DNA of 33,701 nucleotides from Parcubacteria group bacterium GW2011_GWA2_37_10 (lineage in GTDB: Bacteria > Patescibacteriota > Minisyncoccia > Minisyncoccales > Staskawiczbacteraceae). Shown here piece after piece: positions 1-33,701 of the stretch. Below the pieces are notes generated by a model. The model was not told the DNA's origin, made no database searches, and saw only the letters and a program-made list of their open reading frames with translations. Every line of letters begins with the position of its first letter. Positions within the stretch are counted from its first letter, which is position 1. The stretch spans positions 1 to 33,701 of the forward strand of contig LBSQ01000019.1 in assembly GCA_000992015.1 (NCBI GenBank), read 5' to 3'. The position numbers were made by a program, and so were the translations under genes.

Positions 1-1
1 T

Positions 2-403
2 GCAGACGGTTTTACTTATAGAACAAAAGTTGTAGCCCGCGCTTTGATTTTTAAAAAATCTGACATAGATAAATTTGCCAAAGACTACGTTGTTTTCCAA
101 ATGCCGGATTCAAAAACGTTATTGGAAAAAAGTTACAGTATAAGTTACAATTCTAAAAGCGTGGATATCCAGGGCGGTAAAATAATTTTAGATCTAGATT
201 TTTCATATAAAATTTATCAAAACATTGATAAAAATTCCTTAATATCTTCGTTCGGTGGTATGACGGCAAGCCAGATAAACGATTCTATCAATAATAATTT
301 TGGCGACCAAGTTTCTAAAGTCAAAGTTAATCTTTGGCCGTTCTGGGTAACAAAAGCTCCAAGAAGCCAAAAAATAATCAATGTTGAGCTCAAATTTGAA
401 TAG
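2..403 (+). CDS. hypothetical protein, C-terminal part (frame stays open to the left window edge)
   Basis: Frame 2 has no stop from nt 2 to the TAG at 401-403. The ORF-track Met at 44 is probably internal. No family recognised by eye. Confidence 0.5.
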   Translation, partial: ADGFTYRTKVVARALIFKKSDIDKFAKDYVVFQMPDSKTLLEKSYSISYNSKSVDIQGGKIILDLDFSYKIYQNIDKNSLISSFGGMTASQINDSINNNFGDQVSKVKVNLWPFWVTKAPRSQKIINVELKFE

Positions 404-407
404 GGGC

Positions 408-436
408 TTGACCTTTGATCAATAATTTGCTAATAT
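408..436 (+). promoter_or_regulatory. candidate sigma70-type promoter upstream of infA
   Basis: TTGACC (408-413), 17-nt spacer, TAATAT (431-436). A second TATAAT lies at 443-448. Confidence 0.3.
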
Positions 437-450
437 TGCTTGTATAATCG

Positions 451-699
451 ATGAATTTAAATAACGATCAAAATAGCCAACAGGACTCTAAAAAAACCAT
501 AAGGGTTGAGGGTAGAGTTATAGAGGCTTTACCAAACGCCTTTTTTAAGGTAGTATTAAGCGACAAAAGAGAAGTTATGGGTTTTCTTTCCGGCAAAATG
601 AGAATGAACAGAATTACAATTTTGCCAGGTGATAGAGTTACGTTGGAAATGACACCGTATGACGAATCGAAAGGAAGAATAGTGTACAGACTCAAATAA
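451..699 (+). CDS. infA: translation initiation factor IF-1
   Basis: S1-like IF-1 sequence (IRVEGRVIEALPNAFFKV...GKMRMNRITILPGDRV...YDESKGRIVYR). Sits in the canonical position before rpmJ-rpsM. Confidence 0.95.
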   Translation: MNLNNDQNSQQDSKKTIRVEGRVIEALPNAFFKVVLSDKREVMGFLSGKMRMNRITILPGDRVTLEMTPYDESKGRIVYRLK

Positions 700-705
700 A
701 AAATT

Positions 706-746
706 AAAAACATAAAAACCTAAAATTTTTAGATTTTTATGTTTTT
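706..746 (+). terminator. long AT-rich hairpin between infA and rpmJ (possible terminator or attenuator)
   Basis: AAAAACATAAAA(706-717) pairs with TTTTATGTTTTT(735-746). An inner CTAAAA/TTTTAG pairing adds to the stem, and T-rich sequence follows. Confidence 0.35.
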
Positions 747-771
747 ATATTTTATATTTTTTCTTACCTAA

Positions 772-888
772 ATGAAAGTCAGGCCATCTATTAGAAAAAT
801 TTGCAACGATTGTAAAATTGTCAGAAGAGAGGGGCGGATTTATGTTATCTGCAAAAAGAATCCAAAACATAAACAAAGGCAAGGATAA
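772..888 (+). CDS. rpmJ: 50S ribosomal protein L36
   Basis: A 38-aa ORF absent from the ORF track: [38 protein letters not shown]. It has the CxxC...C...H zinc-ribbon pattern typical of L36 and the canonical infA-rpmJ-rpsM order. Confidence 0.9.
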
Positions 889-893
889 AATTT

Positions 894-1283
894 ATGCCAA
901 GAATAGCAGGGGTAAATATACCCGAAAATAAAAGAATAGAAATAGCGTTGACCTATATTTACGGTATAGGCAGGCCTTTAAGTAAAAAAATTTTAAAAGA
1001 GGTGGCTATTGATATAAATAAAAAATCATCGGATTTGACCCAAAAAGAAGTCAATGATTTAAAAGATTTAATTGAAAAAAAATATAAAATTGAAGGAGAC
1101 CTGAGAAGGCAGGTCATGATTAACGTCAAAAGGTTAAAGGATATCGGAGCATGGCGCGGGTTAAGGCACATTAAAGGGTTGCCGGTTAGAGGACAGAGAA
1201 CTAAAACAAATAACCGAACAGTAAGGGGCAATGTGAGAAAAACAATGGGGTCGGGACGCAAACCGGCGGCAGCGCCAACATAA
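894..1283 (+). CDS. rpsM: 30S ribosomal protein S13
   Basis: [10 protein letters not shown]...IYGIG...[16 protein letters not shown] signature and synteny. Confidence 0.97.
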
Positions 1284-1370
1284 TGAAATCCGAAACACGA
1301 AATCCGACTTAATTCCGCAGAATTACAGCGAGCAAAGTCGAGCGGTTCTAATCCGAAACAAATCCAAAAG

Positions 1371-1402
1371 TTTCGAATTTCGAAATTCGAATTTCGAGTT
1401 TC
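1371..1402. repeat. tandem heptamer array (TTTCGAA x about 4.5) in the rpsM-rpsK spacer
   Basis: Read directly: tttcgaa tttcgaa attcgaa tttcgag tttc. TTCGAA is self-complementary, so the array can fold. An adjacent 8-bp hairpin (1402-1420) abuts the rpsK ATG. Confidence 0.8.
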
Positions 1403-1422
1403 TTTTTACGAAGTAAAAAGCT

Positions 1423-1878
1423 ATGGGGAAAAAACATATAATAGAAACAAATCAAGAGGATTTAATAAAGGAGAAAGAAAAAGTTGAAGCATCTTTAAGA
1501 AAAGAAACAAAAACAAAGCCGGCATCAGGCGGAGTTTTAGAAGGTAAAATATACGTTTCTTCTTCTTATAACAACACGATAATAACTCTTACTAATTCAA
1601 AGGGGCAAGTTTTGGCATGGAAATCGGCCGGTTCTGTTGGTTTTAAGGGAACAAAAAAAGCAACTTCTTTTGCGGCGTCAAGGGTTGCGGAAGCCATAGC
1701 TAACATCTGTAAAAAATTAGCAGTAGAAAAAGTGGAGGTTTTGATAAGAGGGATTGGCTCCGGAAGGGAATCCAGCATCAGAACGTTAGTTGCGCAAGGT
1801 TTAAATATAGTTTGCATAAAAGACATAACTCCGGTTCCGCACAACGGTTGCCGATTAAGAAAAGTGCGTAGAGTGTAA
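1423..1878 (+). CDS. rpsK: 30S ribosomal protein S11 (with a roughly 20-aa N-terminal extension)
   Basis: Core motif SSYNNTIITLT...G.LAW.SAGS.GFKG.KK.T.FAA and synteny. Confidence 0.97.
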   Translation: MGKKHIIETNQEDLIKEKEKVEASLRKETKTKPASGGVLEGKIYVSSSYNNTIITLTNSKGQVLAWKSAGSVGFKGTKKATSFAASRVAEAIANICKKLAVEKVEVLIRGIGSGRESSIRTLVAQGLNIVCIKDITPVPHNGCRLRKVRRV

Positions 1879-1882
1879 AATC

Positions 1883-2512
1883 ATGATATACGACCAGTGT
1901 AAAACTTGCAGACGTTTAGGGCAAAAACTCTTTTTAAAGGGCGATCGTTGTCTTTCGCAAAAATGCGCTATGGTAAGACGAGCTTATGCTCCAGGTCCCC
2001 AGAAAAAAAGAAGAGGAGGAAGCCCGTCTGAATATAAAAAATCTTTGTATGAAAAGCAGACATTAAAAAAATGGTATGGTCTTTCCGAACGGCAGTTTAA
2101 GAAATATGTAAAAGAAACCCTGGCAAAAATGGGTAAGGTGGAAAATGTGTCAAATGAGCTTATAAAAAAATTAGAAAGCAGATTAGATAATGTTATTTTC
2201 CGCCTGGGTTTTGTAAATTCCAGAATACACGCCAGACAGCTTGTTTCGCACGGTTATTTTTTGGTAAACGGCAAGCCCGTGAACATCCCTTCCTTCAATG
2301 TAAAAAAAGGCGACATTATATCTATCAAGGAATCAAAAAAGAAAAAACCCATTTTTAAGGAATTACAAACGCAACTAAAAAGAAAAGAAGCTCCGTTGTG
2401 GCTAAATCTTGATAGGGGAAAATTTGAGGGCAAATCTGTCGGCGAACCCAATTTAGAGGAAGTTAAGCCGCCTGCAGAAATTCCACTAATATTCGAGTTT
2501 TATTCACGATAA
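1883..2512 (+). CDS. rpsD: 30S ribosomal protein S4
   Basis: N-terminal Cys cluster (CKTCRR...C...QKC), an S4 RNA-binding domain (LESRLDNVIFRLGF..SR..ARQLV.HG) and synteny. Confidence 0.97.
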   Translation: MIYDQCKTCRRLGQKLFLKGDRCLSQKCAMVRRAYAPGPQKKRRGGSPSEYKKSLYEKQTLKKWYGLSERQFKKYVKETLAKMGKVENVSNELIKKLESRLDNVIFRLGFVNSRIHARQLVSHGYFLVNGKPVNIPSFNVKKGDIISIKESKKKKPIFKELQTQLKRKEAPLWLNLDRGKFEGKSVGEPNLEEVKPPAEIPLIFEFYSR

Positions 2513-2550
2513 TAATCGCTCCGCTAAAAATAAAATTAAACATCAAAAAC

Positions 2551-3507
2551 ATGATACCTCTTCCGTTAGCTCCAAAAATAATTCAAAAGAAGAAAAACCA
2601 AGCGGTTTTTGAAGTTGAAGGCCTTTATCCGGGCTACGGAGTTACTATTGGAAATGCTTTAAGACGCGTTTTGCTGTCTTCGCTCGGCGGAGCCTCAATA
2701 ACTCAAGTAAAAATTAAAGGAGCTTCACATGAATTTTCTACAATGCCGGGTGTTTTGGAAGACACTATAATGATACTTTTAAATTTGAAAAAGTTAAGAT
2801 TTAAAATTTATGAGGGCGATGTTCAAAAAGTTATATTAAAAGTAAAAGGAGAAAAAGAAATAAAGGGTTCCGATTTTGAGACTTCCTCGCAAGTAAAACT
2901 CGTAAACCCGGATATTCATATTGCCACAATAACCGATAAAAAAACGGAATTGGAGATAGAGCTCCAAATTGAAAAGGGAATCGGATACGAACCAAAAGAG
3001 CAAAGAAAAAACGTAACAGCCGGCGCCAAAAAATCGGAGATAGGCGCAATAGCTACCGATGCTATTTTTACGCCGATTAGAAATGTCAACTTTCAGGTTG
3101 AAAATATGCGCGTGGGCGACAGGACAGATTTTGATAAACTAAGCCTGGAGATAGAAACCGACGGCACTATTACGTCAGAAGAAGCATTTTTTGAGGCATG
3201 TGAAATACTTATAAAGCATTTTAATATAATTTTTGAAGGCAAGTCCGGAAAGCAGGAAGAAGAAAAGGCGGCAAAAAAATCGGAAGCAAAAATTGAGGGC
3301 GATGCGACGCAAACCAGTGTGGAAAATTTAAATCTTACGGGCAGAACCCTTAATGCTTTGTTAAAAAACAATATAAAAACAATTGGAGGCATTTTGAAAA
3401 AATCTGAAAAAACGTTATCAGAATTAGAAGGAATGGGGGATAAAGCAATGTCTGAAGTAAAAAGAAAAATTAAAAAATTAGGATTTGAGTTAAAATCAGG
3501 AGAATAA
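2551..3507 (+). CDS. rpoA: DNA-directed RNA polymerase subunit alpha
   Basis: The N-terminal domain ([15 protein letters not shown]) and the C-terminal helix-hairpin-helix domain (L.L..RT.NAL....I.TIG.L) are both recognisable. Position is after rpsD. Confidence 0.97.
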
Positions 3508-3508
3508 T

Positions 3509-3859
3509 ATGCGTAAGTTGAATAAAGGAAGAATGTTATCAAGGCCTAAAAGCCAGAGAAAGGCGCTATTGCGAACCTTAGCCACCAGTCTTTTTTTACA
3601 CGAAAAAATTAAAACCACGGAGGCAAAAGCGAAAGAGTTAAGGTCGGTTGCGGAAAAGTTTATTACAAAGGCAAAAAAGAATAACCTTTTTTCCAGAAGA
3701 ATACTATCAAGAGATTTGGCTATAATAACGGTTAAAAAGTTAGTAGATGAAATTGCGCCCAGATATCAGGAGAGGCATGGGGGATATACAAGAATTATAA
3801 AACTTGGACCTCGCCATTCGGACGGGGCAAAGATGGTGATAATAGAATTGGTAAAGTAA
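3509..3859 (+). CDS. rplQ: 50S ribosomal protein L17
   Basis: [31 protein letters not shown]...EK.IT.AK and GGYTRI.K.G.R..DGA motifs, with synteny after rpoA. Confidence 0.95.
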
Positions 3860-3873
3860 ATCTCTAAGTTCAT

Positions 3874-4233
3874 ATGGAAACAATTAAACGAGAAACACAT
3901 ATAATAGACGCAGATGGGAAAAGTTTGGGCAGATTAGCTGTCGAGGTTTCTATTTTGTTGCGAGGAAAAAACAAGCCAAATTTTGAAGCATATAAAGAAA
4001 TGGGAGATATTGTTATTATAAAAAACGTGGAAAAAATTAAATATACAGGCAATAAATTGGAAAATAAAAATTATTTCCACTTTACTGGATATTTGGGAAA
4101 TATGAAACAAGCTACTTTGAAAGAATTTTTAGCTAGAAGAGGCCCCAAAGAAGTTTTGAGAAAAGCAATTATGGGTATGTTGCCAAAGAATAAACTAAGA
4201 GCGGTTCAGATTAAAAGATTAAAGTTTGAATGA
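3874..4233 (+). CDS. rplM: 50S ribosomal protein L13 (short form)
   Basis: IIDADGKSLGRLA..V...LRGK.KP motif. An ATGA start/stop overlap links it to the next gene. Confidence 0.93.
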   Translation: METIKRETHIIDADGKSLGRLAVEVSILLRGKNKPNFEAYKEMGDIVIIKNVEKIKYTGNKLENKNYFHFTGYLGNMKQATLKEFLARRGPKEVLRKAIMGMLPKNKLRAVQIKRLKFE

Positions 4234-4865
4234 AAATCAGCAATAATATGCCTGGAAAAAAAATCAAAAAAATAACAAAAAAATCAGAAGATAAATCAGC
4301 CATCGCCAATGCCGTGGTGAAAGAAGAGGATGAAAAAACTCTGGTTGTTGAAGTTCCCGAAGAAACAAAATTTACCCCTATTGTTGAACAGGACATTAGC
4401 GGCGGGGAAGATGTGGGAGACGAAGAGATTTCAAGAGAAATTGCAAAAAAAATAAAAGAAGATGCCGGAAAACCTGATCGTTATTTTGAAGCAATTGGAA
4501 GAAGAAAAACAGCGGTAGCCCGCGTGAGGCTTTTTACAAAAGGAGAAAAAGAATTTATTGTAAATAATAAACCATATCAGCAATATTTTATTTTACCAGA
4601 AGACCAGGAAACGGCTGTTTCCTCAATGAAAAAAATGAAATGTTTTGATAAATTCAGAGTAACGGTAAAGGTTGAGGGCGGAGGCCGACATGCTCAAGCA
4701 GAAGCAGTAAGGCACGGAACAGCAAGAGTTCTGGTTGATTTTAATCAAAATTTTAGAAAAAGATTGAGAAAAGCCGGATTTTTAACCCGCGACCCAAGAA
4801 TGAGAGAAAGAAAAAAATTCGGACTTCTCAGAGCCCGCCGCGCTCCTCAGTGGGCAAAGAGATAA
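4230..4865 (+). CDS. rpsI: 30S ribosomal protein S9 with a roughly 85-aa charged N-terminal extension (start uncertain)
   Basis: The C-terminal 125 aa is canonical S9 (YFEAIGRRKTAVARV...GGG...QA.A.RHG.ARVL...LRKAGFLTRDPR..ERKK.G...ARRAPQ..KR). An in-frame GTG at 4413, preceded by GGGGAAG, is an alternative start. Confidence 0.9.
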   Translation: MKISNNMPGKKIKKITKKSEDKSAIANAVVKEEDEKTLVVEVPEETKFTPIVEQDISGGEDVGDEEISREIAKKIKEDAGKPDRYFEAIGRRKTAVARVRLFTKGEKEFIVNNKPYQQYFILPEDQETAVSSMKKMKCFDKFRVTVKVEGGGRHAQAEAVRHGTARVLVDFNQNFRKRLRKAGFLTRDPRMRERKKFGLLRARRAPQWAKR

Positions 4866-4872
4866 AAATTTT

Positions 4873-4896
4873 AAAAGTCGCCGCAGGGCGACTTTT
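4873..4896 (+). terminator. hairpin after rpsI (probable operon terminator)
   Basis: AAAAGTCGCC-GCAG-GGCGACTTTT forms a 10-bp stem and lies in the 80-nt gap after rpsI. Confidence 0.5.
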
Positions 4897-4945
4897 GAGT
4901 TGCTCTGCTCTTGCTATTTTTTGGGAAATAAAATAAAATTATTTT

Positions 4946-5632
4946 ATGCTAAAAGAACTTATAGACCAGTTTTATTTAGAGAATCAGAAAAATAAAGAGC
5001 AGACGCGGTTTTATATTACAGATGCCGGCAAGTGTTCTCGCGCTGTTTTTTTTAGGTTTAAAAATGCGCCGAGGGAACCGGTGCAGGCGAGGATTATGCG
5101 CATATTTGAGCACGGAGAAAACATACATAGAAATATCTTTAACATTTTATACCGTTTAAGGCTGGGAGTTACCACAGAAATTCCAATTCCTTCCCAGGAA
5201 ATAATTTCGGGAAGAGCAGATGCAATTTTATGCATCAATAACGAAAATTATGTGCTTGATATTAAAAGCATGAATAGCATGATTTTCAGAAATCTTGCGC
5301 AACCAAAAGAAGAAAACGTTTATCAAATTCAACTTTACATGCATTATTTTGACATTAAAAAAGGCATTTTGCTTTACATTGACAAAGACCAACAGGAAAT
5401 CAAAGAATTTTTTGTGGAATATGACGAACCATTAGTTAAATCTCTCTTAGATAAATTTTACGGATTAAAAGTAGAAATAGAGGCAAACAAAATTCCCGCG
5501 CGGCTTGCGGATTATCCCCGCAATTGGCAATGCAGTTATTGCGCATTTAAAGACATATGCAAGACAGCCAACGGAGACGAAATAAGCTGGGAAGATTTTA
5601 AGAAAAAAATAGAAGAATTTTCAAAAACATAA
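4946..5632 (+). CDS. Cas4/RecB-like PD-(D/E)XK nuclease with a 4-Cys cluster (stand-alone)
   Basis: N-terminal Cys (GKCSRAVFF), D...DIK core (GRADAIL...VLDIKS), QxxxY (QIQLYMHY) and C-terminal CxxCx5C (WQCSYCAFKDIC). No cas genes are nearby. Confidence 0.7.
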   Translation: MLKELIDQFYLENQKNKEQTRFYITDAGKCSRAVFFRFKNAPREPVQARIMRIFEHGENIHRNIFNILYRLRLGVTTEIPIPSQEIISGRADAILCINNENYVLDIKSMNSMIFRNLAQPKEENVYQIQLYMHYFDIKKGILLYIDKDQQEIKEFFVEYDEPLVKSLLDKFYGLKVEIEANKIPARLADYPRNWQCSYCAFKDICKTANGDEISWEDFKKKIEEFSKT

Positions 5633-5641
5633 GTATAAAAC

Positions 5642-5667
5642 AAAAATGGGGCAAGCGCCCCATTTTT
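5642..5667. terminator. bidirectional hairpin terminator between convergent genes
   Basis: AAAAATGGGG-CAAGCG-CCCCATTTTT. A/T runs on both sides allow it to work in either direction. Confidence 0.6.
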
Positions 5668-5681
5668 GTTGGCAAAAGTTA

Positions 5682-6665
5682 TCACTGAATCATTTGCTCT
5701 GAAAGCAATAAATTATCTGCAGTTAAGATGTAAAGTTTTTTGTCTGTCTGGCTAAAATATATTTTAGAGTTTTTAATATCAACAGTTTGTTCGTCTATTA
5801 AAATTTCATCCGGCAGTTCAACCATGTTAATTTCATTTTTGTTATCAATTTCGGAAATTTTTATTTTACCTGCTTGAGTGAATATAACATAGTCGCTGTT
5901 TAACCAAAGGCAATCGCCGATTTTTTCCGAAAATCTATTCAAAAATGTTTTTTCGGAATTTGGCGAGTTTAAATAGGCAAATAAAATTTCGTAGTCATTA
6001 TAAAAAAGTATTTTTGTGTGGTCCGGGGAAATTTTAATGCTTTTAACGGGCGAGTAGAATGAATCCAAAATTTTGGTTTTTGTTTTTTCGGAAAAATCCG
6101 ACGTATAAAGCAGGTTGTCTTTTCCAATCCAATATATATTATTTTGATATGTATCAAAAGCTATGACATTTTTTATTATTAAAACATTTTTTCCGGAGTT
6201 ACTGTCATAAAGGTTGTTATTTTTTAAAATGAATCGTTCCTGTTTTGCAAAAGGGGATCGGGTTTTACCTGCCTGCGCAGGCAGGTCTGCCAAGGTTTCA
6301 AATTTAATATCTTTTTTAATCAAAAGGACGTGTTCTAATTTTGTAACTTCTTTTTCTTTTACCGGCAATGTTTTTTGGTAGTCAAAGTAACCGTTCTTTT
6401 TTATCAAAACTGTGTGGTTTTTGGGAAGCAAGTTTTGCATAAATGCAGAGTTTGTTATTATGTTGGTTTTCATAATCGGTTTTGAGTCAATATAAACCTC
6501 GGCTGGGCTAGGCCACACCCGTAAATAAATTCCTCCGGTTGCAACTATTTTTTTTTGATCAAAATCTATTCTGTAACCCAAAGAATGGCCGATAATAATC
6601 GGAGTTATAGAAAAAAACATGACCACGGAAACAATTAGTATAATGAAGCGAATTTGCTTTGACAT
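5682..6665 (-). CDS. membrane-anchored PEGA-domain protein with a beta-rich C-terminal region
   Basis: N-terminal TM helix and a PEGA-like motif (PSPAEVYIDSK...GYFDYQKTL). The repetitive beta-strand-like C-terminus is an inference. Confidence 0.6.
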   Translation of the reverse strand: MSKQIRFIILIVSVVMFFSITPIIIGHSLGYRIDFDQKKIVATGGIYLRVWPSPAEVYIDSKPIMKTNIITNSAFMQNLLPKNHTVLIKKNGYFDYQKTLPVKEKEVTKLEHVLLIKKDIKFETLADLPAQAGKTRSPFAKQERFILKNNNLYDSNSGKNVLIIKNVIAFDTYQNNIYWIGKDNLLYTSDFSEKTKTKILDSFYSPVKSIKISPDHTKILFYNDYEILFAYLNSPNSEKTFLNRFSEKIGDCLWLNSDYVIFTQAGKIKISEIDNKNEINMVELPDEILIDEQTVDIKNSKIYFSQTDKKLYILTADNLLLSEQMIQ

Positions 6666-6702
6666 TCTCTATATATAACATAAACTAACTCTTACCGCAC
6701 TA

Positions 6703-6731
6703 TTGACAATGTAAAATTTTTAGATTATTAT
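6703..6731 (+). promoter_or_regulatory. near-consensus sigma70 promoter in front of the GC-rich gene
   Basis: TTGACA (6703-6708), exactly 17 nt, TATTAT (6726-6731). AAGGAG at 6773-6778 lies 7 nt before the TTG start at 6786. Confidence 0.4.
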
Positions 6732-6785
6732 ACATGTGTATCTTGAACAGTACGGTCATGTCTTTTTTTGTGAAGGAGCAGTAAA

Positions 6786-7559
6786 TTGACAACAGAAGAA
6801 ATTTGGGAACTGTATTTACAGGGAAAGATTGAAGTCGCTGAAGCGGTGGCCACAAACGAGCTTTCCATGGTGGCCAGTTTGTCGATCAAGCAAGCATTGC
6901 ACGCGATTCTTGCCTGGTGTGCCTATCGGCGCAAGGAGTACGACGAGGCGTTGATAGAAATCGCTGGCGCTGGAGACAACCAGCGTGCATGTGAATGCCA
7001 CGCCTATGTGTTTGCTTATGCCAAAGGCTACGAGGATGACGTTAAGTTCCTTGCGCTGGTGCGTGAGCATTTAATCGGAAATATCAACGCCAGCAATGCA
7101 CTCGTAATTCGCGCAAGAATGCCCGATAGTGTCGTTGAGCACGAGCAAGTCTGGAGGATGGCGGAAAGTTTTGCCGAAGGCGCCGACGTCAGCAAACACG
7201 ACGTGTCGTTGGCAAACCTTCTGCACAACTGCGCGCGGTTTTTCCTCGACAAGGCGTGCAACCGACGCGACTTGACGTTTTCGCTCGGTCTGATTGAGGT
7301 TGCCTTAGCTCATTACGGAGAGGTGTCAAACTGGCACCATAGAGCCGCGGCAAACTTTTGGAAGTCGCACATCTTGGAGAAATTGACTGCGATTCCCGAC
7401 GCATTCGCGGCGGCCGCATTGTCTCTCAGTTTATGGGAATGCCAATGTGCCATGGAAAAGAAAACCGCGCCATTCCTCGACAAACTGGAATCGGTGCGCG
7501 CTCGCGTGGTGGATTTGGCTGAAAAGCTAGTCGAGTTCGCCAAACGAGCCCATGCGTGA
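6786..7559 (+). CDS. GC-rich ORFan, predicted all-alpha (TPR-like) 257-aa protein, TTG start
   Basis: An uninterrupted 257-codon frame in a roughly 53% G+C patch, from hand counts of lines 6841 and 7261. There is an SD plus TTG start. An in-frame TGA at 6771 excludes a longer N-terminus. No family recognised. Confidence 0.7.
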   Translation: MTTEEIWELYLQGKIEVAEAVATNELSMVASLSIKQALHAILAWCAYRRKEYDEALIEIAGAGDNQRACECHAYVFAYAKGYEDDVKFLALVREHLIGNINASNALVIRARMPDSVVEHEQVWRMAESFAEGADVSKHDVSLANLLHNCARFFLDKACNRRDLTFSLGLIEVALAHYGEVSNWHHRAAANFWKSHILEKLTAIPDAFAAAALSLSLWECQCAMEKKTAPFLDKLESVRARVVDLAEKLVEFAKRAHA

Positions 7560-7603
7560 TACATGGAATTAAGTTTCCGTAAAACGGTCTGCATCAGCAG
7601 ACA

Positions 7604-7640
7604 GACGAGTGTCGGTACATCCGAACCTCGTCTTTTTTTT
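7604..7640 (+). terminator. rho-independent terminator of the GC-rich gene
   Basis: GACGAG..TCGG-TACAT-CCGA..CTCGTC is a two-part stem, followed by T8 (7633-7640). Confidence 0.65.
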
Positions 7641-7641
7641 A

Positions 7642-8130
7642 TTATAAAATTTTAGAGAGATATTTTTTAAATTCAATCTGGTCTTTGATACTATTTCTGA
7701 CTTCAATGGCAATGCATTTTCCAAATAAAAATTTTGGCAGAGTTTTTAAATAATCAAAGTTATTCAAGTTCTCAATTGTGTGCATATCGCAATTTGTTTT
7801 AAGGTTCCAGCCGTTTAAGTGATTACAGTCAAAATATTTTTTTAAATTTTTCTTTTCAAAAACATATTCAAAATCTTTACTTAATTTTTCCATTCCAACT
7901 TTAAAATGCGCCAAATCCACGCAAAATCCTCCGATTTTTTCTATTTTAACTTTTTTTGAAACAAAATTGTCAAAATTCATTTCAAGATATAAATTTTTGT
8001 AGAGTCCCTTCCATTTTTTTATATCGTCTCTGACAAAATTTTCCTCATGAATGGTGAAATATTTTGTTTTAAATTTTTTTCTCAAAAATTCCAGTTCAGT
8101 TTTTTCCATATCGTGCCGTATATGAACCAA
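7642..8130 (-). CDS. hypothetical protein (the ATG at 8109 is the more likely start than the TTG at 8130)
   Basis: A long AT-rich ORF with host-like composition. No family recognised. Confidence 0.6.
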   Translation of the reverse strand: MVHIRHDMEKTELEFLRKKFKTKYFTIHEENFVRDDIKKWKGLYKNLYLEMNFDNFVSKKVKIEKIGGFCVDLAHFKVGMEKLSKDFEYVFEKKNLKKYFDCNHLNGWNLKTNCDMHTIENLNNFDYLKTLPKFLFGKCIAIEVRNSIKDQIEFKKYLSKIL

Positions 8131-8286
8131 CGGATTATTTTTAATTTTTGCTAATTTTTAACAGCAAATCGTCCGGTTTTTCGCCGGTTAGTCCAATCAA
8201 TATTTTGTTCGATATTTTTTTTGCCATATTATAGAAATTATACACTAAAAAATGCGCACTTGCCAATAGTGAATTTTTGAGATAAT

Positions 8287-9576
8287 ATGAAACATACAAA
8301 CAATTTAATGAATGAAAAATTTGTTATAAACGGTGGAAGAAGATTGCAGGGGACGATTGAGGTTATGGGCTCGAAAAATGCGGCCTTTCCGGTTTTGGTT
8401 GCAACAATGCTTACAAAAGAACCCTGCGTTATCGGAAATATCCCATTAGTGGAAGATGTTTTAAAAATGATCGGCATTTTGGAAAAAATGGGAGCAGATG
8501 TTGAATGGTTAGGCGCGAATAAAATAAAAATAACCTGCAAGAATATTGATCCCAAAAAATTTCCTCACGATATCATCGGCCATTTTAGAGGATCTGTTCT
8601 GTTGTGGGGAGTTTTACTGGCAAGGTTTGATAATTTTAAAACTGCAACTCCCGGCGGATGCATTATCGGAGCAAGGCCATTGGATACTCATTTCGACGTA
8701 TTTTTACAAATGGGAGTTGGCATCAAACACAGTGGAAAATTTTATAATTTTGCTAAAATAGGAAAATCGGAAAAAACGCAGGAAATTATTCTGGATGAAT
8801 TTTCAGTCACAGCAACAGAAAATGTTTTACTGTTTGCCGCCGGTTTAAATAAAAAAACAATTTTAAAAATTGCCGACCAGGATTATCAGGTCCAGGAAGT
8901 GGCAAAAGTTTTAAAAAAAATGGGAGCCAAAATAAAAATAGCAGGCCCGCATATTTTTGAAATTAAGGGATCGGAAAAATTAAAAGGTTTTACCCATCAA
9001 ATTGTTTCTGACCCAATTGAGGCCGGCACGTTTATTCTTTTGGCTTTGGCAACAAAAGGAGAGGTTTTAGTAAAAAATGTTGAACTGGGTCATTTAACGC
9101 TTTTTTTTAAAAAATTAAAAAGTTTCGGCGCTAATTTTGAATTTGTTGATAATAATTCAGTAAGGGTTCTTTTGTCGCCAAAACTCATAATAACCAAAAT
9201 TCAAAGCATGCCATATCCTGGAATACAGCCGGACTTGCAACCCATATTTGGGGTTTTGGCAACGCAGACAAAAGGCGGAACCTTAATTCACGATCCGCTT
9301 TATGAGGGCAGGTTGAAATATTTGGAAGAATTAAATAAAATGGGAGCAGATATAATTTTTTGCGATCCACACAGGGCAATTATCAATGGTCCGACGCATT
9401 TAAGGGGGATTGAAGTGCCAAGTTTGGATTTAAGGGCCGGGGCCGCGCTAATTATTGCCGGCTTGATAGCGCAGGGGACTACGACAATAAATAATGCGTA
9501 TCAGGTGGACAGGGGATATGAAAAAATTGAAGAAAGATTGCAAAAAATTGGAGCAGATATAAGGCGTGTAAAATAA
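8287..9576 (+). CDS. murA: UDP-N-acetylglucosamine 1-carboxyvinyltransferase
   Basis: Full-length MurA pattern (GGRRLQGTIEV.GSKNAA.P...A..L), the active-site loop PGGCIIGARPLD, and C-terminal VDRGYE.IEE.L..LGA.I.R. Confidence 0.95.
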   Translation: MKHTNNLMNEKFVINGGRRLQGTIEVMGSKNAAFPVLVATMLTKEPCVIGNIPLVEDVLKMIGILEKMGADVEWLGANKIKITCKNIDPKKFPHDIIGHFRGSVLLWGVLLARFDNFKTATPGGCIIGARPLDTHFDVFLQMGVGIKHSGKFYNFAKIGKSEKTQEIILDEFSVTATENVLLFAAGLNKKTILKIADQDYQVQEVAKVLKKMGAKIKIAGPHIFEIKGSEKLKGFTHQIVSDPIEAGTFILLALATKGEVLVKNVELGHLTLFFKKLKSFGANFEFVDNNSVRVLLSPKLIITKIQSMPYPGIQPDLQPIFGVLATQTKGGTLIHDPLYEGRLKYLEELNKMGADIIFCDPHRAIINGPTHLRGIEVPSLDLRAGAALIIAGLIAQGTTTINNAYQVDRGYEKIEERLQKIGADIRRVK

Positions 9577-9589
9577 ATTAAAATTAGTT

Positions 9590-10597
9590 ATGTTTAACAC
9601 TAAAATAGCAATTGATTTGGGAACCTGCAACTCACTGGTTCATGTGCGGGGCAAGGGCATTGTTTTGAATGAGCCGTCGGTTGTTGCTGTTTCGTTAATT
9701 GACAATAAAATTTTAGCAGTGGGGGAGCCGGCAAAAGAAATGATAGGCCGTACGCCGGCAGATATAAAAGTTTACAGGCCGTTAAAAGATGGAGTTATTG
9801 CTGACTATAGAGTAACGCAAGCAATGATGCGTTATTTTATTACAAGGTCAACTAAAAATTTCAGGTTGTTTAAGCCGGAATTGGTGGTGTCTGTGCCTGC
9901 GGGAATTACAAGCACGGAAAGAAGAGCAGTTATTGAGGCGGCTATGTCAGCTGGGGCGAAACAGGCTTTTGTGGCGAAAGAGCCCATTTTGGCGGCAATT
10001 GGAGCCGGAATACCCATTAATTCGTGTTCCGGACATATGATTATAAATATCGGAGGGGGAACCTCTGAAGTAGCAGTAATTTCTTTGGGAGGAATAGTAA
10101 CGGTTCATTCTGTAAGAGTTGCCGGAGATAAAATAGATGTAGCTATCGCTGAGTATATAAAGAAAAAATATAATTTAGCCATAGGGTCACAGTCAGCTGA
10201 GGAAATAAAAATTAAAGTCGGCACGGCTCTTCCGCAAAGAGAATTAAAATTTTTAGAAATTCAAGGCAGAGATTTGATTTTAGGCTTGCCGAGAAATATC
10301 AAAATATCAAACAACGAAGTCTGCGAAGCGATTTCAGACGTGCTGACGGAAATTGTGCAAGCCGCCAAAATAGTTTTGTCTGAAACTCCTCCTGAACTTT
10401 CTGCTGATATAATGAACAAAGGAATTATAATGTCCGGAGGAGGCTCATTGTTGCCGAAAATAAACGAATTGGTAGCTCAAAGCACAGGAGTTCCTTGTTT
10501 CGTTGCCGAGGAGCCGTTGTTTTGCGTGATAAAAGGAACAGGATTGGTTCTTGAACATTTGCCTGAATATAAAAAAGTTGTAATGAGCAAAAAGTAA
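9590..10597 (+). CDS. mreB: rod-shape-determining actin homologue MreB (paralogue 1)
   Basis: IAIDLGTCNSLV...NEPSVVA...GRTP...RPL.DGVIAD, with INIGGGTSEVAVISLGG and GGGSLL motifs. Confidence 0.93.
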   Translation: MFNTKIAIDLGTCNSLVHVRGKGIVLNEPSVVAVSLIDNKILAVGEPAKEMIGRTPADIKVYRPLKDGVIADYRVTQAMMRYFITRSTKNFRLFKPELVVSVPAGITSTERRAVIEAAMSAGAKQAFVAKEPILAAIGAGIPINSCSGHMIINIGGGTSEVAVISLGGIVTVHSVRVAGDKIDVAIAEYIKKKYNLAIGSQSAEEIKIKVGTALPQRELKFLEIQGRDLILGLPRNIKISNNEVCEAISDVLTEIVQAAKIVLSETPPELSADIMNKGIIMSGGGSLLPKINELVAQSTGVPCFVAEEPLFCVIKGTGLVLEHLPEYKKVVMSKK

Positions 10598-10606
10598 TTT
10601 TAATTT

Positions 10607-11419
10607 ATGCTAATTGGGCACCAAAAACAGTGGAATTTTTTGAAGAGAAAATATGAAACAGGGCAATTGTCTCATGCGTATTTATTTGTTGGAGCAAACG
10701 GAATCGGTAAAAAATTATTTGCAAAAGAATTTGCCGGATTTATCGGCTACAAGTTTCCGGATTTGATGGTTGTTGCCGCCTCGCCAGAAGGCGAGGCGAG
10801 CCTCGCCCCAAAGGGGCGGGAGACCGAAATACCAATCGCAAAAATCAGGGAAGTTCAAAATTTCTTGGCATACAAATCTTATAATGGCGGTTTCAAAATT
10901 GTGATTATTGATAATGCGCACTTGATGAACCATGAAGCGCAGAGCTGTTTTTTAAAAACGCTTGAAGAACCGAAAGGAGAAACGGTTTTATTTTTAATCT
11001 CCTCAAAGCCGGATATGCTTTTGCCGACGATTTTTTCACGATGCCAGACAGTTAAATTTTTTAAGCCCAAAAATTTGCCGGAAAATTCAGAAAAATCAGT
11101 AAAAGAGCAAGAGTTGTTAAAGGGTCTGCTTGCTGTGGTTGGAACTAATTTTGCGGATAAATTTAAATATGTAAAATTAATTGATTTTGAAAAGCAAGAT
11201 GCCGGTGAAATTGTGGAAGTTTTGCAGAAATATTTAAGGCATTTATTAATGGTTAAAATCGGAGCAGAACAGTCAGACCCGAAAGATGTCGGTTTTTTGA
11301 AGTATTCTTTTACCGAAATTAAAAAAGCAATAAACGTGTCAGAAGATATAAGCAGTAAATTGCTTTTTACCAATGCCAACCAAAAATTGGCGATAGAAAT
11401 ATTATTAATGGAAATTTAA
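10607..11419 (+). CDS. holB: DNA polymerase III subunit delta prime
   Basis: HAYLF.G..GIGK P-loop-like motif, VIIDNAH..N..AQ..FLKTLEEP, and the SRC motif (FSRCQ). Confidence 0.85.
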   Translation: MLIGHQKQWNFLKRKYETGQLSHAYLFVGANGIGKKLFAKEFAGFIGYKFPDLMVVAASPEGEASLAPKGRETEIPIAKIREVQNFLAYKSYNGGFKIVIIDNAHLMNHEAQSCFLKTLEEPKGETVLFLISSKPDMLLPTIFSRCQTVKFFKPKNLPENSEKSVKEQELLKGLLAVVGTNFADKFKYVKLIDFEKQDAGEIVEVLQKYLRHLLMVKIGAEQSDPKDVGFLKYSFTEIKKAINVSEDISSKLLFTNANQKLAIEILLMEI

Positions 11420-11420
11420 T

Positions 11421-11975
11421 ATGAGTTATAAAGAATTTATTGATAAAGCAAAACCGGAGTTTGAAAAAGCATTTAAGTTTTTTGACGGCGAAATTGCAAA
11501 AATTAGGACATCAAGGGCATCGCCGGCATTAGTTGAGGATATAACCGTAGATGCTTTTGGTTCAAAATTTGCCCTAAAACAATTGGGAGCCATCTCCACG
11601 GCTCAAACAAACCAGATTGTCATTCAGCCATGGGATATCTCGTATGTTGAGCCGATACAAAAAGCAATTTCACAATCAGGGCTCGGAATGTCTTCGGCCG
11701 TTGACAAAAATGTAATAAGGCTAAGTCTGCCCCTTTTGACAGAGGAATATAGGCAAGGTTTGGCTAAAATTCTTGGCGAAAAGGCGGAGCAATGCAAACA
11801 GACAATAAGGCGCCAAAGAGAGGACGTGTGGAACAAAATTCAGGATGCGCAAAAAGAAAAGAAGATTTCAGAAGACGACAAATTCAGAGGCAAGGACGAA
11901 CTTCAAAAACTTATTGACGAATATAACGAAAAAATAAAAAATTTAGTGGAAAAAAAGAAAAACGAACTTATTTAA
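11421..11975 (+). CDS. frr: ribosome recycling factor
   Basis: KIRTSRASPALVEDI.VD.FG....LKQLG.IS......I.I.PWD and IRL.LP.LTEE.R....K motifs. Confidence 0.95.
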   Translation: MSYKEFIDKAKPEFEKAFKFFDGEIAKIRTSRASPALVEDITVDAFGSKFALKQLGAISTAQTNQIVIQPWDISYVEPIQKAISQSGLGMSSAVDKNVIRLSLPLLTEEYRQGLAKILGEKAEQCKQTIRRQREDVWNKIQDAQKEKKISEDDKFRGKDELQKLIDEYNEKIKNLVEKKKNELI

Positions 11976-11976
11976 T

Positions 11977-13080
11977 ATGATATCTTCAATTTTAACCTTA
12001 GTAATAGCCTTTTTTAGTTTAATTGCCCTGATGGTTATTCATGAATTCGGGCATTTTATTGTCGCAAAAAAATTCGGCGTCAGGGTTGATGAATTCGGGA
12101 TCGGATATCCGCCCAGAATTTTTGGCAAAAAAATCGGAGAAACAATTTATTCAATAAATTGGTTGCCATTGGGGGCGTTTGTCAGAATTTATGGAGAGGA
12201 AGGAGGGGTAGATGATTATAGAAGTTTTGTAGGATTAAAAATTTGGAAAAGAGTTCTTATTGTTATTGGAGGAGTTGTTGCATTCTGGATCGCTTCTATT
12301 ATTTTATTTTCAATAGTTTTTGCTATGGGAGCGGATATTCCCATTGGAGATCAAGATATTCAGGGCGTGGCAGGCGCGCAAGTTAAAATTATTGCGGTTG
12401 AGTCTGACTCGCCGGCAGAAAGAGCGGGACTAAAGGCAGGCGACTCGTTGTTGGGATTTAAAAAAATAGCGGATTTCCAAGATTTTACAAAGCAGCATGC
12501 CGGCGAAAAAATTGATTTAAAAATTGGGAGAGAAAATAAAACTCTTGATATTTTTTTAACACCGCGGGTAAATCCCGAGGTAGGTCAAGGCGCAATTGGA
12601 ATCGGGCTTGAGAGACTGGCAACGTTTATTAAAAAATATCCGTGGTACGAAGCTCCGATTCAGGGGGCGATTTACACGTGGCAAACCACGGCAAACGGTT
12701 TTACCAGTCTTTACGGCGTTTTTGCAAATATGTTTTCAGGAAAAGGTGTTCCCCAAGGAGCAGAACTCGCTGGGCCGTTGGGGATCACAGTATTTTTAGC
12801 GAGAGCAGTTGATTATGGGCCCGGATTTTTTCTGTATTTTATCGGAACCATTTCAGTTTTTGTAGCAATATTCAATCTGTTTCCTATCCCGGCTTTAGAC
12901 GGGGGGAAATTGATATTTTTGGCAGTTGAAAAAATAATGAAAAAACCCGTTCCTGCAAAAATAGAACAAAACATAACTGTAGTATTTTTTATTTTGTTGA
13001 TTTCCTTGTCTATTTTTGTAACAATAAGGTTTGATATTCCGAGGTTTTCTGACTTTTTAAAGTCTAGTTTGCAAAGGTAA
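11977..13080 (+). CDS. rseP: RIP (site-2) zinc metalloprotease, M50 family, with a PDZ domain
   Basis: HEFGHF..AK..GV.V.EF.IG.P HExxH motif, a PDZ-like segment (SPAERAGLKAGD), a C-terminal NLFPIPALDGG motif and multiple TM helices. Confidence 0.9.
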   Translation: MISSILTLVIAFFSLIALMVIHEFGHFIVAKKFGVRVDEFGIGYPPRIFGKKIGETIYSINWLPLGAFVRIYGEEGGVDDYRSFVGLKIWKRVLIVIGGVVAFWIASIILFSIVFAMGADIPIGDQDIQGVAGAQVKIIAVESDSPAERAGLKAGDSLLGFKKIADFQDFTKQHAGEKIDLKIGRENKTLDIFLTPRVNPEVGQGAIGIGLERLATFIKKYPWYEAPIQGAIYTWQTTANGFTSLYGVFANMFSGKGVPQGAELAGPLGITVFLARAVDYGPGFFLYFIGTISVFVAIFNLFPIPALDGGKLIFLAVEKIMKKPVPAKIEQNITVVFFILLISLSIFVTIRFDIPRFSDFLKSSLQR

Positions 13081-13089
13081 ATATTTATT

Positions 13090-14151
13090 ATGTTTAAAAA
13101 ACTTTTTTCATTTTTATCGGTTGATATGGCGATTGATTTAGGGACTGCAAATTCTTTGGTTTATGTAAAAGATCGGGGGATAATTATTAACGAGCCATCG
13201 GTTGTTGCGGTAAATAACAAGTCCGGGCAAATTTTAGCCATTGGAGAGGAGGCAAAAAAAATGGTTGGCAGAACGCCTTCTTATATCACAGCCACAAGAC
13301 CCTTGGTCAATGGCGTCATTTCTGATTTTGAGGTTACCGAGCAGATGTTAAAATATTTTATTGAAAAAGCGGCCGCTTCTACCAAAAAAATATTCGGCAT
13401 GGGATATCTGCCGAGAGTAATTATCGGAATTCCCTGCGGAGTTACAGAAGTTGAAAGAAAAGCAGTCAGAGATGCCGCTAAAAATGCCGGAGCCAGAACA
13501 GTTTTTTTAATTGAGGAGCCGTTGGCATCTGCTATCGGGGCGAAGCTTCCAATTCAGGAAGCGGGAGGAAATTTTGTTGTTGACATTGGCGGAGGAACCA
13601 CAGAAGTTGCGATAATTTCGCTGGGAGGAATTGTTGTTTTCAAGTCCTTAAGAGTTGCCGGCGACAAGCTCAACGATGATATTATCCAATTTGCCCAAAA
13701 AGAATACAAGTTGTTAATCGGCGAGCGGACCGCAGAATCCATTAAAATAAATATCGGTTCAGCGCTTCCCCTAAAAGAAAAAAAAGAAATGCCAATGCGC
13801 GGTAGAAATTTGGTAACAGGATTGCCTGAGGAGGTTGTTATTTTTAATGACGACGTTCAGCGTGCGTTAGAAAGATCAGTAAAGCAAATAATTACAGCGG
13901 TAAAAACAACAATTGAGGAAACTCCGCCGGAATTATTGGCCGATGTAATGACTAACGGGATTTATTTAGCGGGCGGCGGGTCGTTGTTAAGAGGGCTTGA
14001 TACGTTGATTGCGCGGGAAACAAAAATGCCCTGTAAAATCATTGACGACCCGTTAACATCCGTTGTGCGGGGAGCGGGCATCGCTTTAGAAAATATAGAA
14101 ACCCTGTCTGAAGTAATGTTAAAAGATGAGGACGTTGAGTCGCCGTGGTAG
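13090..14151 (+). CDS. mreB: rod-shape-determining actin homologue MreB (paralogue 2)
   Basis: MAIDLGTANSLVYV...NEPSVVA...GRTP...RPL.NGVISDF, with DIGGGTTEVAIISLGG and GGGSLLRGLD motifs. Confidence 0.93.
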   Translation: MFKKLFSFLSVDMAIDLGTANSLVYVKDRGIIINEPSVVAVNNKSGQILAIGEEAKKMVGRTPSYITATRPLVNGVISDFEVTEQMLKYFIEKAAASTKKIFGMGYLPRVIIGIPCGVTEVERKAVRDAAKNAGARTVFLIEEPLASAIGAKLPIQEAGGNFVVDIGGGTTEVAIISLGGIVVFKSLRVAGDKLNDDIIQFAQKEYKLLIGERTAESIKINIGSALPLKEKKEMPMRGRNLVTGLPEEVVIFNDDVQRALERSVKQIITAVKTTIEETPPELLADVMTNGIYLAGGGSLLRGLDTLIARETKMPCKIIDDPLTSVVRGAGIALENIETLSEVMLKDEDVESPW

Positions 14152-14176
14152 CGCTATAATTTGTTATTATAATTAA

Positions 14177-14461
14177 ATGATTTCAAAAGATGAAGTTAAG
14201 CGCATAGCGAAGTTGGCAAGATTGGAGTTAACCGATATTGAGATAACAAAAATGCAGAAAGATTTGTCCGCGATTTTGGATTATTTTAATTGGCTGAAGA
14301 AGGCGCCTAAAATAAAAACAGGCGGAGAACGGGTCTTCGCAGAAAATTCGGCGCTCAGAAGGGATGAAGCGATACCGCAGAGGAGGGAAGTGGTTGAAAA
14401 AATAATTGCATCAGTTCCCGATAAGAAAGATGATTATATAAAAGTTAAGACAATTTTGTAA
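14177..14461 (+). CDS. gatC: Asp/Glu-tRNA amidotransferase subunit C
   Basis: V..IAKLARLELTD.E.......L..IL.YF..L pattern, about 94 aa, immediately upstream of gatA. Confidence 0.9.
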   Translation: MISKDEVKRIAKLARLELTDIEITKMQKDLSAILDYFNWLKKAPKIKTGGERVFAENSALRRDEAIPQRREVVEKIIASVPDKKDDYIKVKTIL

Positions 14462-15894
14462 TGAACTTTACAGAACTAACAATTAAGCAAACCCACGAGG
14501 GATTAAAAAACAAAAAATTCTCAAGCAAAGAACTGACTTTAGCTTATTTGCAAAAAATTAAAAAAAGCGATTTGAATGCTTTTTTAATCATTACAGAGGG
14601 TCTGGCGTTAGCCGAGGCAGATGAGGCTGACAAAAAAATCGCCACCGGTAATTTTTCAGAATTAACCGGAGTTCCTTGCGCTATAAAAGATGCAATTTTG
14701 GTTGAGGGGGAAAAATGCACGGCGGGTTCAAAAATTTTAGAAAATTATGTTGCTCCGTACGACGCAACTGTTATAAAAAAACTAAAAGAGAAAGGCGCCG
14801 TTATTTTAGGAAAAACAAATACAGATGAATTTACCATGGGCGCGTCAACAGAAAATTCTGCCTTCGGCGTTACAAAAAATCCGCATGATAAAACAAGAGT
14901 TGCCGGAGGAAGTTCTGGAGGCTCGGCGGCGGCAGTTGCGGCAGATGAGGCGGTTTATTCCTTGGGTTCTGATACCGGGGGATCAATAAGGCAGCCTGCT
15001 TCATTTTGCGGAGTTGTTGGGTTATGTCCAACCTACGGCGCTGTTTCTAGATACGGCTTAATTGCTCACGCGTCTTCGTTTGACCAGATAGGGCCTTTTG
15101 GTAAAAATATTGATGACGTTAAAACAGTTTTTAATGCAATTTACGGAAAAGATAAGATGGACGCAACCAGCGCTAATTTAGAATTTAGAATTTCTAATTT
15201 AGAATTAAAGGGATGCCGTATTGGCGTGCCAAAGGAATATTTTATGAAAGGGATTGACAAAGATGTTGAAAAAATAATTAAAAATGCAGTTAAAAAAGCG
15301 GAGGACGGAGGAGCTGAAATTATAGAAATAAGTTTGCCGAGTTCAGAATACGCTTTGGCCTGTTATTATATACTTGGTCCCTCTGAAATATCAGCCAATT
15401 TGGCGCGCTTTGACGGGATAAAATACGGGTTGTCAGAGCCCGCGGAAAATTTATTAGACGTTTATTTAAAAAGCAGGGGAAGGGGACTAGGGGCAGAACC
15501 AAAAAGAAGAATTATGATTGGAACTTATTGTTTGTCATCTGGATATTATGATGCATATTACAAAAAGGCGCAGGAAGTTCGTGAATTAATTAAGCAAGAT
15601 TTTAAAAAAGCATTTGAGAAAGTTGATTTGCTGTTTTGCCCGGTTTCTCCTTTTCCGGCATTTAAAATTGGTGAAAAAGCAGATGACCCGATTTCTATGT
15701 ATTTGGCAGATATTTATACAGTAGCGGTTAAATTATCAGGATTGCCCGGTCTTTCTCTGCCCGCCGGGAAAATCGGAAATCCTTCGGCGGGCTCAGGACA
15801 TGACGGTTTGCCGGTTGGTTTGCAGATAATTGGAAACTATTTTAAAGAAAACAAAATTTTGGCAATTGCCTCTCAATTAGAAAAAATGCTATAA
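14461..15894 (+). CDS. gatA: Asp/Glu-tRNA amidotransferase subunit A
   Basis: Amidase signature GGSSGGSAAAVAA....SLGSDTGGSIRQPA, KD motif, and C-terminal GLP.GLQIIG. Confidence 0.96.
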   Translation: MNFTELTIKQTHEGLKNKKFSSKELTLAYLQKIKKSDLNAFLIITEGLALAEADEADKKIATGNFSELTGVPCAIKDAILVEGEKCTAGSKILENYVAPYDATVIKKLKEKGAVILGKTNTDEFTMGASTENSAFGVTKNPHDKTRVAGGSSGGSAAAVAADEAVYSLGSDTGGSIRQPASFCGVVGLCPTYGAVSRYGLIAHASSFDQIGPFGKNIDDVKTVFNAIYGKDKMDATSANLEFRISNLELKGCRIGVPKEYFMKGIDKDVEKIIKNAVKKAEDGGAEIIEISLPSSEYALACYYILGPSEISANLARFDGIKYGLSEPAENLLDVYLKSRGRGLGAEPKRRIMIGTYCLSSGYYDAYYKKAQEVRELIKQDFKKAFEKVDLLFCPVSPFPAFKIGEKADDPISMYLADIYTVAVKLSGLPGLSLPAGKIGNPSAGSGHDGLPVGLQIIGNYFKENKILAIASQLEKML

Positions 15895-15918
15895 TCAAAG
15901 AAGATATAAGGAACTAAT

Positions 15919-16248
15919 ATGGACGAACTGCTTAATGGCATTAGGTACAATTTTATAATTTCGAGCGAGCCGATAAACAAAAAACAAGCCGTTTTTGATA
16001 TAGAATCAATACACAAAGAAACAAAAAGAAAATCGTTTGTAACTAATGTAAATGCTTTATTATCTTTATTCAATGTAGATGGCGAAGACCCGAGGTTTTG
16101 GGAAAATGAGTGGATTTTAAAAAACAAAGAAATAAAAAAATTGATTTTCACCGCCAAAAAATATCTTTCTGATAAGAATTTCCTGTTCTATTTGGAAGAT
16201 TACCTTGATTTAGACAGGAAAGAATCAGAATGGGGAGGTTATGAATAA
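15919..16248 (+). CDS. hypothetical 109-aa protein, translationally coupled to the downstream methyltransferase
   Basis: The ORF overlaps the MTase start by 8 nt. No HTH or nuclease motif is evident. Confidence 0.5.
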   Translation: MDELLNGIRYNFIISSEPINKKQAVFDIESIHKETKRKSFVTNVNALLSLFNVDGEDPRFWENEWILKNKEIKKLIFTAKKYLSDKNFLFYLEDYLDLDRKESEWGGYE

Positions 16249-17122
16249 CTATAAAATAATACAAGGAGATTGCATCAAACTTCTTTCAAGCAAAAAAAAA
16301 TTTCAAGAAGTTGATTTGACATTTTTAGACCCGCCCTTTAATCAAGATAAAGAATATAATTTATGGAATGATAAATTACCGGAAAATGAATACTGGCGAC
16401 TAATGAAAGACGTTTGCAGAGGAGTTTTTGAGATTACTTCCAATGGCGGGGCTATTTATTTTATGCAGAGAGAAAAAAATGCTGAATTTGTCTTGCAATG
16501 CCTTCGTGAAACTGGTTGGTTGTTGCAGAACCTTATTATTTGGAAAAAAAAATCTTCGGCTGTGCCTTGTTCGAACAAATTTGGTAAGCATTACCAGATA
16601 ATTGGTTTTGCAACGAAAGGGCAAAAGCCAAAAGTTTTCAACCGTTTGCGAATTTCTCCGCCATTACCGAAAAATTATAAATATGAACGAGAAAATGGAG
16701 TTTATTTAACAGACATCTGGGACGATATAAGAGAATTAACCTCTGGTTATTTTGCTGGGAATGAAGCTATTAGAAAAAAAAATGGAGAGAGATTTCACAA
16801 GCAGCAATCTCCAATAACGTTATTGTTAAGAATAATTCTTTCATCCACTGAAGTCGGCGACATTGTGTTCGATCCTTTCGCAGGAACGGGGACAACTTTA
16901 GTAGTCGCCGAGCAATTAAAAAGAAAATCTATTGGAATTGAAATAGATAAAAACAACGTAGAAGGTTTAAAAGATAGATTAGAAAGAATGAGTCAGTCTG
17001 ATGATATAATGAAGTATTATAAAGAATATATTTATACAAAAAATTTAAAAGAAATATGGGGCGTCGATTCAGCTCCTTTCACTATAAAAAAAAGAGAAGA
17101 ACTTAGTTTGTTCAAATTATGA
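16241..17122 (+). CDS. beta-class N6-adenine/N4-cytosine DNA methyltransferase
   Basis: Motif IV DPPF (LTFLDPPFN) precedes motif I FDPFAGTGTT, which is the beta permutation. It also has the HKQQSP (HPxxKP-like) motif. Confidence 0.9.
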   Translation: MNNYKIIQGDCIKLLSSKKKFQEVDLTFLDPPFNQDKEYNLWNDKLPENEYWRLMKDVCRGVFEITSNGGAIYFMQREKNAEFVLQCLRETGWLLQNLIIWKKKSSAVPCSNKFGKHYQIIGFATKGQKPKVFNRLRISPPLPKNYKYERENGVYLTDIWDDIRELTSGYFAGNEAIRKKNGERFHKQQSPITLLLRIILSSTEVGDIVFDPFAGTGTTLVVAEQLKRKSIGIEIDKNNVEGLKDRLERMSQSDDIMKYYKEYIYTKNLKEIWGVDSAPFTIKKREELSLFKL

Positions 17123-17262
17123 CGTATTCTATTTATCATTTTTTTCAATCGATAGTTCAACAAAAGCATTTTTTCAAAAAATGAATTACAAGGTTTCGAA
17201 ATTTTTAAAATTAAGCATCACCTTAATGGATATTTTTTGGTCATGCAAATAAAATTGTAGTT

Positions 17263-17805
17263 ATGACTTGGATTGACTTCTATAATTTTTTAGGAATTAG
17301 AGATTTTATTTATTATATTTCCTCTCCCCAAATTCAGGATATGCTTTTTCCGGTAAAGCTGGTTTTTGTCTGTTTCGCGATGTTTTTTTTGGCAGGTGTG
17401 ATATATTTTACGGTAAACTCCAGCTGGTTGCAGTATAAATTTTTAGAAGATGTGACAGAATTTTTTTCATGGCAATCTTACGGTTTACGGACAATATCAA
17501 AACGTTGGAAAAAAATTAGGCAAAAATTAGATACAGGAATTGAAGCAGAATATAAACTGGCTGTAATTGAAGCCGACGACTTTTTGGGAGAAATGCTGGA
17601 AGAAAGGGGATTTCTGGAAAAAGGTTTTGAAGAGTCATTAAAAAAAGCCGGCAAGGGTATGTTGCCAAATTTGGATGAAATTTTATCATCTCACGAAGTG
17701 CGGAACTCTATAGTTTATAATCCAGACTACGAAATAAACGGGGAGACGGTAAAAAAAATCTTAGCTGTTTACGAGTCTGCGATAAATAATTTAGGAGCCG
17801 CATGA
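17263..17805 (+). CDS. hypothetical membrane protein
   Basis: One clear hydrophobic helix (VKLVFVCFAMFFLAGVIYF). No family recognised. Confidence 0.6.
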   Translation: MTWIDFYNFLGIRDFIYYISSPQIQDMLFPVKLVFVCFAMFFLAGVIYFTVNSSWLQYKFLEDVTEFFSWQSYGLRTISKRWKKIRQKLDTGIEAEYKLAVIEADDFLGEMLEERGFLEKGFEESLKKAGKGMLPNLDEILSSHEVRNSIVYNPDYEINGETVKKILAVYESAINNLGAA

Positions 17806-17834
17806 TTTTGCCTGCATCAATTGCTAATATCAAA

Positions 17835-17951
17835 CTATCTGGAAAACAGTAAACTTGTTCCGACCGAAAAAAGTATCGTGCTGATAGCCACCAGGCTGAT
17901 TAAAATAATCCAGGTTATTTTAAAAATTGTTTTTGCTTTTATTCTCTTCAT
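17835..17951 (-). CDS. possible 38-aa small membrane protein
   Basis: An ATG-started ORF, MKRIKAKTIFKITWIILISLVAISTILFSVGTSLLFSR, in an otherwise empty 200-nt gap. There is no other support. Confidence 0.3.
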   Translation of the reverse strand: MKRIKAKTIFKITWIILISLVAISTILFSVGTSLLFSR

Positions 17952-18005
17952 ATATTTATTTAGTTAAATATTTACCGTAGCGATATATTCTTTTTAGTTT
18001 TCTTT

Positions 18006-18428
18006 ATGGTATCAAATTTTGATAAAAAACAAAAGAGGGTGTTTTCTAAACGTAATTTTTATTTTATTACCGGAGGAATTTTGTTTTTAATTGTCTCCGC
18101 GCTGTTGATTTTTGCTGATATTAAAATATATAAAGAAAAGAAAAGACTTAATGCGCAGATTAGCGGTTATAAAAAACAAATTCAGGAAATTGAAAATAGG
18201 AACAAAACGTTAAAAGAGGGGATAGCAGGGGCAAACAATGATAATTATATAGAAAAAGCCGCCAGAGAGGAATTAGATTTGCAGAAACAAGGAGAAAAAG
18301 TTGTGACATTTATTATGCCTTCGCCCCAGCAACAGAACCAAGAAAAAAACCAGCAAAATTTTTTTGATATTAAAGCATGGGCAATCTGGCTATCGCAAAG
18401 CTGGAGCTGGATAAAAGACAAATTTTAG
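18006..18428 (+). CDS. FtsB/DivIC-like septum formation initiator
   Basis: N-terminal TM helix, then a coiled coil, then an IEKAAREELDLQKQGEKVV motif typical of FtsB/DivIC. Confidence 0.65.
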   Translation: MVSNFDKKQKRVFSKRNFYFITGGILFLIVSALLIFADIKIYKEKKRLNAQISGYKKQIQEIENRNKTLKEGIAGANNDNYIEKAAREELDLQKQGEKVVTFIMPSPQQQNQEKNQQNFFDIKAWAIWLSQSWSWIKDKF

Positions 18429-18448
18429 GGTAAGGTATTTTATAGTTT

Positions 18449-18520
18449 GCGGGTGTCGTATAACGGCTATTATGATTCCTTCCCAAGGAATAGACGGCGG
18501 TCCGACTCCGCTCACCCGCT
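18449..18520 (+). tRNA. tRNA-Gly (anticodon CCC)
   Basis: Hand-folded cloverleaf with acceptor GCGGGTG/CACCCGC. It carries the G1:C72, C2:G71, G3:C70 and U73 glycine identity set. The anticodon loop is TT-CCC-AA. The T-loop TCCGACT is unusual in having C55. No CCA is encoded. Confidence 0.85.
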
Positions 18521-18609
18521 TGACAAAGTATAATATAAAGTGTAAACTTTAACTGTGTTGCTCTTTGAGAGAAACGAGGTTCCAATCACCTTTTTGAGGA
18601 GTAAGTCCA

Positions 18610-19638
18610 ATGCCGATTTTGATGCCGAGTTTTTTTGGTCCGATATCTGTAAGAACATTGGCCGATTTGATCGCCGCTACGGCAACGGCAGATGAAACTA
18701 GTCCCGATTCAAAAAACGGGTGGGAGACAGATACTGCTTACCGCCTAGTTGAACGGCTTGTCATAGGCAGATGCAGTGATCATGGAGCTTTTGCTGACAT
18801 TGCCCAGCGAGTACTTATGATGGTATACAATCTTCCTGAGGCGAGGGTATTATCGCTCCTTGCCAAGTTTAACGGCGTCCGTCGTCTTCCAATGAACTCC
18901 GGCCTCGAGCAAGTTCTTGCGGCGATGGTAGGGGAATTGGAGCAAGCCATTGCTATGTTGCCAGACGGCACGAGAAAAATGCGTTGCCGGTCGTTTCTCA
19001 AATACCAAGAAGGTATTTTCTACGACGCGTGCGGCAGGTTTGACCTTGCGGCCGCAATGCACATTCAATCAGCATACGAGGCTAGTCGTATAAACGACGC
19101 GCCAGGAGCGACGATTGCTCAGTTTTGCGAAATGGCTTGCCGTTTCAAACATGCCTTGTGTCAAGACAAAATGGATGACGCGGACGTCTGGTTTCAGTGC
19201 ATGGAAGGAAGCTTTGCACAAGTTGTTGAAGCAACGCGCAATTCACCCTTTCAGGTGTCGTGGGCAGAGGATAACTGTCCTGCGTGCATGTTGGCGGCGT
19301 GCATATGGGTTGATCAAGCCCCCAAGGAATGGAGGGCTTGGGTGGCGACCCTTGTTGCTACCGCCAAGCTCGCCAAAGTGTATGAGTACGATGGAAGGTT
19401 TGCCCAGGCGGTGGAAATGGCTTTTATGGGTAACCCTGAAGCTGATGCGGCATTGATCGCAATTTCAGGCGACAGCGTCAACCCTGAATTGCAGGCGACA
19501 GTCTTGTTGTTGCTCGCCCGCCGTGCTATGCGCGCGGGAAAGAGAGATGCGGCGACAGAATTTGTCAATCGCATGCCAAAAGAAGGCGCACAACACGTGT
19601 GCGCTGTTGCCCAGCGCTTGCTGGCAATTAATAAGTGA
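18610..19638 (+). CDS. GC-rich ORFan, predicted all-alpha (TPR-like) 342-aa protein
   Basis: An uninterrupted 342-codon frame in a roughly 57% G+C patch (hand count of line 19261). GAGGAG lies 8 nt before the ATG. TPR-like helical pairs occur (YQEGIFYDACGRFDLAAAMHIQSAYEA; YEYDGRFAQAVEMAF). No family recognised. Confidence 0.7.
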   Translation: MPILMPSFFGPISVRTLADLIAATATADETSPDSKNGWETDTAYRLVERLVIGRCSDHGAFADIAQRVLMMVYNLPEARVLSLLAKFNGVRRLPMNSGLEQVLAAMVGELEQAIAMLPDGTRKMRCRSFLKYQEGIFYDACGRFDLAAAMHIQSAYEASRINDAPGATIAQFCEMACRFKHALCQDKMDDADVWFQCMEGSFAQVVEATRNSPFQVSWAEDNCPACMLAACIWVDQAPKEWRAWVATLVATAKLAKVYEYDGRFAQAVEMAFMGNPEADAALIAISGDSVNPELQATVLLLLARRAMRAGKRDAATEFVNRMPKEGAQHVCAVAQRLLAINK

Positions 19639-19647
19639 TTTAGCGAT

Positions 19648-20172
19648 ATGATTATTTATTTTGTTCGTCATGGAGAAACAGAGTGGAATAAAAAAAAGAT
19701 TGTTCAGGGTCATAAAGATTCGCCTTTAACTATAAAGGGAACAAGCAGCGCCGAAAGATTGGGAAAACTTTTGCGCGGGAAAAAGATTGAAATAATTTAT
19801 TCCAGCGATTTGGGAAGGTGCGTTCAAACAGCTGAAATCATAAATAGATGTCTTAAAGTAAAAATAATCAAGACAAAAAAACTACGCGAGAGGAATTTTG
19901 GCGATCTTAATGGACGGCCGAACAAAGAAGTCAAAAAAATCCTTGATTTAAATAATCCTGATAAAAAAGCTCCGAATGGTGAAAGTTTTAACGAGCAAAA
20001 AGAAAGAGTAGTTTTATTTATAAAGAAACTATTTTCAGAAAAATTCAAAAAAATTTTATTAGTTATTCATGATGGAACCGCAAGAGCGATATTATCAGAG
20101 CATTATAACGCGAATTTTAATTCTAAAAAGTGCGGCACATACTCAAATAAAATTTATAAAATAATAAAATAA
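19648..20172 (+). CDS. histidine phosphatase family protein (phosphoglycerate mutase-like)
   Basis: N-terminal RHGETEWN catalytic motif, SDL.R..QTAE, and a later H (VIHDG). Confidence 0.85.
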   Translation: MIIYFVRHGETEWNKKKIVQGHKDSPLTIKGTSSAERLGKLLRGKKIEIIYSSDLGRCVQTAEIINRCLKVKIIKTKKLRERNFGDLNGRPNKEVKKILDLNNPDKKAPNGESFNEQKERVVLFIKKLFSEKFKKILLVIHDGTARAILSEHYNANFNSKKCGTYSNKIYKIIK

Positions 20173-20176
20173 AAAC

Positions 20177-20569
20177 ATGGTAAATTTTTTAAGAGCTCCA
20201 AAAAAATCTATAATTTATGAAGACGATATTTTGTATGTTTGTCTGGCAAAAAAGCCGATTGCTGTCGGACATACTATTGTTGTTTTTAAACAAGATGTTT
20301 CTGATTTGAGCAAACTGCCGGACAGAGATTATGATTATTTAATGGATACGGTTTTTGCCACGCGAAACGGCTTGATGAAAACTTTGAAAGTTAAAAAAGT
20401 TTATCTGGTTTATATGGATGAAACAAAACACGTGCATTGGCATTTGATTCCAAGATACAAAGAAAAAGGATTTGATGTTTTCAAAAAAGCATCAGATATT
20501 TTACAGGATTTTTCTTTAGCCGATAAAATTAAAAAAAATTTGGTATTTATTAAAGACGAGCGGTTTTAA
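20177..20569 (+). CDS. HIT-family (histidine triad) protein
   Basis: GHTIVV and the HVHWHLIPR histidine-triad motif. Confidence 0.85.
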   Translation: MVNFLRAPKKSIIYEDDILYVCLAKKPIAVGHTIVVFKQDVSDLSKLPDRDYDYLMDTVFATRNGLMKTLKVKKVYLVYMDETKHVHWHLIPRYKEKGFDVFKKASDILQDFSLADKIKKNLVFIKDERF

Positions 20570-20592
20570 TATATAACCGCTCATTACATTCT

Positions 20593-20919
20593 ATGCACGA
20601 AATTATTTTAACAGCAATTTTGATATTAGTAATTTTATATGCGATTTATTTAAGTTTTCAAAAACGGGCGATTTGGGAGGATTTGCAGGTTGAAAAAATT
20701 AGGAGGGAATGGGATTTGGCTTATTTTTATTACCAAACGCATCAACAAGATTTTGCTATGCTTACAAAAGATTATTTTTTTGCCGATTATCCTCTTTTGA
20801 AAAAAGTTTTTGCGGAGTCTAAAATAGAGGAAATAAAAGATTATCTTAAAAAAGGCAGTTCTGATATTTTGCCATATTTTAATAATGTTGATAAATTTAA
20901 GAAAAGATTTTTAAGATAA
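20593..20919 (+). CDS. hypothetical small membrane protein
   Basis: N-terminal TM helix. No family recognised. Confidence 0.55.
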   Translation: MHEIILTAILILVILYAIYLSFQKRAIWEDLQVEKIRREWDLAYFYYQTHQQDFAMLTKDYFFADYPLLKKVFAESKIEEIKDYLKKGSSDILPYFNNVDKFKKRFLR

Positions 20920-20928
20920 TAAAACTTT

Positions 20929-20999
20929 GCCGTTTTAGCTTAGTGGTAAAGCAACGGTTTCGTAAACCGTAGACGCAAGTTCGATTCTTGCAAGCGGCT
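20929..20999 (+). tRNA. tRNA-Thr (anticodon CGT)
   Basis: Hand-folded cloverleaf with acceptor GCCGTTT/AAGCGGC, D arm GCTT-AGTGGTA-AAGC, anticodon loop TT-CGT-AA and T arm GCAAG-TTCGATT-CTTGC. Confidence 0.9.
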
Positions 21000-21036
21000 C
21001 ATGTAAATCTTTGCGGTTTGTGGTAGTATAAAATCA

Positions 21037-21347
21037 CCGAACCATAGGGACAGATTGTAGAAGAGATAAGGGTGGACCCGCCGAGAAACGCATAACTCGG
21101 TCGCTGGCTCGACTCCAGATGCTCTTTTACAATCTGTCTGCGCAGGGCGAAATGACTAGAGACAAGAATGAAGACCCCCCGAGATCTACGCATCGGGCAA
21201 TTTCATTCGCCTCCAGCCTTATGGCTGTTTGGGTTTGGGGACTATTTCCGCCCCCTATCAGACCTAAGAGAGGTTCGCTCTAAGTTGTTTTGCCAAGGGA
21301 CGCGCTGTTGTGCTCGGTGGATGGCACCGGCGCGTCCCTCTTTTTTT
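21037..21347 (+). ncRNA. unclassified GC-rich structured RNA candidate (about 310 nt; the 5' end is estimated)
   Basis: A 17-bp long-range helix pairs 21049-21065 with 21122-21138. A second helix pairs 21146-21155 with 21203-21211. Several local hairpins are present, and a strong terminator lies at the 3' end. G+C is about 57% on line 21061 by hand count. No plausible ORF. Confidence 0.5.
21297..21347 (+). terminator. strong rho-independent terminator
   Basis: GGGACGCGC (21297-21305) pairs with GCGCGTCCC (21330-21338). An inner GTGC/GCAC pairing adds to the stem. It is followed by TC and T7. Confidence 0.7.
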
Positions 21348-21404
21348 ATATTTTTTGATATGATAAAATAACCTAAACATAATATAATTTTTCATTTGAT
21401 ATAA

Positions 21405-22512
21405 ATGGCGGAATTTGAAAATAAAATTGAAGAACTAAAAAACAGGCTCCATAAGTTGATGGAGCGTCTTTGACATAGAAAGCAAGGAAAAGGAAATAAA
21501 AAAGTTAGAGGTGGAAACAGAAAAACCGGATTTTTGGAGAGATAATGAAAATGCCGCCAAAACGAGCCAAAAAATTTCTGAATTAAAAGAGGAAATTGAG
21601 AGTATTGAAAAAATAAAAAAAGAGATAGATGATTTAGCGGAGTTGAACATTTTGGGAAAAGATGACGAAAAAATGGTTGAATCTCTTGAAAAAAAATATC
21701 AGGAAATTGAATCAAAATTGGCAAAAGAAGAAATTAAAATTTTTTTGTCTGGCAAATATGACAGGAATAACGCAATAGTAGAAATATTTTCTGGCGCCGG
21801 GGGCCAGGATTCGCAAGATTGGGCGGCGATGCTGTTGCGAATGTACGAAAGATATTGCGGCAAAAAAGGTTTTAATGCCACAGTTTTGCAACAGTCGTTT
21901 GGAGACGCCGGGGGACCCGAGGGAAGAATCGGAATAAAATCTGTAACAATAGAAGTCAAGGGAAACTATGCTTACGGATATTTGAAAAAAGAATCAGGTG
22001 TGCACAGATTGGTAAGAATTTCTCCGTTTAATGCCCAGAAGTTAAGGCACACTTCTTTTGCGCTCGTGGAGGTTTTGCCGGAAATTGGCGGTAAAGATGT
22101 TGAACTGGAAATAAAACCCGACGATTTAAGAATAGATACTTTCCGAGCCGGGGGTCCTGGCGGACAATATGTAAATAAAACAGAATCTGCAATAAGAATA
22201 ACGCATATTTCAAGCGGAATTGTTGTGTCGTCGCAGTCAGAAAGATTGCAGGGAAAAAACAAGGAAAACGCGATGAAGGTTTTACGCGCAAAATTATATA
22301 AACTAAAAGAAGAGGGAAGAGAAAAAGAGTTAAAAAAAATTAAGGGCGATTCGGTTTCCGCGTCCTGGGGAAATCAAATAAGGTCTTATGTGTTGCATCC
22401 GTATAAATTGGTAAAAGATTTGCGCACGCAATATGAAACGTCTGATGCCGAAGCCGTGTTGGATGGAAATTTGGAAAAATTTATAGAAGCCGAATTAAAA
22501 ATAAATTTTTAA
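21405..22512 (+). CDS. prfB: peptide chain release factor 2 (requires a +1 programmed frameshift at 21471)
   Basis: Frame-0 ORF MAEFENKIEELKNRLHKLMERL ends at TGA 21471-21473. The +1 frame continues DIESKEKEIKKLE...DFW into the tracked ORF. That ORF carries the SPF and GGQ (RAGGPGGQYVNK) motifs. Confidence 0.93.
21461..21474 (+). other. prfB autoregulatory +1 frameshift site
   Basis: GGAG-CGT-CTT-TGA-C. An SD-like GGAG sits 3 nt before the slippery CTT T, followed by in-frame TGA C. This is the same layout as E. coli AGGGGG-TAT-CTT-TGA-C. Confidence 0.85.
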
Positions 22513-22541
22513 TAAAATTTTAAATTATTAAACTTCGAGAT

Positions 22542-24908
22542 ATGGCAAACGAAAGAATAACAGAAAACATTGTTCGTAAAAAATTAGAAGCAACTGGAAT
22601 TACAGATATTAATGGTTTTTTGATTGAGGAACAAAAAAGCCAAAATCCAGTTATAGAAAAATTATTGAAAAAGGCGAGTAAGTCTGGGAACGGAGCAGGG
22701 AAGCCAGAGTTTATAATTTCTCAAAATAATAATAGAGATTTCTTGTTAGTTATTGAATGTAAGGCCGACTTTAAAAAACATATTTCATCGACAAAGGATC
22801 AATATAAGGATTATGCTGTTGACGGCGTACTATTATATGCATCCCATTTAGCGCAAGAATACAATATAATCGCGATTGCAGTAAGCGGACAAACGAAAAA
22901 TGAATTAAAAATTAGCACATTCATTTTTCCAAAGGGTTTTGGTGCATATTCAATTCTTACCGATACACGAAAAATTCTAATTGATGATATTATTTCTTGG
23001 CAAGATTATATTCGTTTTGCTACTTATGATGAAAGTTTGGCAAAGTCGCGAAAAAGTGACTTAAATAAATTTTCCCGCGATCTTCACGATTATATCCGCG
23101 ACTATGGAAAGATTACTGAAGCTCAAAAACCTTTGCTTGTAAGCGGCATACTTTTGGCTTTGATGGAAAAAGGATTTAAGGTCGCATATCCGAAATACGA
23201 GGAAGCCGAACTCGCGAAAAAAACTTTTCAGGCGGTAAAAGATATTATTGGCATGGCGAAACTTGGCGTTAATCAAGAAAGAAAAAAGAATGCTATTATA
23301 AATGCTTTTCGTTTTATCGAAGACCACCCCGAGCTTCAAAAGATTGACAGAAAAAAAAATGAATCGCCACTTGCGCATATTGTAAGGGAGATTGACAATG
23401 AAGTTAGGCCGTTTACACAAGATCATTATGATTATGATATAATCGGAAATTTTTACGGAGAATTTATCCGTTATACCGGCGGAGATGCACAGGGTCTTGG
23501 CATTGTTCTCACCCCAAAGCATATCACAGAAATTTTTGCAGATTTGGCAAAACTTAATAAAAATTCGATAGTACTAGATACATGTTGCGGTACGGGTGGT
23601 TTCCTGATTTCTGCAATGAAAAAAATGACTGCCGGCGCAAGTGAAATTGAGAGATTAAAAATTTTGGAAAATTCTTTGATAGGGGTTGAGCAAGAGCCAT
23701 CAATGTTTGCGTTGGCTGTTTCAAATATGATTTTGCGTGGAGACGGTAAAACTAATCTTTATCAGGGGTCATGTTTCGATGACGAGATTTTTAATCAAAT
23801 TAAAAATAAGGCAACAGCCGGTTTTATCAATCCGCCATATTCGCAGAAAGGCGAAAATCTTCACGAATGGAATTTTGTTATTCAACTTTTAAATGCTTTA
23901 CAAAAAAATGCGACGGGAATTATTATTGTGCCAATGTCGCTCGCAATTGCTCCGCATCCGCTCCGCGAACAAATTTTAAGAGAACATCGTCTTGAAGCGG
24001 TGATGAGCATGCCGAACGATTTATTTTATCCGGTCGGTATGGTTTCTTGCATTATGGTTTTTACCGCTCATGTTCCCCACGATAGTGACCCGCATCACGA
24101 AAGCTGGTTTGGTTATTGGAAAGATGATGGATTTAGAAAAGATAAAACGCAAGGAAGAATTTTAACAGAAAAGTGGTCGAAAGTTCGCAGGGAATGGATT
24201 GTTAATTTTACTAATAAAAAAATTACGCCGGGAGTCAGTATAAGAAAAAAAATAGGCATGAATAATGAATGGTGCGCAGAGGCATATCTTGAAACAGATT
24301 TTCATAATCTTAACGAAATTGATTTTATTAAAAATACGGTTAATTTAGCGTCTTTTTTATTCAAAAATGGAAAGAGTGAAATGGCAGAATTTTTGTTAAA
24401 AAATAAAAACTCAAACAAAAAAATGTCATTGGATATAAAAAAGTGGAAATGGTTTAATTTGGGCAATTTATTTACTTTCGAAAAGGGCGAGCGATTGACA
24501 AAATTAGATAGAATAAGTGGTGATATTCCGCTTATAACTGCTAGTGAAAACAATAATGGAATAGCGGGATTTATTTCTTTGGAAAATTTTGAAAATAAGA
24601 AAAAAATATTTGAAAATAAAATAACAATTGATATGTTTTTCAATGTTTTTTACCATGATTATAAATATTTTAGCGACGATAATATACACACTCTTATTCC
24701 GATTAAATTTGAATTAAATAAGTATAATGCTTTATTTTTAGTGACAGTATTAAGTAAATTAAAATATAAATATGCCTATGGCAGGCAGGTGAGATTGATG
24801 AGATTGCCTTTCGAAAAAATTAAACTTCCCGTTGATAAAAAAGGAAATCCCGATTGGCAATTTATGGAAAATTATATTAAATCGTTGCCTTATTCAGCTT
24901 CTTTATGA
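22542..24908 (+). CDS. single-chain restriction-modification enzyme (HSDR_N-type PD-ExK nuclease + gamma-class N6-adenine methylase + one HsdS-type TRD; Type IIG-like)
   Basis: N-terminal KPEF...DFLLVIECK nuclease motif. Motif I is VLDTCCGTGGFL and motif IV is FINPPYS. The C-terminal segment LGNLFTFEKGERL...GDIPLITASENNNG resembles a Type I specificity domain. Confidence 0.85.
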   Translation: MANERITENIVRKKLEATGITDINGFLIEEQKSQNPVIEKLLKKASKSGNGAGKPEFIISQNNNRDFLLVIECKADFKKHISSTKDQYKDYAVDGVLLYASHLAQEYNIIAIAVSGQTKNELKISTFIFPKGFGAYSILTDTRKILIDDIISWQDYIRFATYDESLAKSRKSDLNKFSRDLHDYIRDYGKITEAQKPLLVSGILLALMEKGFKVAYPKYEEAELAKKTFQAVKDIIGMAKLGVNQERKKNAIINAFRFIEDHPELQKIDRKKNESPLAHIVREIDNEVRPFTQDHYDYDIIGNFYGEFIRYTGGDAQGLGIVLTPKHITEIFADLAKLNKNSIVLDTCCGTGGFLISAMKKMTAGASEIERLKILENSLIGVEQEPSMFALAVSNMILRGDGKTNLYQGSCFDDEIFNQIKNKATAGFINPPYSQKGENLHEWNFVIQLLNALQKNATGIIIVPMSLAIAPHPLREQILREHRLEAVMSMPNDLFYPVGMVSCIMVFTAHVPHDSDPHHESWFGYWKDDGFRKDKTQGRILTEKWSKVRREWIVNFTNKKITPGVSIRKKIGMNNEWCAEAYLETDFHNLNEIDFIKNTVNLASFLFKNGKSEMAEFLLKNKNSNKKMSLDIKKWKWFNLGNLFTFEKGERLTKLDRISGDIPLITASENNNGIAGFISLENFENKKKIFENKITIDMFFNVFYHDYKYFSDDNIHTLIPIKFELNKYNALFLVTVLSKLKYKYAYGRQVRLMRLPFEKIKLPVDKKGNPDWQFMENYIKSLPYSASL

Positions 24909-24937
24909 TTAAATTTGAAAAAGTAACAAAAATTTAT
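24905..24937 (+). repeat. upstream copy of a 33-nt direct repeat (duplicated ftsE 5' end)
   Basis: ATGATTAAATTTGAAAAAGTAACAAAAATTTAT matches ATGATTAAGTTTGAAAAAGTAACAAAAATATAT at 26607-26639 in 31 of 33 positions. It encodes the remnant MIKFEKVTKIYE*. Confidence 0.9.
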
Positions 24938-25481
24938 GAATAACTATGAAGAATTTTTAGAGAGGTTCAAGCTATTGGCAAGCAAAAACCAAAATATTGT
25001 GATAAATACTTTATCTAATATTTTTACTATGCGATTGATTGGGAATAAAACGCACGGCGATTTAGCAGAAATTGGCATTGCTGAGTTTATCAAACAATTT
25101 ATGTATGATTATGACAGTATTCATGTTGGTAAGGATTTGTTTAGAGCGAAAGAACACGAAGAATATATTATGATTATTAATGAAATTACAAAAGAAAAAT
25201 TTCCGATAAGTTTGAAGGCTTATGGAAATGGGCCTCTCCAATGCGAAGTAAGATACGGTGGGGCTCCAGCAAACGCCCTGCAAAGAGGTCTTTGGACACA
25301 CACAAAAAATGCTGTTTCTTATTTTGATTCTTTAACCAATGGTTGGATAAAATATTCTCATAATAAAACATTGGTAAAATTGTTTAGTTTAGCATTAAAC
25401 AGCACAGAGGATGGTCATAAATCAGCAAATGAAATTTTGCAAAAAGATATTGATAAATTAAAAAACAATTTCAATCAATGA
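24936..25481 (+). CDS. putative Type II restriction endonuclease (partner of the downstream methylase)
   Basis: A 181-aa ORF overlapping the MTase start by 4 nt (ATGA). No family recognised, so the assignment rests on context only. Confidence 0.45.
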   Translation: MNNYEEFLERFKLLASKNQNIVINTLSNIFTMRLIGNKTHGDLAEIGIAEFIKQFMYDYDSIHVGKDLFRAKEHEEYIMIINEITKEKFPISLKAYGNGPLQCEVRYGGAPANALQRGLWTHTKNAVSYFDSLTNGWIKYSHNKTLVKLFSLALNSTEDGHKSANEILQKDIDKLKNNFNQ

Positions 25482-26614
25482 TTAACCAGCAAATAGGTCA
25501 ACAATTAGATATTTATGGCAAGACATTTTTAGCAACCCCAAAAACAGAGGGGATAAAATATGCCGGCTCGAAACTTAAAATTTTACCATACATCGTAGAG
25601 ATTCTAAATGAATTGTGCGAAGTAGAAAATGTATTAGACGGATTTAGCGGCTCTACGAGAGTTTCTCAGGCATTTGCAAAATTGGGATATAATACAACAT
25701 CAAGCGATATTTCCGTTTGGTCTGAAGTTTTCGCTAATTGTTATTTGCTGTCAGGAAAACAGGATAAATTTTATCAAGAGATTATAAATAATTTGAACAA
25801 CTTAAAAGGTTGCGCTGGTTGGTATACAGAAAATTACGGAGCAAAAGACGCGAAAAAGAAGAGACCGTTTCAAGAAAAAAATACTAAAAAGCTTGACGCA
25901 ATTCGCGATGAAATTGAAAAATTAAATTTAGATTGGGTTGATAAATCTGTTATTTTAACAAGTTTAATTTACGCGCTAGATTCCGTTGATAGCACACTTG
26001 GGCATTATGTATCTTATTTATCAAAATGGTCACGTCGTTCTTATAAAGATTTATTTTTAAAATTGCCAAAACGTTTTGAGAACGGAGGAGAAAATAAGGT
26101 CATTCGCGGGGATATTTTTGGCACAATATCAAAAAATAAATTTGATTTTGTTTATTTAGATCCGCCCTATGGTTCAAACAACGAAAAAATGCCGCCAAGC
26201 AGAGTTCGCTATGCCTCATATTACCATATTTGGACAACAATTATAAAAAACGATAAACCTAAGATTTTTGGCGCCGCAAACCGCAGAGAAGATAGCAGGG
26301 ATCTGGTTTCTGGTTCTATTTTTGAGGAATTTAGAAAAGATAAGGATGGGAATTTTATCGCCATGCAGGCGCTAAAAAAGTTAATTCAACAAACGAATTC
26401 AAAATACATTTTATTATCTTATAGTTCCGGAGGCAGAGTTACCAAACAGGAATTAAATAATATAATAAACGAATCTGGAAAACTGTTAAAATTAGTCGAA
26501 ATTGATTACAAAAAAAATGTGATGGCGAATATGAGCTGGACAAACAAATGGATAAATGATAATGGAAACCACCGCGAATTCCTGTTTTTAATGGAAAAGA
26601 AAAATAATGATTAA
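25478..26614 (+). CDS. D12-class (Dam-like, alpha) N6-adenine DNA methyltransferase
   Basis: N-terminal KYAGSK motif, FSGS motif I, and motif IV FVYLDPPYG. Confidence 0.88.
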   Translation: MINQQIGQQLDIYGKTFLATPKTEGIKYAGSKLKILPYIVEILNELCEVENVLDGFSGSTRVSQAFAKLGYNTTSSDISVWSEVFANCYLLSGKQDKFYQEIINNLNNLKGCAGWYTENYGAKDAKKKRPFQEKNTKKLDAIRDEIEKLNLDWVDKSVILTSLIYALDSVDSTLGHYVSYLSKWSRRSYKDLFLKLPKRFENGGENKVIRGDIFGTISKNKFDFVYLDPPYGSNNEKMPPSRVRYASYYHIWTTIIKNDKPKIFGAANRREDSRDLVSGSIFEEFRKDKDGNFIAMQALKKLIQQTNSKYILLSYSSGGRVTKQELNNIINESGKLLKLVEIDYKKNVMANMSWTNKWINDNGNHREFLFLMEKKNND

Positions 26615-26639
26615 GTTTGAAAAAGTAACAAAAATATAT
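26607..26639 (+). repeat. downstream copy of the 33-nt direct repeat (authentic ftsE start)
   Basis: See 24905-24937. Confidence 0.9.
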
Positions 26640-27305
26640 CCCGCCCATTTTTCAAATGGGTCCCCGACAGCTGTTTTGCAGGATGTTTCTTTTGAAATAA
26701 AAGAAGGCGAGTTTGTTTCTATTGTGGGAAAATCCGGAGCCGGCAAAACAACGTTAACCAGGATGATTTTGGGTTTGGAGGATCCGACCCACGGAGACGT
26801 TTTTTTTAAAAATAAAAATTTGCGCACCGCGGATTCATTTGAAATTCAAAATATAAGAAGAAGCATAGGTTGCATTTATCAGGATTATAAACTTCTGCCG
26901 GCAAAAACAGTTTATGAAAATGTTGCTTATATAATGGAAGTTGAGGGCAAGGGATACGGCAAAATTGAAAAAGAAGTTCCCAGAGTTTTAGAACTTATCG
27001 GACTGGAGGACAAAATGGAAAATTTTCCGAAAGAACTTTCCGGCGGAGAACAGCAAAGGCTGGCGATTGCCAGGGCATTGGTTAACAATCCAAAAGTTAT
27101 AATAGCCGACGAGCCCACTGGCAACCTTGACCCGTATAATAGCTACGAAGTGATTTATATGCTGGAAAAAATTAACAAGGCGGGCGCTACTGTAATTTTA
27201 TTGACGCATGACAGGGAAATAGTGAACAAATTAGGCAAAAGAGTAGTCACTTTAGTCGGAGGGAGAATTATCAGAGACGAGGCGGAAGGAAAATTTATGT
27301 TATAA
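26607..27305 (+). CDS. ftsE: cell-division ABC transporter ATP-binding protein FtsE
   Basis: Walker A GKSGAGKTT, signature LSGGEQQR, Walker B IIADEPTGNLD. It is followed by ftsX. Confidence 0.93.
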   Translation: MIKFEKVTKIYPAHFSNGSPTAVLQDVSFEIKEGEFVSIVGKSGAGKTTLTRMILGLEDPTHGDVFFKNKNLRTADSFEIQNIRRSIGCIYQDYKLLPAKTVYENVAYIMEVEGKGYGKIEKEVPRVLELIGLEDKMENFPKELSGGEQQRLAIARALVNNPKVIIADEPTGNLDPYNSYEVIYMLEKINKAGATVILLTHDREIVNKLGKRVVTLVGGRIIRDEAEGKFML

Positions 27306-27331
27306 AAAGTTTAAAATTATTTTTTAAGAAT

Positions 27332-28246
27332 ATGGTTACCAATTTTAGCAGAATTTTTAAATTTGCCGTAAATGATTTCAGCAGAAACAAAGGCATTTCC
27401 CTTGCCGCAATTTTTGTTTTGGTTGTTACTATTATGCTGGTTACCTGGCTTTTCTTTTTTCACGGAATTTCAAAATTTTTAATTTCACAGGTGCAGGACA
27501 GAATTGACATTACAGCCTATTTTAAGGACGATGCGCAAGAGCAGGATATTTTAGGTGTTAAAGAAGAAATTTTAAAATTATCTCCGGATATAAAAGCCGT
27601 TGAATATGTTTCAAAGGAACGGGCAATGTTGGCTTTTAATGAAAAGCATAAAGATAATGCGGTTCTCGCGAAAGCTTTAGAAGAAGTGGGCACTAATCCT
27701 TTTTTGCCATCTTTAAACATTACAACCAACGGAGACCCAGTCCAATTCGCAGAGGTTTCAAATGTTTTACAGACAGCCAATTTCAGCAAGTTCATAGATA
27801 AGGTTGACTTTTCGCAAAAAAAGGATACAATTGAAAAAGTTTTTTCCATAACATCAAATATCAATACTTTCGGCCTTATTTTGGGAATTATACTTGTTAT
27901 CTTGGCGATATTAGTTGTTTTTAACACCATAAAACTTGCGGTTGATAGCTCAAAAGACGAAATCAGCACAATGCGAATTGTCGGAGCGACTGACTGGTTT
28001 ATAAGAGGCCCGTTTATAATTCAGGGCGCCATTTACGGTTTTATAGCTTTTGTGATTTGTTTTTTAATTTCCGCTGTTTCTGCTTATTTTTTGTCTCCAA
28101 AAATCAGCGCCGTTTTACCGGGCTTTAACACTTTTGATTATTTTTTATCCAATATCTGGATTTTGGTTTTAATACAGTTGGCTTTTGGAGCGGGCGTAGG
28201 CATAATTTCAAGTTTTATCGTGGTGAGAAAATATTTGGACGTTTAG
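27332..28246 (+). CDS. ftsX: cell-division permease-like protein FtsX
   Basis: N-terminal TM helix, an extracytoplasmic domain, and three C-terminal TM helices containing the MRIVGAT motif. Adjacent to ftsE. Confidence 0.9.
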   Translation: MVTNFSRIFKFAVNDFSRNKGISLAAIFVLVVTIMLVTWLFFFHGISKFLISQVQDRIDITAYFKDDAQEQDILGVKEEILKLSPDIKAVEYVSKERAMLAFNEKHKDNAVLAKALEEVGTNPFLPSLNITTNGDPVQFAEVSNVLQTANFSKFIDKVDFSQKKDTIEKVFSITSNINTFGLILGIILVILAILVVFNTIKLAVDSSKDEISTMRIVGATDWFIRGPFIIQGAIYGFIAFVICFLISAVSAYFLSPKISAVLPGFNTFDYFLSNIWILVLIQLAFGAGVGIISSFIVVRKYLDV

Positions 28247-28250
28247 TTAA

Positions 28251-28321
28251 TCCGGGATCTGCTAATGGTAGGCAACATCCCTCTGAAGGATGGAATCTTG
28301 GTTCGAATCCAAGTCCCGGAA
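28251..28321 (+). tRNA. tRNA-Gln (anticodon CTG)
   Basis: Hand-folded cloverleaf with a U1:A72 acceptor (TCCGGGA/TCCCGGA), which is characteristic of bacterial tRNA-Gln. The anticodon loop is CT-CTG-AA and the T arm is CTTGG-TTCGAAT-CCAAG. Confidence 0.9.
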
Positions 28322-28459
28322 CACGCTTATGCTAAGTCAAGTTATAACATTAAGTCAACGTTAGAACTGTGGATAAATAATATGAATATGCTATAATGGG
28401 CTTGATGAGGGTTACAGGATATAATATTATAAAAAAATTAAAGTAAAAGAACAGAAAGG

Positions 28460-28527
28460 GTAATCCTTCGTCCCTCGCCTACGGGCTCGGGATGATTTAT
28501 TCACTTCGTTCATAAATCATATGGCAA
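28460..28527 (+). repeat. 68-nt two-hairpin leader, copy 1 (ends at the ATG of the small basic ORF)
   Basis: 66 of 68 nt are identical to 28624-28691. It contains a GC-rich hairpin (TCCC..GCC-TACG-GGC..GGGA). It also contains the inverted repeat ATGATTTAT-N11-ATAAATCAT, which abuts the ATG. Confidence 0.85.
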
Positions 28528-28604
28528 CATGGGCAAATAAAAAAAGAATGGCAAGAAAGATTAAAAGAAAAAACCGGACTAAATTAAGTAAAAATAAAAG
28601 GTAA
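28521..28604 (+). CDS. possible 27-aa highly basic peptide (bS22-like composition; speculative)
   Basis: MATWANKKRMARKIKRKNRTKLSKNKR. Its ATG sits at the same position in the duplicated leader as the response-regulator ATG. Confidence 0.4.
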   Translation: MATWANKKRMARKIKRKNRTKLSKNKR

Positions 28605-28623
28605 TTATGAAAATAAAAAATAA

Positions 28624-28691
28624 GTAATCCTTCGTCCCTCGCCTACGGGCTCGGGATGATTTATTCACTGTGTTCATAAATCATATGGCAA
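28624..28691 (+). repeat. 68-nt two-hairpin leader, copy 2 (ends at the ATG of the response regulator)
   Basis: See 28460-28527. The only differences are TC versus GT in the loop of the second hairpin. Confidence 0.85.
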
Positions 28692-29065
28692 ACATAAATA
28701 AAAAAATTTTAATTGTGGAAGACGATAAAAATTTCCTTTGGATTCTAAAACAAAGCTTTATAAGCGAAGGGTTTGCTGTTGTTACTGCCGATGACGGTGA
28801 AAAAGGATTAGAGTCAGCTACAAGTGAAAAACCGGATTTAATTCTTTTGGATATTTTAATGCCAAAAATGGACGGAATAGCCGTGGCGAAGAGATTAAAA
28901 GAAATTGGTAATAAAGCGCAGATTATGTTTTTAACCAATCTTAAGGACGTACAGCACATCAGCGAGGCTGTGGATACTGTAAAGGAAACCGATTATATTA
29001 TAAAATCTGATTTTCATATTGACGCGATTGTGGCAATGGTAAAAACCAGGCTGGGGATAAAATAA
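28685..29065 (+). CDS. single-domain response regulator (CheY-like receiver)
   Basis: KILIVEDD...DLILLDILMP.MDG...K receiver motifs and no output domain. ATG 28685 is preferred over the tracked GTG 28670 because of the leader duplication. Confidence 0.88.
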   Translation: MANINKKILIVEDDKNFLWILKQSFISEGFAVVTADDGEKGLESATSEKPDLILLDILMPKMDGIAVAKRLKEIGNKAQIMFLTNLKDVQHISEAVDTVKETDYIIKSDFHIDAIVAMVKTRLGIK

Positions 29066-30262
29066 CTAGTATTTTCTAATCAAGAGATGAGCCCGAAATG
29101 GAGGAAATGTAAGCGGTCGGAAATTGAAGTTTTTGATTGTTAAATTTTTTAAATAATTTTTGTTTACCTTTTTCAATTTATCGTAAGCCGTCATATATGT
29201 TTTGTAGACTTTTCTTAGCTTGCCTTTTTTCTTCTTATCTTCGACAATCGCAGCAAAGGCGCAAGGGCGATGGAAGTTCAAATAGTGACTGAAAAACGAT
29301 CTGTAAAATTGATTTATCATCGGAGCGTATTCTGATTTTATGTAAGCATATCCAATGTGTTTGCGTATTACCCAGCCGTTTTTCCCCTCAACTAATCCGT
29401 TGTCGTTGGAATGCCGGGCTCTGGATTTTGTTTGAGAAACCAATAATTTGTTCAACAACTTAGATGTGATTTTGTTAATATATTCTGAACCGTTATCTGA
29501 ATGAAAATTCAAAATCACAAACGGAAACTGCGATATTAAATTCTCTAACATCGGCTCAAGGTAAAACTCGGATATCTTTTCAACGCAACCGACTATTTCG
29601 AACTGCGTGACTTCGTCGACGATATTGATGTGGTAAGGTCCTTTTTCTGAATTAAAATCCCCTTGGTGAACCGAATCTATCCTTAGAAATCCCGGGCGGC
29701 CTTCCGGTTCTGGCCTTCTCCGCTCTCCGATTTTACAGCCAACAGGGTTTGTCTTTTTAAAAGTCAAAGAATGCGAAACATATTGCCTCGTTGTCCTTAA
29801 ATTGTAAATGTGAGACGCAGAGATTTTACTGATGTTCCGGTAGATTTCTTTTTTAAAAACCTCGCATTCTCTTTTTAGAATTGTCTTGGTCGCGCATCCT
29901 GACATTCTTAAATGCAGATTATCTGTTTTAATCAAAAGAGCGATGTCTTCTGGTTTGTAAATCTTTTCAAACTTGTGACGACCCGAGTTGTTTGCGACAA
30001 TCTTGCCGACTTTTTTTTTCTTGTTGACTAACCTTGTCAGCTGGGCGTCGGAAATCCCGGCCATCTGCATTATGTATTTTCTAACGATGGTCTTGTCTTT
30101 TTTTCTTAATCTAAAATATTTAAACCTCAGAAGTATTTCATTTATCCAATCGTATTTTTCTTTTCTTGATGTTGTTTTAAAATCAAACCCTTTGCTTATC
30201 TTTAAAAACTCTTTAATTTGTGCGATGCTAACTATGTGTGAGTCGTTCATTTTGATGGTCAT
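29066..30262 (-). CDS. DDE (rve/integrase-core) transposase
   Basis: Catalytic triad context: RIDSVHQGD, FHSDNGSEYIN, and RHSNDNGLVEGKNG about 35 aa later. Confidence 0.85.
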   Translation of the reverse strand: MTIKMNDSHIVSIAQIKEFLKISKGFDFKTTSRKEKYDWINEILLRFKYFRLRKKDKTIVRKYIMQMAGISDAQLTRLVNKKKKVGKIVANNSGRHKFEKIYKPEDIALLIKTDNLHLRMSGCATKTILKRECEVFKKEIYRNISKISASHIYNLRTTRQYVSHSLTFKKTNPVGCKIGERRRPEPEGRPGFLRIDSVHQGDFNSEKGPYHINIVDEVTQFEIVGCVEKISEFYLEPMLENLISQFPFVILNFHSDNGSEYINKITSKLLNKLLVSQTKSRARHSNDNGLVEGKNGWVIRKHIGYAYIKSEYAPMINQFYRSFFSHYLNFHRPCAFAAIVEDKKKKGKLRKVYKTYMTAYDKLKKVNKNYLKNLTIKNFNFRPLTFPPFRAHLLIRKY

Positions 30263-30364
30263 ACTTCAATTATGACGGCTCACATTCGTCGCGCAAGGGG
30301 TCCTAATTTCGGGCTCCTTTTGCGTTGGAAACAACTTTCATTTGGGGCTCATCTTGTATTGTAC
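29075..30364 (-). mobile_element. insertion sequence of about 1.3 kb with imperfect terminal inverted repeats (exact ends uncertain)
   Basis: AGATGAGCCCGAAATG (29085-29100) matches the reverse complement of CATTTGGGGCTCATCT (30339-30354) in 15 of 16 positions. An extra subterminal copy, GAGCCCGAAAT(TAGGA), is seen as TCCTAATTTCGGGCTC at 30301-30316. Confidence 0.6.
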
Positions 30365-30390
30365 AATACTATTTAAAAAAATGGCAAAAA

Positions 30391-30516
30391 ATGGAAAAAG
30401 AAAAATTTGAAATTGGCGAGGCGCTAAAAGCAATTATATCTGGCGAGATAGAACTAAAAGAAGGCAGGACAATATCTTCCAGGGAATTTTTAAAGAAATA
30501 TGCCGAAAATAAATAA
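30391..30516 (+). CDS. putative antitoxin (41 aa)
   Basis: A small ORF overlapping the toxin start by 17 nt. ATG 30391 is preferred because the tracked TTG 30325 lies inside the IS end. Confidence 0.45.
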   Translation: MEKEKFEIGEALKAIISGEIELKEGRTISSREFLKKYAENK

Positions 30517-30769
30517 GGCTTATACTACATCAAATTTTAGAAAAAAATTTGATAATCTCTCAAAAGAAGTCCAAAAAATTACTGTAAGCAAAATAATTAT
30601 TTTTGAAAATAATTTTCTTCATCCTGGGTTGAATGTTCATAATCTCAAAGGAAAGTTTTCCGCCTTTTGGGCTTTTTATGTCACAAAAAATTACAGAATT
30701 CTTTTTAGATTTTTAAAAGCAAACGAGGTTATTTATTACGATATTGATACTCACGATATTTACAAATAA
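30500..30769 (+). CDS. RelE/ParE-superfamily toxin
   Basis: 89 aa with the pattern H.LKGK....W...V..NYRILF.......I....I..H. It is paired with a small upstream ORF. Confidence 0.75.
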   Translation: MPKINKAYTTSNFRKKFDNLSKEVQKITVSKIIIFENNFLHPGLNVHNLKGKFSAFWAFYVTKNYRILFRFLKANEVIYYDIDTHDIYK

Positions 30770-31657
30770 ATGGACATAAAGAGACTTATAATTGTAGATT
30801 CTAATGCTCTACTGCACAGGGCGTTTCATGCTTTGCCTCCGCTTACAAACAAAAAAGGTCAACCAACCGGCGCTGTTTACGGATATTTGCTAACCCTGTT
30901 TCGCGCAATTAAAGATTTAAAAACTGATTATGTTGTCGCATGTTTTGACACAAAAGCAAAAACTTTCAGGCACGAGGAGTATGAAGAATATAAGGCTCAC
31001 AGAGCTGCCACGCCAAACGGAATAATTTTTCAAATACCCATGGCAAAAGAAATTCTTGAAGCTTTTAAAATTCCGGTATTTGCAAAAGACGGATTTGAGG
31101 CGGATGATTTAATTGCCACAATTGCGGTAAGCGCCGCTAAGAATGATAATCTTGAAGTTTTTATATTAAGCGGAGACCTTGATAATTTACAACTTGTTTC
31201 AGATAAAATAAAAGTTTATACTTTAGGTAAAGGAATAAGAGACACAATAATTTACGACAGGAGCAAAGTGATAGAACGTTTTGGCGTAACACCAGAACAA
31301 ATGAATGATTTTAAAGCGTTAACCGGAGACCCATCGGATAACATTCCGGGGGTTCCGGGAATTGGTAAAAAGACAGCGGCAGAAATTATACAAAAATACG
31401 GCAGTATAAAAAATCTTTACGAAGAGCTTTCAACAGATACGGCTGTTTTAAAACCAAAAGTAAAGGAAGCGCTGAAAACAAATAAGGAAAGCGCATTTTT
31501 ATCACGGCACTTAGTTGAAACAAAAAAAGACGTTGATATAGATTTCAATTTGGAAAGTTGCAGTTTTGGAAAGTTTAATTTTAATGAAGTTGAAAAAAAA
31601 TTAATTGGTATGGAGTTTAATTCGCTAATAGACCGCCTGCCGTCGTTAAAAACGTAA
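30770..31657 (+). CDS. stand-alone 5'-3' exonuclease (Pol I N-terminal / FEN-like domain)
   Basis: IVDSNALLHRAFHALP, FD......R...Y..YKA.R, GFEADD.IAT, LSGD.D..QL, LTGD.SDNIPGVPGIGKKTA. No polymerase domain follows. Confidence 0.9.
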   Translation: MDIKRLIIVDSNALLHRAFHALPPLTNKKGQPTGAVYGYLLTLFRAIKDLKTDYVVACFDTKAKTFRHEEYEEYKAHRAATPNGIIFQIPMAKEILEAFKIPVFAKDGFEADDLIATIAVSAAKNDNLEVFILSGDLDNLQLVSDKIKVYTLGKGIRDTIIYDRSKVIERFGVTPEQMNDFKALTGDPSDNIPGVPGIGKKTAAEIIQKYGSIKNLYEELSTDTAVLKPKVKEALKTNKESAFLSRHLVETKKDVDIDFNLESCSFGKFNFNEVEKKLIGMEFNSLIDRLPSLKT

Positions 31658-31665
31658 TAAAACCT

Positions 31666-32232
31666 ATGGCGAATATTACATCTAAAATCGCTTTCCCTAT
31701 AATTATAACAGGACTTTTTATAATAACTGTTTTTGTGGCGTTAGACTACAGTAGGCTGGACGCTAATTTTTATATAGTTTTTTCAATTGTTATTATATAC
31801 GTATTTTTATTCGGTTTTGCCATCGGGCAAAATTTCGTTTCTCCGCTAAAAAAAATATTGCAGAGAGCCGGCGAATTGACAAAGGGAGATTTATCGTCCA
31901 GAGTTTATTTGGAGTCAAAAGACGAGCTTGGAGAATTGGCAAAAGTTTTTAATGAAATAGCCGACAAGCTTGAGGAAAACAAGTCCACTATTGAAGCGAC
32001 GGAAAACGGGGTAAATATAAAAGTAAAAGCGAGAACAGAAGCGTTGGAGGAAACAATAACGGCCTTAGAGCAAAAAATTAAAAACAGAACATTGGAACTA
32101 GAAAAGATGATAAATGATTCACAAAGGCTTCAAGAAGAAGCAAAAAGGAAGGAAGCTGAAATATCGGAATTAAAAAAACAAATAGACAACTTAAAGCCAA
32201 GACCTGCATACCGGCAAGCAGGCAAAAAATAA
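31666..32232 (+). CDS. membrane protein with HAMP domain and coiled coil
   Basis: Two TM helices, then a HAMP signature (PLKKILQRAGELTKGDLSSRV...DELGELAKVFNEIADKL), then a coiled coil. Confidence 0.7.
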   Translation: MANITSKIAFPIIITGLFIITVFVALDYSRLDANFYIVFSIVIIYVFLFGFAIGQNFVSPLKKILQRAGELTKGDLSSRVYLESKDELGELAKVFNEIADKLEENKSTIEATENGVNIKVKARTEALEETITALEQKIKNRTLELEKMINDSQRLQEEAKRKEAEISELKKQIDNLKPRPAYRQAGKK

Positions 32233-32242
32233 TACCCAAAAA

Positions 32243-33118
32243 ATGCCTGAACTTCCTGAAGTGCAAACAACTGTAAACGGTTTGAACAAAAAGGTCATAA
32301 AAAGGGCCTTTATTGATGTGTGGTCGGATTGGAAAAAAATAATAAAAAAACCAAAAGATTTTGAACAATTCAAAAAAGAATTAAAAAATAAGAAAATAAA
32401 AAAAATTTGGCGTAGAGCAAAAAATGTTGTTTTTGATTTATCGGACGGGCGTTCCTTATTGGTGCACCAAAAAATGACTGGTCATTTATTGGTTGGAAAA
32501 TGGGAATTAAAAAATGAAAAATGGAATCCGATAAAAGAAGGTCCGTTAAATGACCCTTATAACAGATTTTTGCACCTGATATTTTTTTTTGATAATGGTT
32601 TAATGATGGCGCTCTCTGATGCCAGAAAATTCGCAAAAGTTGAATTGTGGAAGACAGAAGATTTACTGAACTCGGAAAATTTTAAAAGTTTGGGGCCCGA
32701 GCCGCTAGATAAAAATTTTACCTTCGGAAAATTCAAAGGGATTTTTAAAAATAAAAAAGGCAGGGTAAAACAAGTGATAATAGATCCAAATGTTATTGCG
32801 GGTATCGGAAATATTTATGCCAATGAAGCCTTGTGGCTGGCAAAAATACATCCCGAAAAAAGTATTGCAAAATTAAACAATAAAGAATTAAAATTGCTTT
32901 ATCAAGCGATAAAAAAAGTTTTGGAATTAGGAGTAAAATTGGGAGGAGAAAGTTTTTCAGATTACAGAAAGCCAGACGGAACTAAGGGCGATTTTGACGC
33001 GGAAAGAAAGGTTTACAAAAGAGAAAATCAAAAATGTCACCGTTGCGGCCAAAAAATTAAACGTATAAAAATTAGCCAGCGGTCGGCGTTCTTCTGCCCC
33101 ACCTGCCAAAAATTATAA
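32243..33118 (+). CDS. mutM: formamidopyrimidine-DNA glycosylase
   Basis: N-terminal MPELPEV, H2TH region (GIGNIYANEALW...IHP) and C-terminal zinc finger CHRCG....R.....RS.FFCP.CQ. Confidence 0.95.
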   Translation: MPELPEVQTTVNGLNKKVIKRAFIDVWSDWKKIIKKPKDFEQFKKELKNKKIKKIWRRAKNVVFDLSDGRSLLVHQKMTGHLLVGKWELKNEKWNPIKEGPLNDPYNRFLHLIFFFDNGLMMALSDARKFAKVELWKTEDLLNSENFKSLGPEPLDKNFTFGKFKGIFKNKKGRVKQVIIDPNVIAGIGNIYANEALWLAKIHPEKSIAKLNNKELKLLYQAIKKVLELGVKLGGESFSDYRKPDGTKGDFDAERKVYKRENQKCHRCGQKIKRIKISQRSAFFCPTCQKL

Positions 33119-33123
33119 GAATC

Positions 33124-33144
33124 GTGCGACTCCCGATGTCGCAC
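33124..33144. repeat. REP-like hairpin upstream of the RayT-like gene
   Basis: GTGCGAC-TCCCGAT-GTCGCAC. An exact inverted copy lies at 33357-33377. Confidence 0.6.
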
Positions 33145-33155
33145 AGTTTCTAATT

Positions 33156-33605
33156 ATGCCGCAAAGAAAAGAAAAATTTATAACTGGTGAAATTTATCAC
33201 CTTACTTTAAGGGTGCTTGACGATAATTTGATTTTTAAAGACGTAAACGACTATTATCGGGGCATTTTTTCAATTTACGAATTTAACAATGCCAGCCCAG
33301 TGAGTATATTTATTAGAAGGCGAGATCGTATTGTCGAAAAGAGGAGAGAAAAAGTGTGCGACATCGGGAGTCGCACAATCTTGATAGAAGATGAGAGAGA
33401 TAAATATGTTGAGATACTGGCGTTTAGTTTTATGCCAAATCATATACATCTTTTAGTGAGGCAACTTAAAGACAATGGAATTTCCAAATTTATGCAGAAG
33501 ACGGGCATTGGTTTAGCGAAGTATTTTAATAAAAAATATGGGCGGAAAGGGTATGTTTTTCAGGATACGTTCAAATCTGTCCGTATAAAAGATGATAATC
33601 GATGA
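33156..33605 (+). CDS. REP-associated tyrosine transposase (RayT / IS200-like Y1), apparently C-terminally truncated
   Basis: YHLTLRV N-terminal motif and the HUH motif FMPNHIHLLV. The ORF stops after FQDTFKSVRIKDDNR, before the expected YIHxNP catalytic-Tyr region. Confidence 0.75.
   Translation: MPQRKEKFITGEIYHLTLRVLDDNLIFKDVNDYYRGIFSIYEFNNASPVSIFIRRRDRIVEKRREKVCDIGSRTILIEDERDKYVEILAFSFMPNHIHLLVRQLKDNGISKFMQKTGIGLAKYFNKKYGRKGYVFQDTFKSVRIKDDNR
33357..33377. repeat. REP-like hairpin, inverted copy, inside the RayT-like ORF
   Basis: GTGCGAC-ATCGGGA-GTCGCAC is the exact reverse complement of 33124-33144. Its flanks are also similar. It encodes ..VCDIGSRT.. in frame. Confidence 0.6.
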
Positions 33606-33701
33606 AAATTGTCATTTGAAATGCAACTTCTGTAAAATGAAGTTGTATGAAAAAAGAAAACGAGAAAAAACGTAAAAAGAAGCGGAGTTTCCGCCACTTA
33701 A

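Follow-up and report, generated by a model that had tools for sequence, protein, structure and literature searches.

The window is the whole stretch analyzed here, 33,701 nt of contig LBSQ01000019.1 from Parcubacteria group bacterium GW2011_GWA2_37_10. It carries a GC-rich gene for a TPR-like protein, which we refer to as the TPR gene, in the following setting:

5682 to 6665, minus strand: PEGA-domain gene, the divergent upstream neighbor (Pfam PEGA, E 1e-5)
6703 to 6731, plus strand: sigma-70-type promoter, TTGACA-17 nt-TATTAT (consensus scan, 11/12)
6773 to 6778, plus strand: Shine-Dalgarno AAGGAG, 7 nt 5' of the TTG at 6786 (sequence reading)
6786 to 7559, plus strand: coding sequence of the TPR gene, a 257-aa TPR-like solenoid protein with a TTG start (ORF list)
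7555 to 7602, plus strand: two 3'-UTR hairpins, 5' of the terminator (fold of 7555-7650)
7603 to 7640, plus strand: intrinsic terminator, a two-part hairpin followed by T8 (fold of 7555-7650)
7642 to 8130, minus strand: 162-aa ORF, the convergent downstream neighbor, AT-rich (GC 0.26) and without a family match
8287 to 9576, plus strand: murA (EPSP_synthase family; Pfam E 2e-69), a separate transcription unit

The TPR gene is a monocistronic unit with its own promoter, ribosome-binding site, and terminator. The initial annotation had described this unit and placed it between the start of a divergent PEGA-domain gene and the end of a convergent gene, and both descriptions hold in every element. 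The consensus scan puts the TTGACA box at 6703 and the TATTAT box at 6731, and direct reading of the sequence places a TGA at 6771 in frame with the TPR gene. The segment from 7555 to 7650 folds into three hairpins with a minimum free energy (MFE) of -32.6 kcal/mol (z = -5.2); the terminator hairpin spans 7603-7633, with an outer stem of AGACGAG/CTCGTCT and an inner stem of TCGG/CCGA. For comparison across genomes, we call the locus in the window W and the related loci recovered from other contigs L001, L002, and so on. A TTGACA...TAT(T/A)(A/T)T box aligns at the equivalent upstream site of the orthologs in L001, L004, and L007, and the L001 ortholog also has an AAGGAG. Three aligned orthologs (L004, L007, and L009) keep a GGCTC-T7 terminator and L001 has a T-run, while no sequence conservation among orthologs was found for the two 3'-UTR hairpins.

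The composition of the gene departs sharply from its surroundings. Its GC content is 0.528 (0.58, 0.40, and 0.61 at the first, second, and third codon positions), and the 37 other ORFs of at least 100 aa in the window average a GC of 0.351 and a GC3 of 0.326 ± 0.043, which places the TPR gene about 6.5 SD out. The previously reported jump at the gene boundaries was thus reproduced (GC 0.53 versus 0.35). In 300-bp windows, GC passes from 0.33 to 0.52-0.55 and then to 0.27 at the gene edges; ahead of the promoter region it is 0.24-0.27, and past the terminator 0.31, so that the GC-rich block matches the transcript. G/C endings are favored for nearly all amino acids, and GC3 is alike at invariant and variable residues (Mantel-Haenszel odds ratio, 0.96). 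The block eases off across the first 45 codons of the gene.

The TPR gene is not the only GC-rich block of this stretch, as a second one (GC 0.52) lies at 18610-19638. This second block is an unrelated TPR-like gene with the same GC anomaly in two other AT-rich contigs, and shared ancestry with the TPR gene was rejected (hhalign probability, 1%). Lineage-specific GC-rich ORFs occur at window positions 18610-19638, at 7137-8185 in L001, and at 1491-1967 in L015. The anomaly at 18610-19638 hints that such genes form a class in these small genomes.

Searches for homologs overturned the view of the protein as an ORFan. Our analysis recovered 14 close homologs with 46-81% identity, within a wider family of about 130 clusters at 50% identity, and the ORFs of the homologs keep to a length of 255-261 aa. 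The dN/dS ratio of 0.08-0.09 indicates purifying selection on the protein and settles in the affirmative whether this is a real coding gene. In GTDB, only one genome matched the family, a Candidatus Andersenbacteria metagenome-assembled genome. No dedicated model for the family exists in Pfam or NCBIfam, and a full-text literature search found nothing on either the family or its GC-rich phenomenon.

The earlier reading of the protein as stacked TPR-like helical hairpins without a recognizable catalytic family is borne out by structure prediction. The AlphaFold2 model (pLDDT 94, pTM 0.87) consists of 13 helices in consecutive hairpins, and the 50 best Foldseek matches in the PDB are almost all generic TPR proteins, mostly at a probability of 1.0, with E values of 4.6e-3 or higher and TM scores of 0.65 or lower. 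The window protein itself has no Pfam match at E ≤ 0.1, TPR models included. Among 31 family members, 13 match Pfam TPR_2 or TPR_16, with best E values of 1e-10 to 1e-12, and some relatives also match ANAPC3. A family profile retrieves TPR chains from the PDB at E 8e-6, and one distant member is named "tetratricopeptide repeat protein" by NCBI. Given that the model displays the tandem-hairpin solenoid by which the TPR superfamily is recognized, we are confident in the prediction of a TPR-type alpha-solenoid. The motifs NAL.IRAR, ANLLHN..RFF, and AHYG...NWHHRAA are invariant in the family, and no signal peptide was detected in the ~255-aa protein.

The neighborhood of the gene is conserved. A murA-type gene adjoins the TPR gene in W, L014, L001/2, L004/5, L017, L016, the P0011 contig, and L028, and in L022 a 419-aa ORF, known from its position and size alone, stands in the place of murA. 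Counting the window, eight lineages have the TPR gene between murA and the rpsI/PEGA block, the seven others being all of the related lineages recovered; a PEGA-domain gene is found near it in the other lineages too. In the L028 relative (36% identity), the order is rpsI-MFS-gene-murA-mreB, with the TPR gene directly upstream of murA. Relative to murA, the TPR gene has opposite orientations in different clades, and murA, sometimes divergent from the TPR gene, forms its own transcription unit. Homologs of the 162-aa ORF were found only in L001 and L014.

The divergence of the protein roughly follows that of the flanking genes. The TPR proteins of W and L001 share 79% identity and those of W and L004 share 63%, both inside the range of 14 flanking proteins. 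TPR-protein and MurA identities are correlated (r = 0.86), and the deep split between clades A and B, across which MurA proteins are just 46-50% identical, is congruent. The concern that the junctions might reflect a chimeric assembly can be dismissed, as the independent JGI contig L018 equals window positions 6042-8150 at 98.9% and spans both junctions, and the arrangement recurs in assemblies of other samples (L014; L001/L002/L003/L019). On these comparisons, the TPR gene is a long-standing resident that appears essentially vertically inherited and is ancestrally linked to the murA/rpsI-cluster locus.

We also found that the unusual composition is a property of the family. GC3 of the gene exceeds that of the flanking genes by 0.10-0.30 in 14 of 18 lineages, and the excess reaches relatives at 25-36% identity (z 3-8) and also very distant members in AT-rich hosts (L030-L032). 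Regression across loci gives a gene GC3 of 0.52 × flank + 0.33. Family GC3 stays at about 0.5-0.65 in AT-rich hosts and equals that of the genome only where host GC3 is at least 0.5. In L026, an AT-rich host, the gene shows no excess (GC3 0.31 versus 0.33), indicating that the GC-rich trait is not obligatory for the TPR protein. Sister lineages also differ, with a gene GC3 of 0.48 in L004 and L017 and 0.61 in L015.

The synonymous sites of this locus have largely turned over, which argues that the high GC is being maintained at equilibrium and is not a remnant of an earlier state. The closest pairs have a dS of 1.4-1.6, near saturation and not below that of the flanks. Across 14 flanking genes, the correlation of G/C versus A/T states at synonymous sites is 0.08 for W-L004 and 0.21 for W-L001. 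With so little memory, neutral decay would require an ancestral GC3 with a median of 1.04 (W-L004) or 0.97 (W-L001), and the outgroup genes have a GC3 of 0.57-0.66. Ancestral values of 0.9 or lower occur in 13-20% of bootstraps (P = 0.13-0.20), and the bound derives from a two-state model on short flanks and is rough. The best overall explanation, which we consider probable, is an old, vertically inherited TPR gene whose GC content is held by a weak and uniform pull toward GC, limited to the gene. Such a pull fits the data best. By our own arithmetic, a uniform force favoring G/C of approximately S = 1 per site would shift the equilibrium GC3 from 0.33, as in the flanks, to 0.61 without altering the overall synonymous rate, and both predictions match the data.

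As the cause of this pull, we favor selection on the whole transcript for an mRNA that would be AU poor and hence stable or handled differently, since the GC-rich block has the same extent as the transcribed unit and eases off across the first 45 codons. Transcript-level selection may account for somewhat less than half of the scenarios in which the composition is maintained. It is possible, though on balance doubtful, that the synonymous GC of the family is actively held near 50-65% against the mutational AT drift of the genome by selection on the nucleic acid itself, for instance for an mRNA that must be AU poor, unusually stable, or handled in a special way; if so, the transcript as well as the protein would be under a constraint so far recognized mainly for structural RNAs. 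Selection for translational accuracy was rejected, as invariant residues do not differ from variable ones in GC3 and the ribosomal-protein genes of the window are not GC3 rich. Avoidance of nuclease or regulatory motifs was likewise discarded, with no 3- or 4-mer consistently depleted relative to synonymous shuffles.

Two other explanations are improbable to a similar degree. In the first, the gene entered the ancestor of the AT-rich clade from a GC-rich genome, or the genome itself was once richer in GC, and nothing holds the composition of the gene, which amelioration has not yet brought to that of the host. The nearest outgroups of the gene tree, L021 and L009, indeed reside in hosts with a GC3 of 0.63, and the differences among sister lineages, the L026 gene already at host composition, and the minority of bootstraps with an ancestral GC3 of 0.9 or lower are all compatible with such a relic. 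However, the low synonymous memory of the flanks demands an ancestral GC3 of about 1.0, above that of the outgroups, and decay cannot explain why the shallower node would require a value as high as that of the deeper one. Nor is the synonymous rate of the gene slower than that of its flanks, and the excess in the distant members L030-L032 also counts against a relic. Parsimony counts of G/C-to-A/T versus A/T-to-G/C changes (61:26) at first suggest net amelioration, but they equal the three-taxon expectation for a stationary GC3 of 0.63, and the flanking control genes mirror the bias (38:65). We therefore regard the apparent amelioration as an artefact of majority parsimony on a GC-rich stationary sequence.

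The second, equally improbable explanation is linked to recombination: the cassette would be a hotspot at which alleles are exchanged among related lineages by replacement or gene conversion, with GC kept high by biased heteroduplex repair (GC-biased gene conversion, gBGC) or, in a variant, by repeated overwriting with alleles of GC-richer relatives. The gene tree within clade A is suggestive in this respect, as L014 is as distant from W as either of them is from L001; the three are equidistant in the TPR gene (nucleotide identity, 0.756-0.766), unlike in four flanking genes, which put W and L014 much closer (0.81-0.87 versus 0.70-0.78). The L004/L005 cassette is bracketed by a 51-nt terminator-like direct repeat (50/51 identical), orientation relative to murA has flipped, the locus gathers other GC-rich ORFs, and the force is uniform over amino acids and sites, as gBGC predicts. 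Against this, the sharp GC step matches the transcript and does not spill into murA or the PEGA-domain gene, and alleles of AT-rich hosts group by host clade rather than with donors from GC-rich hosts. No relatives of the gene, and hence no mobile carrier, were found in phage, plasmid, and IMG/VR collections. A GC3 shift of 0.28 would also be very large for bacterial gBGC.

A structured noncoding RNA or an overlapping gene within the GC-rich block, with GC kept for base pairing, is very unlikely. Buffering of GC independently of the genome is a hallmark of structural RNA genes, and seven of seven orthologs from AT-rich hosts fold slightly better than synonymous shuffles, L004 reaching z = -7.8. 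However, the MFE z scores against such shuffles are -1.65 to -2.9 and the control genes average -1.3 and reach -3.6, so that the gap is marginal. Rfam searches were empty at gathering scores and at E ≤ 1, and the RNAalifold consensus of 10 orthologs (795 columns) came to just -20.9 kcal/mol, with -0.5 kcal/mol from covariation. No alternative frame, antisense included, is open in all orthologs, and purifying selection on the protein is clear.

The initial annotation had proposed a single-gene island, acquired horizontally not long ago from a donor of higher GC that could be the host of an episymbiont. This reading can claim the 6.5-SD composition, the shifted codon use, the gene's own promoter and terminator, and the lineage-specific GC-rich ORFs in these genomes, but it is refuted by synteny, as AT-rich relatives in at least seven other lineages, from two clades whose MurA proteins are just 46-50% identical to each other, carry the gene, equally GC rich, at this very locus. 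Its divergence moreover keeps approximate pace with that of the housekeeping genes around it, dS approaches or reaches saturation even for the nearest relatives, no copy was found in the collections of mobile elements, and the window shows no meaningful flanking repeats, integrase, nearby tRNA, or mobility gene among the neighbors. We found no support for the idea that a higher-GC host was the donor, nor for the suggested role in immunity or antidefense; PADLOC returned 0 matches for defense systems, in line with the empty phage and plasmid searches.

The probable explanation, a resident gene held GC rich by a gene-limited pull, has practical consequences. Composition-based detection of horizontal transfer would flag the TPR gene as foreign, wrongly, and for candidate phyla whose genomes come from metagenomes alone, island calls need to be compared with synteny. 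If the gene-limited force is real, the locus is a small, naturally occurring system in which selection on mRNA composition could be told apart from biased gene conversion in bacteria. The family is also a conserved one, positionally tied to murA, and belongs to bacteria with a little-studied envelope biology. Most likely, the protein would serve as a cytoplasmic peptide- or ligand-binding adaptor, with the invariant Asn, Arg, and His residues on successive helices lining the binding groove. The recurring invariant Asn and Arg resemble the "carboxylate clamp" of Hsp-organizing TPR domains, a resemblance that we take as a lead. Only the conserved murA neighborhood points to a possible link to the synthesis of cell-envelope precursors.

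Comparison with known systems places the gene among several familiar categories without equating it with any. With TPR adaptors such as LGN, KLC1, OGT, and PilF, the protein would share an all-alpha solenoid of stacked helical hairpins; in contrast, AHYG...NWHHRAA and ANLLHN..RFF are specific to the present family, and the window protein falls below the Pfam TPR threshold and has no PDB match below E 4.6e-3. LapB/YciM-type TPR regulators act on envelope-precursor enzymes, with the UDP-GlcNAc branch point as the common ground, and the present protein is by analogy encoded near, and might conceivably act on, murA. Only 1 of 31 family members has a weak LapB match (E 0.008), however, and the protein has neither a rubredoxin-type C-terminal domain nor a membrane anchor. 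Like genomic islands, the gene combines a sharp anomaly of GC and codon use with a single-gene layout and its own expression signals; unlike them, it occupies the same locus across deeply diverged relatives, the window has no mobility genes or att-like repeats, and the composition outlasts synonymous turnover. The rRNA and tRNA genes of AT-rich genomes, which hold their GC near 50-60%, likewise stand out as isolated GC-rich blocks, whereas the TPR gene is protein coding, under purifying selection, and free of conserved RNA secondary structure.

The gene under study, a 257-aa open reading frame (ORF) with a TTG start at 6786-7559 (+), has a GC content of 0.528 and a third-position GC (GC3) of 0.61, against means of 0.351 and 0.326 ± 0.043 for the 37 other long ORFs of the window. 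The initial annotation had described a GC-rich block in AT-rich DNA whose composition shifts at the gene boundaries, and both statements are borne out. The expression signals that it listed are likewise all present:

6703-6731, + strand: promoter TTGACA-17-TATTAT, among the two best promoter matches of the scanned region
6771, + strand: in-frame TGA that closes the frame upstream
6773-6778, + strand: ribosome-binding site AAGGAG, 7 nt ahead of the TTG start
7603-7640, + strand: terminator with a two-part stem and T8 (fold z = -5.2), the last of three hairpins predicted at the 3' end

Its neighbors are, as described, a PEGA-domain gene in divergent orientation and a convergent ORF of 162 aa. 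An independent JGI contig, L018, matches through both junctions at 98.9% identity, which excludes a chimeric assembly. Elsewhere, L018, from a near-identical strain, differs from the window by an insertion of ~95 nt in the spacer upstream of murA (window 8150/8151) and by a replaced segment (window 10765-10825; 61 versus 28 nt) inside a holB-like ORF (10607-11419). Ahead of the promoter region GC is 0.24-0.27; it rises to 0.36-0.38 in the 5' UTR and is 0.31 past 60 nt downstream of the stop, and GC3 is reduced across the first 45 codons. The GC-rich block coincides with the transcribed unit.

Recent horizontal acquisition, which the initial annotation had suggested, is refuted by the same GC-rich gene at the same locus in AT-rich relatives. 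Homologs with 59-81% identity always lie between murA-mreB-holB-frr-rseP and the PEGA / rpsI-rplM-rplQ-rpoA block, a placement shared by the relatives' contigs L014, L001/L002, L004/L005, L017, L015/L016, and the contig of protein P0011. L028, with only 36% identity and a host GC of 0.45, has the order rpsI-MFS-gene-murA-mreB. The protein identities of the window gene to those of L001 (79%) and L004 (63%) fall inside the range of 14 flanking proteins, and target identities correlate with those of MurA (r = 0.86). Relative to murA, the gene has one orientation in the clade of the window, L014, and L001 and the opposite one in the others. Aligned orthologs keep their own hairpin-T terminator, and those in L001, L004, and L007 their own promoter. 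GTDB, searched with one genome per species, yielded a single match, a Candidatus Andersenbacteria MAG. More broadly, gene content and the kinds of sample suggest a CPR bacterium of Parcubacteria type. We conclude that the gene is old at this locus. Also between rpsI and the PEGA gene is a PD-(D/E)XK / Cas4-like nuclease gene (window 4946-5632), kept in L001 and L014 and not seen in the loci of the other syntenic lineages. 23S_rRNA_IVP (PF05635) genes occur in L016 (1367-1735) and L017 (2503-2877) at differing insertion points in the murA-mreB-frr-rseP row.

The unusual composition is characteristic of the family. In all AT-rich relatives, gene GC is 0.50-0.56 versus 0.36-0.44 elsewhere on the contig, and gene GC3 exceeds that of neighboring ORFs by 0.10-0.30 in 14 of 18 lineages. 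The excess is present even in members of only 25-36% identity (L028, 0.58 versus 0.46; L030, 0.42 versus 0.22; L031, 0.39 versus 0.23; L032, 0.34 versus 0.24). Three of the four exceptions (L009, L021, and L033) have a host GC3 of at least 0.5; in the fourth, L026, the host is AT-rich and the gene is at host composition. Regression gives gene GC3 = 0.52 x flank + 0.33.

The window holds a second GC-rich gene, directly downstream of the first of its three tRNA genes:

18449-18520: tRNA-Gly (CCC)
18521-19638, + strand: second GC-rich block, with a 342-aa ORF at 18610-19638 (GC 0.52, GC3 0.53)
20929-21000: tRNA-Thr (CGU)
28251-28322: tRNA-Gln (CUG)

This ORF has its own TTGACA-17-TAAACT promoter and GAGGAG ribosome-binding site, and its all-alpha, TPR-like product (AlphaFold2 pLDDT 87) has only TPR matches in Foldseek. 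Homology to the target family was rejected (hhalign probability 1%). Its family is small (P0016-P0024), also has a GC of 0.52 in AT-rich L011 and L012 in differing gene contexts, and is absent from the syntenic site of L001. Unlike the target, it looks like a variable accessory gene. All three tRNAs have a wobble C, which restricts them to G-ending codons; such codons are rare in the AT-rich genome and common in both GC-rich genes.

Since the GC-rich block equals the transcript, no specific RNA feature was found, and there are signs of recombination, we tentatively rank transcript-level selection first among the candidate causes, recombination-linked GC bias second, and relic composition third. 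The shift toward G/C affects the codons of nearly all amino acids, and amino acid composition is shifted too (Ala 17%, Lys and Ile low). Classical translational selection is unlikely, because GC3 does not differ between invariant and variable residues (Mantel-Haenszel odds ratio, 0.96) and ribosomal-protein genes lack the shift. We found no Rfam match for the block, no consensus RNA fold among orthologs, and no k-mer avoidance or conserved alternative reading frame in the gene, and its extra mRNA folding energy is only marginal. The mRNA of the L004 ortholog (10001-10771) is much more strongly folded than its synonymous-codon shuffles (z = -7.8), with no long inverted repeat to account for it; other AT-host orthologs range from -1.65 to -2.9. 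By arithmetic, a per-site G/C advantage S of ~1.1 would raise GC3 from 0.33, taken as the mutational equilibrium, to 0.61 and would leave the total synonymous rate unchanged, matching observation.

Recombination-linked GC bias at the cassette draws on three observations. The window, L014, and L001 are equidistant in the target gene, whereas four flanking genes put the window and L014 much closer; a 51-nt direct repeat brackets the cassette in L004/L005; and other lineage-specific GC-rich ORFs (GC 0.43-0.60) occur in or near the rpsI-to-murA interval of AT-rich relatives:

L004/L005 9844-9894 and 10799-10849: repeat copies, 50/51 identical, spacing 955 nt
L001 7137-7583 and 7793-8185: GC-rich ORFs
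L004 9343-9840 and about 11814-12053: GC-rich ORFs, the first a NUDIX gene
L015 1491-1967: GC-rich ORF
L017 7197-8288: GC-rich ORF

Each repeat copy is a terminator-like two-part hairpin plus T7, one after the NUDIX gene and the other after the TPR gene; the repeat is absent from the other fetched loci and may be the scar of a duplication or an insertion. GC-rich accessory genes seem to accumulate in the interval, and save for the NUDIX gene none of these ORFs has a Pfam or PADLOC match.

A relic composition, not yet ameliorated since an old acquisition, ranks third. dS is 1.4-1.6 already for the closest pairs, saturated beyond, and not below that of flanking genes. In a two-state memory test, G/C versus A/T states at synonymous third positions of conserved codons in the 14 flanking genes correlate at 0.21 between the window and L001 and at 0.08 between the window and L004, the square root bounding the ancestral excess that survives neutral decay. 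Bootstrapping puts the ancestral GC3 that a single old acquisition would need at 1.04 for the deeper node (CI 0.78-1.48) and at 0.97 for the shallower node (CI 0.85-1.13), with P(ancestral GC3 <= 0.9) = 0.13-0.20, yet outgroup genes have only 0.57-0.66; moreover, the same ancestral value at two nested nodes is impossible under decay. The 61 G/C-to-A/T versus 26 A/T-to-G/C changes are not evidence of amelioration, because three-taxon majority parsimony gives ~1.7:1 at a stationary GC3 of 0.63; control genes have the mirror bias (38:65).

The gene is not the ORFan that had been proposed: a word-indexed search found 14 homologs (46-81% identity; complete ones 255-265 aa), and an exhaustive profile search extended the family to 130 clusters at the 50% identity level (E <= 1e-3). 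It is a genuine and conserved protein-coding gene, with a dN/dS of 0.08-0.09 for the closest pairs. The suggested immunity or anti-defense role is not supported by any defense-system match or any phage or plasmid copy, and no catalytic motif was found, in agreement with the initial annotation. Invariant residues (N104, R109, N144, N148, R151, Y177-G178, N182-W-H-H-R-A-A188, and W217) would line a putative binding groove. The only functional hints are the conserved place beside murA and, in L028, L030, and L031, a neighboring MFS transporter; with low confidence, we propose that the protein is a cytoplasmic TPR adaptor with a possible link to envelope-precursor metabolism.

The TPR-like helical hairpins first proposed are supported by an AlphaFold2 model built with the family alignment (pLDDT 94, pTM 0.87, 13 helices as hairpins). 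Pfam gave no match for the target protein of the window, and we found no dedicated family model in Pfam or NCBIfam; 13 of 31 family members match TPR models, the family profile matches TPR chains in the PDB (E 8e-6), and NCBI names one distant member "tetratricopeptide repeat protein." Foldseek against the PDB returned generic TPR proteins only (best E 4.6e-3, TM up to 0.65). The remaining point of interest is that an otherwise ordinary, uncharacterized TPR gene has a GC-rich composition that is long-lived and limited to the gene.

What the first reader, a model, noticed from the sequence alone, without database searches (positions are those of the whole stretch)
21021..21347. Unassigned ~310-nt GC-rich structured RNA between tRNA-Thr and prfB
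- **No credible ORF:** The 400-nt gap has about 57% G+C on line 21061. The only ORFs are 64-67-aa ones of odd composition.
- **Strong structure:** A 17-bp helix pairs 21049-21065 with 21122-21138, including one G-U pair, and encloses a branched 56-nt insert. A 9-bp helix pairs 21146-21155 with 21203-21211. There are hairpins at 21178-21197, 21214-21225 and 21267-21281. G4 and C6 tracts could form a pseudoknot.
- **Expression signals:** A 9-bp GC stem plus T7 terminator closes the 3' end. A possible extended -10 (TGgTAGTAT, 21021-21029) lies upstream.
- **Known families checked:** I looked for hallmarks of the usual mid-size RNAs and did not find them. For RNase P I looked for GGAAAGTCC and ACAGAA..CGGCTTA. 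For tmRNA I looked for a GGGG...TTCGAC 5' end, a tRNA-like 3' end and an ..ALAA tag. For SRP I looked for GGAAGCAGCC.
- **Interpretation:** It may be a divergent member of one of these families, a cis-leader of prfB, or an undescribed RNA. Like the 18610 gene, it abuts a tRNA.
Basis: seen in the sequence. Interest (0 to 1): 0.65.

Follow-up and report, generated by a model that had tools for sequence, protein, structure and literature searches.

The report
Undescribed structured RNA gene before prfB
A roughly 300-base, strongly folded non-coding RNA gene of no known family sits between a threonine tRNA gene and the release-factor-2 gene of a tiny groundwater bacterium; one relative in another genus keeps the same fold, and its function is unknown.

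Summary
Window 21047-21347 (+) is a GC-rich (55% against 36%) element that folds far better than shuffles (z -5.2). It ends in a 15-bp stem plus T7 terminator.

It matches no Rfam family. RNase P RNA and tmRNA lie on other contigs. Ffh, FtsY and SRP RNA were not found in this lineage.

One homolog was found, in genome G024 of another genus, at the same tRNA-Thr/prfB locus. Only about 55% of aligned bases are identical. Even so, 23 base pairs changed on both sides and stayed paired: 9 in domain 1 and 14 in domain 2. This is therefore a real structured RNA on the + strand.

In both genomes the element is flanked by a direct repeat of the spacer that carries the prfB promoter. The RNA therefore has its own promoter copy and terminator. 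A prfB leader is unlikely.

The pattern scans (79 family genomes, two order samples of 301 and 401, all species-representative genomes, metagenome and viral contigs) found no third member. These scans only detect members that keep the chosen motifs.

Best reading: a stand-alone, dispensable, lineage-restricted RNA that was inserted as a cassette. Its function is unknown. No expression data exist.

The parts
20929..21000 (+). tRNA-Thr(CGU), the upstream neighbour. No terminator lies between it and the RNA.
   Evidence: ARAGORN; Rfam tRNA 73.6 bits.
21017..21046 (+). Left copy of the flanking direct repeat. It is a copy of the prfB promoter-bearing spacer, with the putative -10 box TAAAAT at 21029-21034.
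   Evidence: 23 of 30 bases match 21352-21381. That site is also its best match in the whole genome. 1 of 1000 shuffles reaches the score. The promoter role is inferred, not shown.
21047..21139 (+). Domain 1. It has an 18-bp stem P1 (21048-21065 with 21122-21139) closing a three-way junction. Hairpin P1a is 21080-21085/21096-21101, with a loop ending CAUAA. Hairpin P1b is 21104-21107/21115-21118.
   Evidence: Fold. Model R2 finds the G024 counterpart at 20.7 bits. Of 28 pairs, 11 are the same, 3 changed on one side, 9 changed on both sides, 3 are broken and 2 fall on gaps.
21140..21145 (+). Conserved unpaired junction GCGCAG between the two domains. It is part of a 13-nt block, GUCYGCGCAGGGC, that differs at one base between the two genomes.
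   Evidence: Alignments.
21146..21294 (+). Domain 2.
- Closing stem P2: 21146-21161 with 21278-21294.
- Hairpin P2a: 21166-21173/21201-21208, with inner stem 21178-21182/21193-21197.
- Stem P2b (CCUC/GAGG): 21209-21213/21270-21274.
- Hairpin P2c: 21214-21218/21223-21227, loop UUAU.
- Variable arm: 21228-21268.
   Evidence: Model R1 finds the G024 counterpart at 30.7 bits, E 7e-06. 97.8% of cells are paired and 14 pairs changed on both sides, against 1-4 when the partners are slid. P2b, P2c and the variable arm show no change on both sides.
21296..21347 (+). Intrinsic terminator: a GC-rich stem (arms 21296-21310 and 21325-21339) followed by T7 at 21341-21347.
   Evidence: (I2). G024 has a 12-bp stem plus a T-run at the same place.
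21352..21381 (+). Right copy of the flanking direct repeat. It holds the extended -10 element TGATAAAAT (21361-21369) of prfB.
   Evidence: The same TGnTAAAnT element lies just before prfB in relatives with and without the RNA.
21405..22512 (+). prfB (release factor 2), the downstream neighbour. It has the +1 frameshift site CTT TGA at 21468-21473.
   Evidence: Read from the sequence. The protein matches relatives at 52-74% identity, except one at 42%.

Best explanation
This is a stand-alone gene for a structured non-coding RNA of about 300 nt. It belongs to a family that is not in Rfam, with two sequence types found so far.

**Anatomy (shown or read from sequence)**
- The RNA has two independently folding domains joined by a conserved GCGCAG hinge.
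- It ends at its own intrinsic terminator.
- It sits as a cassette in the short spacer between tRNA-Thr(CGU) and prfB.
- A duplicated piece of that spacer, carrying the prfB -10 element, flanks it on both sides. One copy can drive the RNA and the other still drives prfB.

**Mechanism (inferred)**
- The RNA most likely acts in trans through its folded shape, as a binding partner or scaffold for a protein or ligand, or as a catalyst.
- It is unlikely to act by coding, by simple antisense pairing, or as a prfB leader.
- It is dispensable and restricted to a few lineages.

**Shown:** structure, conservation with compensatory changes, terminator, flanking repeat, absence of known-family matches.
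**Inferred:** transcription start, independence from prfB, action in trans.
**Unknown:** the partner or activity.
For: - **Fold strength:** z -5.18 for this genome's RNA and z -6.15 for the G024 homolog.
- **Homolog found twice:** two separate single-sequence covariance models, one per domain, each find the G024 counterpart. The two hits lie next to each other, in the same order and strand, and between tRNA-Thr and prfB. R1 scored 30.7 bits and R2 20.7 bits.
- **Compensatory change:** aligned bases are only 53-59% identical. Yet 14 pairs in domain 2 and 9 in domain 1 changed on both sides and stayed paired. Slid-partner controls give 1-4.
- **Strand:** G-U pairs on the + strand and the T-run fix the strand.
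- **Not coding:** there is no protein signal. tblastx between the two copies finds only a 10-aa match over the conserved 20-mer. The ORFs have no Pfam hit.
- **No known family:**
- **Separate transcription unit:** a terminator is followed by the TGATAAAAT element, which relatives lacking the RNA also have before prfB.
- **Flanking repeat is significant in both genomes:** 1 of 1000 and 0 of 1000 shuffles reach the observed score.
- **Dispensable:**
  - 5 of 22 loci have 25-44 nt between the tRNA and prfB.
  - G016, of the same genus as G024, keeps the terminator end and promoter (33 of 35 bases identical) but has lost the body.
Against: - **No expression data:** no RNA run holds the stretch, so the promoter, the ends and even transcription are inferred.
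- **Thin comparative base:** only two sequence types exist, so covariation rests on one pairwise comparison. That alignment was fitted to a structure derived from this genome's own sequence, which inflates the paired percentage.
- **Partly unsupported structure:** P2b, P2c and the variable arm show no change on both sides.
- **Weak scans:**
  - The pattern scans need conserved motifs.
  - The whole-genome covariance searches missed the known positive G024.
  - The narrow distribution may therefore be partly an artefact.
- **No partner seen:** no protein partner or target is evident, and the only shared neighbours are tRNA-Thr and prfB.
- **Leader not excluded:** both copies lie directly upstream of prfB, which a cis-acting leader would also predict.
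- **Same-genus genome:** G001 shows no BLAST-level homolog. Its contig ends 32 nt after the tRNA.
Confidence: 0.62

Rival explanations
1. The element is a mobile or once-mobile RNA cassette. It is a protein-less element bounded by short inverted ends. It inserted separately into the tRNA-Thr/prfB spacer of each lineage and duplicated 30-45 bp of the target. The RNA fold would serve the element's own propagation, or would be cargo. This overlaps with the best explanation and differs mainly on origin and on what selection maintains.
For: - The flanking repeats are significant within each genome: 1 of 1000 and 0 of 1000 shuffles reach the score.
- The left flanks of the two genomes are not alike (348 of 1000 shuffles reach the score). 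The orthologous right flanks are only weakly alike (57 of 1000).
- The repeats therefore look younger than the split of the two RNAs.
- On a PrfB tree this genome and G024 are not sisters (single gene, weak support).
- The insert runs exactly from GGG to the end of the terminator, with ends AGGGAC...GTCCCT (read from sequence).
- The locus is variable in relatives, holding small ORFs or other inserts.
Against: - There is a single copy per genome.
- No further copy was found in the 79 family genomes, the two order samples, the species-representative genomes, the metagenome contigs or the viral contigs.
- No recombinase or reverse transcriptase lies nearby.
- From recall, target duplications of 30-45 bp are unusual for transposition.
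- Gene conversion between two repeats 335 nt apart would give the same pattern after a single ancient insertion.
- The inverted ends are only about 6 bp long and also form part of the RNA's own helices.
Confidence: 0.15
2. The element is a cis-acting leader or attenuator of prfB. In this view it is a large sensor RNA. Its terminator would decide whether transcripts starting at the tRNA operon, or at the left promoter copy, read through into prfB.
For: - Both known copies lie directly upstream of prfB in the same orientation, 45-60 nt from its start.
- A complex fold followed at once by a terminator is the usual riboswitch layout.
- The 5' strand of P1 (AGGGACAG) resembles the 5' arm of the terminator (AGGGACGC), so alternative pairings can be drawn.
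Against: - A conserved extended -10 element lies between the terminator and prfB. It is also present in relatives that lack the RNA, so prfB does not need read-through.
- The closing stem of domain 2 and the terminator abut but do not overlap.
- The only anti-terminator pairing I could draw is about 5 bp, against a 15-bp terminator stem (read from sequence).
- No riboswitch or leader family matches.
- Most relatives regulate prfB without it.
- Co-location is equally explained by shared descent.
Confidence: 0.12
3. The element is a highly diverged member of a known housekeeping RNA family, such as 6S, SRP, RNase P or tmRNA.
For: - No 6S RNA and no SRP RNA was found in this genome.
- 6S RNAs are hard to detect by sequence (recalled).
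Against: - RNase P RNA and tmRNA are present elsewhere in the genome.
- Ffh and FtsY were not found:
  - in this genome;
  - in 41 genomes of the order, counting this one;
  - in 61 genomes of the phylum, counting this one.
- A paper already reports that SRP subunits are absent from many bacteria of this radiation (PMC8080830; one passage read).
- The branched two-domain fold is unlike the rod with a central bubble of 6S RNA (recalled).
- A housekeeping RNA would not be missing from most relatives or deleted in G016.
Confidence: 0.03
4. The element is not a functional RNA. It would be a decaying fragment of foreign GC-rich DNA or of a gene, whose fold is a by-product of composition.
For: - The genome holds many GC-rich islands.
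- The distribution is narrow.
- The element was lost in G016.
Against: - 23 pairs changed on both sides while the sequence drifted to about 55% identity.
- Fold z-scores are -5.2 and -6.2.
- The terminator and the hinge are conserved.
- There is no protein similarity.
Confidence: 0.05

Closest known systems
Orphan structured non-coding RNAs found as GC-rich intergenic islands in AT-rich genomes (the approach of PMC8632094 and PMC11109978; search listings seen, and one term search of PMC11109978 that found nothing on this lineage)
   Same: - It is a GC-rich island in an AT-rich genome.
- It has a complex multi-stem fold with covariation.
- It has its own terminator.
- Its distribution is narrow.
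- No function can be read from its context.
   Different: - It matches none of the 4227 Rfam 15 models.
- Only two sequence types are known.
- It is flanked by a duplicated promoter-bearing spacer.
Large tRNA-adjacent structured RNAs such as ROOL and GOLLD (properties recalled, not tested beyond the Rfam scan)
   Same: - It lies beside a tRNA gene.
- It is complex-folded and dispensable.
- Its distribution is patchy.
   Different: - It is much smaller, about 300 nt.
- There is no Rfam match at all.
- No phage context was seen.
Riboswitch or leader with a terminator expression platform
   Same: - A complex fold is followed directly by an intrinsic terminator.
- It lies upstream of, and in the same orientation as, a gene.
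   Different: - A promoter element lies between the terminator and the gene.
- There is no overlap between the sensor stem and the terminator.
- There is no family match.
Non-autonomous insertion elements (MITE-like elements, or cis-mobilisable elements flanked by att repeats); properties recalled
   Same: - It is short and non-coding.
- It has short inverted ends.
- It is flanked by direct repeats of the target.
- It sits next to a tRNA gene.
   Different: - It is single copy.
- The repeats are 30-45 bp and do not include the tRNA 3' end.
- The interior shows compensatory changes, which are typical of a selected RNA fold.

Membership tests
Bacterial RNase P RNA (RF00010) | Match to the covariance model with its conserved core helices; one essential copy per genome | tested here: not met
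   The region has no match even at E<=10. The genome's RNase P RNA is at C8:3525-3941, 126.7 bits.
tmRNA (RF00023) | tRNA-like ends plus a tag reading frame | tested here: not met
   ARAGORN finds no tmRNA in the window. The genome's tmRNA is at C5:12429-12777, 92.8 bits.
SRP RNA (RF00169, RF01854) | Conserved domain IV hairpin that binds the Ffh M domain | tested here: not met
   - Neither model matches anywhere in this genome.
- RF00169 matches in 0 of 41 genomes of the order, counting this one.
SRP RNA (RF00169, RF01854) | Presence of its protein partner Ffh, and of FtsY | tested here: not met
   - PF02978 and PF00448 are not found in this genome.
- E. coli Ffh by tblastn gives a best E of 0.084.
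- PF00448 gives only weak P-loop matches in 41 genomes of the order and 61 of the phylum, each count including this one.
- The genome is 94% complete, so absence is not proven.
6S RNA (RF00013) | Long rod-like helix with a large central bubble; broadly conserved within a lineage | tested here: not met
   - There is no model match.
- The fold is two branched domains.
- The element is absent from the syntenic locus of most relatives.
- RNA polymerase binding cannot be tested here.
Riboswitch or cis-acting leader | Mutually exclusive pairing between the sensor and the terminator, and no promoter between the element and the regulated gene | tested here: inconclusive
   - A conserved extended -10 element lies between the terminator and prfB.
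- Only a weak alternative pairing of about 5 bp could be drawn from the sequence.
- No transcript data exist.
Miniature or cis-mobilisable insertion element | Flanking direct repeats of the target site | tested here: met
   - In this genome, 23 of 30 bases match and 1 of 1000 shuffles reaches the score.
- In G024 the repeat is about 41 nt and 0 of 1000 shuffles reaches the score.
Miniature or cis-mobilisable insertion element | Several copies or several insertion sites, or a cognate recombinase | tested here: not met
   - There is a single copy in this genome.
- Both known copies are at the same locus.
- No recombinase lies nearby.

The most novel reading that the evidence does not exclude
The element may be a new kind of protein-less, site-specific RNA cassette. 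In this reading, a structured RNA of about 300 nt entered the tRNA-Thr/prfB spacer independently in two genera. Each time it duplicated 30-45 bp of the target, including the prfB promoter. It thereby captured a promoter for itself without silencing the essential gene downstream. The conserved two-domain fold would then be needed for the element's own mobility, for example as a ribozyme or as a guide or template for a host enzyme.
Probability: 0.1. Interest if true: 0.85.

Novelty: new variant of a known kind. Interest (0 to 1): 0.45.

Why it matters
- **Little-known RNA content:** bacteria of this radiation have tiny genomes with little spare DNA. My literature searches listed no survey of their non-coding RNAs. 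These searches cover only the held library.
- **Cost of the element:** a 300-nt RNA kept in shape by compensatory changes takes up space in a 0.7-Mb genome. That suggests it does something useful, or that it is a selfish element of an unusual kind.
- **What it offers:** it is a concrete, well-bounded candidate for biochemical work such as probing, self-cleavage tests and partner pull-downs.
- **Possible wider point:** the duplicated-promoter arrangement may show how a new RNA gene can be slotted in front of an essential gene without disturbing it.
- **Limit:** with only two members and no expression data, it remains a candidate and not a characterised class.

Tried and rejected
**Homolog searches that found no new member**
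- BLAST of the RNA against 61 genomes (60 relatives plus this one) gave only chance matches of 14-31 nt.
- The 20-mer motif with up to 2 mismatches in 301 genomes of the order gave four coding-region chance hits.
- The two-part pattern in 79 family genomes gave this genome, G024 and one chance hit inside a coding region of G332.
- The same idea over all species-representative genomes gave G024 only, plus three unrelated GC-rich hits.
- Metagenome contigs gave only copies identical to G024.
- Viral contigs gave 57 pattern hits, none confirmed by model R1.
- The 20-mer with up to 3 mismatches in 79 family genomes gave 19 loci. Only G024 scored, and the two next-best loci I read were coding.
- The three-part pattern in 401 genomes of the order gave one chance hit.

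**Searches that say nothing either way**
- Whole-genome searches with model R1 missed the known positive G024, in the family search and in the five-genome search. Their blanks carry no information.
- The tRNA-Thr contig of G001 (same genus) ends 32 nt after the tRNA.
- No RNA holder is listed among public runs.
- Laid contigs gave one identical copy in X2 and no variants.

**Ideas tested and dropped**
- Relation to the other GC-rich islands at 18610 and 6786: none found, and those read as proteins.
- Kissing loop between CAUAA and UUAUG: only 4 bp, about -1 kcal/mol, so it is not used as evidence.
- Pairing of the CCUCC motif with the prfB frameshift region: only 4-5 nt and no covariation.
- The structured region at the same locus in G009:
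  - no BLAST homolog in 79 genomes;
  - its flank repeat is not significant;
  - model R1 does not hit it.
- A two-sequence model was abandoned. MAFFT alignments of the two copies are out of register in the helices, so single-sequence models were used instead.

**Closed or unavailable**
- Supplementary files of papers were not consulted.

Full report
**Setting.** The window is contig C19 of a 716-kb genome in 40 contigs, 94% complete. The genome is 36.6% G+C. Its relatives have genomes of 0.3-1.5 Mb. The record that holds the homolog described below is titled a Patescibacteria group bacterium.

The finding lies between tRNA-Thr(CGU) at 20929-21000 and prfB. prfB starts at 21405 and carries the usual CTT TGA +1 frameshift site at 21468-21473.

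- The stretch 21047-21340 is 54.8% G+C, against 36.4% for the window.
- As RNA, the + strand of 21001-21350 folds at -143.2 kcal/mol. One hundred dinucleotide shuffles give -108.7 +/- 6.7, so z is -5.18 and no shuffle does as well. The - strand gives z -4.10.
T7 follows at 21341-21347.
- Only two short ORFs overlap the region. Neither has a Pfam match.
This applies to 21146-21155 with 21203-21211, and to the 21267-21281 hairpin (see below).

**It is not a known RNA.**
- At gathering scores, Rfam 15 reports only the three tRNAs of the window.
- At E<=10 on 20900-21450, it adds only terminator-like noise far below threshold. The same is true of the homolog.
- The genome's RNase P RNA (C8:3525-3941, 126.7 bits) and tmRNA (C5:12429-12777, 92.8 bits) are elsewhere.
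- No SRP RNA and no 6S RNA was found in the genome.

The SRP reading fails on the protein side as well.
- The Ffh M domain and the SRP GTPase domain are not found in this genome.
- E. coli Ffh used locally as a tblastn query gives a best E of 0.084. E. coli RplS and GrpE are found by the same method, while TrmD and RpsP are not at E 1e-3.
- The GTPase domain gives only weak P-loop matches in 41 genomes of the order and 61 of the phylum, each count including this genome.
- E. coli Ffh finds nothing in five closed genomes.
- One passage of PMC8080830 already states that SRP subunits are absent from many bacteria of this radiation. This is therefore a known trait and not a discovery.

**A homolog with the same fold.**
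- I took prfB loci from 41 genomes, counting this one, and read the DNA upstream of prfB in 30 of them.
- tRNA-Thr(CGU) lies within 1.5 kb upstream in 22 of 30 loci. It is preceded directly by tRNA-Gly(CCC) in 13.
- The tRNA-to-prfB spacer ranges from 25-44 nt (5 of 22 loci) to more than 1 kb.
- One locus, G024 of another genus, holds a GC-rich stretch that shares two blocks with this genome's RNA: GCGCAGGGC and CCTCC[AG]GCCTT[AG]TGGCTGTT.
- BLAST sees only the 20-mer.
- On its own, the G024 stretch folds with z -6.15.
- It has the same layout:
  - a long stem closing a three-way junction, which is domain 1;
  - a GCGCAG hinge;
  - a 16-18-bp stem closing a multi-branch domain 2;
  - a terminator.

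MAFFT alignments were out of register in the helices. I therefore built covariance models from this genome's sequence alone.
- Model R1 (domain 2, 161 positions) finds G024 full length at 30.7 bits, E 7e-06. It finds nothing else among the 30 sources searched, namely the window and 29 prfB loci.
- Model R2 (domain 1, 102 positions) finds the adjacent G024 segment at 20.7 bits, E 0.017.

Pair counts on these alignments:

| Domain | Pairs in model | Changed on both sides | Other |
|---|---|---|---|
| Domain 2 | 52 | 14 | 97.8% of cells paired; slid-partner controls give 1-4 |
| Domain 1 | 28 | 9 | 11 same, 3 one side, 3 broken, 2 gaps |

- Aligned positions are only 53% and 59% identical.
- The support sits in P1, P1a, P1b, P2 and P2a. 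P2b, P2c and the variable arm show no change on both sides.
- Caveats: there are only two sequences, and the alignments were fitted to a structure taken from this genome's sequence.
- G-U pairs and the T-run place the RNA on the + strand.

**Transcription unit.**
- A 30-nt direct repeat flanks the element. The left copy is 21017-21046 and the right copy is 21352-21381, with 23 of 30 bases identical.
- The right copy is the best match to the left copy in the whole genome. One of 1000 shuffles reaches the alignment score.
- The right copy holds TGATAAAAT at 21361-21369. This is an extended -10 element that relatives also carry just before prfB, whether or not they have the RNA.
- The left copy has TAAAAT at 21029-21034, about 13 nt before domain 1.
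- G024 shows the same arrangement with a repeat of about 41 nt (0 of 1000 shuffles).
- The RNA therefore has a promoter copy of its own and a strong terminator, and prfB keeps its promoter. This argues against a prfB leader, although no transcript data exist.
- No public RNA run holds the stretch. Laid DNA contigs only showed one identical copy.

**Origin.**
- The left and right repeats are alike within each genome. The two left copies are not alike (348 of 1000 shuffles reach the score). The two orthologous right copies are only weakly alike (57 of 1000).
- Two readings fit this. Either the element entered this spacer separately in each lineage, or one old insertion has been homogenised by gene conversion.
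- On a single-gene PrfB tree, this genome and G024 are not sisters (weak support).
- G016, of the same genus as G024, keeps the last bases of the terminator and the prfB promoter (33 of 35 identical) but lacks the body of the RNA. It also keeps a TAATAT box like G024's left copy (read). This looks like an internal deletion, so the RNA is dispensable.
- The insert begins at GGG and ends with the terminator. Its ends form a short inverted repeat: AGGGAC...GTCCCT in this genome and AGGGGTTG...CACAGCCCT in G024.

**Distribution.** No third sequence type was found. The scans were:
- 61 genomes (60 relatives plus this one) by BLAST;
- 79 family genomes by two patterns;
- 301 and 401 genomes of the order, each count including this one;
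- all species-representative genomes;
- metagenome contigs, which gave only G024-identical copies;
- viral contigs.

These scans demand conserved motifs. The whole-genome covariance searches missed the known positive. 'Rare' is therefore a provisional statement.

**Function.**
- Nothing in the neighbourhood is shared between the two genomes except tRNA-Thr and prfB. No protein partner suggests itself.
- A possible loop-loop contact and possible pairing to the prfB frameshift region are too weak to count.
- My best reading is a stand-alone, dispensable structured RNA that works through its fold, with an unknown partner or activity (0.62).
- The rivals are:
  - a mobile cassette whose fold serves its own spread (0.15);
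  - a prfB attenuator (0.12);
  - a relic (0.05);
  - a diverged known family (0.03).

**Novelty.**
- It is a new family of an ordinary kind of object, an orphan structured RNA gene, with an unusual duplicated-promoter setting.
- My literature searches for RNAs of this lineage found nothing relevant. They cover only the held library, and supplements were not seen.

Noticed in passing
whole genome G000 and relatives: No Ffh, FtsY or SRP RNA was found in this genome, in 41 genomes of the order, or in 61 genomes of the phylum (both counts include this genome), several of them closed. PMC8080830 (one passage read) already says that SRP subunits are absent from many bacteria of this radiation.
   Followed up: partly
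window 18521-20928: About 2.4 kb lies between tRNA-Gly(CCC) and tRNA-Thr(CGU). These two tRNAs are adjacent in 13 of 30 loci. The insert holds a GC-rich 342-aa ORF (18610-19638) with no Pfam match, a histidine phosphatase, a HIT-domain protein and a 108-aa ORF. It looks like an insertion.
   Followed up: partly
window 6786-7559: A second GC-rich island (54% G+C) reads as a 257-aa helical protein with a TTG start. It has no Pfam match and is unrelated to the 18610 ORF or to the RNA.
   Followed up: partly
window 21440-21471: A hairpin lies just upstream of the prfB CTT TGA frameshift site (arms CTCCAT and ATGGAG). It encloses the Shine-Dalgarno-like GGAG. By eye, its arms change together across the 30 loci, for example GTCCAT/ATGGAC and CTCCGG/GGGAG.
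   Followed up: partly
L026 (G009:C2) about 1190-1365: At the same tRNA-Thr/prfB locus, another genus has a different GC-rich, hairpin-rich stretch of about 170 nt ending in a terminator (fold z -3.3). It has no BLAST homolog in 79 family genomes and no match to model R1. It may be a second orphan RNA.
   Followed up: partly
L019, L023, L024 (spacer between tRNA-Thr and prfB): Three relatives carry a small ORF beginning MKFSE(L/F) in the same spacer (read). The spacer appears to be a hot spot for small inserts.
   Followed up: no
window 22542-24908: Directly after prfB lies a 788-aa fusion of an N6 DNA methylase and a type I specificity domain. It is absent from the matching place in G024.
   Followed up: no
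tool behaviour: the genome search with an RNA model did not return the G024 homolog, although search_with_rna_model finds it at 30.7 bits on the fetched locus. Blanks from that route should not be read as absence.
   Followed up: yes
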